DNA from: a virus
Taxonomy: Duplodnaviria; Caudoviricetes
Virus record (IMG/VR): IMGVR_UViG_3300049135_000061
Location: 1-45,741 of that record
Reading direction: 5' to 3' (one strand)
Length of the DNA stretch: 45,741 bases
Part shown: positions 1-45,741 of the stretch, piece after piece
Position numbering within the stretch: position 1 is the first letter of the stretch
Layout: the number at the start of each line of letters is the position of its first letter
Translations under genes and position numbers: made by a program
The notes under the pieces: model-generated
Told to the model about the DNA's origin: nothing
What the model saw: only the letters and a program-made list of their open reading frames with translations
Database searches by the model: none

Positions 1-127
1 CTTGATGAGTAGTCGGCCCGGCCTGATCCTCCGGGCCTGATCCTTTGGAGAGGGGATCATCATGCCGAACAACCTCACCCCCAACGTGCTCGCCGAGATC
101 ATCGACTGGGCGAGTGACTGCGCCGGG
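1..127. repeat. 127-bp direct terminal repeat (copy at 45615-45741); circular assembly overlap
   Basis: Bases 1-127 are identical to 45615-45741; 127 is a common assembler k-mer length. Confidence 0.9.
15..61 (+). repeat. Structured leader element copy 1 (P3+P4; a large upstream hairpin lies at 45542-45624 across the junction)
   Basis: GGCCCGG-cctgatcct-CCGGGCC then TGATCC-tttggagagg-GGATCA, then ATG at 62. Confidence 0.8.
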
Positions 128-247
128 TACCCCGGCGGCACGCAGATGAGCGCCGAGCGCGCCACGCAGTACGCCGAACGGCACTACCCCGGCGGCTTGA
201 AGGCCGCGCAGGAAGACTTCAACCTCGTGGCCAACACGCGGGGCTAA
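62..247 (+). CDS. Hypothetical early protein (61 aa)
   Basis: GGAGAGG RBS in the repeat element; GC3-rich codons. Confidence 0.8.
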   Translation: MPNNLTPNVLAEIIDWASDCAGYPGGTQMSAERATQYAERHYPGGLKAAQEDFNLVANTRG

Positions 248-250
248 TGA

Positions 251-354
251 CCTGTAAGAGCCATCGGGCCCACGTCTCGCACGTGGGCCCTGTTGGTTCC
301 GCAGGAACCACCGTGGCTGATTCCCACGGTTCGCATGATCTTTGGAGAGGGATC
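251..354 (+). repeat. Structured leader element copy 2
   Basis: cctgtaagagccatc; GGGCCCACGT/ACGTGGGCCC; TGGTTCC-gca-GGAACCA; CCGTGG-ctgattc-CCACGG; CATGATC-tttggagagg-GATCATG. Confidence 0.9.
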
Positions 355-753
355 ATGGAAGTCACTTACAGCGTGCTGACCGGCAAGCGCCGTTCGTACG
401 TGCTGGACAGCAGCAACCCGGACATGACGTGCCGGATTGCTTCTGAAACCGGCAGCTACACCTACCGCGAGTACGACGAGGTGAGCGCGGACGGCACGCC
501 GATGCGCGTGGTCGCCGTGCACCACGCAACGCGGGGCGATGTGCTGTCGTGCTGGTCCTGGGACCAGCCCCCGCTCACGGGGATGGTCGGTGGACTGCCC
601 GTCACCGCTCGGCCGCTCGGGCCCGGTAAGCCGTGCAAGCACGGCGCGTACGGCGACATGGCGACGTGGTCCATTTCGGACCCCATCGGGCACCTGGGGA
701 ACTTCTGCGATCGGCACATGCGGGTGGAGTACCCCGAACTCCAGGAGGCGTGA
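355..753 (+). CDS. Hypothetical early protein (MEVTYSVLTG...), C-terminal Cys/His motif
   Basis: Start reassigned to the ATG after the repeat RBS. Confidence 0.8.
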   Translation: MEVTYSVLTGKRRSYVLDSSNPDMTCRIASETGSYTYREYDEVSADGTPMRVVAVHHATRGDVLSCWSWDQPPLTGMVGGLPVTARPLGPGKPCKHGAYGDMATWSISDPIGHLGNFCDRHMRVEYPELQEA

Positions 754-755
754 GC

Positions 756-944
756 ATGGCTGACGACACGATTGCAGTAAGCGAACTCTGGCGCCGCTTG
801 GCCACCGTGCTGAGCGAGCTGGAAGCGGCGGGGGAGAACCCCTCCCCCCGAACCGAAGACGGATGGGCGTACGTGGTCGGCGGCTCCGGCGCGGTGCGCT
901 GGGATCCGGACACCAACGCTTGGGTAACGCAAGAGCTGTACTGA
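756..944 (+). CDS. Hypothetical protein (MADDTIAVSE...)
   Basis: GGAGG RBS; starts 2 nt after the upstream stop. Confidence 0.75.
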   Translation: MADDTIAVSELWRRLATVLSELEAAGENPSPRTEDGWAYVVGGSGAVRWDPDTNAWVTQELY

Positions 945-945
945 G

Positions 946-1051
946 CCTGTAAGAGCCATCGGGTTCACACCTTCGGGTGTGGGCCCTCTTGGTTCCGCAG
1001 GAACCACCGCGACTGATTATCGCGGTTTGTGATCTTTGGAGAGGGATCACC
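946..1051 (+). repeat. Structured leader element copy 3
   Basis: cctgtaagagccatc; P1 with cTTCGg tetraloop and G-U pairs; TGGTTCC-gca-GGAACCA; CCGCGA-ctgatta-TCGCGG; GTGATC-tttggagagg-GATCAC. Confidence 0.9.
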
Positions 1052-1288
1052 ATGGCATGGAAAGCATCACCTCAGCGCGCACGCTGGTACGGAGAGGTCA
1101 TCTTCGAGGGTGCCGACGGGGAAACCACGTACAACTACGGTTACTCCGCCAGCAAGGAAGAGCCCGACCTGGACTCGCTCGATTGCCTGATGCCCAAGGG
1201 TTACGAGGCCATCGAGCGGAAGATTCAGCCCACCCCGAGTAATGAGGCGTGGGAGGAATGGAACCAGTTGCGCAGCGACAGCGAGTGA
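1052..1288 (+). CDS. Hypothetical acidic early protein (MAWKASPQRA...)
   Basis: ATG follows the repeat RBS. Confidence 0.8.
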   Translation: MAWKASPQRARWYGEVIFEGADGETTYNYGYSASKEEPDLDSLDCLMPKGYEAIERKIQPTPSNEAWEEWNQLRSDSE

Positions 1289-1290
1289 CG

Positions 1291-1405
1291 CCCTGCTGAG
1301 CCATCGAGCGCACCTCTCGCAGGTGCGCTCCCTTGGTTCCGCAGTCCAGCGGGACACGCGCGGCTGATTACCGCGCGTCGGATCAGCCTTGGAGAGGGAC
1401 TGACC
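1291..1405 (+). repeat. Structured leader element copy 4
   Basis: ccctgctgagccatc; GAGCGCACCT/AGGTGCGCTC; ttggttccgcag; ACGCGCGG-ctgatta-CCGCGCGT; ttggagagg hairpin. Confidence 0.9.
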
Positions 1406-1654
1406 ATGAGTGGATACACCAACTGCGCGTGCCGTGACTGCATGGACGTTGCGATCACCGCCAATCAGGGCGGGTGGACGCTTTGCGCGGAATGCCTGGA
1501 CGCGGCGTGCACCCCCTACCCGCCCAGCACGGGCGAATGGCCGGGCAGGCGCCCGGAGGGCAACTACGACTGTCAGCGCGACGACGCGTACGGCGACGAC
1601 GTGGCCGACGCGGGCACCGGGCACGGTGCCTACGAGTACCGGTCCGGGCACTGA
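1406..1654 (+). CDS. Cys-rich hypothetical protein (CACRDC...CAEC)
   Basis: ORF follows the repeat RBS; CxxC pairs. Confidence 0.8.
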   Translation: MSGYTNCACRDCMDVAITANQGGWTLCAECLDAACTPYPPSTGEWPGRRPEGNYDCQRDDAYGDDVADAGTGHGAYEYRSGH

Positions 1655-1659
1655 TCACC

Positions 1660-1768
1660 CGCCGGAGCATCGGGCGCACCACATAGCGGGTGCGCCCCCT
1701 TGCTCTTACGGATGAGGGCACCGGCCGCTGATTACGGCCGGCAGATCTCTTTGGAGAGGGAGATCATC
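1660..1768 (+). repeat. Structured leader element copy 5 (variant P2)
   Basis: GGGCGCACC/GGTGCGCCC; TGCTCTTacggatGAGGGCA; CCGGCCG-ctgatta-CGGCCGG; GATCTC-tttggagagg-GAGATC. Confidence 0.9.
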
Positions 1769-2095
1769 ATGAGCGAGAACCTGGGCACCATCTGGGTCTG
1801 CATTGACTGCATGCTGCACCACGCCAACGGCGAGTGCGGCGGGTGTGACGACGACGAACGCGGGCACGACCAGGAGCCCCTGAGCCGCATTGCGGGCCCG
1901 CAGCACGTCGCCATGGGGATGGTGTGGGGCGAGCACTCCTGCGGTCGCGAGGTGGCCACGCAGGACGTGCCGGTACCTGATGACACGCCGCTGGAGTGCG
2001 ACTGCGAGACCAACACCTTCAGCACGTCGCGGTGCGAGGGGTGCGGCTCGTACCTGCACGGCGAGCGCCACGCCATGACGCTGTTCGCGAGCTGA
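1769..2095 (+). CDS. Cys-rich putative Zn-binding protein (MSENLGTIWVCIDC...)
   Basis: Several CxxC motifs; start after the repeat RBS. Confidence 0.8.
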   Translation: MSENLGTIWVCIDCMLHHANGECGGCDDDERGHDQEPLSRIAGPQHVAMGMVWGEHSCGREVATQDVPVPDDTPLECDCETNTFSTSRCEGCGSYLHGERHAMTLFAS

Positions 2096-2100
2096 GACAT

Positions 2101-2215
2101 CCGCCGGAGTGCCGGGCCGACTCACCGCCTGGTGAGTCGTGCCCGTGCTCTTACGGATGAGAGCACCCCGGGAGTGATTACCCGGGGTCCTGGTCTTCAT
2201 GGAGAGGGAAGATCA
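2101..2215 (+). repeat. Structured leader element copy 6 (variant P2)
   Basis: CGACTCACC/GGTGAGTCG; GTGCTCTTacggatGAGAGCAC; CCCGGG-agtgatta-CCCGGG; TGGTCTTC-atggagagg-GAAGATCA. Confidence 0.85.
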
Positions 2216-2479
2216 ATGAGCATCGAGACCACACTTGCCGCCGCTGTCGGTACGGAGTGGACGGTACGGAGCCGGTACGAGACGACAGATGGCGACCGTG
2301 TCGCCCTGCTGTGCCTGTACGCCCCGGAGGGGGACCGCTTCGCGGTCTCCTACTCCTACGGGTGGCCGCACTCGCCCCAGTTCATCGAGTACGCGAAGCG
2401 CGTGGACGCGTTCACCGCCTTCGTACGGAGCCTCAACCACGCCGAGCGTCGTGGCGTTGTGACGCACTGGGAGAGCTGA
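2216..2479 (+). CDS. Hypothetical protein (MSIETTLAAA...)
   Basis: ATG after the repeat RBS. Confidence 0.8.
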   Translation: MSIETTLAAAVGTEWTVRSRYETTDGDRVALLCLYAPEGDRFAVSYSYGWPHSPQFIEYAKRVDAFTAFVRSLNHAERRGVVTHWES

Positions 2480-2482
2480 CCC

Positions 2483-2653
2483 ATGGGCTCCCTGATCACG
2501 CTCCTGGTGCTCCTGGCCGGCGCCGCACCGCAGTGCGCCGAGGAAGACGGCTCCACGCAGCGCGTGTGCGTGTGGAGCGACGGCACGGGGGACACCGTGC
2601 TGAACCTGGACAACGGCACCTACTGGATCACGCTGGGCGGTGAGCGGCTGTGA
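2483..2653 (+). CDS. Small exported or membrane protein (56 aa, MGSLITLLVLLAGAAPQCAEEDGS...)
   Basis: Translated by hand (below ORF-track cutoff); hydrophobic N-terminus; GGAG RBS. Confidence 0.7.
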   Translation: MGSLITLLVLLAGAAPQCAEEDGSTQRVCVWSDGTGDTVLNLDNGTYWITLGGERL

Positions 2654-2802
2654 CCATCCGGGACTGGTGGCTCCAAGAGGCCCGCCGCTACCTGGCGCAT
2701 GCTCGAAGCAATCGCCACAGCCCGACGGTCTGGCATCAGGCCATGAGCGACGTGGCATGGTGCCGCCGCATGGCGCAGTGGACGTACAGCACTTTCGACT
2801 GA
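2650..2802 (+). CDS. Hypothetical protein (50 aa, MTIRDWWLQEARRYL...)
   Basis: GTGA overlap with the upstream stop; hand translated. Confidence 0.6.
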   Translation: MTIRDWWLQEARRYLAHARSNRHSPTVWHQAMSDVAWCRRMAQWTYSTFD

Positions 2803-2907
2803 CCCTGCCGGCCCAAGCCGAGCGCATCCCGTCCACCCCCCGGGGTGCGCTCCCTTGGTCTTGCAGATCAGCTTGACCTACGTGACCGATAGGAGAGGAT
2901 CGGCCGC
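2803..2907 (+). repeat. Degenerate structured leader element copy 7
   Basis: GAGCGCATCCC/GGGGTGCGCTC; ttggtc-ttgca-gatca; CCGAT-aggagagg-ATCGG; CTGATTA hairpin missing. Confidence 0.6.
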
Positions 2908-3144
2908 ATGAAGAAGTACACGAGCCCTGTCACGGCAGCAGACGTGACGGACGAGATGGTGAACATTGCCCTCGGAATTGTCGAAGGCTGGTACGACGAG
3001 GGCCGCATCGACTGGGAAGACGTCTGGGACCGCATGGACGGAGCGGAGTTGAACGACGGCACTTGGCTCGACATGGGCACCGATCTCCTGTCGCCGGCCC
3101 TGGCGAAAATCAAGAGCGAGGTACGCAAGGCGCGTCGCGTCTAG
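2908..3144 (+). CDS. Acidic hypothetical protein (78 aa)
   Basis: GGAGAGG RBS. Confidence 0.8.
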   Translation: MKKYTSPVTAADVTDEMVNIALGIVEGWYDEGRIDWEDVWDRMDGAELNDGTWLDMGTDLLSPALAKIKSEVRKARRV

Positions 3145-3163
3145 GTCAGGGAGGATCGGCCGC

Positions 3164-3376
3164 ATGAGTACGAGCAAGCCGGCAAAGCCGATGACCGTGG
3201 TGATCACGGTCGAGATTACGTTGCCCGACCCCGAGCAGTGGACCACCGCCTTTGGGATCGAGGGGCGCGCCGTGATTCGCCAGGACGTCAAGCAGTACGT
3301 GGCGAATCAGATCAGAGGTGAAGGCGTTTTCGGTGACGGTGAAGTCGCCGCCGAGGTGGCACTGCGCAACCCGTAA
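3164..3376 (+). CDS. Hypothetical protein (70 aa)
   Basis: GGAGG RBS. Confidence 0.8.
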   Translation: MSTSKPAKPMTVVITVEITLPDPEQWTTAFGIEGRAVIRQDVKQYVANQIRGEGVFGDGEVAAEVALRNP

Positions 3377-3380
3377 CGCT

Positions 3381-3498
3381 CCCTGCTGAGCCATCGAGCA
3401 CCCGTACACGCGACGGGTGCTCTTTTGGTTCCACAGGAACCACACCGCCGGCTGATTACCGGCGGCGCAGCACCTGCCTTTGGAGAGGGGCAGCAGTC
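3381..3498 (+). repeat. Structured leader element copy 8
   Basis: ccctgctgagccatc; GAGCACCCGT/ACGGGTGCTC; TGGTTCC-aca-GGAACCA; CCGCCGG-ctgatta-CCGGCGG; CTGCC-tttggagagg-GGCAG. Confidence 0.9.
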
Positions 3499-3954
3499 AT
3501 GCAACACATCATCGAACGTGCCTGGTACGGCACGGGACAGTACGCTCAGCGCACCATCAGCCCTGGGCAATGGGCGACGGAAATGCTCACCAGCCGAGCG
3601 AGCGGTGAGACGTCGTACCGCTGGACTGGGGAAGACCGGGAGGGAGCACGACTCCACGTCGTGTGGATCATCGACCCGGTGGGTCTCGCCACGCTCCTGG
3701 CGTACGAGATGTCCCTGGAGCCCCCGGCGGCGGACACACAGGGGCGTCTGGAGCGCGAGTTGCTTCGCCTTGACGGAGAGTACGAGCGCGCCACGGGACA
3801 CAACGCGTTCCTGTACGCCGACCACGGCGAGGGTGCAGGGCCCGGTGAGTACCACTTCACGGACAAGCGCGTCATGTACGGCGTGCGCAGCGCCCTGGCG
3901 CACATGAAGACCCTCATGCACGACTTGGCCACCGAGCTGGAGAGGAGCAAGTGA
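3499..3954 (+). CDS. Hypothetical protein (151 aa); N-terminal domain paralogous to the next gene
   Basis: ATG after the repeat RBS; IIERAW...WTGxDR motif. Confidence 0.8.
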   Translation: MQHIIERAWYGTGQYAQRTISPGQWATEMLTSRASGETSYRWTGEDREGARLHVVWIIDPVGLATLLAYEMSLEPPAADTQGRLERELLRLDGEYERATGHNAFLYADHGEGAGPGEYHFTDKRVMYGVRSALAHMKTLMHDLATELERSK

Positions 3955-4163
3955 CCATGGCTCAGATCATCGAGCGAGCGTGGCGCCTGGAGCGCGAAGT
4001 GAGTGCCCACGCGTTTGCCTCGGACATGGCGCACGCTCATCGCGAGCGGCTGTGCGTGTACGCATGGACCGGCACGGACCGTGCCAGTAACCCGCTCACG
4101 GTGGCATGGGTTGCCGGGCCACATCAGGGCACTGTCTTCAGCGCCTACGAGATCACTGACTAA
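3951..4163 (+). CDS. Hypothetical protein, paralog of the 3499 N-terminal domain
   Basis: GTGA overlap; IIERAW...WTGTDR motif. Confidence 0.8.
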   Translation: MTMAQIIERAWRLEREVSAHAFASDMAHAHRERLCVYAWTGTDRASNPLTVAWVAGPHQGTVFSAYEITD

Positions 4164-4398
4164 CCCCAAGCCCCCCGGCATCCCCCCTGCCGGGATGAGG
4201 AGCCCCTGCCCCCTCCCCGTGTCCAACGGGGCAGGGGCTCCGCCCCTCGCGTGTCCGTAACCGTCACATGCCCGCGTGCTCCGGTCCTCTCCCCGTTGAG
4301 CGCGCGGGTTTGTGGTGGCGCGGCCACCAACCCCCCGCCCGGCCTGTGGCACATCCCGGGCCGGCGGGCGGGGCCAACCGCTCCGAGGAGAGGGAGCC

Positions 4399-4533
4399 AT
4401 GCCCCAGCAGAGGGTGTACAAGCCCGTCAGGAAGCCCGCCACCGAGCGGGCGCAGCAGGACAAAAACGACGCCCCGAGCGGGCGTCAGGAGGTCCGGAAG
4501 GACGTACGCAAGACGTGGTGGCCCGAGGCATGA
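4399..4533 (+). CDS. Small basic hypothetical protein (44 aa, MPQQRVYKPV...)
   Basis: GGAGAGG RBS inside a short GCTC/GAGC hairpin, resembling a degenerate P4. Confidence 0.6.
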   Translation: MPQQRVYKPVRKPATERAQQDKNDAPSGRQEVRKDVRKTWWPEA

Positions 4534-4534
4534 C

Positions 4535-4568
4535 GAAGCCCCTCCCGCGTCCAACCGGGAGGGGCTTC
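4535..4568. terminator. Probable terminator hairpin between convergent genes
   Basis: GAAGCCCCTCCCG-cgtccaac-CGGGAGGGGCTTC. Confidence 0.6.
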
Positions 4569-4687
4569 AGTCCATCGGCTACATGCCGCAGGTGTCGCAG
4601 GGGAAGCTAGCCTGACTGATCACGTTTCCGTTGTCGTCGTACACGTAGACGGTGGCCCTGGTGCCAGGGCACGGCCCTTCGTGCGTG

Positions 4688-4891
4688 TTACGTCCGCACG
4701 GCTCGCCCCGCTGCTGCTGCTGCCCCATGAGTGAACCTCACCCTGTCGTGGTGACTGGGCTCCCAGATCCCCGCACACCCAGCGCAGTACCAGATCCAGG
4801 CACTGTCCCGGCCGGGGCCAGTGTTCCTGGTGTCTTTCCAAAGCGGCGGGCGGTCAGGGCACTGAGGGCATGACGGAGGCTTAGGCGTCAC
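4688..4891 (-). CDS. Zn-ribbon hypothetical protein (CPQC...CAGC)
   Basis: AAGGAG RBS, GTG start, two CxxC. Confidence 0.65.
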   Translation of the reverse strand: MTPKPPSCPQCPDRPPLWKDTRNTGPGRDSAWIWYCAGCAGIWEPSHHDRVRFTHGAAAAAGRAVRT

Positions 4892-5043
4892 AATGGCTCC
4901 TTGGTTGGGTGCGCGTCATCGTGCGCGCTTCAGCCCTGAAATGTGGTGATGAGTGGCCGTCTGTCCCTCAAAGGGAGGACGGGGTACCCGCCCCGGCCGG
5001 GGTGCTGCCATCACGAGGGGATGAACCCGACCGGGACGGGCGA

Positions 5044-5301
5044 TCAGGGAGCCGGCGTGAACGGCTCAGCGATGGCCCAGGACTCCGTCACCATGCGGAA
5101 CTGCCTGTGCTTACGCGTGTTGTTGTTGTGCTTCGCCGCATGCTGCAACGCCCAGCGCTCGGCGTGACCCGGGGTCGAGTACCCCACGGAAGCGTCGTGG
5201 CACGCGCCGCATACGGCGGAGTACACGGGCGGGTGAGCCTCGCGGGCAGTCAGGAGGCGCAGGCGCCACCGCGTATGGCGGACGACGGATCGGTTGTTCA
5301 T
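5044..5301 (-). CDS. Streptomyces-type small Zn-binding protein (CxxC...WALxH...H)
   Basis: Motif pattern typical of genes next to Streptomyces GntR/XRE regulators; ATGA overlap with the upstream gene. Confidence 0.7.
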   Translation of the reverse strand: MNNRSVVRHTRWRLRLLTAREAHPPVYSAVCGACHDASVGYSTPGHAERWALQHAAKHNNNTRKHRQFRMVTESWAIAEPFTPAP

Positions 5302-5519
5302 GTTCGCATCCCCCGGTTGTGCTCGTTGTACTCGCGCACCTGCTCCAGCAGAGCGGACGCAAGGGTCGCCGGCTCCACACGGCGACGATCCGCGTCCCAC
5401 ACCTCTCCTCCGCCCACCGGCTTGAGCATCACCGTGCGGCCGAAGATGTCGATCACCATTCCGACCTGGTTTGTGCTCGTGTCCCGCGCGTAATCACCGC
5501 GCTTGATTTCACTGCTCAC
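5298..5519 (-). CDS. Streptomyces-type hypothetical protein (RDT...VG.V....LKPVGGGEVW)
   Basis: Recognisable LxPxGGGxEW motif. Confidence 0.75.
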   Translation of the reverse strand: MSSEIKRGDYARDTSTNQVGMVIDIFGRTVMLKPVGGGEVWDADRRRVEPATLASALLEQVREYNEHNRGMRT

Positions 5520-5547
5520 CGCGCCGCCTCTCTTCGGCTGGAGTGGA

Positions 5548-5574
5548 CTAGGTCACAGTAGCGGCAACCTAGTG
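5548..5574. promoter_or_regulatory. Candidate operator in the divergent promoter region (ACTAGGT-N13-ACCTAGT)
   Basis: Inverted repeat between divergent genes upstream of the GntR gene. Confidence 0.35.
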
Positions 5575-5644
5575 CACCTATCCAGTGGTTCGGTCAGAGA
5601 GCTACGCTCCAAGTGACATGCACAGCCAAGACGTGGAGATATCG

Positions 5645-6376
5645 ATGGCACAGGGGAGCGAGACCGCGACGTACGTGCGCATCGCTGCGTACTACCGAGA
5701 GCAGATCTTGACCGGGGATCTGAAGCCAGGAACGAAGCTCCCGAGCAACAAGGAGATGGCCCAGCGCTGGTCCGTAGCTGTGGCCACGCTCCAGAAGGCG
5801 CTCGGACAGCTCACGGTGGAAGGACTGCTGCGCACCAGCCCGCGCGGGACCTTCGTGGCCGATGACCCCGTGGCCGGCGTGGCCGCGAAGGACCGGCTGC
5901 GCCGGTCCCAGCAGACCCGCTCCGTCCTCATGGACGGCGAGACTGCCGCCGTAACGGCGGCAGAGCTGGTCGTACCCCCGCTGTACGTGGCGGAGATCTT
6001 CCACCTGGACCACGGCGATCAGGTGGTACGCCGGGAGTTCACCACCGGACGTGGCAAGACCCGCGTCTCTTTCCAGGTGCGCTGGTACCCGGCGCACTTC
6101 GCGGCCCTGGTGCCGGACCTGCTGAGCACCAGCAGCAAGAAAAACGACGACTTGACCCCGCGCGTCCTGGACGCCACCGGCCGACAGATCACGTACGCAC
6201 GGGATGACATGCACGGCAGGGACGCCGACGCCCGGGAGGCGTCAGCCCTCGGTATCGCCGTGGGCTCGCCGATTCTGGCCGGCGCACACCGCTGGGCCGA
6301 TGACGAAGGTGTCATCGAGTACGGCGAATGGTGCCTGCCGCCACGCATGACCATCGGATACGAGTACCAGCCGTAG
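5645..6376 (+). CDS. GntR-family (HutC/UTRA) transcriptional regulator; candidate repressor
   Basis: YVRIAAYYREQILTGDLKPGTKLPS wHTH and a C-terminal UTRA-like region (...VIEYGE); GGAG RBS. Confidence 0.9.
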   Translation: MAQGSETATYVRIAAYYREQILTGDLKPGTKLPSNKEMAQRWSVAVATLQKALGQLTVEGLLRTSPRGTFVADDPVAGVAAKDRLRRSQQTRSVLMDGETAAVTAAELVVPPLYVAEIFHLDHGDQVVRREFTTGRGKTRVSFQVRWYPAHFAALVPDLLSTSSKKNDDLTPRVLDATGRQITYARDDMHGRDADAREASALGIAVGSPILAGAHRWADDEGVIEYGEWCLPPRMTIGYEYQP

Positions 6377-6389
6377 CCGACCACAGACC

Positions 6390-6422
6390 GAAGCCCCCCG
6401 TGATCGACGCACGGGGGGCTTC
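6390..6422. terminator. Terminator-like hairpin after the GntR gene
   Basis: GAAGCCCCCCGTG-atcgacg-CACGGGGGGCTTC. Confidence 0.7.
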
Positions 6423-6454
6423 GTCGTACCCCCGCCCTTGTGGGGCGGTGATCA

Positions 6455-6537
6455 GGGCTCGTGCTGGAGCTGCTGGTACCAGCGCGCACGCCGGGGCTCA
6501 AGGACCCTGGCTCGCGGTTCGATTCCGCGAGAGCCCA
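6455..6537 (+). ncRNA. tRNA-like RNA with atypical or missing anticodon arm
   Basis: Acceptor GGGCTC/GAGCCC-A, D-arm CTGG-agctgctggta-CCAG, T-arm CGCGG-TTCGATT-CCGCG. Confidence 0.6.
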
Positions 6538-6747
6538 CGGGAACCGTGAGAGACGCCATGCCAGCATCCGCGCCGCTTCCACAGGCCGCTACCTGGACGC
6601 GGGAACAGGTCCTGGTGAGTTTCGCTCCAACCGCATCTCAGGAGGAGCCGTAAGGGTCTGGCCAGCCTGAACCTGATCAAGTGGCCGCCCGACCCCTGCC
6701 GAGTTCCTGCCGGCAGGGGTCTTCATCATCCGAGGAGAGGAAAGAGC

Positions 6748-7623
6748 ATGGAGATCGTGCGCAGTACGGAGCTGACGCCGGCCGAGAGCCAGTACCCGCT
6801 CCCCAGCAAGCCGACCGTTCTGGCCGTCACGCCCGAGATGGCCAGTGACTGGCTCTCCTACCGCAACCACCCGAAGAACCGTCCACTGTCCAAGGCGGTG
6901 TCCGGCCGGTACCAGGCGGACATGGAGGCCGGGCGCTGGACCGAGGCCACGCCCGAGGGGTACATCTTCGATACCGACGGCTACATCATCTCTGGGCAGC
7001 ACCGACTGAAGGCCCAGGCCAACGCGAACGTCACGCTGGCCATGTGGATCTTCCCCGACCAGCCGCGCGAAATCTTCGAAGTCGTGGACCAGGGGTACAA
7101 GCGCACCGCAGCGCACGTGTTGCACGTGCCGTACGCGACGAACCTGGGCAACGCTGCCCGGCACCTGGCCGCGCTCGCGGACCACGACCGCTGGGGCATG
7201 CCCCGCTTCCCGAAGATCACCACACCGGAGATCGTGCAGACGTTCCACGCCTGGCCCGAGCTGACCTGGTATATCAAGGACGTCCACGGCGCCTCCCTGG
7301 AGGCCGATGTCCCCATCGGCCCCCACGCGGCCGTCCTGGCCCAGGCCGCACGGACGGAGCACCGCGACGCTATCCCCGAGTGGCTGGACGGCGTCCGCTC
7401 GGGAGCCATCGCCAGCAAGACGGACCCCCGCCTCCAGCTCCGCCGCCGCTTCCACGGCGGCCTGCCGGCCGGGAAAGGCAAGCGCGACCTGGCGTACGCG
7501 CTGGTAGTCAAGGCGTGGAACGCCTGGGCGCTGGGCAACGAGGTCACGATCCTGCGGCACATGAGCACCGAAGTGCTGCCGAAGGTCACCGGCTTCGAGT
7601 TCTCGAAGGAGCAGGCCGCGTGA
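6748..7623 (+). CDS. ParB/Srx-like (DGQHR-type) domain protein
   Basis: NRPLS...Y..DM..G.W...IFDTDG.IISGQHRL motif. Confidence 0.7.
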   Translation: MEIVRSTELTPAESQYPLPSKPTVLAVTPEMASDWLSYRNHPKNRPLSKAVSGRYQADMEAGRWTEATPEGYIFDTDGYIISGQHRLKAQANANVTLAMWIFPDQPREIFEVVDQGYKRTAAHVLHVPYATNLGNAARHLAALADHDRWGMPRFPKITTPEIVQTFHAWPELTWYIKDVHGASLEADVPIGPHAAVLAQAARTEHRDAIPEWLDGVRSGAIASKTDPRLQLRRRFHGGLPAGKGKRDLAYALVVKAWNAWALGNEVTILRHMSTEVLPKVTGFEFSKEQAA

Positions 7624-7856
7624 CCGTGTCGCAGCAGAAGAAGCGCGCCTGGGAACAGAAGTTCCAGCGCCTCACCAAGGCGGCCCAAAAGGCCACCGAA
7701 GACGTCCTTGTGGGCGTCCACGAGGCCCGGCAGGACGGGCTGACGCAGGCGGACATCGCTTACATGATCGGCGACGCGTCCGCGTCCGGGATCGCGGCCA
7801 AGGACTCCAGGGGCAAGAAGATCCTTGAGGCCCGGAAGGGGAAGACCCAGCCGTGA
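7620..7856 (+). CDS. HTH DNA-binding protein
   Basis: ARQDGLTQADIAYMIG HTH-like pattern; GTGA overlap. Confidence 0.65.
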   Translation: MTVSQQKKRAWEQKFQRLTKAAQKATEDVLVGVHEARQDGLTQADIAYMIGDASASGIAAKDSRGKKILEARKGKTQP

Positions 7857-8089
7857 TCCCACATCGCGGCATGCCGGTGCTGTTCCCACCCCTCCGAGGG
7901 TGGGGCAGCCCGTCGTACGCCAAGGTCACGAAGGTGACCTCCCCCCACACGGTACGAATCATGATCACCGCCGACAGCGGGGGCCGGAAGAAAGGCGCCT
8001 GCTACGACACGCCCCTGACGCGCCTCACGGCGCGCTCGCGGGGCCGGCACCGCAGATCCAGAGGAAGTCCCATACGAAACCCTTTGTGA
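7853..8089 (+). CDS. Hypothetical basic protein
   Basis: GTGA overlap only. Confidence 0.4.
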   Translation: MIPHRGMPVLFPPLRGWGSPSYAKVTKVTSPHTVRIMITADSGGRKKGACYDTPLTRLTARSRGRHRRSRGSPIRNPL

Positions 8090-8239
8090 TCGAGGTGCAC
8101 CTGTACGTTCCGTGGGTGGGCCATTCGACAACACGTGCGGTTAAGTTTTCGCCAAAGCGGTCGCGTACGCGGCGCCCTGACCAGCGCCGCCGTCAGACTG
8201 TTCGTGCTGCCATCAACGCCCACCGAGGGGACTATCACC

Positions 8240-8542
8240 GTGCCACCCAAGAAGAAGGTCACATTGCCCGACCATGTCAGAGAAGCGGTGCTAAGCGACG
8301 TCGAGCTGAGCCACGAGGTCGCCGTACAGGCTGACGAGAACGACAAGATCAGGATCTACCTGGCTGTAGAGCAAGGCATCACCACGCAAGAGATCGGGCA
8401 CAGGCTGGGCGCAGCCCAGACGACGGTCAGCAGGTGGCGCCGACAGGGTGAGGAGGCGTATCGCCGTCGTGAGCAAGCGCGAAGTGGTCGCCCTGGAGGC
8501 GATCCTGACAGACCCGCAGAACTCGGAGCGGTCGGCGTCTGA
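8240..8542 (+). CDS. HTH DNA-binding protein
   Basis: GITTQEIGHRLGAAQTTVSRW; GAGGGG RBS before GTG. Confidence 0.75.
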   Translation: MPPKKKVTLPDHVREAVLSDVELSHEVAVQADENDKIRIYLAVEQGITTQEIGHRLGAAQTTVSRWRRQGEEAYRRREQARSGRPGGDPDRPAELGAVGV

Positions 8543-9026
8543 GGTCGCTCAGCTCTGCATCGACGCGCTGGACGCAGTCCGGGCGCGTACGCACCGCCTG
8601 GCCATCGTCGGCCAGATCAGCTACGGGCCCCAGGAAGAGACCCGCACAGTCGTCCTGGGGCCGTTTTCGGCTCGCGGCCTTCTCGACTCAGAGGAGAAGC
8701 TGAGACGGGTCATCGAGGGCGGCACAGCCGCCCGGGAAATCGGCCAGAACCTCGCATGGGATCCCGCCAGCAAGATCGGGCGGGGTCGCTTCATGCTCGC
8801 CCCCGCCTTCTGGCGGGCGCGGGACGCCTGGGACTTCTACCGGGGGGACGCCCCGGCCCAGGCCGTTGTGGAGGTCGCCAGAACCCTGCCCCGGGAGATC
8901 GTCCCGGTGTGCCTGTGCGGACTGAAGGAGGCTCCGGCCTGCCGCTGGTGCGGCGAGGCCGTGACGCACCCGTGCCCCCTGCACGAGCCGGAGGCACCGA
9001 CCCACCCTTGCCGCGAAGCGGCATGA
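8469..9026 (+). CDS. Hypothetical protein with C-terminal Cys/His cluster
   Basis: GAGGAGG RBS; CLCG...CRWC...CPLH. Confidence 0.7.
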   Translation: MSKREVVALEAILTDPQNSERSASEVAQLCIDALDAVRARTHRLAIVGQISYGPQEETRTVVLGPFSARGLLDSEEKLRRVIEGGTAAREIGQNLAWDPASKIGRGRFMLAPAFWRARDAWDFYRGDAPAQAVVEVARTLPREIVPVCLCGLKEAPACRWCGEAVTHPCPLHEPEAPTHPCREAA

Positions 9027-9057
9027 CCTCGCCCTTGCGGGGCGGGACGGAGGAATC

Positions 9058-9237
9058 GTGCAGGACGGAGCATCGATATCCGGCGAGGACGCAAGCCGCT
9101 GGCTGCGGGAGCACTTCGCCGGCCAGGCGGAGCCTGCCGTTCACATCACTTGGCGGGATGAGGAGCCCGACCCGGTCGCCTACCGCCGGGTGCTGGAGAT
9201 CCTATTCCGCCCCCGGGCTGACAGTGGGTCAGCCTAA
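9058..9237 (+). CDS. Small protein upstream of the integrase (59 aa, MQDGASISGE...YRRVLEILFRP)
   Basis: Hand translated; GGAGGA RBS; position suggests an integrase accessory. Confidence 0.6.
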   Translation: MQDGASISGEDASRWLREHFAGQAEPAVHITWRDEEPDPVAYRRVLEILFRPRADSGSA

Positions 9238-9313
9238 GATGTCCGCCACATGAGCGACCCCGGCGGCGAGGGCACGCCGACCGGGGTCTGTTGCCAGTCG
9301 CGGAAGGACTGAC

Positions 9314-11320
9314 ATGACAAAGGGTCTCACGGCCGCCATCGATGTGGCGGCCAGGGGTGTACGCGTTGCCACCCTTCGAGCGGTTGACTACCTCCGAGTC
9401 TCCACCGAGGAGCAAGCCGAGGGGTACGGCATCGCTTACAGCGGCAAGAAGACCGCGAAGTACATCGAGCGCAAGGGCTGGGCACACGTCGGCACGTACG
9501 CCGACGAAGGGCTGAGCGGCAGCCTGGAAGCCGGCGACAGGCCGGACCTGCGGCGCCTGATGGCGGACTCGCTGAAGACCCCCCGCCCCTTCGACATGGT
9601 CGTCGTCAATGAGGGGCGCGTCATCGGCCGCACCGGCCGTGCATTCTGGCGCTGGGTGTGGGAGCTGGAAGACCTCGGCGTTTACGTCGCCGTGGTCAAG
9701 AAGGACTACGACAACAGCACCGCGCACGGTCGCTCCCAGATGCGCAAGGACGCGGATTACGCCGAAGAGGAGCGCGAGCTGATCCGCGAGCGCACCCAGG
9801 CCGGCATTCAGGAGAAGGCGGAAGAGGGCGGCTACGTCGGGGGCGTCGTCCCCTTCGGCTGGGAAGTCGTGGACCAGGGGAAGAAGACCTCGCGCTATGG
9901 CGTATGCGAGGCCGAAGCTCAGGTACTCCGCCGAGCACGAGAGCTGTTTCTGGAACACCGGAGCTGGACCGCAGTTGCCCTCCTGCTCAACAGCGAGGGC
10001 ATGTACTCCAAGAGCGGCAGGCCGTGGAGCGCCAAGAACCTTTCTCGGCGACTCCTCGGCGACGCTGCGACGAAGAACCGCGTCGTGTGGAGGGGGCGTC
10101 AGGCCGCGAAAAGGCCGGACGGCACTTTCATCTACGGCGAGCAGGTCATCATCAACCTTCCTCCGATCTTCTCGGAGGAGGAGATTGCGGAGCTGGAGTC
10201 CGCAGCAGCGGCAGTGCCGAAGTACATCGCCAGGAACGGTAGCCGTATCTACACCCTGACGGGCCGTCTCGTCAGCCCGTGCGGCGCCACGTACTCCGGG
10301 CACAATCAGCACCCGGGTTCGTACGTGTATCGGTGCAAGGGGCGCGAGGAGTCCTTTGCGGGCGCTGGAGACACCTGCGATTGCCCGCCGCTGGATGTCG
10401 AGCCACTGGAAAGGCAGGTCTGGGACGACGTCCGGGCCACGCTTGGCGACGCGGAGCGAATGAAGGCCCTGGCGCAAGACTGGGCCGATTCCTCCAAGAC
10501 CGATCATGTCGATTACGTGGGCCGTATCGCGGCCCTGGATCAGCAGATTGCCGAGCAGCAGCAGACCATCAACGTGACGATGGCGGTTGCGGCCAGGCAG
10601 GCAATCAAGCAGGGCATGACTGCGGAGGAAGCCGAAGCCTCGGTTGAGCGGACGCTGAAGCCGCTCAACGAGAATCTGGAGGAGCTGGAAAAGCTCCGCC
10701 GGGAAGCGCTCGCGTGGCAGCGGGATGCGGCGGAGGCCGGCGACCGGGCGAGGAATCTGGAAAGGCTCGCAGAAGTCGCTCGCTCCAACATGCAGGGCAT
10801 GGGGCCGCAGGAGCAGGTAGAGCTGTACGCCGCGCTGGGGCTGGAGGCGGTAGTCCTCCACAGTCCCAAGCGGCGCCTGGGCGTGCCCTGCGCGGTCACT
10901 GCATGGTTCAACGACAACGGCCGGTTGGTCCCCACCCTCACGGATGAGGGCTGGGAGCGCATCGAGCACCTGATGAAGGGGCGCCGGTCCGACGTGAAGC
11001 ACGACCGGCGCGGCGTCGTGGAGGCGCTGCTGCTCAAGGCTCGGACGGGGGTTAAGTACCGCGACCTCCCGTCGGGGTTCGCTCCGGCTCACACCCTTCA
11101 GACCACGGCGAACCGATGGATGAAGGACGGCACCTGGGCCCAGGCCATGGAGTTGCTGAAGGACCAGCCCGGCCAGCCGGCGTGGAAGCCGGACCCGGTG
11201 CGGGTTGAGGTCAGCCTGAAGCCCCTGGCTATTGAGTGCAGGTGCGGTGAAGAGGAATCCGGCGGTTGGGTCGGAGGGCGCGACACCTCGCTTAAACTCA
11301 CTTTCCAGACAGCCGCCTGA
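9314..11320 (+). CDS. int: Large serine recombinase/integrase with an IS5-transposase-like HTH insertion
   Basis: YLRVST catalytic motif, DEGLSG, RPDL..L, ERELIRERT helix, recombinase domain, degenerate Zn ribbon, coiled coil. Confidence 0.93.
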   Translation: MTKGLTAAIDVAARGVRVATLRAVDYLRVSTEEQAEGYGIAYSGKKTAKYIERKGWAHVGTYADEGLSGSLEAGDRPDLRRLMADSLKTPRPFDMVVVNEGRVIGRTGRAFWRWVWELEDLGVYVAVVKKDYDNSTAHGRSQMRKDADYAEEERELIRERTQAGIQEKAEEGGYVGGVVPFGWEVVDQGKKTSRYGVCEAEAQVLRRARELFLEHRSWTAVALLLNSEGMYSKSGRPWSAKNLSRRLLGDAATKNRVVWRGRQAAKRPDGTFIYGEQVIINLPPIFSEEEIAELESAAAAVPKYIARNGSRIYTLTGRLVSPCGATYSGHNQHPGSYVYRCKGREESFAGAGDTCDCPPLDVEPLERQVWDDVRATLGDAERMKALAQDWADSSKTDHVDYVGRIAALDQQIAEQQQTINVTMAVAARQAIKQGMTAEEAEASVERTLKPLNENLEELEKLRREALAWQRDAAEAGDRARNLERLAEVARSNMQGMGPQEQVELYAALGLEAVVLHSPKRRLGVPCAVTAWFNDNGRLVPTLTDEGWERIEHLMKGRRSDVKHDRRGVVEALLLKARTGVKYRDLPSGFAPAHTLQTTANRWMKDGTWAQAMELLKDQPGQPAWKPDPVRVEVSLKPLAIECRCGEEESGGWVGGRDTSLKLTFQTAA

Positions 11321-11340
11321 CCTGCGCAAACATCAACCAC

Positions 11341-11368
11341 GAGCCCTCGCTGATGCGGGGGCTCTTCG
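11341..11368 (+). terminator. Hairpin after the integrase
   Basis: GAGCCCTCGC-tgat-GCGGGGGCTC-ttc. Confidence 0.5.
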
Positions 11369-11382
11369 CATTGGAGGGCTCC

Positions 11383-11577
11383 ATGACCCGAGGAAAGGGC
11401 CGCCTGGACCTCAAGGCGGACATCCGCTCCGCGCTTGCTCCGCACATCCACCTGGAGCCCGGCGTGGACGCCGTCCTGGCGGCCGTCCTCCCGCACATCG
11501 AGCTGGCGTACCAGCGCGGAGTCATGGCCGAGCGCAGCCGCGCCGGCTACCAGAAGATCAAGGAGAACAGCGAATGA
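11383..11577 (+). CDS. Hypothetical protein
   Basis: GGAGG RBS. Confidence 0.65.
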   Translation: MTRGKGRLDLKADIRSALAPHIHLEPGVDAVLAAVLPHIELAYQRGVMAERSRAGYQKIKENSE

Positions 11578-11641
11578 TGAGCATCCCCTGCCAGCGCTGC
11601 CGCAGCGAGTACTGCCTGTGCCCGCAGCTCCCGGGGGCGTC

Positions 11642-11839
11642 ATGAGCGAGCAGATCCGCTGCGCCCATGGCTACGGCCTGATGCGCGACTCCTGCCCCGG
11701 ATGCGACCACATGCAGGAGACACCGCATGCGGCGGACCCGGTACGGGTCAAGCCGAGGTGGGCGAAGCGGCAAATGCGCCGCTGCCGACACTGCGCGCTC
11801 GTGCCTTCGCATCGCATTCACGTGGAGGTGAAGACATGA
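11642..11839 (+). CDS. Cys/His-rich hypothetical protein
   Basis: CAH...CPGC...CRHC; coupled to a 23-aa Cys-rich ORF at 11574-11645. Confidence 0.6.
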   Translation: MSEQIRCAHGYGLMRDSCPGCDHMQETPHAADPVRVKPRWAKRQMRRCRHCALVPSHRIHVEVKT

Positions 11840-11967
11840 CCCCCTCGCACAAGCAGCCCGGCCGCCTTCGTGGCGGCCTTTCTCGTATCGGCTGGGCTGT
11901 TGCCGAAGCGCTCATCGGTGGCGCCATCGGCGTCCTTTTCGCCGCCCTGTGGCTTGCGAACAGATAG
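11836..11967 (+). CDS. Small membrane protein
   Basis: Single hydrophobic helix; GGAGG RBS; ATGA overlap. Confidence 0.65.
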   Translation: MTPSHKQPGRLRGGLSRIGWAVAEALIGGAIGVLFAALWLANR

Positions 11968-11975
11968 GAGGACTG

Positions 11976-12716
11976 TTGCTGTACGACCCGGAACGGCGCT
12001 GGCTCGACCGGGCCAGTTGCCGCACAGTCGAGCCCGAACGCTTCTTCGCCGCCAGCGGCGGACAGGTGGACAAGAGCCCTTCTCCCGCCAATCAGGCCCT
12101 GTGGAACAAGGCCAAGAGGGTCTGCCGCTTCTGCCCCGTGCTGGAGCAGTGCCGCCGAGACACCCTGGGCGAGGAGTACGGCGTGTGGGGCGGCAAGGAC
12201 GAGCACGAGCGTTATCTGGAACGCAAGAAGATCTCCCGTGGGCGCTGGAAGAAATGGCCGGAGGAAACGCGCCTCGCATGGGGCGAGCATCTGGCCTGGC
12301 TCCGCAATCGCGGCGTGTCCTGGCGCGAGATCGGCCGCCGCACCGGCTTCACGATCAATGTGTGTGAGGCGCTGATCGAGCAGTGGCGCGCGGATAAGAG
12401 CCAACGGTCCCAAGAAGCCGTTACCGAAAAGCCCGCTCGCGTCATCGAGGGCCTGACGCTCCGGGAGTTCCCGGATGTCCCGGGGCAGCGCCACATGTGG
12501 GTGCGCCATAACGGCCGGGTCTCGGACGGCTGGTATGCCGGCGAGACCAAGGACGGCGCCTGGATTCGCGTCCAGGTCTGGTCCGGGCGCGGCAATGTTT
12601 TCAAGTGGGTCCAGCCCACTGACTTGAAGATCTACAACGCGCAGACGCCATTCCACATCCGATACGTAGGGAGGGCTGCGCGTGAGCGAGCCGCCGCAGA
12701 GAGGGAAGTTGCCTGA
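11976..12716 (+). CDS. whiB: WhiB-family transcription factor with long C-terminal extension
   Basis: W..RASC...FF...AKRVCRFCPV..QC...GVWGG; AGGAGG RBS before TTG. Confidence 0.9.
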   Translation: MLYDPERRWLDRASCRTVEPERFFAASGGQVDKSPSPANQALWNKAKRVCRFCPVLEQCRRDTLGEEYGVWGGKDEHERYLERKKISRGRWKKWPEETRLAWGEHLAWLRNRGVSWREIGRRTGFTINVCEALIEQWRADKSQRSQEAVTEKPARVIEGLTLREFPDVPGQRHMWVRHNGRVSDGWYAGETKDGAWIRVQVWSGRGNVFKWVQPTDLKIYNAQTPFHIRYVGRAARERAAAEREVA

Positions 12717-13542
12717 GCACCTGTCGCACAGCGCCAGGGAAACCCTGGAGAGATGCGCCAAGTCGTACTTCTTGAGCCGCATTGCCCGAGCCCCCAAGCA
12801 GCTCGCACTTTGGAGCGCTGGGGGCTCTGCCGTGCACGAGACCACCGAGCACTACGACTTGATGTCGATGGCCGGCACGGCCGACGCCTTTCAGGCTGGC
12901 TTCGTGTGGGAAAGGCTCTTCGAGCTGGAGCTGGACAAGCTCCGCGACAAGGAGCCCGAGGAGAGCCGGTGGCGCCGCACGTCTGAGGACGTGGAGGACT
13001 GGCGCCGCATCGGCTTGCAGTTCGTCCAGGCGTACATCGACTGGCGCGAGCGCTCCCCGTGGGAGATCTGGACCACGCCGGACGGTGAGCCGGCCATCGA
13101 GCTGGACATCTCCGGGCGCCTGCCCGGGTGTCCCGTCGAGATCAAGGCGTACCTGGACCGAGTCATGTATGACCCGGTCTTCAAGAAGCTGTGGGTCGTG
13201 GACCTGAAGACCTCCAAGAGGCCGCCGAAGACACCGGACCAGTTCCGCACCTACGGCGCCCTGCTTGAGGTCAAGCACGGCATTCGCGCCGACCACGGGG
13301 CGCCGTTCATGAACCGCAGGGGCTCCCTGGGCAAGCCGTTCGACCTGTTCGACGTCACGCCGGAGCAGGTGGGCGCCGTGTACGGCGAAGCCTGGGCCAA
13401 GGTCCAGGGCGGGGTGTTCCCCGCCGATGGCCTGGGCCGGGAGTGCTTCATCTGTGACGTCTCCGCCGCGTGCCACGCCAAGGGCGGGCCGCTGGCGAGC
13501 TACTACGACCCGGACAGTCCGGGCTTCCAACCACCGTACTGA
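12682..13542 (+). CDS. Cas4/RecB-like PD-(D/E)xK exonuclease
   Basis: HLSHS...C...GSAVH...LDRV...VVDLKT...Q..Y and C-terminal CxxC..C. Confidence 0.88.
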   Translation: MSEPPQRGKLPEHLSHSARETLERCAKSYFLSRIARAPKQLALWSAGGSAVHETTEHYDLMSMAGTADAFQAGFVWERLFELELDKLRDKEPEESRWRRTSEDVEDWRRIGLQFVQAYIDWRERSPWEIWTTPDGEPAIELDISGRLPGCPVEIKAYLDRVMYDPVFKKLWVVDLKTSKRPPKTPDQFRTYGALLEVKHGIRADHGAPFMNRRGSLGKPFDLFDVTPEQVGAVYGEAWAKVQGGVFPADGLGRECFICDVSAACHAKGGPLASYYDPDSPGFQPPY

Positions 13543-13550
13543 GGAGAGCC

Positions 13551-13679
13551 ATGGCGAAGACCTTCTCCGCTCGCTTCGACAGCGAGTGCGACCACTGCTG
13601 CCACGACATCTACGAGGGCGACGAAGCCGGCTGGCGAGACGGCGTCGTCGTCCACGAGGAGTGCCTGGAGGACGACTGA
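13551..13679 (+). CDS. Small Zn-binding protein (ARFDSECDHC...HEEC)
   Basis: GAGGAG RBS; CxxC/HxxC. Confidence 0.7.
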   Translation: MAKTFSARFDSECDHCCHDIYEGDEAGWRDGVVVHEECLEDD

Positions 13680-13825
13680 TGCCGGACATCCCGCGAGACC
13701 CCGACTGCGAGTGCCAGATGGAACTGCCGTCGATGCGGCGCATCTGGTGCGACCACTGCCTGACGGACGGGCCGAAGCCCGGCACGCTCGCCGATCCGGC
13801 CGTGGCGTGCGGCGACGACCAATGA
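13679..13825 (+). CDS. Small Cys-rich protein
   Basis: TGATG coupling. Confidence 0.55.
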   Translation: MPDIPRDPDCECQMELPSMRRIWCDHCLTDGPKPGTLADPAVACGDDQ

Positions 13826-13908
13826 CCAACTGCGACTGCGGCGCCTGCTGCGAGCAGTGCGGCCACTACCCCGGCTGCATCAGCGGGAAGGGGAGGCGCG
13901 ACGAGTGA
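13822..13908 (+). CDS. Tiny Cys-rich protein (28 aa)
   Basis: ATGA coupling; 6 Cys. Confidence 0.45.
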   Translation: MTNCDCGACCEQCGHYPGCISGKGRRDE

Positions 13909-13928
13909 CGGCCTGATCTGGCACTCCA

Positions 13929-13960
13929 CCCCACGGGCAACCGTGGGGCTTGTTGTTTCC
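13929..13960 (+). terminator. Intrinsic terminator-like hairpin
   Basis: CCCCACGG-gcaa-CCGTGGGG followed by a T-rich tail (cttgttgtttc). Confidence 0.55.
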
Positions 13961-14077
13961 GGCGGCTTCGTCACCGACGCGCCGCCCTACGCCCGCAGGT
14001 GGGCGCTCAACCGACCAGCGACAGAGTTGCTGAACGACCCCCGGGCGGACACCGCCTGGCTCCCCGAGGAGAAGACC

Positions 14078-14710
14078 TTGACCGACACCATGCCCGAGCA
14101 GACGGAGGACTGGAGCGACGTGGAGCAGAGCGCGGATGCGACGTACCCGGAGTACCCGGGCAACCCGCACAACCACCGGTACACGATCAGCATGAACGGC
14201 CAGGGGCCGATGGTCGTGGTGCGCGGCAACACCGCCGAGGAGATCAACGCGGCCTGGCAGGAGCTGGAGGAGAAGGCCACCGGGGCCATCATGGGCAGCG
14301 CCTGGGCGTCCATCAGGGCCGCCGCTCAGCTCGCCAACGGCCTGGGCGCCAGCCCGGTCCCGGCCGGTCCGCCGGCCATGCCCCAGGCCCCGGCGGGCCT
14401 GCCGGTCCCGCCCCCGCCGGGCGTGCCCGGCACGGCACCGGCCGCCTGGCAGAACGTCGGGGCTCCGACCCCGCCGGCTCCGCCAGCCGCTCCGCAGGCG
14501 TCGCCCGAGTACCGCCAGGCGGGCTGGTACCGGCTGAGCGTCCCCTTCCCCAAGAAGGGTGAGTTCGACGGCATCGTGGCGCAGTACCAGCTCCGCAAGG
14601 GCCGCCCCTCCGAGGGCGGCCAGCTCTCCTGGAACAAGGCGGAGAAGAGCTGGATGGCCGCCCCGGAGATCGCCGGCTACTTCACGCAGTTCAACCCCGT
14701 TCCGGCGTAG
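14078..14710 (+). CDS. Hypothetical replication-region protein with Pro/Ala linker
   Basis: GAGGAG RBS before TTG; two domains joined by a Pro-rich linker. Confidence 0.75.
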   Translation: MTDTMPEQTEDWSDVEQSADATYPEYPGNPHNHRYTISMNGQGPMVVVRGNTAEEINAAWQELEEKATGAIMGSAWASIRAAAQLANGLGASPVPAGPPAMPQAPAGLPVPPPPGVPGTAPAAWQNVGAPTPPAPPAAPQASPEYRQAGWYRLSVPFPKKGEFDGIVAQYQLRKGRPSEGGQLSWNKAEKSWMAAPEIAGYFTQFNPVPA

Positions 14711-14781
14711 TGGCGACGCTTGCATACACCCCCTATCTCCCTTGCCTCCACACTGAGGGGCGAGGGAGAGGGGGTGAGTAC

Positions 14782-15024
14782 ATGGGATCAAGAAGCAGGC
14801 CGTACACCCGCACCGATCCGGAGGGGCGCTTCCGGCCCGTCCCGACGGCCGCCGACAAGGCGGCAGCCGACGAGCTGCGCCGCGCTCTGGCGCCGGCAAC
14901 GCCATCGGACACCGTCCGGTCGGAAGCGTGGTACGGCAGCATGCGGCAGCAAGAGCAGTTCCCCCAGGCAATGGTGTGGATCGGCATCGCTGTGGCGTGG
15001 CTGATCTTCATGTGGCTGGTGTAG
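14782..15024 (+). CDS. Membrane-anchored hypothetical protein
   Basis: C-terminal hydrophobic helix; RBS inside the hairpin at 14727-14776. Confidence 0.65.
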   Translation: MGSRSRPYTRTDPEGRFRPVPTAADKAAADELRRALAPATPSDTVRSEAWYGSMRQQEQFPQAMVWIGIAVAWLIFMWLV

Positions 15025-15858
15025 ATGCAGACGCTCTCCCGCTCCGTGACGCGGGGGGCAGTGGGCAAGGAGCCCCTGCCCCCCGCTTTTGCATCCTGGG
15101 AGGCACAGGGGATCAGGTTCCGGCGGGCATCGGTCTCGATGCTCGCCGGGATCCCCGGCTCCCACAAGACCCGCATCATGCTCAACGGCGTGGTGAACAT
15201 GAGGATCCCCACCCTGGCGTTCTCCACGGACAGCGACCAGGACACCATCGCCAGCCGCCTGCTGGCCATCAACACGCGCACGCCCACCTCCGAAACGGAG
15301 GACTGGCTGCGCACCGACCCGGACAAGTGCCGGCGCATCCTGTCGGGCTACGACTTCATGCGCTGGGAGTTTATGCCGAACCCGTCCCTGGACGACGTCT
15401 GGCTGAGCGCGTACGCGTACCACGAGACAGAGGGCATCTGGCCCCACCAGATCGTGGTGGACATCGCCTCCGACATCGGCCACGACACCGGAGACGAGTG
15501 GGGGTCTCTCCGGGACCTCATGCGCCAGTCCAAGGTGCTGGCCCGCGAGACGGAGGCGCACGTGCTGCTGGTGCATCACTGCGCCGACTCCGAGCGCACC
15601 AAGAGGCCGTGTCCCCGGCGCTCCGACATTCACGGCAAGGTCGCCGCCATTCCGGAAGTGATCGTCACCTGCGGTGTCGATGGCACGGGCGGCCTGCACG
15701 CGGCGTGCGTGAAGAACAGGCATGCCAAGGCGAGCGCGGACGCTGACATCCGCATCCCCATGACGCTGGACGCTGCGACGTCCTTCGTCGGGGACTACGT
15801 ACCGAACGCGCCTCAGCACTCGTACGCGAGCTGGGGTGGAGAGGACGGCTGGGGATGA
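15025..15858 (+). CDS. DnaB-like (RecA-fold) helicase
   Basis: Walker A variant GIPGSHKT, Walker B IVVD, KVLARET.AHVLLVHH, VKNRH. Confidence 0.85.
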   Translation: MQTLSRSVTRGAVGKEPLPPAFASWEAQGIRFRRASVSMLAGIPGSHKTRIMLNGVVNMRIPTLAFSTDSDQDTIASRLLAINTRTPTSETEDWLRTDPDKCRRILSGYDFMRWEFMPNPSLDDVWLSAYAYHETEGIWPHQIVVDIASDIGHDTGDEWGSLRDLMRQSKVLARETEAHVLLVHHCADSERTKRPCPRRSDIHGKVAAIPEVIVTCGVDGTGGLHAACVKNRHAKASADADIRIPMTLDAATSFVGDYVPNAPQHSYASWGGEDGWG

Positions 15859-16052
15859 CTGACCTCATCCTGAAGAGGCTCCGCATGGAGCACGCGGCGC
15901 TGGAGTACCGCGCCGAGCACCTGCGCACGCAGCAGCGCGCCGCCATCGCCACCAGCCCCCGGGCCGCCGCCCTGGGGCGGCAGATCAGGGAGACGCAGGC
16001 CCACGCGGACAGCTACGCCGTGCTCATCGAGAAGGCGGAGGAGATGCGGTGA
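15855..16052 (+). CDS. Hypothetical coiled-coil protein
   Basis: ATGA overlap. Confidence 0.65.
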   Translation: MTDLILKRLRMEHAALEYRAEHLRTQQRAAIATSPRAAALGRQIRETQAHADSYAVLIEKAEEMR

Positions 16053-16234
16053 GCGAACCGGTGCGGCTCCTGCCGCAAGACCAGGACGACCCGGTCAACG
16101 TCCTCCGCTTCACGGACGGCCGTGTCGTCATTTGTACGCACGACGGCGCGCCCTGCCCTGGATGCCAGACGCCACGGGAACAGTGGCCCGCTGTGTGGGA
16201 GCCGGGGTTCTTGCGCCTGGAGGAGGGCTCATGA
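16049..16234 (+). CDS. Hypothetical protein
   Basis: GTGA overlap; GGAGG RBS. Confidence 0.6.
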   Translation: MSEPVRLLPQDQDDPVNVLRFTDGRVVICTHDGAPCPGCQTPREQWPAVWEPGFLRLEEGS

Positions 16235-16404
16235 AGCGCCGCAAGCCCCTGCTGGGGTGCCGCATCAAGCACCGCTGGTCGCGCTGGGCGTACGTGAAGG
16301 TGGACTACGCCGACGGCTACGAGCCCGAGCTGCGCGACGACATGCAGTTCCGCATGTGCCGCCAGTGCGGCCACCAGGAGCTGCGGGAGCGGGTCGAGGC
16401 GTGA
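16231..16404 (+). CDS. Small Zn-binding protein (C..KH.W...CRQCG)
   Basis: ATGA overlap; GGAGG RBS. Confidence 0.65.
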   Translation: MKRRKPLLGCRIKHRWSRWAYVKVDYADGYEPELRDDMQFRMCRQCGHQELRERVEA

Positions 16405-16769
16405 GGGTCATCGTCACCGGCTCCCGCCGCTGGAGCGACAAGGCGGCCGTCTGGGACGCGCTGAATGCCGTCTACCAGGAGCATGGCTCCTTCCTGCTGG
16501 TGCACGGCGATTGCTCCACCGGAGCGGACGCCATGGCCCACCAGTGGGTGGAAGCGGCCAGCCGCCTGGTGCAGGTGCAGGAGCAGCGCTTCCCTGCCGC
16601 CTGGGAGGCGCGCGGCAAGGCCGCCGGCCCGGAGCGCAACAGGCGCATGGTCGAGGCCGGGGCCGATCTGGTCCTGGCTTTTCCGCTGCCGGAGGGCTCC
16701 GGCACACAGCACACGATCAAGCTCGCCCGGGAGGCGGGCATAGAAATACGGGTGATCGAGCATGGATGA
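16401..16769 (+). CDS. SLOG-superfamily (YspA/DUF2493-like) protein
   Basis: VIVTGSR.W...VHGDC.TGAD...AGPERN..M...GT..TI motifs. Confidence 0.85.
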   Translation: MRVIVTGSRRWSDKAAVWDALNAVYQEHGSFLLVHGDCSTGADAMAHQWVEAASRLVQVQEQRFPAAWEARGKAAGPERNRRMVEAGADLVLAFPLPEGSGTQHTIKLAREAGIEIRVIEHG

Positions 16770-17028
16770 GCCGCACTCCGGCCTGTCTCACGACCTGCCG
16801 GCGTATTACCCCAACGACCCGCCCCAGATCACCTGGGAGCGGGTCCAGGTCTTTAAGAGCCAGCTCAGCGAGCGCTGGTGGTGGGCGCACGAGTGCGCCA
16901 CGCACGAGGGAGGCTGCGCCAAGGAGCATGACTCCCACGTCCTGGCCCTGGTGGGCGGGCTGGAGCACGCCCGGCTCTGCCTTCGGGCGAGCGTCGTCAT
17001 GAAGCTCCGGGAAAGGGGGCTGCTGTGA
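16762..17028 (+). CDS. Hypothetical protein
   Basis: Overlapping operon arrangement. Confidence 0.6.
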   Translation: MDEPHSGLSHDLPAYYPNDPPQITWERVQVFKSQLSERWWWAHECATHEGGCAKEHDSHVLALVGGLEHARLCLRASVVMKLRERGLL

Positions 17029-17201
17029 GCGCCGAGCAGTGGCGCGAGCGCTTCCAGGCGCTGATCCGTGAGGCGAAAGCCGACCGCTACGAGCTGTTCA
17101 TTCAGAACGAGTGCTGCGGCTGTGAGCGCCTGGAGCTGCGCGTGTGTCCCGAGGGCTGGGGCTATGACGAAAGTTCGTTGATCGTGAGGTGGCCCGAGTG
17201 A
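17025..17201 (+). CDS. Hypothetical protein (58 aa, MSAEQWRERF...)
   Basis: Hand translated; GTGA overlaps at both ends. Confidence 0.6.
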   Translation: MSAEQWRERFQALIREAKADRYELFIQNECCGCERLELRVCPEGWGYDESSLIVRWPE

Positions 17202-17647
17202 GCACCAAGAGCAAGGCCAAGGGCACCGCCGCAGAGCGCGAGGTGGTGCGCTATCTCCAGAACTGGTGGCCCGCCGCCGAACGGCGCGCGCTGTCCGGCA
17301 ACAAGGACAAGGGCGACGTCGCCGGAATCCCCGGCGTGGTCGTGGAAGTCAAGGCCGCTGCCACGCAGCAGCTCCCCGCCTGGATGCGGGAGACCTGGGT
17401 GGAGATGGAGAACGCTGGCGCGGTGCACTGCATGCTCGTGGTCAAGCGCCCGCACAAGAACGTGGCCCGCTGGGACGCGTACGTCCCGTACACCCTGCTC
17501 CCGTGGGACTCCGGGGATCATGAAGGAGAGACGGAGGTGCAGATGTGGGCGCGTATGGATCTCCGCCTCGCAGCGCTGATCCTCGCCGAGGAGATGCCCC
17601 GCTGGTCCCCATCGCTCCAATCCTCCAGCACTACAACGTGGAGCTGA
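17198..17647 (+). CDS. Holliday junction resolvase (Hjc-like PD-(D/E)xK)
   Basis: SKAKGT.AEREVV.YL...DKGDV....VVEVK. Confidence 0.85.
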   Translation: MSTKSKAKGTAAEREVVRYLQNWWPAAERRALSGNKDKGDVAGIPGVVVEVKAAATQQLPAWMRETWVEMENAGAVHCMLVVKRPHKNVARWDAYVPYTLLPWDSGDHEGETEVQMWARMDLRLAALILAEEMPRWSPSLQSSSTTTWS

Positions 17648-17961
17648 ACAACACCCGCTGGGGCGAGGAGCAAGTCTGCTGCCCCGTCCACGGGGACCGA
17701 CGCCCCTCGATGCGTGTCAACGCCGAGAAGGGCGTCTTCTTCTGCCACTCGTGCGGCGCCAAGGGCTCCGCAATCAACCTCATCATGCTCATGGAGGGCT
17801 GCGACCGTGCAGACGCTCACGAACGCGCAGCGGCAATTCTTCGAGAGCGCGGCATCGACCTACCAGAGCGATCTCGCGGCCGATACCAGCGCCCAGGCAT
17901 ATCTGGAGAGGCGGGGGTTCAGCCCACAGGACGCCGCTACGTTCCGCCTGGGCGTCGTTAA
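17545..17961 (+). CDS. DNA primase Zn-finger (CHC2) subunit
   Basis: CPVHGDRRPS.RVN.EKG.FFCHSCG.KG; start uncertain. Confidence 0.85.
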   Translation: MGAYGSPPRSADPRRGDAPLVPIAPILQHYNVELNNTRWGEEQVCCPVHGDRRPSMRVNAEKGVFFCHSCGAKGSAINLIMLMEGCDRADAHERAAAILRERGIDLPERSRGRYQRPGISGEAGVQPTGRRYVPPGRR

Positions 17962-18481
17962 CCGCCCCCTGGTGGGCCACGAGGGCTACCGGGGCCGTCT
18001 CGTCATTCCGTACATCACGCCTGCCGGCGTGGTCAACATGCGTTTCCGGTGCCTGAAAAATCACGTCTGCTCGAAGGCGGTGATCTTCACCGACGAGAAG
18101 GGCAAGCCCGTCTACTGCCCCAAGTACCTGTCCATGGACGGCTACGAGTCCAATCTCTACAACGTGCTGGACCTGAAGAAGGAGTCTCGTTTCATCGGCA
18201 TCACCGAGGGTGAGCTGGACGCCATCGCGCTATCCGTCAGCGGCATCCCCGCCGTGGGGGTGCCGGGGGTGGAGAACTGGCAGGACTACTTCTCCCGTTG
18301 CCTGGCGGACTTCGATGTGATCTACAGCTTCGCCGACGGCGACACCGCCGGGCGGAAGTTCTCCAAGTTCCTGGCCAGGGAGGCCAAAGCCAGGAAGGCC
18401 CCGATCCCGAAGGGCAAGGACGTCAACCAGATCTACCAGGAAGGAGGCGCGGATGCCGTCCGAGCCCTCATCGAGCAGTAA
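17807..18481 (+). CDS. DNA primase TOPRIM subunit
   Basis: YLERRG, RLVIPY, ITEGELDA, FADGDTAG, KDVN; GGAGG RBS before GTG. Confidence 0.9.
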   Translation: MQTLTNAQRQFFESAASTYQSDLAADTSAQAYLERRGFSPQDAATFRLGVVNRPLVGHEGYRGRLVIPYITPAGVVNMRFRCLKNHVCSKAVIFTDEKGKPVYCPKYLSMDGYESNLYNVLDLKKESRFIGITEGELDAIALSVSGIPAVGVPGVENWQDYFSRCLADFDVIYSFADGDTAGRKFSKFLAREAKARKAPIPKGKDVNQIYQEGGADAVRALIEQ

Positions 18482-19154
18482 CTGCGCTTGCAGTCACAGC
18501 CGCTTCCACCACCAGCATCCCGAGAAGCAGGACGGCTCGTGCACGCATCCGGACTGCGAGTGCATGGCGTACGCGCGCCCCACGGTGGAGGAGGTGCCCT
18601 TCCCGGGTGACCGTGCATCGGTGGAGGCGCTGATCAGGCAGGCCCAGGAGTACCGCCGCAAGCTGCACCCCTGCAAGCACCCCAACGCCGAGTACCTGGG
18701 CAGCATCAGCGGTGCCGGCGAGCCGGCCACCAAGCGCTACGGCTGCCCGGACTGCGGCGAGCGCTACCAGGTGCAGGAAGAGCAGGGGGCGGAGGAGCCG
18801 CCCTGTCCTCATGAGTCCTGGGAGGTTGGCTCTCAGTGGCGCGACAAGGGCACCGACAAGTGGTGGAAGTCGCGCCGATGCGCGGACTGTCGCGAGTACC
18901 TGGACAACGTCCTGGACGACGAGCCGCATGAGTTCGAGGGCTCGCCGGAGGCCAAGACCTCCCCGCCCCAGCCCGAGCGTCGCCCCCCGTACGCCGTGGC
19001 GTACAGCGCCGGGGGCCACGCCTACGAGGTGCTGCTGCCCGGCGACGCCAGGGTGGAGGCCGTGGACGGCCGCCTCATCATCGAGCACCCGGGGCTCCAG
19101 GTGCTCGGCATCATGCGCGTCCAGCCCGTACGAACGGAGAACAGCGATGGCTGA
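18453..19154 (+). CDS. Multi-Zn-finger hypothetical protein
   Basis: CACSH...CEC, CKH...CPDC, CPH...CADC repeats. Confidence 0.7.
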   Translation: MPSEPSSSSNCACSHSRFHHQHPEKQDGSCTHPDCECMAYARPTVEEVPFPGDRASVEALIRQAQEYRRKLHPCKHPNAEYLGSISGAGEPATKRYGCPDCGERYQVQEEQGAEEPPCPHESWEVGSQWRDKGTDKWWKSRRCADCREYLDNVLDDEPHEFEGSPEAKTSPPQPERRPPYAVAYSAGGHAYEVLLPGDARVEAVDGRLIIEHPGLQVLGIMRVQPVRTENSDG

Positions 19155-19506
19155 CCGCGTGCTCATCGACGGAGAGCTTCACGAGATCTCGCCGAAGGTC
19201 TGGGAGATCTTCGAAGGCTGGTGGGGTGACAAGGCATACCGACAGGCGGGCTTCGTTGCCCTGCTGGAGAAGACCGTGCGTGAGCAAGTGGCCTTGGAGA
19301 TCGAGGCCAGGGAGGACGACTCCTGGCCCCTGGCGGGCCCTCGGGCAGCCCGACGAGCTGCCGACGTGGCGCGAGGCGAGTGGGAAGACCCCGAGCCCAC
19401 GTACTGGTTCTGCAACTCGTGCGGCGAAGAAGTGCAGGACGAGTCCGAGGACTGCTGCGAGGACGGCGAGAACGAACCCAGCTACGAAGGAGCCTGCAAT
19501 GGCTGA
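19147..19506 (+). CDS. Hypothetical protein
   Basis: GGAG RBS; coupled. Confidence 0.65.
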   Translation: MADRVLIDGELHEISPKVWEIFEGWWGDKAYRQAGFVALLEKTVREQVALEIEAREDDSWPLAGPRAARRAADVARGEWEDPEPTYWFCNSCGEEVQDESEDCCEDGENEPSYEGACNG

Positions 19507-19651
19507 CACCGAGAACGAGACCAACGCCCGCCAGCACATCCGCATAGCGCTGGCGGAGCTGATCGAGGACCGCGAGCACGAGCACAGCCGTGCGGACATC
19601 AAGGCGTTCCTGAACTCCGAGCTGGACCACGCAATGGGGGATGCGGCATGA
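19499..19651 (+). CDS. Hypothetical protein
   Basis: AAGGAG RBS. Confidence 0.6.
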   Translation: MADTENETNARQHIRIALAELIEDREHEHSRADIKAFLNSELDHAMGDAA

Positions 19652-19983
19652 GCCTAACCCTGACCATCGGCAGGGACGCCTTCAAGATCTGCCACAGGGA
19701 GGGCGCCCGCACCACAGTGTGGGACGTCTCGAAGAACGACTCCGAGGAGTCGCTGATCCAGACCTTCAAGGACGTCATCGCCTTCGTGGAGGGCGCCCAG
19801 GCGCATGACGGTCACCCGGTGTTCGAGCGCCTGCGAGGCGAGCTGGAGCGCGCCAGCGGCGGCGCCGTGCCCGGCGCGGGCACCACGGCCACGAACGGCT
19901 GGGCGGCCGTCTACGGCTCTCCCAAGCCGCCGGAGCACTGGGAGGGCCAGGTGGAGATCGTGAAGCCCGAGGAGGAGGCGTGA
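19648..19983 (+). CDS. Hypothetical protein
   Basis: ATGA overlap. Confidence 0.7.
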   Translation: MSLTLTIGRDAFKICHREGARTTVWDVSKNDSEESLIQTFKDVIAFVEGAQAHDGHPVFERLRGELERASGGAVPGAGTTATNGWAAVYGSPKPPEHWEGQVEIVKPEEEA

Positions 19984-20234
19984 TGGGCGCTCCCGAGATG
20001 TACCCGGACCTGTACCGGGAGCACTTGACGGGTGATCCCGCCTACGACAAGGCGTTCGCCGCCCTGGCGGACTGCCCGAGCTTCGTTCAGGTGGAGCAGG
20101 CACTGAAGACCTACGCCCACGAGCTGGCGGAGAAGCAGCGGGCGTTCCGTGGCCCCTCCATGACTATGGCGGGCCGCACCATGGTCCCGCTGGAGATGAT
20201 CACCGACCTGATCGACCCGGAGGTGTCGGAGTGA
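19980..20234 (+). CDS. Hypothetical protein
   Basis: GGAGG RBS; overlap. Confidence 0.7.
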   Translation: MMGAPEMYPDLYREHLTGDPAYDKAFAALADCPSFVQVEQALKTYAHELAEKQRAFRGPSMTMAGRTMVPLEMITDLIDPEVSE

Positions 20235-20395
20235 AGCGCTACACGTTCACATGCGTCCTGTCCGAGGTACCGGACGACGACGACAACCCGGAGCGGTTCG
20301 TTCGCCTGGCGCTGACGTACGGCGACAAGCACCAGGACTTCGTCATGCATCGGGAGGGCGAGGTTCTGGTGGAGAGTTACGAGGAGGGCGAGTGA
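20231..20395 (+). CDS. Acidic hypothetical protein (54 aa)
   Basis: Hand translated; GGAGG RBS; GTGA overlap. Confidence 0.6.
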   Translation: MKRYTFTCVLSEVPDDDDNPERFVRLALTYGDKHQDFVMHREGEVLVESYEEGE

Positions 20396-20619
20396 TGGCC
20401 GCTGACCGCGAGTGGTTCATGGTCGAGAAGCCGAACGGCAACTCTGCCGATGGCAAGGAGTACCCCAATAAGGAGGCCGCCGCGCAGGCGGCCAGACTCC
20501 TTGCTCCGGAGTGCAACGAGCGCCTGACCGTCGTGAAGTACACCCGCAAGGAGGTGCGCACTTTTACCCGGAACGTCACGATCGCCGAGGCGGACATAGG
20601 CACTGCCACCCCGGCATGA
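20395..20619 (+). CDS. Hypothetical protein (MAADREWFMV...)
   Basis: GGAGG RBS; TGATG coupling. Confidence 0.7.
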   Translation: MAADREWFMVEKPNGNSADGKEYPNKEAAAQAARLLAPECNERLTVVKYTRKEVRTFTRNVTIAEADIGTATPA

Positions 20620-20624
20620 GAAGA

Positions 20625-20700
20625 TGGCAGCTCCCTCTCCAAGGGAAGCTGCTCCGTTCGGGCCGGCCTAATCACCCGGCCCACCTCTTGCGGAGCATGC
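20625..20700 (-). repeat. Orphan antisense copy of the early leader element
   Basis: Minus strand reads GGCCGG-gtgattagg-CCGGCC then CAGCTTCC-cttggagagg-GAGCTG. Confidence 0.55.
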
Positions 20701-20701
20701 A

Positions 20702-20735
20702 GAAGCCCCCGGCCTTCGGGCCGGGGGCTTTTTTG
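20702..20735. terminator. Terminator between the convergent early and late arms (probably bidirectional)
   Basis: AAGCCCCCGGCC-ttcg-GGCCGGGGGCTTTTTT. Confidence 0.9.
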
Positions 20736-20780
20736 CGTTTGCCCACCATCTTGGTGTGCTGCCTCGAACAGAGTAGCGAA

Positions 20781-21026
20781 TTATTGGATGAGCTGGAAGA
20801 CCCCGGCTCCGCCGGCCGAGCCGACGGCCGCAGCCGCCAGCGACAGCTTCCACAGCTTCGCCTCCAAGACGGCGAACTTCGCCTTCAGCTCGACCACCTC
20901 TCGCTCGACCGTGGCAGTGCGCTGGAGCGAGGTGTCCAGCCTTCCGTTGAGCTTGGCGAAGCCTTCGTTGACTGCGCCCCGTAGATCTGCCAGGGCTACC
21001 GCCACCGCTCCGGTCTCGTCATTCAT
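20781..21026 (-). CDS. Coiled-coil membrane protein (lysis accessory candidate)
   Basis: Coiled coil plus C-terminal hydrophobic helix; follows the holin. Confidence 0.7.
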   Translation of the reverse strand: MNDETGAVAVALADLRGAVNEGFAKLNGRLDTSLQRTATVEREVVELKAKFAVLEAKLWKLSLAAAAVGSAGGAGVFQLIQ

Positions 21027-21202
21027 GCAGCCGCCTTGCGCTTGTTGACAACCCAGGACTTCAGGGCGGCCAGGGTCAGCGCCAGCGGCGCCGCCCACCA
21101 GGTGGAGACATTGGCCAGCTCGGTGATACCGAGAGCCAGCGCTGCCTCGGCTCCGGTCCAGCCGGAGCGCTCCACGATGTCCAGGTACTGCTTCAGGTCC
21201 AT
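21023..21202 (-). CDS. Holin (59 aa, MDLKQYLDIVERSGWTGAEA...)
   Basis: Hand translated; ER...T.AEA motif, two hydrophobic segments, basic C-terminus. Confidence 0.7.
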   Translation of the reverse strand: MDLKQYLDIVERSGWTGAEAALALGITELANVSTWWAAPLALTLAALKSWVVNKRKAAA

Positions 21203-21205
21203 GTC

Positions 21206-21439
21206 TTACTCCCTTAGGGACGGTGGCCGCAGGCGGTCCAGCGCCTCGGCTGTGGCCCGGTCCAGGACGCCTGTCACCGGGAGCTTCGAGTAGTGCTGCA
21301 AGGCCCTCAGGTGGGCTTTCGTGGCGTCGTCCATCTCGCCCGTCTCGTCCAGCAGCAGCGCCCGCTGGGCGGTGCGTACGGACTCCCGCTCGGAGTCGTT
21401 GGCGGGGGCGATGATGACGCGTTCCGGTGGCCAGGTCAT
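21206..21439 (-). CDS. Stand-alone peptidoglycan-binding domain protein
   Basis: V..AQRAL...TG.MD.AT...LR.LQ...LPVTG.LD.AT..AL (PG_binding_1 pattern). Confidence 0.75.
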   Translation of the reverse strand: MTWPPERVIIAPANDSERESVRTAQRALLLDETGEMDDATKAHLRALQHYSKLPVTGVLDRATAEALDRLRPPSLRE

Positions 21440-23355
21440 GCTGTGATCACATCCGCGATGGTCCGCAGCTCCACCCAGAGGATTCCGCCTGTGGAGCTGT
21501 CGTTGTTGGCCCAGGGGCTCTTCTGCTCGAAGCGGTAGTCGTCGATGACTACGAGGTAGCTCGTCCCGCTTCGGAGGTTCTGGAGGGTGACGGCGTCACC
21601 CCGGGCAAAGATCTGCTCGAAGGCTTCCAGGCGATCCAGGGAGCGCCCCTCCCGGCCGACCTGCTGGCCGGCGCGATCCTTCTCCTTGTCCATGCAGAGC
21701 AGCGGCAGGGTGAAGACGCGCTGGCGCACGGCCCCCGGCATCGCCTTGAGCTGCCAGCCGTTGACCTCTCCGCCCTGGGTGGTGTCGGTGGAGGAACGGG
21801 TGAGTGAGATCTTGAGCTGTACCCATTCGACCGCTGTCGTCGGGGCGGTCATGACCACGTCCTGGATGGCCAGGGACGACCCCTGGGACACGGTGACGAT
21901 GGAGGTGTCTGCCCCGCCGGGGTCCAGCACGGAGACGCCCACGGAGCCGTAGAGGCTCGATGGCGTCTTGATCGTGATGAACTTGAAGATCTTCGGCTCC
22001 AGCGTGTTGTACCGGACTCGTCCGGTCTTCAGGTAGCCGCTGGACTCCTTCGTCGTGGCGGACTCCAGGTACGCCCCCTGGCCCACGACCGCGAACACCA
22101 TGCGGTCGCTGCTGCCGAAGTTCGTCACCGAGCAGACCTCGCCCGTGACGTGCGCCTGAAGGTCTGTGGCGTACGCGTAGCGCACGGACGGGCTGACGCC
22201 GTTGTCCTGGATGGGCTGGCCCAGGTCCACGCGGTACAGGCCGCTGGAGGCGTCGATGCCGTTCGTCGCTCCGACGAAGAAGAAGCGGTCGTAGGCGGCC
22301 ACGCAGCGCACGCCGTTGCTGTTCTCGATGAGCAGCGGGCCATAGCGCAGATCGCCGTTGTCGTCGATCTCGCCGACGCGAAAGCCCTTGTTGGTGCCGA
22401 TGCCGACGAAAGCACCCAGGTAGGTCGTCAGGCTGTAGACGACCTCTCCGCGCGGGAGCTGGGCGGCGAGGACGCCGCCTGACGCCAGCGTGGGCACGTT
22501 GCCGCTCGTGTCCAGCACGAACTTGTAGATGTCGCTCTGGCTCCCGGCGTAGCCGGAGGCGTAGATGGCGTTGGTGCCTTCGGCGATGTCTGTCCAGACC
22601 CACGCCGAGTTGAGATGCGTGAACTTGGCGACCGGCAGGGCCGGGCCACCGGTAGCCAGCTCGTACACCGACGCGCCGATGCCCGCCATCAGGCGTCCCT
22701 TGACCCAGCGCACTACCGTGTTGGCACTGCCGGTGTTCCATAGCAGCGCCCCGGCGCCGTTGCCGGCGCCTCGGTAGATGCCGATGTTATCGGCGGCGTA
22801 GTAGTTGGTTCCGTCGCTCGCCAAGCTCCTGATGGTGTTGGCGCCGCCCCATGTGATCGTGGTCGTAGCGCTACCTGTGTCGGACTTGAGCACGTTGCCG
22901 ACGGCGGACCAGTAGCGGTCCGTGCCGTCGCTCCAGCCCACCACGTGATGCTTGTTCGCCGTACCGTCGGCGATGCGCTGGGAGGTCTCACGCAGCAGCG
23001 TGAGCTTGCCGTTCACCCAGGGGTTCACGCCCACAGATTCGCCGTACCTGACGGCGTACTGGTTGTCCGAGGACGGGTCCTGGTACAGGAGCCCGGCCCC
23101 GCCTACGAAGGACTGCTGAGAGCGGTGCCACCAGCCGGCCAGGGACTGCTCGCCGGGAATCTGCTGCTGGTCCACCTGCTCCTTGCGCACCGGGGCCCCG
23201 CCCCGGGTCATCACGTGCTGGTCATCGATCTTCAGCAGCCACGGCATGCCCGCAAGGGCGATGTCGTACTGCACGCCCTCCAAGGCGTAGGAGGAGGACG
23301 TGGAGGCGGTGCGGCCCGACAGGGCGAATGGGAGCCTGCTGACGATGCCTGCCAC
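21436..23355 (-). CDS. Tail protein (beta-rich; nozzle/tail tubular B-like)
   Basis: 639 aa, beta-propeller-like composition; tail module position. Confidence 0.65.
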   Translation of the reverse strand: MAGIVSRLPFALSGRTASTSSSYALEGVQYDIALAGMPWLLKIDDQHVMTRGGAPVRKEQVDQQQIPGEQSLAGWWHRSQQSFVGGAGLLYQDPSSDNQYAVRYGESVGVNPWVNGKLTLLRETSQRIADGTANKHHVVGWSDGTDRYWSAVGNVLKSDTGSATTTITWGGANTIRSLASDGTNYYAADNIGIYRGAGNGAGALLWNTGSANTVVRWVKGRLMAGIGASVYELATGGPALPVAKFTHLNSAWVWTDIAEGTNAIYASGYAGSQSDIYKFVLDTSGNVPTLASGGVLAAQLPRGEVVYSLTTYLGAFVGIGTNKGFRVGEIDDNGDLRYGPLLIENSNGVRCVAAYDRFFFVGATNGIDASSGLYRVDLGQPIQDNGVSPSVRYAYATDLQAHVTGEVCSVTNFGSSDRMVFAVVGQGAYLESATTKESSGYLKTGRVRYNTLEPKIFKFITIKTPSSLYGSVGVSVLDPGGADTSIVTVSQGSSLAIQDVVMTAPTTAVEWVQLKISLTRSSTDTTQGGEVNGWQLKAMPGAVRQRVFTLPLLCMDKEKDRAGQQVGREGRSLDRLEAFEQIFARGDAVTLQNLRSGTSYLVVIDDYRFEQKSPWANNDSSTGGILWVELRTIADVITA

Positions 23356-23358
23356 GGC

Positions 23359-24558
23359 TTACTCCTCTACCGCGACCCAGTCGCACGTGATGGACAGGGT
23401 GCGGCTGACGCCGCCCACGTCGTTGCAGCGCAGCGTCATGCCGCCGGAGGTCACCGTGCTGGCGCGGACGATCAGGGCGGAGGAGCCGGAGGGAAGGCTG
23501 GTGAGCGTGGCCGTGACCTTGGGCGTGCCGGAGAAGCGGCTGGCGGGGAAGCTGACGGACACGTCCACCGTGGAGGTAGCGGAGAAGTTGAAGGTGGTGG
23601 ACCCTGTTGCGACCTTCGGCACGTTGGGGGCGGTGATGTTACCCACCGAGACGAAGGCGCCATCGGTCTTCAGGGTGCCTGCCGCGCTGCGGTACAGGTT
23701 CGTGTCCATGGTGAAGCTGCTGCCGGCGCCCCAGCCCATGACGCCGTTGGTCTCCAGCAGGTACCGGATGCCGGTGTCACCGGACACGCGGGACTGGATG
23801 ATGTCGTCACCCGCCGCCGATCGGGTCCAGCGAAGTGCGTCTTCCGTGCCGAGGATGCTCGCGGCCTCTCGGTAGAGGACCGTGTCTCCCGTGGCGCTTC
23901 CCGATCCCCAGGTCAGCTTGCCGTCCGCGTCAACAATCAGCCGGCTCTGGCTGTCGCCAGTGACTCTGGCCCGGATGGCCGGGTCTGAGGTGGCTGCCCG
24001 TTCGAACAGAGCGGACAGCGTGGTGAAGGTCGGCCCGCCGGAGAAAGTAGGCGAGCCGGTGAAGCTTGGAGCGCCCGAGAAGACCACGGCGCCCGACAGG
24101 GTCGGGGTGCCCGAGAATGTGCCCGCCAGACTGCCGCCGTTGGCGTACGCGGCGTTGTTGATGGTCGGAGACGTGAGCGTCTTGTTCGTCAGGGTCTGCG
24201 TCTGCGTGGCGCCCACCAGGTCGCCCGTGACGCCGTGCACGGAGGAGGTGGCGGCCTCATGCGTGCGGAAGTCGGTTGCGTCGCCAGCGTGGTACACGTG
24301 GCGCACCACGGCGCCGAGACTGTGGCTCTGGGCGCTGGTGCCGCTATGTCCTCGCGTCACCGTCAGCGTGGTGCCGGCTGCCCCCGTTACCACGACCAGC
24401 TCTTCCGTGGCGCCTCCGTAGTCGAGCGCCAAGACATACGGGAAGGAGCCGGGGAAGCCCGTGGTGGCAGCAACGCCAACGGATGTCGCACCGGCAGACA
24501 CTGAGCCCGTCAGGGTCGTCTGCTGGGCCAGGTTGCTGTAGAAGTAGGCGTTGGCCAT
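23359..24558 (-). CDS. Tail fiber / minor tail protein
   Basis: Start MANAYFYSN; VHGV, QTLTNKTLTSPTI and repeated G...WG.GS...DT.LYR motifs. Confidence 0.8.
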   Translation of the reverse strand: MANAYFYSNLAQQTTLTGSVSAGATSVGVAATTGFPGSFPYVLALDYGGATEELVVVTGAAGTTLTVTRGHSGTSAQSHSLGAVVRHVYHAGDATDFRTHEAATSSVHGVTGDLVGATQTQTLTNKTLTSPTINNAAYANGGSLAGTFSGTPTLSGAVVFSGAPSFTGSPTFSGGPTFTTLSALFERAATSDPAIRARVTGDSQSRLIVDADGKLTWGSGSATGDTVLYREAASILGTEDALRWTRSAAGDDIIQSRVSGDTGIRYLLETNGVMGWGAGSSFTMDTNLYRSAAGTLKTDGAFVSVGNITAPNVPKVATGSTTFNFSATSTVDVSVSFPASRFSGTPKVTATLTSLPSGSSALIVRASTVTSGGMTLRCNDVGGVSRTLSITCDWVAVEE

Positions 24559-25466
24559 CAGGACCCCTGGAAGGTTGCGTAGTTCGGCGTCTCGGCGAAC
24601 TGCCTGTCTCGCTCGCGCTGGAGCCCTTCGGCGTACAGCGCCGCGTAGGTCTGCACGGCCTGCTGAATGTCCCGGGTGGACACGAGCTGGGACCGCTCCA
24701 TGGACTCCACGGACGTCTGCTGGAGGCGTGCGGAGAGCACACCGGGCAGGAGGCGTTTGCAGGCGTCCCACACAACCAGGTCGGCTACCCTCTCGGGGTA
24801 GCCGGTGATCGCTTCGAAGTCGTCCGCCCCGGCGGACAGCGTGGCCGGGGGCTTGGTGTAGACGACCCGGACGTTCTGTCCGGGGGTGACGCCATCGAAT
24901 AGCTGGATGCTCTTCCCTGTGGGGAAGTCCGTCGTGTACGCCTGGGGGTTGTAGCGCCAGTTGGGCATGGGGGCGCTGACTCTCTCCGGGCCGACCCAGC
25001 GGCCCACCACATACCAGACGCCCCGCGCCTCGGCAGGCAGCGGGTATTCCACCTGGGCGGCGTTGTACGCGAAGTCCGTGGAGGCGAAGATCTCCAGCGC
25101 CGGGTACAACCCGGTGATGGCGTCGTTGATGCGGTCCTTGATGGACTGCCGGGGGAAGGAGGGGGTGGACGTCACGAGCGCGTTCGTGCTGTGCGCGGCG
25201 GCCGTCGTACCCTCGCGGCCCCGGCCGTTCGTCAGACCCAGCACGGTGGCCGTGCCGCTCTGCAAGTCGTAGCTCTTGACCAGGATCAGCTCGTCATCGA
25301 TCTCGACCAGACCCCGCGAGAGCCGGTCCACCGTGGCGGTGTCCACGATGAAGCTCGTGTCATCCGCGTCCATCGGCGCGGCCAGCTCCGACATGGACTC
25401 CTGGTCCAGCGTGAAACCCTTCAGCTCCTGCCGGACTCTCGTAACGAGCTGATCGAAGGTCGGCAT
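24558..25466 (-). CDS. Head-tail adaptor / tail tubular A-like protein
   Basis: 302 aa; MPTFDQLVTRVRQEL; position. Confidence 0.6.
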   Translation of the reverse strand: MPTFDQLVTRVRQELKGFTLDQESMSELAAPMDADDTSFIVDTATVDRLSRGLVEIDDELILVKSYDLQSGTATVLGLTNGRGREGTTAAAHSTNALVTSTPSFPRQSIKDRINDAITGLYPALEIFASTDFAYNAAQVEYPLPAEARGVWYVVGRWVGPERVSAPMPNWRYNPQAYTTDFPTGKSIQLFDGVTPGQNVRVVYTKPPATLSAGADDFEAITGYPERVADLVVWDACKRLLPGVLSARLQQTSVESMERSQLVSTRDIQQAVQTYAALYAEGLQRERDRQFAETPNYATFQGS

Positions 25467-25467
25467 G

Positions 25468-25845
25468 TCAGGCCGCCATCATCGCGGCCGTGCACGTGCC
25501 CGTGCCCGACGTGGAGCTGAGGCTGGTGCGGTAGAACCGGAACGCCCTGCCGGTGCTGGAGGCGGTTACCGTGCCTCCGGCCGTTAGCGCCACCGTGGTG
25601 CCCGTGGAGACCCACGTAGCCCCATCCAAGGAACCCTCGATGGTCAGCGTGCCGGCCAGCGTGCCGGTGCCCACCGCCACGACGGTGGCTGTCGTGTGCG
25701 CAGCGCCCAGACTCACTGTGGTACCCGTGGCTGCGCCGGTCACGGCGCTCAGCGTTGCGGCAGCCGACCGGGAGCCGGTCGTAGAGAGCTGTGCCCCATC
25801 CGCGTCCACGGTGGTGGAGTCGATGGAGACCTTCATCTCTGCCAT
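25468..25845 (-). CDS. Thr/Gly-rich virion protein
   Basis: TIEGSLDGATW beta-sandwich motif. Confidence 0.65.
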   Translation of the reverse strand: MAEMKVSIDSTTVDADGAQLSTTGSRSAAATLSAVTGAATGTTVSLGAAHTTATVVAVGTGTLAGTLTIEGSLDGATWVSTGTTVALTAGGTVTASSTGRAFRFYRTSLSSTSGTGTCTAAMMAA

Positions 25846-25846
25846 G

Positions 25847-26131
25847 TCAGGCCCCCTCGGGCATTGGAGCAGCCTTGGAGAAGTCGCGGCCGTACGCCGC
25901 TCCAGCGGCCTCGGACGCCCTCAGGGCGGCCATGACCTTGGGGCGGGTGGTCCCGTCGGGCTGGATGCCCTGAGCCCGTGCGGAGCGGTACAGGGCCAGG
26001 TCGTTGTCCCAGCGCTTCTGTTCGGTGGCGTCACCGCCGCCGATGCCGCAGTAGGCGACGCGCATGTTGGCCGCACGGGCGCACTCGCCCCACGTGGCGT
26101 GGTCCTGAGTCGGGCAGCCGGTGCGGCACAT
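25847..26131 (-). CDS. Hypothetical protein (MCRTGCPTQDHATWGEC...)
   Basis: GGGGAG RBS; TGATG coupling. Confidence 0.7.
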   Translation of the reverse strand: MCRTGCPTQDHATWGECARAANMRVAYCGIGGGDATEQKRWDNDLALYRSARAQGIQPDGTTRPKVMAALRASEAAGAAYGRDFSKAAPMPEGA

Positions 26132-26262
26132 CAGTGCAGCTCCCCATCCTGCGCACCCTCGGTACGCACGGGGATCTGGACGCAAGCGTCCCGGCAGTCC
26201 TGCTCGTTGCCGTTGGTGATGGTGCTGTTGCCGCCCTGGGTGGCCGGCTGGCAGTTGTCCAT
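26131..26262 (-). CDS. Small hypothetical protein (43 aa)
   Basis: Hand translated; fills the gap with TGATG coupling. Confidence 0.5.
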   Translation of the reverse strand: MDNCQPATQGGNSTITNGNEQDCRDACVQIPVRTEGAQDGELH

Positions 26263-26269
26263 GTCGCCC

Positions 26270-26542
26270 TCACAAGGCGGTGAAGTTCGATTCCGTGACG
26301 CCGACGCCGCCCGCTATCAGGGCGGCCTTCGTGGCGTCGTCCACGACGTACTCATGGCCGCCGATGTAGGCGACCGTTGCCGCTGCAATCTCGTCCTCTG
26401 TCGGGTAGCGCACTGCGGTGTACGTGCCGCTGCGGTTGAAGATGGTGATCCCGCGAGCGAGCTTGTAGAACCGCATGAGCCTGCTGCCCGGGACGGCCGG
26501 ACCCTCATCAACGGACGGGGTCCGGAACGTCCACGCAGCCAT
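26270..26542 (-). CDS. Hypothetical virion-region protein
   Basis: Follows the capsid gene. Confidence 0.7.
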   Translation of the reverse strand: MAAWTFRTPSVDEGPAVPGSRLMRFYKLARGITIFNRSGTYTAVRYPTEDEIAAATVAYIGGHEYVVDDATKAALIAGGVGVTESNFTAL

Positions 26543-26544
26543 CG

Positions 26545-27519
26545 TCAGGAGGAGTTGATCGAGGACGACGTTTCGGCGCGGATCAGCGCCTCGTTGCGGT
26601 AGATCTTCCAGCCCGCGACGCCGTACCAGCCGAGCGGCCGGAAGCGGCCCAGCTTGTCCACGATGGGACCGGCCACGACGTGGAACTCCTCCGCCACGGC
26701 CTCCGCCAGAGCCTCCTGGCCCGCGTAGTACGTGCGGAACCGGCGGACAGTGTTGTCACCGGTACCGGCGTCCACCGCGTTGTAGCAACGGGGGCTCTCG
26801 ATGTAGAAGGCGCCCTCATAGGCGCCGATCTCACCCGCCCAGATGTTGCCGGCCGCGCTGTAGTTGTGCGGGTCGCGCCAGGCGGCGGAGCCGGTCTCCG
26901 CCCGGAGGTCGTGGGAAACCTCGGGGTGGATGGCGGCCCAGTACAGGCCGCCCCGGATCGGAACGGCCTTGTTCGCGCGGAGCTTGGCCGTGGCCAGGCG
27001 GCCGATGCCGGAAGTGAACGTGTCGGTTGCAGCCATCGTGGTGGCGACCGGGGCAGACACGGTGCCGTTGGTGGCGTAGCTGGTGGTGCCAGCCTTGCGC
27101 TGGATGACGTTGGTGCCGGAGCGCAGCTCCGTCTGAACCACGACGTCCATGGAGTCAGCGGCGTTGAACGCGATCATGTTCGCGATGGCCGGGTCCACGT
27201 CGGTGAGGCTGAACAGGTGCAGCTTGCGCGTCCGAAGGACGACGTTGCCGTACTCGTTGAGCGTCAGCGTGATGGTGGACGGGTTGCTCAGGGCGACCGA
27301 GTCGGGGTCGGTCGTCTCCGTGAGCGCCGTGGTGGCGGTCGCCAGGTCGGAGTACTTCTCCAGGACGATGGACCCGCCGGGGCCCGTCATGTTGTTCGGT
27401 CGCTTGGAAGCGACGGCACGGAACATCGGCTGCGATCTCAGCGCGAAGCCGAAAGTCTTGTCGTACGCGGTCTGGACCGCGTTGGACATAGCTGAGGTGT
27501 CGGTGTACGCGTTGGCCAT
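26545..27519 (-). CDS. Major capsid protein (N4-gp56-like, HK97 fold)
   Basis: 324 aa; L.EYGN, IHP.V..DL, GEIG.YEG..YIES, D.LGRFRP.GWY. Confidence 0.85.
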   Translation of the reverse strand: MANAYTDTSAMSNAVQTAYDKTFGFALRSQPMFRAVASKRPNNMTGPGGSIVLEKYSDLATATTALTETTDPDSVALSNPSTITLTLNEYGNVVLRTRKLHLFSLTDVDPAIANMIAFNAADSMDVVVQTELRSGTNVIQRKAGTTSYATNGTVSAPVATTMAATDTFTSGIGRLATAKLRANKAVPIRGGLYWAAIHPEVSHDLRAETGSAAWRDPHNYSAAGNIWAGEIGAYEGAFYIESPRCYNAVDAGTGDNTVRRFRTYYAGQEALAEAVAEEFHVVAGPIVDKLGRFRPLGWYGVAGWKIYRNEALIRAETSSSINSS

Positions 27520-27577
27520 GGCCTCTCACCCCCCGCATCAGCGGGCGTTGAAGGAATCGGGGAGAGGTCAGGAGGTC

Positions 27578-28111
27578 TTAGCCCCAGTTGTACTGAGAGC
27601 CGTGCGCCTGCATGAGCTTGGCGAACTCCTCGGGAGTCTGCGCGGCGGCAATGGCCGCAGCGATCTCCTTGTCAGAGCCCTGGGGAGCGGCCACGCCTTG
27701 CGTGCCCTGCTCCATCATGCGCTGCATCTGCTCCTGACCTTCAGCCGGAACGGTGGAGGCTGGCGGCCCGGAAGGGGCCTGCTCCTGGTACTGCTCCTGG
27801 CCCTCGCCAGGGAGCTTCGCCAGTGCACCGCCGTTGGCGGTCAGCCAGTCGTCCAGCTTGTCGGGCGTGCCCGTGTACAGCCCTGCGGCTGCCGGGGCGT
27901 AACCCTTGGCCTTGAGCGCGTCGGCAACCTGGTCCTTGACCTGCTGGGCCTTCAGGCGCTCGTTCTCCGCCGTCAGCTCCTTCACCTGTCCCGAGAGCTT
28001 GGCCAGTCCTTCGCGGAACCACTTGGGCCCCTGCTCGTTGGCGCCTGCCTCGCCCAGGTCCGACGGGTCGCCGGTGGGGTCGAAACCAAAGCTGTACTCG
28101 CTCACTGCCAT
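27578..28111 (-). CDS. Scaffolding protein
   Basis: Coiled coil, immediately upstream of the capsid gene. Confidence 0.7.
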   Translation of the reverse strand: MAVSEYSFGFDPTGDPSDLGEAGANEQGPKWFREGLAKLSGQVKELTAENERLKAQQVKDQVADALKAKGYAPAAAGLYTGTPDKLDDWLTANGGALAKLPGEGQEQYQEQAPSGPPASTVPAEGQEQMQRMMEQGTQGVAAPQGSDKEIAAAIAAAQTPEEFAKLMQAHGSQYNWG

Positions 28112-28203
28112 CTCCCATTCGCTTCGCGGCCTGCTCTTACGCCGGGGTGCGTAGTCGCGCTCCGCTACCGGCCTTATCCGAGGACGGGGCCGGTCGGTCC
28201 GTC

Positions 28204-28221
28204 GGCGCGGGAATGTACATG
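28204..28221 (-). promoter_or_regulatory. Candidate late promoter motif ATGTACATTCCCGCGCC
   Basis: Near-identical to 40990-41005 and 43876-43892. Confidence 0.5.
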
Positions 28222-28266
28222 CGCTAGCAGAAAAGTGCTATCACTATCGCTGGCGTCAGGCAGCAC

Positions 28267-28292
28267 AAAGCCCCCGACCGAAGTCGGGGGCC
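28267..28292 (-). terminator. Intrinsic terminator after the internal-virion genes
   Basis: Minus strand GCCCCCGAC-ttcg-GTCGGGGGC-tttgt. Confidence 0.75.
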
Positions 28293-28403
28293 AGGGCGAT
28301 CCGCCCCCAGGGGCCTCTAACCCCGCTGCGGCGTTGATCCCCGATGGGGCGCGGCGTGGTGCGGGAGGGTCCAGTCACCTGGTCCCGGCCTGCTCCTGGC
28401 GAG

Positions 28404-29558
28404 CTACGTCTGACGATACCCCGCACTGAGGCCCTGGGAGGAGCTGCCGCGCCCGCCGGCAAAGGCCGCCCGCTCCTGGGACTTGAGGCGCTTGCCCTTC
28501 TCGAAGGCGCTCTCCGTGCCCACCGTTTTGGCGGCGCCGGGAGTGAAGACCTCCTGCTCCGCCTCACGCTGCGTCCAGGTGGTGCCGTACCGCTTGGCCA
28601 GGCCCAGCATGCCCTCGAAGCTGTCCGCAATGCGGCCGTACGCCGCTTCGGCCTCCTGTGAGGTGATGCCCAGGGAGGCGTAGGACTCCATGTCCAGCAC
28701 GCTGGAGGCGAAGCCGCGCCGCAGTGCAGCGGCGCCGATGGCCGCCGCTGCGGCCTGCTTGCGCAGCACGGGCTCCGCTCGCTTGCGGTCCAGGAAGTAG
28801 GCGGCCATCTCCCTCTCACCGATGCCGTACATCTGAAACAGGGCGCCCCTGTATGAGGGATCGACCTTGTTCACGGCCTCAGTGGCCATGTCCACGCGGC
28901 TCTTGATCTCGGCCGGGGAGACGTCCCCGGCGATCCACCGCTGGAAGTCCGCCGGATTGTCGTAGAAGCCCTTGGGCATTCCGGCAGAGTCCAAGATCTG
29001 GCGGTACGACGCCTCGGCGGACAGGTACTCCGCCGGAGTCAGCACGGGCAGACCCGCCTTCTTGCGCATCTCGTTGGCTGCGAAGCGCTCCTTGTACTCC
29101 TTGGTGTCCTGGAGCAGCAGGCCGATAGTGTCGGCGCCGAAGCCCTGCTTGACGTACTCGAAGATCTTCCCGGCCAGACTGTCGAGCCCGTACTGACCGA
29201 AGATGCCCTTCAGGGCCAAGAAGGCGTCTCGGTTCTCGCCGCCCAAGAGCTTGTCGTACTCGCCCCTGGCCTCCCAGGCCAGGTTCTGAGCCCGGCCTGA
29301 GTCAATCTTGGCCGTCTCCAGCGTCTTGCGCGTGATGTTCAGCCGGCGCTGGATCTCCATGCGCTGTTTCGGGGACAGCTTGCCCGTCTTGAGCTGCGCT
29401 TCGAAGTTCTTGATCGCTATCTCGGCGTTCGCCGCCTTGCGCTTGTGGCGGGCTACGTCCGCCTCGCGCCGGGAGATCTCGGCCTGGTTGAGCTGCCCCG
29501 GCAGGGGCAGATCCAGCTCGTCCTGGAACTCCTCGGGGATGTACTGCGGTGTCGTCAT
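28404..29558 (-). CDS. Internal virion protein (helical)
   Basis: 384 aa helical ORF between portal and capsid. Confidence 0.65.
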   Translation of the reverse strand: MTTPQYIPEEFQDELDLPLPGQLNQAEISRREADVARHKRKAANAEIAIKNFEAQLKTGKLSPKQRMEIQRRLNITRKTLETAKIDSGRAQNLAWEARGEYDKLLGGENRDAFLALKGIFGQYGLDSLAGKIFEYVKQGFGADTIGLLLQDTKEYKERFAANEMRKKAGLPVLTPAEYLSAEASYRQILDSAGMPKGFYDNPADFQRWIAGDVSPAEIKSRVDMATEAVNKVDPSYRGALFQMYGIGEREMAAYFLDRKRAEPVLRKQAAAAAIGAAALRRGFASSVLDMESYASLGITSQEAEAAYGRIADSFEGMLGLAKRYGTTWTQREAEQEVFTPGAAKTVGTESAFEKGKRLKSQERAAFAGGRGSSSQGLSAGYRQT

Positions 29559-30889
29559 CAGTAGGCCAATCCGAAGTCCTTGGCGACCTGACGGGCCACC
29601 GACATCATCGACTCACGGGCGTTGTTGGTCTTCCGCCACAGCGGGTCACTCCGCAGCTCGTTCTCGAACTGCCACAGCGGCATCTGCGCGCCGCTGCCCT
29701 TGGGCTGGTCCAGTCCTGGCTTCGCCGTCATCGCCTTGGCGATGTGCGGGTTGAACAGGTCGATATCCGATTCCGGAAGCTCCAGGATGGTGGCCGCCGA
29801 CTGGATGTACGGAGCGGCCAAGTCCATGACGTTCATGCCCGCCTTGATCTGCTCCGCATACGCGCTGTACTGCGCGGCAGCGGTCTTGCGGATGTACGCC
29901 TCCAGCGTCTCCAGCGTGCTCTTGCCTGCGATGACGGAACGCGTGTTGTTCTTCATCCAGGTCGTGGAGAACTTCATGCCATTGACGTACGTCAGCTCGT
30001 GGAGCTTGTCCCACACCTCGCCGGCCTCGCCGCCGACGAAGTCGCCGTTGAGGTCAACCCTTGCGCCGAACCACTCCTTGATGCGCTGGTCGCTCCAGCC
30101 CATCGCCAGCGAGTAGTAGATGGCGCTGTCCAGCAGCTTTGTGGGGAAGCTCCCCGGCTTGAGCTGATTGCCCAGCCCTATCTGAACGGCGATGGCGTTC
30201 AGCTTGTGGGCCGCCTCCTTGCGATTCTGCGTCCACGTCGCCGGGTCGGTGAACTTCAGCGTGATGTACTTCCGCAGCGTGCTCGACTGCGTGGACCACC
30301 ACTTGGTGTTCTTGAGGGACGCCTGGAACTTGGCGGCTGACCAGCCGCCGGAGACTGCCTGCTTGAACAGGCTCTTCAGCTCCGGCGAGGAGTTGATGAG
30401 CCCGGCCGACAGGCCGTACTGGGCCGCCAGCTCGTCATCGTCCAGGCGGGGCGTCACGGGGCCCGTGCTGCCGGGGCTACCGCCGCCCCCGGTGACACCT
30501 CCACCGCCCGTATACGTGCCGGCTCGGGCCATCACGGAGTCCACGTAGCCCTTGATAGAGGGCCCGCCGGGCTGAGCCCGGGTGCTGTTGTGGAGATTCG
30601 GGTTGCCGCTGTACCACGCCGACGCGGCGCCTCTGTAGCCGTACTTCTTGACGTAGCCGCCCAGCACACCGCGCACAACGGCGTCCTGTGCCGCGTTGTT
30701 GCGAAGGTACTCCTGGGGCGTCAGTCGGCGGCCGTAGTACTTGGCGGTCCAGCTCGGGATGTTGGCGCCCATCACCTGGTAGCGCCCGTAAGCGCGGTCT
30801 CCACCGACCCAGACGCCGACCGCCCTATAGTTTCCGCCGGACTCCTGCTGGGTCAGCGCCCAGAGGAACGCTTCGAAGGTCATCGCCAT
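29558..30889 (-). CDS. Virion protein with N-terminal lytic transglycosylase/lysozyme-like domain
   Basis: QESGGNY...AYGRYQ...W...AWYSG; C-terminal domain paralogous to 30891-32180. Confidence 0.8.
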   Translation of the reverse strand: MAMTFEAFLWALTQQESGGNYRAVGVWVGGDRAYGRYQVMGANIPSWTAKYYGRRLTPQEYLRNNAAQDAVVRGVLGGYVKKYGYRGAASAWYSGNPNLHNSTRAQPGGPSIKGYVDSVMARAGTYTGGGGVTGGGGSPGSTGPVTPRLDDDELAAQYGLSAGLINSSPELKSLFKQAVSGGWSAAKFQASLKNTKWWSTQSSTLRKYITLKFTDPATWTQNRKEAAHKLNAIAVQIGLGNQLKPGSFPTKLLDSAIYYSLAMGWSDQRIKEWFGARVDLNGDFVGGEAGEVWDKLHELTYVNGMKFSTTWMKNNTRSVIAGKSTLETLEAYIRKTAAAQYSAYAEQIKAGMNVMDLAAPYIQSAATILELPESDIDLFNPHIAKAMTAKPGLDQPKGSGAQMPLWQFENELRSDPLWRKTNNARESMMSVARQVAKDFGLAY

Positions 30890-30890
30890 G

Positions 30891-32180
30891 TCAGGCCAGT
30901 CCCATCTGCGCGAGCACCTGGCGGCCAATGCCGACAGCCTTGTCTGCCGCCGCCGTAGTGCGGCGCCACTGCGGATCATTGCGGACCACGTCCGTGAACT
31001 CCTGGAGGCTCATCGGACGGGGCTTGCCGTCCGAACCCACGCGGTTCAGGGCTTGCTTGATCTTCGGCGAGAACGCGTCAATGTCCGTATCCGGCAGTTG
31101 CAGCTCCTGCGCCATGACCTGGCGGTACGGCTCCGCCAGCTCCTGGACGCTGGCTCCCGCGTTGATCTGCTCGGCGAAGGCCGGATAGAGCCCGGCCGCC
31201 TGCTCGCGCATGGACGCCTGGATCTTCTCCATGGTCGTCACGCCGCGCACCAGGTACTGCGCGTTGTTCAGGACGCTCTGCTCCGAGACCTTCACGCCCA
31301 GGTTGTACGCCTCGCGCTTGATCTCGCGGGCCGCCTGACCAGCCATGCCTCCCAGCACGTTGTCCTTGCCGAACTTGATGTATTGGCCCACGTAGTTCAG
31401 CACCTGCTCCTGGCCCCAGTTGTAATAGACCATGTTGCGAGCAAGGTTCTGGATGTTCTTCTCGCTCATCAGCGCGCCCGCCTTGACGGCGATCTGCCGG
31501 GCCTGGACCCGAGCGGCCTCCATGGTGGCCTGATAGCTCGCGGGGTCGGTCTTCTCCAGCACCTGGGCCTGGCGCACGGTAGAGGAGTTCTTCTTCCACC
31601 AGGCGGAGTTCTTCACCTCCGCCTGGAACTTCTCGGGCGTCCACTGCTCGGCGACGGCGCCGTTGAGCATCTTCCACAGCTCGGGCTGGGACTTGAAGAA
31701 GGCGTACGACATGCCGTAGGTCTCGGCCAACTCGTGGGCGTCGAGACGCGGCGCCACCTCCGGAGCCTCACCGCCGCCCGACGACGGATCGGCGGCCACG
31801 CCCGGCACTCGCCGGCCGCCCATCCAGCGGTCCATGTAGTAGCCCTCGGACAGAGAGCTAATCTTCACCGGAGACCCAGGACGGGGGGCGTGAATGAACT
31901 TGCCCCCGCCCATGTAGATCCCAACGTGGTCCGGTCCCGATCTCTTGCGGTCGGTGTCGAAGAACACGAGATCGCCGGGACGGAGCTTGTCGGGCTGCAC
32001 GCTGTAGCCCACGTTGATTTGGTCGTACGTGACGCGGGGCAACTCGATGCCCATGCGCCGGAAGACCTGTTGCGTCAACCCGGAGCAGTCGATGCCGTTC
32101 TGGAGGTCGTTGCCGCCCCAGACGTACTTCACGCCCAGGCTCTTGCGAGCCAGTTCCACGATGTCCTCGCCGCGTGCCAT
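30891..32180 (-). CDS. Virion protein with N-terminal NlpC/P60 endopeptidase
   Basis: YVWGG...IDCSGL...LPR...PGDLVFF...HVGIY.G.G.FIHAP. Confidence 0.9.
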   Translation of the reverse strand: MARGEDIVELARKSLGVKYVWGGNDLQNGIDCSGLTQQVFRRMGIELPRVTYDQINVGYSVQPDKLRPGDLVFFDTDRKRSGPDHVGIYMGGGKFIHAPRPGSPVKISSLSEGYYMDRWMGGRRVPGVAADPSSGGGEAPEVAPRLDAHELAETYGMSYAFFKSQPELWKMLNGAVAEQWTPEKFQAEVKNSAWWKKNSSTVRQAQVLEKTDPASYQATMEAARVQARQIAVKAGALMSEKNIQNLARNMVYYNWGQEQVLNYVGQYIKFGKDNVLGGMAGQAAREIKREAYNLGVKVSEQSVLNNAQYLVRGVTTMEKIQASMREQAAGLYPAFAEQINAGASVQELAEPYRQVMAQELQLPDTDIDAFSPKIKQALNRVGSDGKPRPMSLQEFTDVVRNDPQWRRTTAAADKAVGIGRQVLAQMGLA

Positions 32181-32183
32181 CGC

Positions 32184-33053
32184 CTACCCCGGGCTTCCGA
32201 AGATCAGGTTCTCCAGGGCTCCTTGATAGGTGGTGACTGCTTGGTTGACCCCGTACTCCTTCTTTCCCTTGATCTGCTGCTCGCCGATGTGAGCGCGCCC
32301 CTCGGCGGTGAGGCCACCGGAGGACTGGGTGTCTTGGCCGATCTGCTGGCCGGTCTCCAGGTTGTACTGCGTGGTGGTGGTCTGCGTGACCGGGTTCGCC
32401 TCCTCGGCGGTGTGCAGCGCCGTGGCAAAGGCGGACAGCTCGCCCGCTCCCGGGTCGCGGCCCATCATGTCCTGGAACAACTTGGTTGCGATGGCGCGGG
32501 CCGTGTCCGGGTCGGTCAGGTCCGTGCGGGTGTCAGTCTGCTGGGCCATGCCGTCGCCCAGGTACACGCCGGGGCCGGCGTACCGCCGCTCGCCCGTGAT
32601 GACGTTGACCTCGAAGGCGCCCTGCTGGCGCCAAGCATCCTTGCCGGCTCCGCCGGCCGCCTTGACGTAGCCGCTGAGCAGATCAAACGGGGTCACCTTC
32701 TGGCCGACGGCGCCGAATTTGCCGGCGGCCTCCACCAGCTTGCGCCATCCCTCTTGGGCCTCGATGACGCCCGAGCCGACGGGCAGGAGCCCGCCCACGA
32801 TGAACTGCGCCAGGAGGTCCCGGCGCTTCTTGTCGTCCCAGCGGTAGAACTCCGCCATGGCTTCGTCGCTGGACAGCCACTTGTCTGACGTCGTGCGAAC
32901 GTACGCGTCAGCCGGACCGGCCTTCCGCTTCACCTTCTGCTGGCTGCCCATGTACACGCGGCCCTCGGCGCCCGCTGAGGCGCCGCCAGCGGCTATCAGG
33001 CCCTCCAGGGCCTTCACCATGCCGGGGTCCGGCCCCGCTGCCCTGATGGCCAT
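32184..33053 (-). CDS. Putative internal virion protein
   Basis: 289 aa ORF, coupled. Confidence 0.65.
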   Translation of the reverse strand: MAIRAAGPDPGMVKALEGLIAAGGASAGAEGRVYMGSQQKVKRKAGPADAYVRTTSDKWLSSDEAMAEFYRWDDKKRRDLLAQFIVGGLLPVGSGVIEAQEGWRKLVEAAGKFGAVGQKVTPFDLLSGYVKAAGGAGKDAWRQQGAFEVNVITGERRYAGPGVYLGDGMAQQTDTRTDLTDPDTARAIATKLFQDMMGRDPGAGELSAFATALHTAEEANPVTQTTTTQYNLETGQQIGQDTQSSGGLTAEGRAHIGEQQIKGKKEYGVNQAVTTYQGALENLIFGSPG

Positions 33054-36000
33054 CAGTCCGCCTCCTCATCCAGAGCGTCGTCCAGCCGGTCGGCAAGATC
33101 GTCCACATCCACGCTCAGGTCCCGGTGCAAGTACCGGCTGTGGAGATCACCGAAGCGAGTGTCTTGCTCGGTAAGATCGTCCACGAACCTGACCCAATTG
33201 TCCCGTAGGTCCCAATTCTTCTTGGCCGTGAGACTCTTTGCCGCCATGCCCTTAAGACCGCGAGCCTTCAGTGCGGCGGAGCGCTCCCTGTAGCGGCGCT
33301 CAAGCTCCTTGACGACCACCTGTCGCCCGGCCAGGTAGAGCTGGAGCGAGCGGAGGTCGGACCGGTTGGGGTCCTTCGCCATGTCCGAGTGCGCCACCTC
33401 GGTGAGAGCCGGAATTAGCCTCTCGTACTTCTTCGGGTCGAAGGAGTAGAAGTCTTTGGCCCACTCCTCGTTGTAGTACTCGTTCTCAACGTCGCCCGGG
33501 AGTACGGGGGTGCTCATCAGCTCGGCGACGGCACTCCTCATCCTCTTGAACTGCTCCGCGCCGGGATCGTCAAAGTGCTGGAAACCGGCACTTTCCATCT
33601 TCGATTTGATGTAGTTCTGGAGCTGCGTGTACTTCGCCCACCCGAGGCGCCTCTGGTTCTCCAACATCGCCTCTTCGGCGGAGAGCTTCGTCCGCTGCAT
33701 CTCGCTACCACCCGGCACGAGCGGGTGCGTGAGCTGGTACGTGTACGCCTCGGGCGAGAAGGGGCCGTTGCCCTCCGGGCCGATGATGAGCGCGCCCAGT
33801 TCGGGGTTCTTCGCCAGCAGTTCCTCGTACTGCTTGGACAGCTCCACGGCCTGCTTCGTCGCCTCGGCACCCACCTTGTTCTTGCTGGTGGCCTGGGCAA
33901 AGATGAAGTACGACTCCCCGAAGCGGTCCAAGAACTCCTGGTCGGCCGTCATGGGGTCCTTGCGGCGCAGGTTGTTGTACTGGTCCCGATAGAAGGCGTA
34001 CTTGTCGCTCCTCTGCGTCGCCGCCGGCTGGACGAACGCCCACGCCGCGCTCTGTAGCCAGTACTGCTTGGTCATGTCCGCGATCTCGCGGGCGGACGGC
34101 ATGGGCTTGCCCAGGTTGGCGTGCTCGTAGGCAGCACGCTGCATGATCTGGAGCTTCGTGCGCTGGTAACGCTCGTCACTCGTGTCATACGCGGTCAGGA
34201 AGTTCTTGACCGTCTGCGGCATCGTGAGGTCAGCCGCACGCCCCAACGGGGTGTTGCCGAACAGGGGACTCCCGGCTGTCGGGCCGTGGGGCAGGACACC
34301 CAGATGGCGAGCCAGCTCGCCCATGCTCGGCTTGTCCTTGACGAACTCATTGGCGGGGATGGCGACGATCGGGCCCGTGCCCGGGTTGAACCAGGGATCG
34401 CCCTGGGTGATCATGTTCATGCTGTCCTGGCTGACGAGCCAGCGGCCCGAGCCGTCCATGTTGAACGCCTTGCCCACCGGGCCGTCCACGACGAACCGAG
34501 GCACGCGCGCCATGATCAGGCGCTTGCTCTTCGGCACGAAGGTCTTGTTGCCGGTGATGGGGTCGATCACCGTGCCGTCCCGCAGCACCTTGTTGCCGTC
34601 CTGGTCCTGCATCCAGCCCGCCGAAATCGGCGCGTTGAAGATGACACCCGCGTACCCGACCGTCTGCGGGCGGTCGGCGATGATCCGGGCCCACCTCTGC
34701 CACGCCTCGGTAGTGGCGGCGAAGAACGGCGAGATGAAGCGGAGCGCATGCGCAGCGTCTGACCTGTGCGCGATGTCGAACACGAGCTTCCGTGTGTCCT
34801 TCAGCGCCAGACGCCGGGCCGTCTCGGCGATACGGTCCGCGTCCTTCTGCGAGACCTTGGCGCCCTGCTTGATCTCCTGGGACGCCAGGATCTTGGCGTG
34901 CCCTTCGTAGAGCTGGTTGAACAACGGGTGACGGCTCATGCGGTCGGCCGGTATGGAGGCGGCCGTCTTGTACCACCAGTCCATCACGCGATCGAGCCCC
35001 TGCGAATGAGCGTTCATGCCCGCCAGGGCCTCACCAAGCTGAGTGGTGTGCACGTTCATCGGGTGATGCCCGAGCTTGGCCGCCTCGGACAGAAACGCCT
35101 CATCGGCCTTGCCCTCCAACGCCGCCATACGGATCTCCGGCGTGGGTAGATACTCCTCCACCTCATGCCACACGGAGGCGGCGATACGGTCCGGCGGAGA
35201 GTGCTTGATGCCAAGGCGCTTGTGGTAGGCCCGTCCCTGCGGTGTACGGGTGAGCCAGTGCGTCATCTCCTCGATGCTCTTGCCCTGCACCGCCAGGCGG
35301 GCGAAGTCGTCCTGCATGATCTGGAGGTTGATCGCCTGGTCCCAGGAGCTGACGAACTTCTTCGGGTCCTGGGGGTAGGAGATCGCCACGCCCTGCTTGC
35401 CGTAAGCGCGCTGCAAGTTCGAGTGGACGATCTGCTTGTTGCGAGACAGGATCGTACGCAGCGAGTCGTCACTGCTGATCATCTTCTGGTAGTACTCGCC
35501 ACGGTTCCCGGCGAAAGCAGCGGGCACCACTACGCCCGGTGCCACCTCGGTTTCCTTGTAGGTCTGCGAGGACTGCCGATGACCTCGGGTGGCCGCAGTC
35601 TTCAGGCCCTCGATCTCCGCCAGCGCGGCGGCGCGCTGGCCGGCGAGGTCGGCCAGATGCTCGTCCATCTCGCCCAGGCGGGCCTTGGGGCCCTCCAGGC
35701 GCTTACGCAGGCGTTCTTCTGCTCGGGCCACTTCGCCCGCGTGCTTCTCCACCAGCATCTGGTGGGCGCGGAGCTGCGTGGGTGTGGCGTCGTCGCCCAG
35801 AGCATTGAGCTTGTTCGTCGCACGGCGGTGCCTATCCCGAGCGCGACGCAACGCGTCGGTGTGGATCAGCTCGCGCGTCTCGACCTTCACGCGCGCAAGG
35901 TCCACCTTCGGCTGGAGGATCTTCAGCTCGTCATCGACGTACTTCAGGCCCTCCTTGGCGGCGGCCTGTTGCGCCTCGTAGTAGGAGGCAGGCTTCCAGC

Positions 36001-38002
36001 GTGCCAGGTTGGTGGCGAGGTTCTTGACGCCGTACCCGGCGCGCATGGCCATGGTCGCCGCTCCGAGGCGGGCGACCTGGCCGGCGAGGTCATCGCCCAG
36101 CACGCGAGGGATGTACCCCAAGCGGAAAAGGGTGCCGAACTTCCACAGGTGGTTGAGGTAGTCGGCGCTGTTGACGATCCAGTCCGAATTGCCGATGCTC
36201 GCCGTGCGCAACGCCTTCAGGGCGCTGCCGTGGCGAGCAAGCGTGGTGTCCAGCGCCTTCAGGTCCACCATGACGTGGTCGTTGACCAGCCGCGTCACCA
36301 AGTTGGGGTGCACGGACAGATTGCCGCCGTGGTCCAGAAACTCATCCAGGTGCACCTTCTCCCCCGGGAAGGCTCCGGCGGAGTACCGGCGGAGGCGGTC
36401 CTGGCCGCCCATGATCTTGCCCTGATACTCGCGGTACAACTCCATGGCTTCGTCCCGCGTGAAGCCGTGCTTCTCAGCCACCTTGTTGACGCCCATGCCC
36501 TGGATCTTCTCCAGGTGAGCCAGGCGCTCGCCCTCAGTGGTGGTCTTGAGGTAGTCGTTCAGCATGCTCTGGCGGACGTCCGACCCGATACCGGGAATGC
36601 GGGCGATTTGCGCCCGCAGCTCGTCCACTGCCTCCTGGTGGATGTCGTCCACCGCGATCAACCCGTTGGGGTGCGCCTCCTTGAAGGAGCGCACCACCAC
36701 CAAGTTCGGGCCGAAGAAGTCCTTGCTGTAGATGCGCGCCTTGCCCAGGCGGGAGCGCGGGGAGCCGGCCGTCCCGAGTGCCGGACCGGTGCGGTGCATC
36801 GCCTGCGCGTCCGTACGCCGCTGCGCGCGGTCGAATGAGAACCGCGTCAGATTGACCGCGTCAAGCTCCTGGTAGTGCGCCAGCATGCCCTCGTACCGGG
36901 CCACCAGCTCCTCGTTCGCGTTGACCTGGGCAGTGACTTCGTCAATGCGACCCTGGACCATCGCGGCATACCGCTCCTGGCCCTTACGCTCGAAGCGCCC
37001 CAGGTTCAGCTCCAGGTTCGAAAGGCGCGAGGTGTCCTGCTGAAGACGCTGGGCGGCGAGCGCGTTGCGCTGCTCCAGGAGCACGCGAGCCTCCACGTCC
37101 CCGAGCCCGACACGGAGGAAGAGATCCACTTCCTCGCGGCTCTTGAGCGTGGAGACGATGCCGCCGGCCCGGGGGCCCAGGGCCGACTTGCGGAACATGC
37201 TGAGGTTGTTGATCAGGGCCGGGTTGTCCTTGTTGGCCCAGAGGAAGTCCTGGGCCTTGCCCATGGTCGAGTCCGCCATGATGGACTCGATGTCGTCCTT
37301 GCCCCAGCCGCCCTTGGGGCGCTCCTTGACGATGAACTTGTTGCGGGCGGCGCCCACGCCCTTGCCGCCGAGTACGAACGGGTCGAGGTACCACCGGAAG
37401 GCGAAGTCTCCGGCGCCGCTGGCGAAGGTGAACCAGGCGTGATCCTGCCGCATCTGCTCCACGGCGCGGTTGCCGACGGCCGGCATGCCTTTGGACTTCA
37501 GCCACTCCTGCTGTTCGTCCGGGGCCATGCCCTTCCACTCGGGCGGAAGGTAGGAGGCAGCGGGCTGGGCGTACACCAGCTCGTTCTCCAGGATCTGGTC
37601 CGCCTCCTTGCCCGTGGCAAACATCGCCTGCCCCGGCGAGACATGCTCGGCGGTACGCCACGCCTGGGCCCAGGTGCTGCCCTTGAATACGTCGCTCCAC
37701 GCCTCGCCCGCGTCGTCGTCGTTGCGCGGTGACACCAGGAAGAACGTGCTGATCGGCTGACTGATGGCGTTGTCATAGATCCAGTTCATGCCGTGCATGA
37801 CCTGCTCAAGCGAGTTGGTCACCGGCTTCATGGCCGGAGCCAGCAGGCCGTCCTTGCTGGCGTCGTGAACCGGCTTCCAGTTGCCGTCCTTGTCCTTCTC
37901 GTGCCTGATGTCCTCGTAGAACGGGTTGATCACCCGCTCCACCGAGCGCATGGCGTTGCCTGCGGAGAAGACCGCATCCTCCAGCCAGTCGCCGATGCCC
38001 AC
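33053..38002 (-). CDS. Very large (1649 aa) putative internal/ejection protein
   Basis: Long helical ORF in a podovirus-like structural operon; function inferred from position. Confidence 0.65.
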   Translation of the reverse strand: MGIGDWLEDAVFSAGNAMRSVERVINPFYEDIRHEKDKDGNWKPVHDASKDGLLAPAMKPVTNSLEQVMHGMNWIYDNAISQPISTFFLVSPRNDDDAGEAWSDVFKGSTWAQAWRTAEHVSPGQAMFATGKEADQILENELVYAQPAASYLPPEWKGMAPDEQQEWLKSKGMPAVGNRAVEQMRQDHAWFTFASGAGDFAFRWYLDPFVLGGKGVGAARNKFIVKERPKGGWGKDDIESIMADSTMGKAQDFLWANKDNPALINNLSMFRKSALGPRAGGIVSTLKSREEVDLFLRVGLGDVEARVLLEQRNALAAQRLQQDTSRLSNLELNLGRFERKGQERYAAMVQGRIDEVTAQVNANEELVARYEGMLAHYQELDAVNLTRFSFDRAQRRTDAQAMHRTGPALGTAGSPRSRLGKARIYSKDFFGPNLVVVRSFKEAHPNGLIAVDDIHQEAVDELRAQIARIPGIGSDVRQSMLNDYLKTTTEGERLAHLEKIQGMGVNKVAEKHGFTRDEAMELYREYQGKIMGGQDRLRRYSAGAFPGEKVHLDEFLDHGGNLSVHPNLVTRLVNDHVMVDLKALDTTLARHGSALKALRTASIGNSDWIVNSADYLNHLWKFGTLFRLGYIPRVLGDDLAGQVARLGAATMAMRAGYGVKNLATNLARWKPASYYEAQQAAAKEGLKYVDDELKILQPKVDLARVKVETRELIHTDALRRARDRHRRATNKLNALGDDATPTQLRAHQMLVEKHAGEVARAEERLRKRLEGPKARLGEMDEHLADLAGQRAAALAEIEGLKTAATRGHRQSSQTYKETEVAPGVVVPAAFAGNRGEYYQKMISSDDSLRTILSRNKQIVHSNLQRAYGKQGVAISYPQDPKKFVSSWDQAINLQIMQDDFARLAVQGKSIEEMTHWLTRTPQGRAYHKRLGIKHSPPDRIAASVWHEVEEYLPTPEIRMAALEGKADEAFLSEAAKLGHHPMNVHTTQLGEALAGMNAHSQGLDRVMDWWYKTAASIPADRMSRHPLFNQLYEGHAKILASQEIKQGAKVSQKDADRIAETARRLALKDTRKLVFDIAHRSDAAHALRFISPFFAATTEAWQRWARIIADRPQTVGYAGVIFNAPISAGWMQDQDGNKVLRDGTVIDPITGNKTFVPKSKRLIMARVPRFVVDGPVGKAFNMDGSGRWLVSQDSMNMITQGDPWFNPGTGPIVAIPANEFVKDKPSMGELARHLGVLPHGPTAGSPLFGNTPLGRAADLTMPQTVKNFLTAYDTSDERYQRTKLQIMQRAAYEHANLGKPMPSAREIADMTKQYWLQSAAWAFVQPAATQRSDKYAFYRDQYNNLRRKDPMTADQEFLDRFGESYFIFAQATSKNKVGAEATKQAVELSKQYEELLAKNPELGALIIGPEGNGPFSPEAYTYQLTHPLVPGGSEMQRTKLSAEEAMLENQRRLGWAKYTQLQNYIKSKMESAGFQHFDDPGAEQFKRMRSAVAELMSTPVLPGDVENEYYNEEWAKDFYSFDPKKYERLIPALTEVAHSDMAKDPNRSDLRSLQLYLAGRQVVVKELERRYRERSAALKARGLKGMAAKSLTAKKNWDLRDNWVRFVDDLTEQDTRFGDLHSRYLHRDLSVDVDDLADRLDDALDEEAD

Positions 38003-38190
38003 TAGACCCCCAGTCCGGCAGTCGGCTCCGGCGGGTAGACGTCGATGGACGTCGGCATGGCCTGGAGCGCGTACGCGAGGCCGTACCCGGTCAGATCCGG
38101 GTCGGCACCGTTCAGGGCGAAGTCGAAGGCGAGGCCGGGAGCGTCAGGGAAGAAGCGGGCCATGTTGCCCAGCGCGTTAAACCAGTCCAT
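38002..38190 (-). CDS. Hypothetical protein
   Basis: Stop/start coupled on both sides. Confidence 0.6.
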   Translation of the reverse strand: MDWFNALGNMARFFPDAPGLAFDFALNGADPDLTGYGLAYALQAMPTSIDVYPPEPTAGLGV

Positions 38191-38639
38191 CAGGCCATGC
38201 CTTTCAACTGACGCACAAGATTGCGGGCAGCCTTCGAGGCGCCCGGCTGATTGGCCATGTGCTCCAGCACCGGCAGGTACTGGAGCAGGCGCTTCGCATC
38301 CTCGGCAGGCTGGTTGGGCAGGCCCAGGGCCTCCAGGCCGGGCCCCTCGCCAAGGGCTGCGCCGGCCGTGACCGGCTCCTCCGGCATCTGCGTGGGAGCG
38401 TCCAGTCCGATGAGACCTTCGGTCAGGTCGGCGGGCATCCCGGCGCCAGCTTCCCCGCCCGGCGACGCCGAGAGGGGTGCTGACTGCTGGAGCTGTTCCA
38501 GCTCCTGACGCTCGCCGTACGCGCCACCCGAAGGCGCGCGTACGGGCTGGCCCGGACCTCCGTCCGTGCGCTTACTCAGCGCCCCCGGCCCGGAGACCGG
38601 GGCGGGGGAACTCGGCTGACGGTATCCACCGCTGGCCAT
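38190..38639 (-). CDS. Hypothetical virion-region protein (GGYRQPS.PAPVSGPGALS.RTDGGP)
   Basis: AGGAGGAG RBS. Confidence 0.75.
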   Translation of the reverse strand: MASGGYRQPSSPAPVSGPGALSKRTDGGPGQPVRAPSGGAYGERQELEQLQQSAPLSASPGGEAGAGMPADLTEGLIGLDAPTQMPEEPVTAGAALGEGPGLEALGLPNQPAEDAKRLLQYLPVLEHMANQPGASKAARNLVRQLKGMA

Positions 38640-38687
38640 GGGCTCCTCCTGAGAACCGTTTTCACTCTGCTGTCACCGGCAAAGTGA

Positions 38688-38915
38688 TCAGTGGGCCTTG
38701 TTCTTGTCGTTGGAGCCGGTGGTCCCGGCGGATGGCGCCAGGGACGTGTTCGCCCATCCGGCGATGTCCGGCGTGGTGGTGTTGCCCCCGGTCTCGCCGG
38801 AGTTCTCACCGCTCATGGGCTGCTGGGTGTGGATCTCGCCCAGGGTGCCCTGGAGGTGCAGCATGGGCTTGGACGAGCCCTCGTGGAACGGGTCGCCGGT
38901 CAGTCCCTCGCTCAT
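38688..38915 (-). CDS. Hypothetical protein (MSEGLTGDPF...)
   Basis: GGGAG RBS; ATGA overlap. Confidence 0.6.
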   Translation of the reverse strand: MSEGLTGDPFHEGSSKPMLHLQGTLGEIHTQQPMSGENSGETGGNTTTPDIAGWANTSLAPSAGTTGSNDKNKAH

Positions 38916-39172
38916 TTCTTGCTCCCTGTCTTGTGCTCGTCGCAGTACTTCGCGGGCCGGGGCCCCTTGCTGACTGCGCGGGGTTCCTTGCAGTCGTCCT
39001 TGGCGCACTCCTGAAGGACGTACTCCGGGTCGATCTCCTCGCCCCGAGCGGTCTTCCGTGCATCGGCCTCGATGACCTTGGCAAGCAGCGCCTTCGTGGT
39101 CTCAGGGCACCCGAGCCAGTGAGTCTCGGTGCCGTTCTCGGGCTCACGCCCGCAGCTCTTGCAGGCGGTCAC
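38912..39172 (-). CDS. Zn-binding hypothetical protein
   Basis: CKSC...H..GC; C....C...YCDEH. Confidence 0.7.
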   Translation of the reverse strand: MTACKSCGREPENGTETHWLGCPETTKALLAKVIEADARKTARGEEIDPEYVLQECAKDDCKEPRAVSKGPRPAKYCDEHKTGSKK

Positions 39173-40977
39173 GCCGGCACGCTCCTCTTGACACTGGTGG
39201 ACATGGTGGGACGGCCGCCGGCTGTGAGCCCGGCGAGCATCGACATGAGGTCGGGTTTGCCGCCAGGCCCCATCTCGGCCTGGCCCGGGGCGATACCGCC
39301 TGGGGCGCCAGTCGTGGGATTCATCCCGAAGGGCACCCCGGCGCCGCCCTCTTCGGCGCCGGGGGCCCCGGGCGGAGCCGCTGCGGACGTGGGCGCGGGC
39401 TCCGGCTGGAACGCCTTCAGTACGGCCTCGTGCATCGGGATGCCCTTCTCACGCATCTCGATGATGGAAGCCGCCTGAGCGAGCACCATAGTTGGGTCCA
39501 TGCCCTGCTGGGCCATGATCCCGGCGGAGGACAGCATGGCGAAAATGCCCTGCTTGAGAGCGTCGGTCACCTGCTCCTTGTCAACTTCCGCCTGCATCTG
39601 CGTGACGTCGATCTCCTGGGGGAGCTGGCGCTGGACGAAGTCCCGCGAGACGAGCTGGTCTCCACGGAGCTGGAGAAGGAAGACCAGTGCCTGATTCGGA
39701 TTCATCCCCGAGGCGAAGCCGTACGACACCGAGACGGAGTAGTTCCCCTTGATGTCCTTCGCGGGGGTGTACGTCTCCTCGAACGGCGTGCCCTGGATAG
39801 TGCCGGAGATCGTCTTCTTGGTGTCCGGCCAGAACTTCTCGTCCATCTCGAAGGCCAGCTCCAGCGCGCGCTCCAGGGCGTCACCGATCATGAGCTGGCC
39901 TGTGGCGATCTGGATGTCATAGCCGCCGTTCAGGGCGTCCACGCCCCGGCCGGTGATGATGCTGGCGTCCACGTCGCCCGTGGCGGAGGCCGGGGTGCGC
40001 GTGCCGCGCATGACCTCCTGAGCCAGCATGGCCTCCTGCTGCCAGGCCACCTGGGGAATGTCGGTACCCACGCGCCGGATCTTCTCCGGCGAGTTGGTGC
40101 GGATGACCGCGTCATCACCCATCGAGATCTTCTGCACGTCCGTCGGGATCGCCAGCGGCGCCCGCACGGTCTGCTGCGTGGCCTGGAGCCCGAGCATCGC
40201 CATGCGGTTGCGGGCGAGCATCGGCCAGATGATGTCATCGAACTGACCCCGCTGCTGGTCATCCCAGCGCGGCTTTTCGGCGATGGCGATGGGCACCTTG
40301 CCGAAGCGGTTCTCCGTGACCATCAGGACCAGGTTGGAGCGCTCCGGCATGTAGAGGACGTAGGAGCTGGCGTCGCAGAACTTCACCAGCTCCAGCTCGG
40401 TGTCCCCAGACACCTGCCGCCCGTAGGGCTGATCGCCGCCCACTATCACGGACGCATACTCCGGGAACTTGGCGGCGAGCTGCCTGGCCTTCTCACGCCA
40501 GACCTTGGTGTACGAGCGGACGTTGCCCGCCAGGTCGTACTCCACGTACGACTTCATCGGGTTGTCGAGCCGGATGCGGGGCTTGCCAGCCTCGAAGTCC
40601 GGCTCCACCACGAACGGCAGCGCGCCGTACGTCAGGTACCAGTCGCATCCGGTCGGCATGTGCCGGCGGAGCCGGGAGTCACTGACGTACGAGTACGCGA
40701 TCTTCGTCTTCTTGGCGACGAAGCGCTCCGAGGTCATCACGCCCGTGGCGCAGTTGATGGACGGCAGCGGCGCCAGGTTTTCGGCGAGCTGCCGCGCGGC
40801 GGTGTCCAGCGCGTTGGCCACGATGGGCCGGGGCCACGCGTCCGGCAGCGAGCCGGGCGCGATGTTGTTCATCTTCTGCGCACGCGCGTCGTACACCGTC
40901 TGGTGACGCGCGTCCCGCTCCTGGGCGTCACGGCGCAGCGCCTCAACGCGGCGCGCTATCTGCTGGATATCGGCCAT
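39169..40977 (-). CDS. Portal protein
   Basis: About 600 aa after terminase/lysin; helical, Pro/Gly-rich C-terminal tail typical of podovirus portals. Confidence 0.8.
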   Translation of the reverse strand: MADIQQIARRVEALRRDAQERDARHQTVYDARAQKMNNIAPGSLPDAWPRPIVANALDTAARQLAENLAPLPSINCATGVMTSERFVAKKTKIAYSYVSDSRLRRHMPTGCDWYLTYGALPFVVEPDFEAGKPRIRLDNPMKSYVEYDLAGNVRSYTKVWREKARQLAAKFPEYASVIVGGDQPYGRQVSGDTELELVKFCDASSYVLYMPERSNLVLMVTENRFGKVPIAIAEKPRWDDQQRGQFDDIIWPMLARNRMAMLGLQATQQTVRAPLAIPTDVQKISMGDDAVIRTNSPEKIRRVGTDIPQVAWQQEAMLAQEVMRGTRTPASATGDVDASIITGRGVDALNGGYDIQIATGQLMIGDALERALELAFEMDEKFWPDTKKTISGTIQGTPFEETYTPAKDIKGNYSVSVSYGFASGMNPNQALVFLLQLRGDQLVSRDFVQRQLPQEIDVTQMQAEVDKEQVTDALKQGIFAMLSSAGIMAQQGMDPTMVLAQAASIIEMREKGIPMHEAVLKAFQPEPAPTSAAAPPGAPGAEEGGAGVPFGMNPTTGAPGGIAPGQAEMGPGGKPDLMSMLAGLTAGGRPTMSTSVKRSVPA

Positions 40978-40989
40978 GACCACCTCCCG

Positions 40990-41006
40990 GGCGCGGAATG
41001 TACATC
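40990..41006 (-). promoter_or_regulatory. Candidate late promoter motif ATGTACATTCCGCGCC
   Basis: In the short gap just upstream of the portal RBS. Confidence 0.5.
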
Positions 41007-41013
41007 CTGTACG

Positions 41014-41706
41014 TCAGTTCTGCGCTTCCAGCGCGGTTACCCGCTTCTCCAGCGCGGCCAGGCGCTGCTCCACGGTCGGCGCCGGAGCGGGCGCCGGAGG
41101 CTTAGCGGGCTGAAGCTGGAGCGCGACCACGCGGCGGATCTCCGTCATGGAGAAGGTCGGGTCGATCTTCCCGGGCTGCCACTCCTTATGGCCGATGACC
41201 GACCGCTCTGACCAGCCGTGCGCACGGCACAGGGCCGCCGCTGCGCGACGGATGGCGACAAGTTGCGCCGTGGGCCAGGGGTCCTTGCCGTCGCCCAGGT
41301 TCTCGCACTCGAAGCCGTAGAAGTGCCGGTTGCCGTCGGTGTTGGCCTCGTTGTCGGCCGGTGGTGCGGTTTCGTTCCTGACCGCCACCAGGACGTCGTC
41401 ATCTCCGGAGCCGGCGTGGTTCGTGCGGCCGTAGCCCACGACGTAGACCGTGCCGTCTTTGGCGATGACGCCGTGGCACAGCGGGCCCGGGAGGGAAGAG
41501 AAGCCCTTGCGGCAGATCTCCACCGTGTTGGCGGTGCCCTTGGTCACGGTGTGGTGGATCATCACGCCGTGCACCGGCCCCCACGAGCCTACGTGGTTGC
41601 GGTTGTGCAGAGCTGGGGACCTGCCGTCCGTCTTGACCTCAATCACCGTACAACCCTCGGCTTTCAGGGCCGCGATGAACTGTGCGTATGACAGCGGAGT
41701 TGCCAC
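41014..41706 (-). CDS. Endolysin, N-acetylmuramoyl-L-alanine amidase (Amidase_2)
   Basis: GVMIHHT, LPGPLCH, NHAG, GFECEN, VIGHKEW..GK.DP. Confidence 0.9.
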   Translation of the reverse strand: MATPLSYAQFIAALKAEGCTVIEVKTDGRSPALHNRNHVGSWGPVHGVMIHHTVTKGTANTVEICRKGFSSLPGPLCHGVIAKDGTVYVVGYGRTNHAGSGDDDVLVAVRNETAPPADNEANTDGNRHFYGFECENLGDGKDPWPTAQLVAIRRAAAALCRAHGWSERSVIGHKEWQPGKIDPTFSMTEIRRVVALQLQPAKPPAPAPAPTVEQRLAALEKRVTALEAQN

Positions 41707-41715
41707 GTCTTGCTC

Positions 41716-43656
41716 CTACCAATTCGTGGAGCCGTCCCAGGCTCCCGCCCCACCTGCTTGCAGGGCGAAGTCGATGTCCACGACCATCTGGCCCGCCTGG
41801 TCGCGCTCGGAGGTGAACTCCGAGTTGTTCGTGTGCCAGCCGCCGAAGTCGCTCACCATCAGCTCCCGGCAGCGGATCTCGGCGAACCACAGGGCCATGA
41901 CGATGTCCGTCAGGCTTTTCGTCTCGGGGAACCACGAGCAGAACTGCTCGATGAGCTGCCGCACAGCCTCCGACTGCGTCGGCGACGGCAAGCGAATCAG
42001 GTTGCGCTTCTCGCGCCAGCCGTCAAACAGCATGGCCATGCTCGCCACGCCAAAGTCGGGATCCCACTTGTTCGTGTTCGTGTGGTGCGGGCTGATCAGG
42101 CAGCCCCGCGCGTTCAGGTAGCTCTTGATGTCCTGGTCCTGCGGGATGCTGGCCTGATACGCGTTTTTCTCGATCCGCCACTCAGTGATGCCGTACCGCT
42201 CGGTGAGGCGCTTGATCTCCGAGCGCATCTTGTGCGGTGGCATGCCGCGCTCGTTGACCACGTCCAGCACCCAGCGCTGGCCGGTACGGCGATCCAGGCC
42301 CAGCACCACCATGGCAGTGCAGCCGGCGGCGGCCGGGTCGAGCCCGGCGATGACCAGCAGGCCGTCCATGCCGAACTTGCGGTGATCGGACTGGCCGTCC
42401 ATCAGGCGGCCCGGGTAGCGGGCCCGGTCGATGCAGCCCTGCACGTCCTCCTGCTTGAAGATGGCGTCGTCCGCCACCTGGTCTTGCATGTAGACCATGG
42501 ACCAGTTGCGCGGCGCCATCCTGCTGCGCTTGCGCGCCAGAGCCTTGCCCGGCCAGGCGGGCCACATGCCCTCCCGGGGCCAGCCCTCCGCCATTGCCTG
42601 GTTCCTCGCGGCCTTCGAGACCGGCGGCCGGTTCGTCTCCGGCCAAAGCGTGACCCAGTCCTTCGGGTCGTCGGCGAACTGCAAGACGGCCGGCTGGGTG
42701 AGGTACGTCCACGGCGAGGCGCCGTCGGAGTAGTACTGCGGCTTCAGGATCTCGGAGTACAGGTCCACCGTCGCCATGCGGGTGCCGACCAGCAGCATGC
42801 GCCCGCCCATGTCGGCGACGCGGGAGCCGACGATGTTCTGTATCCAGTCGATCTGCGCTTCGAACTGCTGGTGGTTGGTGTTGTCCACGCAGTCATCCAT
42901 GATGACCAGGTCCGTACGCGTGCCGTAGATCTGGCCGCCCAGGCCGACGGCCTCCACGGTGTAGTCCTTCTCGCCCGAATCCACGCCGGCCACGCGTATC
43001 TGCGTGGACGTCCAGGTGGACGCCCCCTCGCTCCAGCCGCCCGGCGGGCCGAAGTCCCGCTGCAAGTCGGCGTACGCCTTGGACTCGGCAAGCCGCTGCT
43101 TGATCGAGAACAAGAACTTGGCGGCGAGTGACTGCGTCTTGGAGATGAGCAGGATGCGGATCGAAGGGTCCTGGACGATCCTCCAAGTCACGTAGTTCAC
43201 CGTGATGGTGGTGCTCTTCGCGTGCTCCGGCGGAGTGTTGATCAGGATGGTGTCCGGGTCGCCCTTGACGTACCGCTGCGCCGGGTGCAGATCGCGCGGG
43301 TCACGGCCCTCCAGGAGGTCGTACCACTGGAGGTGGTGCGCGAAAAGCTTGGTGTCCAGGTACTGCTCGCAGAACTCCGGGAAGTCGGGGACTTCCTTGC
43401 GGGCGGCCTCGGCGCCCTCCACCTTGGCCAGGAGCGCACGGTCCATCATGTCCCGGTAATCCGGGTCGCTCTTGCGGTAGTACTCGTGCGTCTTGCGGCT
43501 CACGCCGGCCTGGCGGCAGCCCTCCTCAATGGTCTGCCCCATCCGCACGGCGGCGATGATGGTCTGCTTCTTCTCGGCGGAGGAGAGCGTGCTGCGGCGC
43601 CGATCACGGGGCCTGAGGCCCGGGAGCTGGTCAGGGTCGGCGACGATGCGCGCCAT
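41716..43656 (-). CDS. terL: Terminase large subunit with N-terminal HTH
   Basis: Walker A PPEHAKST, G.GGQIYGTRTDLVIMDD, GTR, nuclease GLDPA, D.VMALW. Confidence 0.9.
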   Translation of the reverse strand: MARIVADPDQLPGLRPRDRRRSTLSSAEKKQTIIAAVRMGQTIEEGCRQAGVSRKTHEYYRKSDPDYRDMMDRALLAKVEGAEAARKEVPDFPEFCEQYLDTKLFAHHLQWYDLLEGRDPRDLHPAQRYVKGDPDTILINTPPEHAKSTTITVNYVTWRIVQDPSIRILLISKTQSLAAKFLFSIKQRLAESKAYADLQRDFGPPGGWSEGASTWTSTQIRVAGVDSGEKDYTVEAVGLGGQIYGTRTDLVIMDDCVDNTNHQQFEAQIDWIQNIVGSRVADMGGRMLLVGTRMATVDLYSEILKPQYYSDGASPWTYLTQPAVLQFADDPKDWVTLWPETNRPPVSKAARNQAMAEGWPREGMWPAWPGKALARKRSRMAPRNWSMVYMQDQVADDAIFKQEDVQGCIDRARYPGRLMDGQSDHRKFGMDGLLVIAGLDPAAAGCTAMVVLGLDRRTGQRWVLDVVNERGMPPHKMRSEIKRLTERYGITEWRIEKNAYQASIPQDQDIKSYLNARGCLISPHHTNTNKWDPDFGVASMAMLFDGWREKRNLIRLPSPTQSEAVRQLIEQFCSWFPETKSLTDIVMALWFAEIRCRELMVSDFGGWHTNNSEFTSERDQAGQMVVDIDFALQAGGAGAWDGSTNW

Positions 43657-43832
43657 CAACGGCCCCAGTGGTCGGTGCAGTACCCCAGGTTCCACGCCGG
43701 CTTGCCGCACGGCGTGCCCTGCTCGTCCACGCGGATGCACTGCTTCTCATCCAGGAGCCCGGCCGCCGACACGGCCGTCTGGGGCCCGGCGGGAGCTGAC
43801 GGCTTGGTCCTGCGCCACTTCCTGCCCGCCAT
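43656..43832 (-). CDS. Small CCCH Zn-finger protein (58 aa)
   Basis: Hand translated; C...C...YC..H; GGGAG RBS; TGATG coupling to terminase. Confidence 0.6.
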   Translation of the reverse strand: MAGRKWRRTKPSAPAGPQTAVSAAGLLDEKQCIRVDEQGTPCGKPAWNLGYCTDHWGR

Positions 43833-43875
43833 ACCCGTCTCCCGCGTCCCTGGGGGCCCTTCTGGGGGCCCAGCA

Positions 43876-43892
43876 GGGGCGGAAGGTACATC
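43876..43892 (-). promoter_or_regulatory. Candidate late promoter motif ATGTACCTTCCGCCCC
   Basis: Upstream of the first late gene; matches the two other copies. Confidence 0.45.
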
Positions 43893-44009
43893 GAGGGGAA
43901 TGCTTGTCCTAGCAGGCCCTCAAATGCCCTGGTTTGAGCGCCGCCTGAAAGTATGTAGGAACACACAAAAGCGACACGCCGGGAAAATTTGACTTTGGGG
44001 TGATTTCGT

Positions 44010-44700
44010 CAGCTAAGCTCGACCCAGCGAAGCTCGACCGGAGGGAACAAGCCCCTCCACTCTCGCCAGCAGCGGACGAAGTCCGCAGCAACGCTCCAGC
44101 TCAGCGCAGGCCCGGCCCCCAAGCCGGGCCTTCTGCATGCTCGGGCCCATAAAGGGCCCAGGGGGAGCCGGCTGAGACCGGCTCAGCATGCTGGGGGGTT
44201 TAGCTGAGATCGATGGTTGGACACCATCGATCGAGCGAGGCCCCCGGGTTTAACACCCGGGGGTCAAAGCGGGCACAAGCAGGGCAAAAGCATGAGCAGG
44301 GGCAGCAAAGCAGCGGCCTCCGGCCGCAGCAGGGGGCCTCGCTCGATCGAGCGAGGTGGACAGTCCCACCCCAGGCATGGGGTGCTCCTGTCCCAGCACA
44401 GCCGCACCTGCGGTGCATAGAGCAAGCCCATGCTGTGCGCCTACGGCGCACTGCTGCGGGGGAGCAGAGCACGCGTGCCCATGGGGCACGCTGCTAGGCG
44501 TAGCAGGCTCGTGCCGGACTGGGAGTCCGGGCACTCACCCTCCGCCGCCGTACGGTCCGTCAGGGCCCGTACGCACCGGCCATCAGGCCGGGAGCTTGAG
44601 CACGCGCATGCTCCGCGCATACGCGCGTGCGCGCGAGGTCGGCGGGCTCAGACGCGCCCCGACAACCCCATCCGCCCTGGACGTCCCTTGGGGACGTCAC
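44010..44700. repeat. Palindrome- and repeat-rich noncoding region (candidate packaging/terminal or origin region)
   Basis: Perfect 20-bp palindrome at 44337-44356, 18-bp inverted repeat 44228-44245/44332-44349, many short hairpins. Confidence 0.55.
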
Positions 44701-44988
44701 ATGCGTCTCAGATGCCACAACGTGCCCGGTGCAAGTTGTTAGTGAGCGTTCGTCATATGCCAGACGCCATGGCCGGGACCTGCGGTTACCCCCGGTTCGG
44801 GCGGCTTGTGATCATGCCGTGACGATGAGTGGTCCACACCACGTCCACACGTGGAGGGATCTTTCACCACAAGCACGATCTTGCTTGTTCCAATCCTCAA
44901 CAGACAGTCGTTCGAGATAAGGCAACCCTCATCTGTGCAGTTCAAAGCGGGTGCGCAAACTTTTTCCGAGAAAGTTTCAGGAGAGGGC

Positions 44989-45018
44989 TTGACTCACATG
45001 TTGCTTGAAGCGCAGTCT
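44989..45018 (+). promoter_or_regulatory. Candidate host sigma70-type early promoter
   Basis: TTGACT-N18-CAGTCT after an AT-rich tract, pointing toward the early genes. Confidence 0.4.
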
Positions 45019-45741
45019 TGGACCACGCCGCAAGGGGGCACCGGAAACGGGAGCAACCGGGCGGAGTCGAGGGACATGAACGTGCCCGCCTTCACGGGTT
45101 GTTCACAGACCTCACAGCACCACCGGCCGACTGGCTTACACGCCGATCGGCACGGGAGAGGCAGATGTGGCCCGTTGGCCATCAGACCCGGTGCGAGAGA
45201 ACCAAGACACAGGTCCACCCGGCAGCGTTCGAGCGTTAACCGGGTGAGCGCATTGGCGCTGAGAGCGTGTACCCGAGCGGATCAGGCGAGATCCGCGACG
45301 ACCGGCACGCGATAGGACTTGGGCGGTACTGATCCCCCGTACCGCCGCACCCGTGAGGGCCAGCAACGGCGTTGTGCGCCGCGTCCAGACCGGGAGACGT
45401 CAAGGGGAGCGTGACCGTGCGGCTTCAGGTAGCCGTACAGGGTCACACACAGACGTTGACAGGCGCCGATGGCGCGGCCCGGCAAGCGGGGCCCACAGCA
45501 TCACTGGACGGCCCTCAGGGCCGCGTACAGCGGCGCCTGTCACTCGTCATGCGGGCAGGGGTGCAACCCCATTCGCTCGGGATGAGCTGGACGCATGCTC
45601 GGCATCCCTGCCCGCTTGATGAGTAGTCGGCCCGGCCTGATCCTCCGGGCCTGATCCTTTGGAGAGGGGATCATCATGCCGAACAACCTCACCCCCAACG
45701 TGCTCGCCGAGATCATCGACTGGGCGAGTGACTGCGCCGGG

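Follow-up and report, generated by a model that had tools for sequence, protein, structure and literature searches.

Early transcripts of phage SPO1 carry processing sites comparable to those of T7. Phages also make trans-acting RNAs, such as c4 of P1 and P7 and CI of P4, which expose two segments that can base-pair with targets at a ribosome-binding site; c4-type RNAs acquire phage specificity via small loop changes. The c4 antisense RNA (RF01695), the c4-a1b1 targets and the P4 CI RNA are named as families in PMC2864571, in a list that also includes Actino-pnp (RF01688), the hairpin at rpsO-pnp that is a substrate of Streptomyces RNase III (PMC10126417). According to the accounts in PMC3867540 and PMC1540722, RNase III substrates measure ~22 bp with a minimum helix of ~11 bp, and the five RNase III signals of the T7 early mRNA (R1.1 type) are intercistronic two-turn hairpins with an internal loop and an upper helix of ~10-11 bp, set in an early operon of small genes. 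PMC10126417 describes the S. coelicolor enzyme as cutting both sides of an internal loop and preferring poly(G)-poly(C), and an RNase J of the same species as preferring 5'-monophosphate ends.

We analysed a 45,741-nt stretch of DNA (the window), a circular contig (127-nt terminal overlap) from a soil phage related to Streptomyces phages, its capsid protein being ~59% identical to that of cluster BF phages. An element repeats between its small early genes and is kept in 31 related loci. The features listed above for the T7 early sites recur in it; in addition, it has P2 (an alternative fold that is conserved), P3 (a hairpin whose loop is phage-specific) and P4 (a hairpin with the Shine-Dalgarno (SD) sequence in its loop). 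With Actino-pnp, as described in those sources, the element shares a long irregular GC-rich hairpin and the likely host genus, but sequence and loop pattern differ and the Rfam model did not match. On our analysis, the elements would be processing sites of a known kind, and a putative multi-target antisense switch would be the new part.

Layout and distribution of the element

The eight copies listed by the first-pass annotation are all present, each between a stop codon and the following ATG (Table 1), and every copy folds far better than its shuffles (z -2.8 to -5.6). Two details of that list were revised. The copy at 15-61 is not a cut-off element; on the circular contig, a different long stem precedes it, which is kept in six relatives (L152, L114, L181, G001, G163 and G399). 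A larger structured block (4174-4400), with an anti-SD loop and a GUGGCAC loop, ends in what had been called a P4-only remnant near 4380. Hexamer pairs similar to the candidate early promoter occur at the same place in L152, L181 and L114, as do GC-rich hairpins similar to those that close the array; a strict sigma-70 scan did not pick up the candidate. The motif CCUCUCC lies at most 2.6 kb after the last element in 19/23 loci.

Table 1. Features of the early array and of the replication-operon 3' end
Feature	Position	Strand	Remarks
Candidate early promoter (TTGACT, 18 nt, CAGTCT)	44989..45018	+	predicted; ~650 nt before first array gene on circular genome
Long stem of first element, CACUCGUCA ... 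UUGAUGAGU, ~20 bp	45541..45624	+	fold; runs on into window 1-10
c1: P3 (loop CCUGAUCCU) and P4 (SD in loop), ATG at 62	15..61	+	
c2: long hairpin 251-305, alternative P2 294-310, P3 311-329 (CUGAUUC), P4 335-356, ATG 355	251..357	+	fold; 68 bits, training member
c3: full element, cUUCGg cap, P3 loop CUGAUUA, ATG 1052	946..1054	+	fold, covariance model
c4: full element, P3 loop CUGAUUA, ATG 1406	1291..1408	+	fold, covariance model
c5: type-2 element (GGAGCA/UGCUCU), P3 loop CUGAUUA, ATG 1769	1657..1771	+	fold, covariance model
c6: variant element, P3 loop AGUGAUUA, ATG 2216	2098..2218	+	fold; 23.8 bits, E 3e-4, outside training set
c7: long hairpin and SD hairpin, without P3, ATG 2908	2803..2910	+	fold; 38 bits, E 2e-8, outside training set
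c8: full element, P3 loop CUGAUUA, ATG 3499	3381..3501	+	fold, covariance model
13 small array genes, 50-151 aa	62..4163	+	two with unnamed PHROG matches
Two paralogues, small beta-beta-alpha-beta-beta-beta family (WxGEDR...AYE)	3499..4163	+	family usually last in array
Two GC-rich hairpins closing array	4174..4241	+	fold; terminator-like, without U tract
Post-array block: long stem tipped by anti-SD CCUCUCCCC (4286), GUGGCAC-loop hairpin (4346), SD hairpin, ATG 4400	4250..4402	+	
Antisense hairpin 1, showing CUCUCCAA	20626..20652	+	complement of P4 SD loop UUGGAGAGG
Antisense hairpin 2, loop CCUAAUCAC	20660..20682	+	complement of P3 loop (G/C)UGAUUA
Strong intrinsic-terminator-like hairpin (cUUCGg, U6)	20703..20734	+	end of replication operon, facing late operon

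The element matched no known motif family, as had been surmised: Rfam gave no gathering hits in the window and six related loci, and chance hits only at relaxed E. No match to it was found in GenBank phages. The cluster BF phages WRightOn, Immanuel3 and FlowerPower (Beephvirinae; lytic) have the same genome layout, and between the small genes of their right arm they carry long irregular hairpins that adjoin the stop codon. These are alike in shape but of other sequence, with no nhmmer profile match (best E 0.35) and a best covariance-model score of 22.5 bits; most gaps have neither a P3 loop nor an SD-in-loop P4. Among 151 genomes of the genus, the covariance model had hits at E<=0.001 in 11, including G062 and G125, whose membership of this phage family is not established; in five lysogen genomes, it matched nothing on the host chromosome strongly. 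The 110 loci that matched a first pattern (CTGATTA..TTTGGAGAGG) once each all went unrecognised by the profile, and a ParB-like query had no match among the genome contigs. Our literature search found no description of the element; the Fremin catalogue (PMC10690425) lists Streptomyces-host motifs (e.g. DNAVirus_1060) that may overlap with it.

Fold and covariation

The first-pass annotation had proposed a row of four hairpins. In the lowest-energy folds of c2-c7, the leader instead pairs with the 5' arm and loop of P2 to form one long hairpin; c8 is an exception, its minimum-energy fold retaining P2. The four-hairpin form did appear when the leader was blocked, being 6-7 kcal/mol weaker in all five copies tested, and so stands as an alternative rather than the ground state. 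The long hairpin is an irregular helix of ~22 bp, comprising an upper stem of 10-11 bp (52 of the 58 canonical rows, from 90 rows), a 2x3 UC/YNU internal loop (UC in 55/56 elements) and a 12-position lower stem with two mismatches. This hairpin with its 2x3 loop is the invariant part of the element.

Covariation shows that the long hairpin forms directly after the stop codon, its outer stem beginning 1-6 nt past the stop in 54/58 elements. Double-sided changes were found at 17 of the 22 pairs among 56 elements, and the covariation score of these hand-picked elements was 0.538, against 0.209 for shuffled and <=0.15 for slid alignments. The leader:arm helix taken alone was 90.8% paired, with compensation at 5/6 pairs; RNAalifold by itself predicted only the upper stem. 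The suggestion that selection acts on + strand RNA structure was borne out by these compensatory changes and by the wobble and tetraloop counts (G-U 76 versus A-C 5; UUCG 6 versus 1). Re-pairing of P2 was possible in 54/58 elements, compared with 32+-3 when partners were swapped. According to these models, P2 is a conserved alternative fold that would form on removal of the leader.

The position of the outer stem and the small energy gap between the two folds would also suit a nuclease-free, translation-coupled switch, in which the terminating ribosome melts the outer helix and the arm flips to P2, controlling readthrough or initiation at the next gene. In its readthrough variant, P1 and a pyrimidine-rich tail would act as a weak terminator; a terminator scan marks P1 of c2, c3, c5 and c8. 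We consider such a switch rather unlikely: it leaves the fixed 10-11 bp ruler and the invariant UC/YNU loop unexplained, P4 stays unchanged in both folds, and some elements (L296, L330 and G365) run without P3 directly into the SD.

Probable processing by RNase III

The analogy drawn earlier with the T7 and SPO1 processing sites was supported by helix length and by the compensatory changes on the transcribed strand. The upper stem of 10-11 bp and the total of ~22 bp fit the known size of an RNase III substrate and, as in R1.1-type sites, leave a helix of ~11 bp to one or both sides of the predicted cut. The sequence rules of the E. coli enzyme, for which they were defined, are violated: PMC1540722 describes a proximal box with no G-C at pb2 or beside the cut, but here, in an assumed register with the cut centred on the loop, pb2 is G-C/C-G in 41 and 49 of 56 elements and a G-C pair adjoins the internal loop in 56/56. 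At E. coli double-cut sites as reported in PMC6212723, central positions are ~90% paired, which counts against a loop-centred cut. The element is not a copy of the host pnp hairpin. On balance, the repeated hairpin likely marks predicted cut sites that would split a long early message into single-gene pieces.

The order of events may be as follows. The long hairpin would fold right behind the stop codon, and host RNase III would, somewhat probably, cut at the 2x3 loop, dividing the early transcript into single-gene messages. With the leader gone, the freed 3' arm is predicted to refold as P2, a hairpin that would shield the new 5' end from RNase J; at the 3' ends, P1 or upstream hairpins would serve as caps. 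P4 would then present the SD in its loop with the AUG-adjoining bases held in its stem.

Loops of P3 and P4

P4 is a separate hairpin, the same in both folds, that keeps the SD in its loop and buries the bases adjoining the AUG in its stem. The sequence TTGGAGAGG has exact matches at 45, 342, 1036, 1389, 1751 and 3480. CTGATTA occurs four times (0.76 expected), in 4/7 copies having a P3 hairpin; c1 has CCTGATCCT, c2 CTGATTC and c6 AGTGATTA. The view of CUGAUUA as a fixed recognition loop did not hold, since the loop differs between phages (UGAUUA, UGAUGA, UGAUCC, GUGGCAC or GUGCCAC) and is missing in some. Its place may be P3, but also P1 or the first stem.

The word CUGAUGA, which occurs in the hammerhead core, is the P3 loop in some relatives and could hint at a self-cleaving ribozyme. 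That is the least probable of the readings considered: the word lies inside a closed hairpin loop, is lineage-variable or missing, and is accompanied by neither a GAAA core nor an Rfam match.

A candidate antisense module

For the factor suggested to recognise the loop, the best candidate in this phage is not a protein but a complementary RNA at 20626-20682, 16 kb from the array and just before a strong terminator. The window has a single inverted CCUCUCCA..UAAUCA pair, which appeared in 0/300 shuffles, and the order of the two anti-loops is correct for antiparallel double docking on the P3 and SD sites. This mirror-image hairpin pair is predicted to dock on the element loops and could silence the array genes together. 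Like the c4 and CI RNAs, the module exposes two segments complementary to sites at the ribosome-binding site, and these stand in antiparallel order to their targets. The Rfam C4 model was not matched; here, there are up to eight targets rather than one operon, each target is part of a processing-like element, and the module maps to the replication operon's 3' end.

The module is found at the same place in 11 relatives, with two further degenerate copies, is missing at that terminator in six, and was not located in the stretches examined of L277, L279, L286, L176, L237, G152 and G399. The anti-loop fits the phage's own loop in 8/8 UGAU-type phages (L114 and L328 judged by eye), a match that rests on ~2-3 independent co-changes on the tree. 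Complementarity among these phages is highest to the own module (window, 6.0 versus 4.0-4.2 nt; UGAUG, 7 versus 4-5; UGAUC, 5 versus 4). By contrast, in the GUGSCAC and CGGCAU phages with an intact module, the anti-loop mismatched P3 in 4/4 (3 nt in the three scored; L270 by eye). A genome-wide hairpin scan for anti-loops in GUGSCAC phages gave, among the matches listed, scattered candidates, one of them strong (L451, 10438), and no conserved site. Module-target duplex energies beat shuffles in only 4/7 UGAU phages scored, and the strand test gave 15 G-U on + versus 12 on -, with mixed energies. When 119 viral loci were scanned with a pattern of the module, two more contigs of UGAUG type came up, neither linked to an array.

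In this phage, both loops may be kissed by an RNA that stems from the replication operon's 3' end or is produced there as a small RNA, a step that we regard as possible though short of probable. Such kissing would keep every gene of the array from being translated, either in an early shut-off or in a lysogen.

Alternatively, a phage protein might bind at P3, recognising it as a hairpin loop in the RNA or as a pseudo-palindromic operator or stoperator in the DNA, with the 20660 copy a further site oriented with the late operon. The loops are near-palindromic (GUGGCAC and GUGCCAC are mutual reverse complements), their position varies, the GUGSCAC phages have no matching anti-loop, and the phage encodes a GntR/UTRA repressor. 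Against this, the stems vary freely yet remain paired, and no protein cluster of the array, where a cognate RNA-binding protein was sought, follows loop type. Moreover, the inverted copy is accompanied by an anti-SD hairpin whose minus strand has no start codon at canonical spacing (ATG/GTG 14-23 nt off, or none). We judge a protein site unlikely.

Antisense docking remains our preferred function for the loops. In our overall reading, whose probability we put at about even, every spacer forms a conserved RNA module on the + strand, joining a hairpin that RNase III would cut to two loops that would be docking sites for a phage antisense RNA. The extension of this reading to a phage-wide, address-coded switch, in which the cut messages show a phage-specific loop and the SD and one trans-acting RNA shuts all cassettes, is tentative and somewhat doubtful.

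Genes of the array

None of the 13 array genes scored above the curated Pfam cut-off. For the family of the gene at 3957, a RegB/BrnT-like nuclease found no support from Pfam, PDB sequence or Foldseek; atlas feature scores of 0.81-0.84 for a BECR/RegB-like reading are a lead only. A family member gave a confident structure model (pLDDT 88) and no Foldseek match with E<=0.001.

The expectation that gene content varies between elements was supported: relatives draw on a shared gene pool in differing orders, and element and gene move together (L166 versus window 1652-2086, 74% identity). Gene shuffling at the repeats is plausible. That the elements are mainly attC-like DNA recombination sites or homology patches for cassette shuffling is very improbable, given the strong RNA-strand bias and the presence of a serine integrase as the sole recombinase among 39 ORFs scanned. 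An integron cassette array, which calls for a tyrosine integron integrase and for R-box attC sites that fold on the bottom strand, was rejected on the same two grounds, since here the fold favours RNA of the top strand. In contigs from four other soil runs there were a single SNP, a 3-nt insertion and a weak 22-nt-sided joint, and no credible element-bounded joint; shuffling can be a by-product.

Implications

The hairpin family offers at least 56 natural variants with fixed geometry. The antisense step, if true, would give an actinophage an RNA repressor that is phage-specific and acts on many targets, and its natural orthogonal loop pairs would be possible regulatory parts for Streptomyces. 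If the switch is true, loop and anti-loop co-evolve, so that related phages would be blind to one another's repressor RNA, and a new gene captured behind an element would join the regulon.

The phage and its relatives

The window is a complete phage contig that closes into a circle of 45,614 bp through a 127-nt terminal overlap. Its genes include a serine integrase, a GntR/UTRA repressor, WhiB, a helicase, a primase and, on the minus strand, a structural block. Lytic cluster BF (Beephvirinae) Streptomyces phages share ~59% capsid and ~51% terminase identity with it. Nearer relatives, at 62-85% terminase identity, reside in seven Streptomyces genomes and one other bacterial genome, and numerous metagenomic contigs carry more of them. 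Because these relatives are Streptomyces phages or lie mostly in Streptomyces genomes, we infer a Streptomyces host. Below, L and G numbers denote related loci and bacterial genomes, respectively. The regulator slot is swapped: the window and L114 carry GntR/UTRA, and L152 (8070-8980) and L181 (9216-10097) carry a different two-gene pair, presumably DUF5753/DUF397.

Window features with their positions and contexts
Feature	Position	Strand	Context
Candidate promoter	44989-45018		precedes array
Long non-coding leader	45027-45540	+	several hairpins, one at 45330 with a UGAUCC loop
Unnamed small protein family	3499-3714; 3957-4163		invariant D-R and Y-E
Two GC-rich hairpins	4174-4241		array end
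Anti-SD CCUCUCC	4286-4294	+	tip of long stem, 3' of array terminator
Second inverted UGAUUA hairpin	5486-5502		inside start of minus-strand ORF (5298-5519)
Regulator slot	5585-6376		swapped among relatives
Structured non-coding motif	~6610-6690	+	5' of ParB-like gene
Module	20626-20682	+	between last replication-operon gene (20395-20619) and cUUCGg/U6 terminator

The repeated element is predicted to adopt two exclusive folds

The repeated copies that the first-pass annotation described between the early genes are real. An iterated nucleotide profile detected 47 loci that carry the element; discounting duplicates, 31 remain in addition to the window. As that annotation suspected, the element has no Rfam match. 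Four successive hairpins (P1-P4) had been proposed as the ground state. However, the minimum-energy fold of copies c2-c7 joins the leader to the 5' arm and loop of P2 in one long hairpin. When the leader is blocked, the window copies fold into precisely this four-hairpin form, but it is 6-7 kcal/mol weaker.

The long hairpin follows a fixed plan in 90 element rows anchored on the upper stem: five outer positions, two mismatched positions, a middle helix of 5-6 bp, a 2x3 internal loop and the upper stem. Of the 58 canonical rows, 52 have an upper stem of 10-11 bp and 54 an outer stem that begins 1-6 nt 3' of the stop codon; in 54, the 3' arm is able to form P2 by pairing with downstream sequence (vs 32±3 with swapped partners). 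In alignment A4, whose 56 rows were hand-picked for canonical shape, so that its counts are biased towards that shape, double-sided changes occur in 17 of 22 pairs, and the covariation score is 0.538 (0.209 shuffled, ≤0.152 slid). The internal loop reads UC in 55/56 rows and YNU in 56/56, and G-U wobbles outnumber A-C (76 vs 5). Taken alone, the middle helix shows 90.8% pairing and contains 58 double-sided cells. Unaided RNAalifold recovers the upper stem alone, since the outer register is shifted in type-1 copies. The long hairpin and P2 are therefore both conserved and mutually exclusive.

The long hairpin resembles a processing signal

According to PMC3867540 and PMC1540722, RNase III takes ~22 bp, an ~11 bp helix is required, loops drive single-strand cuts, and T7 early mRNA carries five signals of this kind. 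[quoted passage not shown] The element has the geometry of a T7-type site but departs from the E. coli sequence rules: E. coli antideterminants are present under the assumed cut register. A further point against such a site is that the centre of E. coli double-cut sites is mostly paired (PMC6212723). The element does not copy the host pnp hairpin. PMC4838370 and PMC4681348 give general context only. By analogy, the element would work like a T7-type processing signal with a predicted RNase III cut, as a putative member of that class. Because S. coelicolor RNase J attacks 5'-monophosphate ends (PMC10126417), a hairpin at the new 5' end would be useful; P2, forming there after the cut, would shield the message.

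BF phages carry hairpins of the same shape in the same slots but of different sequence. In the right arms of WRightOn, Immanuel3 and FlowerPower (L393-L395) we observed unannotated long intergenic hairpins and, in the first leader, an anti-SD stretch that pairs with the SD of the first gene.

Array genes and neighbouring RNAs

It had also been suggested that the repeats shuffle genes. The relatives do draw their array genes from a common pool and arrange them differently, and the window and L166 have one element-plus-gene unit in common, but near-identical strains lack any credible element-bounded loss; shuffling probably arises as a side effect of the element's repetition. Single strong copies with differing downstream loops occur in L406 (G062) and L407/L479 (G125), in Streptomyces genomes without a demonstrated terminase of this phage; other mobile elements may have acquired it.

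The small protein family, which numbers 88 representatives at E≤0.001, has a confident predicted fold and no structural match in Foldseek. Parts of the leader preceding the array are conserved in L152 and L181; it may function in antitermination or as a regulatory RNA. After the array, a second anti-SD loop reads CCUCUCC in 19/23 loci and may target the following SD in cis. The motif 5' of the ParB-like gene, GGUGAGUUUCGCUCC ... GGUCUGGCCAGCCUGAACC ... UGGCC, is common to the window, L152, L166, L181, L233, L248, L446 and G157, and has no Rfam match at gathering; a tRNA-like gene occupies its slot in other relatives.

The P3 loop is phage-specific

CUGAUUA had been read as a constant recognition loop. 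Instead, the P3 loop is a phage-specific address: each phage has one type or none, kept across its elements; P1 and the first stem can be capped by it as well. On the terminase tree, in which all 35 rows were kept, the types lie scattered, and none of the array protein clusters follows loop type.

P3 loop types by phage
Loop	Loci or genomes
UGAUUA	window, L114
UGAUGA	L152, L181, L166, L248, L272
UGAUCC	L245, L324, L354, G152
GUGGCAC	L258, L277, L278, L327, L332, L261
GUGCCAC	L259, L279, L325, L326, L331 and others
CGGCAU	L270, L295
None	L143, L286, L347, G074

A complementary module lies at the end of the replication operon

A distance of 40 nt separates the sole minus-strand TTGGAGAGG of the window (20634) from one of its two minus-strand TGATTA (20674). 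On the plus strand, this module is predicted to fold into a hairpin displaying CUCUCCAA, then a hairpin with loop CCUAAUCAC. These are complements of P4 and P3, respectively, in an order that suits antiparallel docking; the pair occurred in 0/300 shuffles. The other inverted UGAUUA hairpin may be due to chance.

The module occupies the same place in L114, L152, L181, L166, L245, L324, L328, L331, L327, L325 and L270. It is degenerate in L326 and L259, takes another form in L143, and is absent at that terminator in L258, L330, L296, L293, G365 and G074. Between module and terminator, L425, L428, L434 and L436 (GUGCCAC/CGGCAU phages) have an extra conserved element: GCGCAGCGCC, a hairpin, then, in three of the four, GAAACGUGGUCCAC. 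Its GAAAC is reminiscent of a ribozyme core.

Eight UGAU-type phages have both the P3 loop and the module, and in every one of them the anti-loop matches its own P3 loop (UAAUCA/UGAUUA, UCAUCA/UGAUGA, GAUCA/UGAUCC). Six were scored by script and two by eye, L114 and L328, of which L328 retains just one element; on the tree, these matches come down to ~2-3 independent co-changes of loop and anti-loop. The modules of L331, L327, L325 and L270 retain a UCAUCAC-like loop, which is mismatched to the P3 of these phages. In L331 and L327, where a tRNA-like gene lies 3' of the array, a UGAUGA hairpin follows that gene closely; in L327 it sits directly before the first replication-operon gene, which such a hairpin also precedes in L152, L166 and L181. 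The first element contains UGAUGAG. No UGAUGA leader hairpin was found before 6748 in the window. The UCAUCAC-like loops and UGAUGA hairpins suggest that such leaders may have been the ancestral target of the module, the array being recruited later in UGAU phages.

In the searchable literature, which did not extend to the Fremin sequence supplements, we found no account of a system in which phage-specific loops and a complementary RNA co-vary. It is conceivable, though we rate it rather improbable, that these parts constitute a phage-wide, address-coded RNA switch in which messages are cut and one trans RNA kisses their P3 and SD loops.
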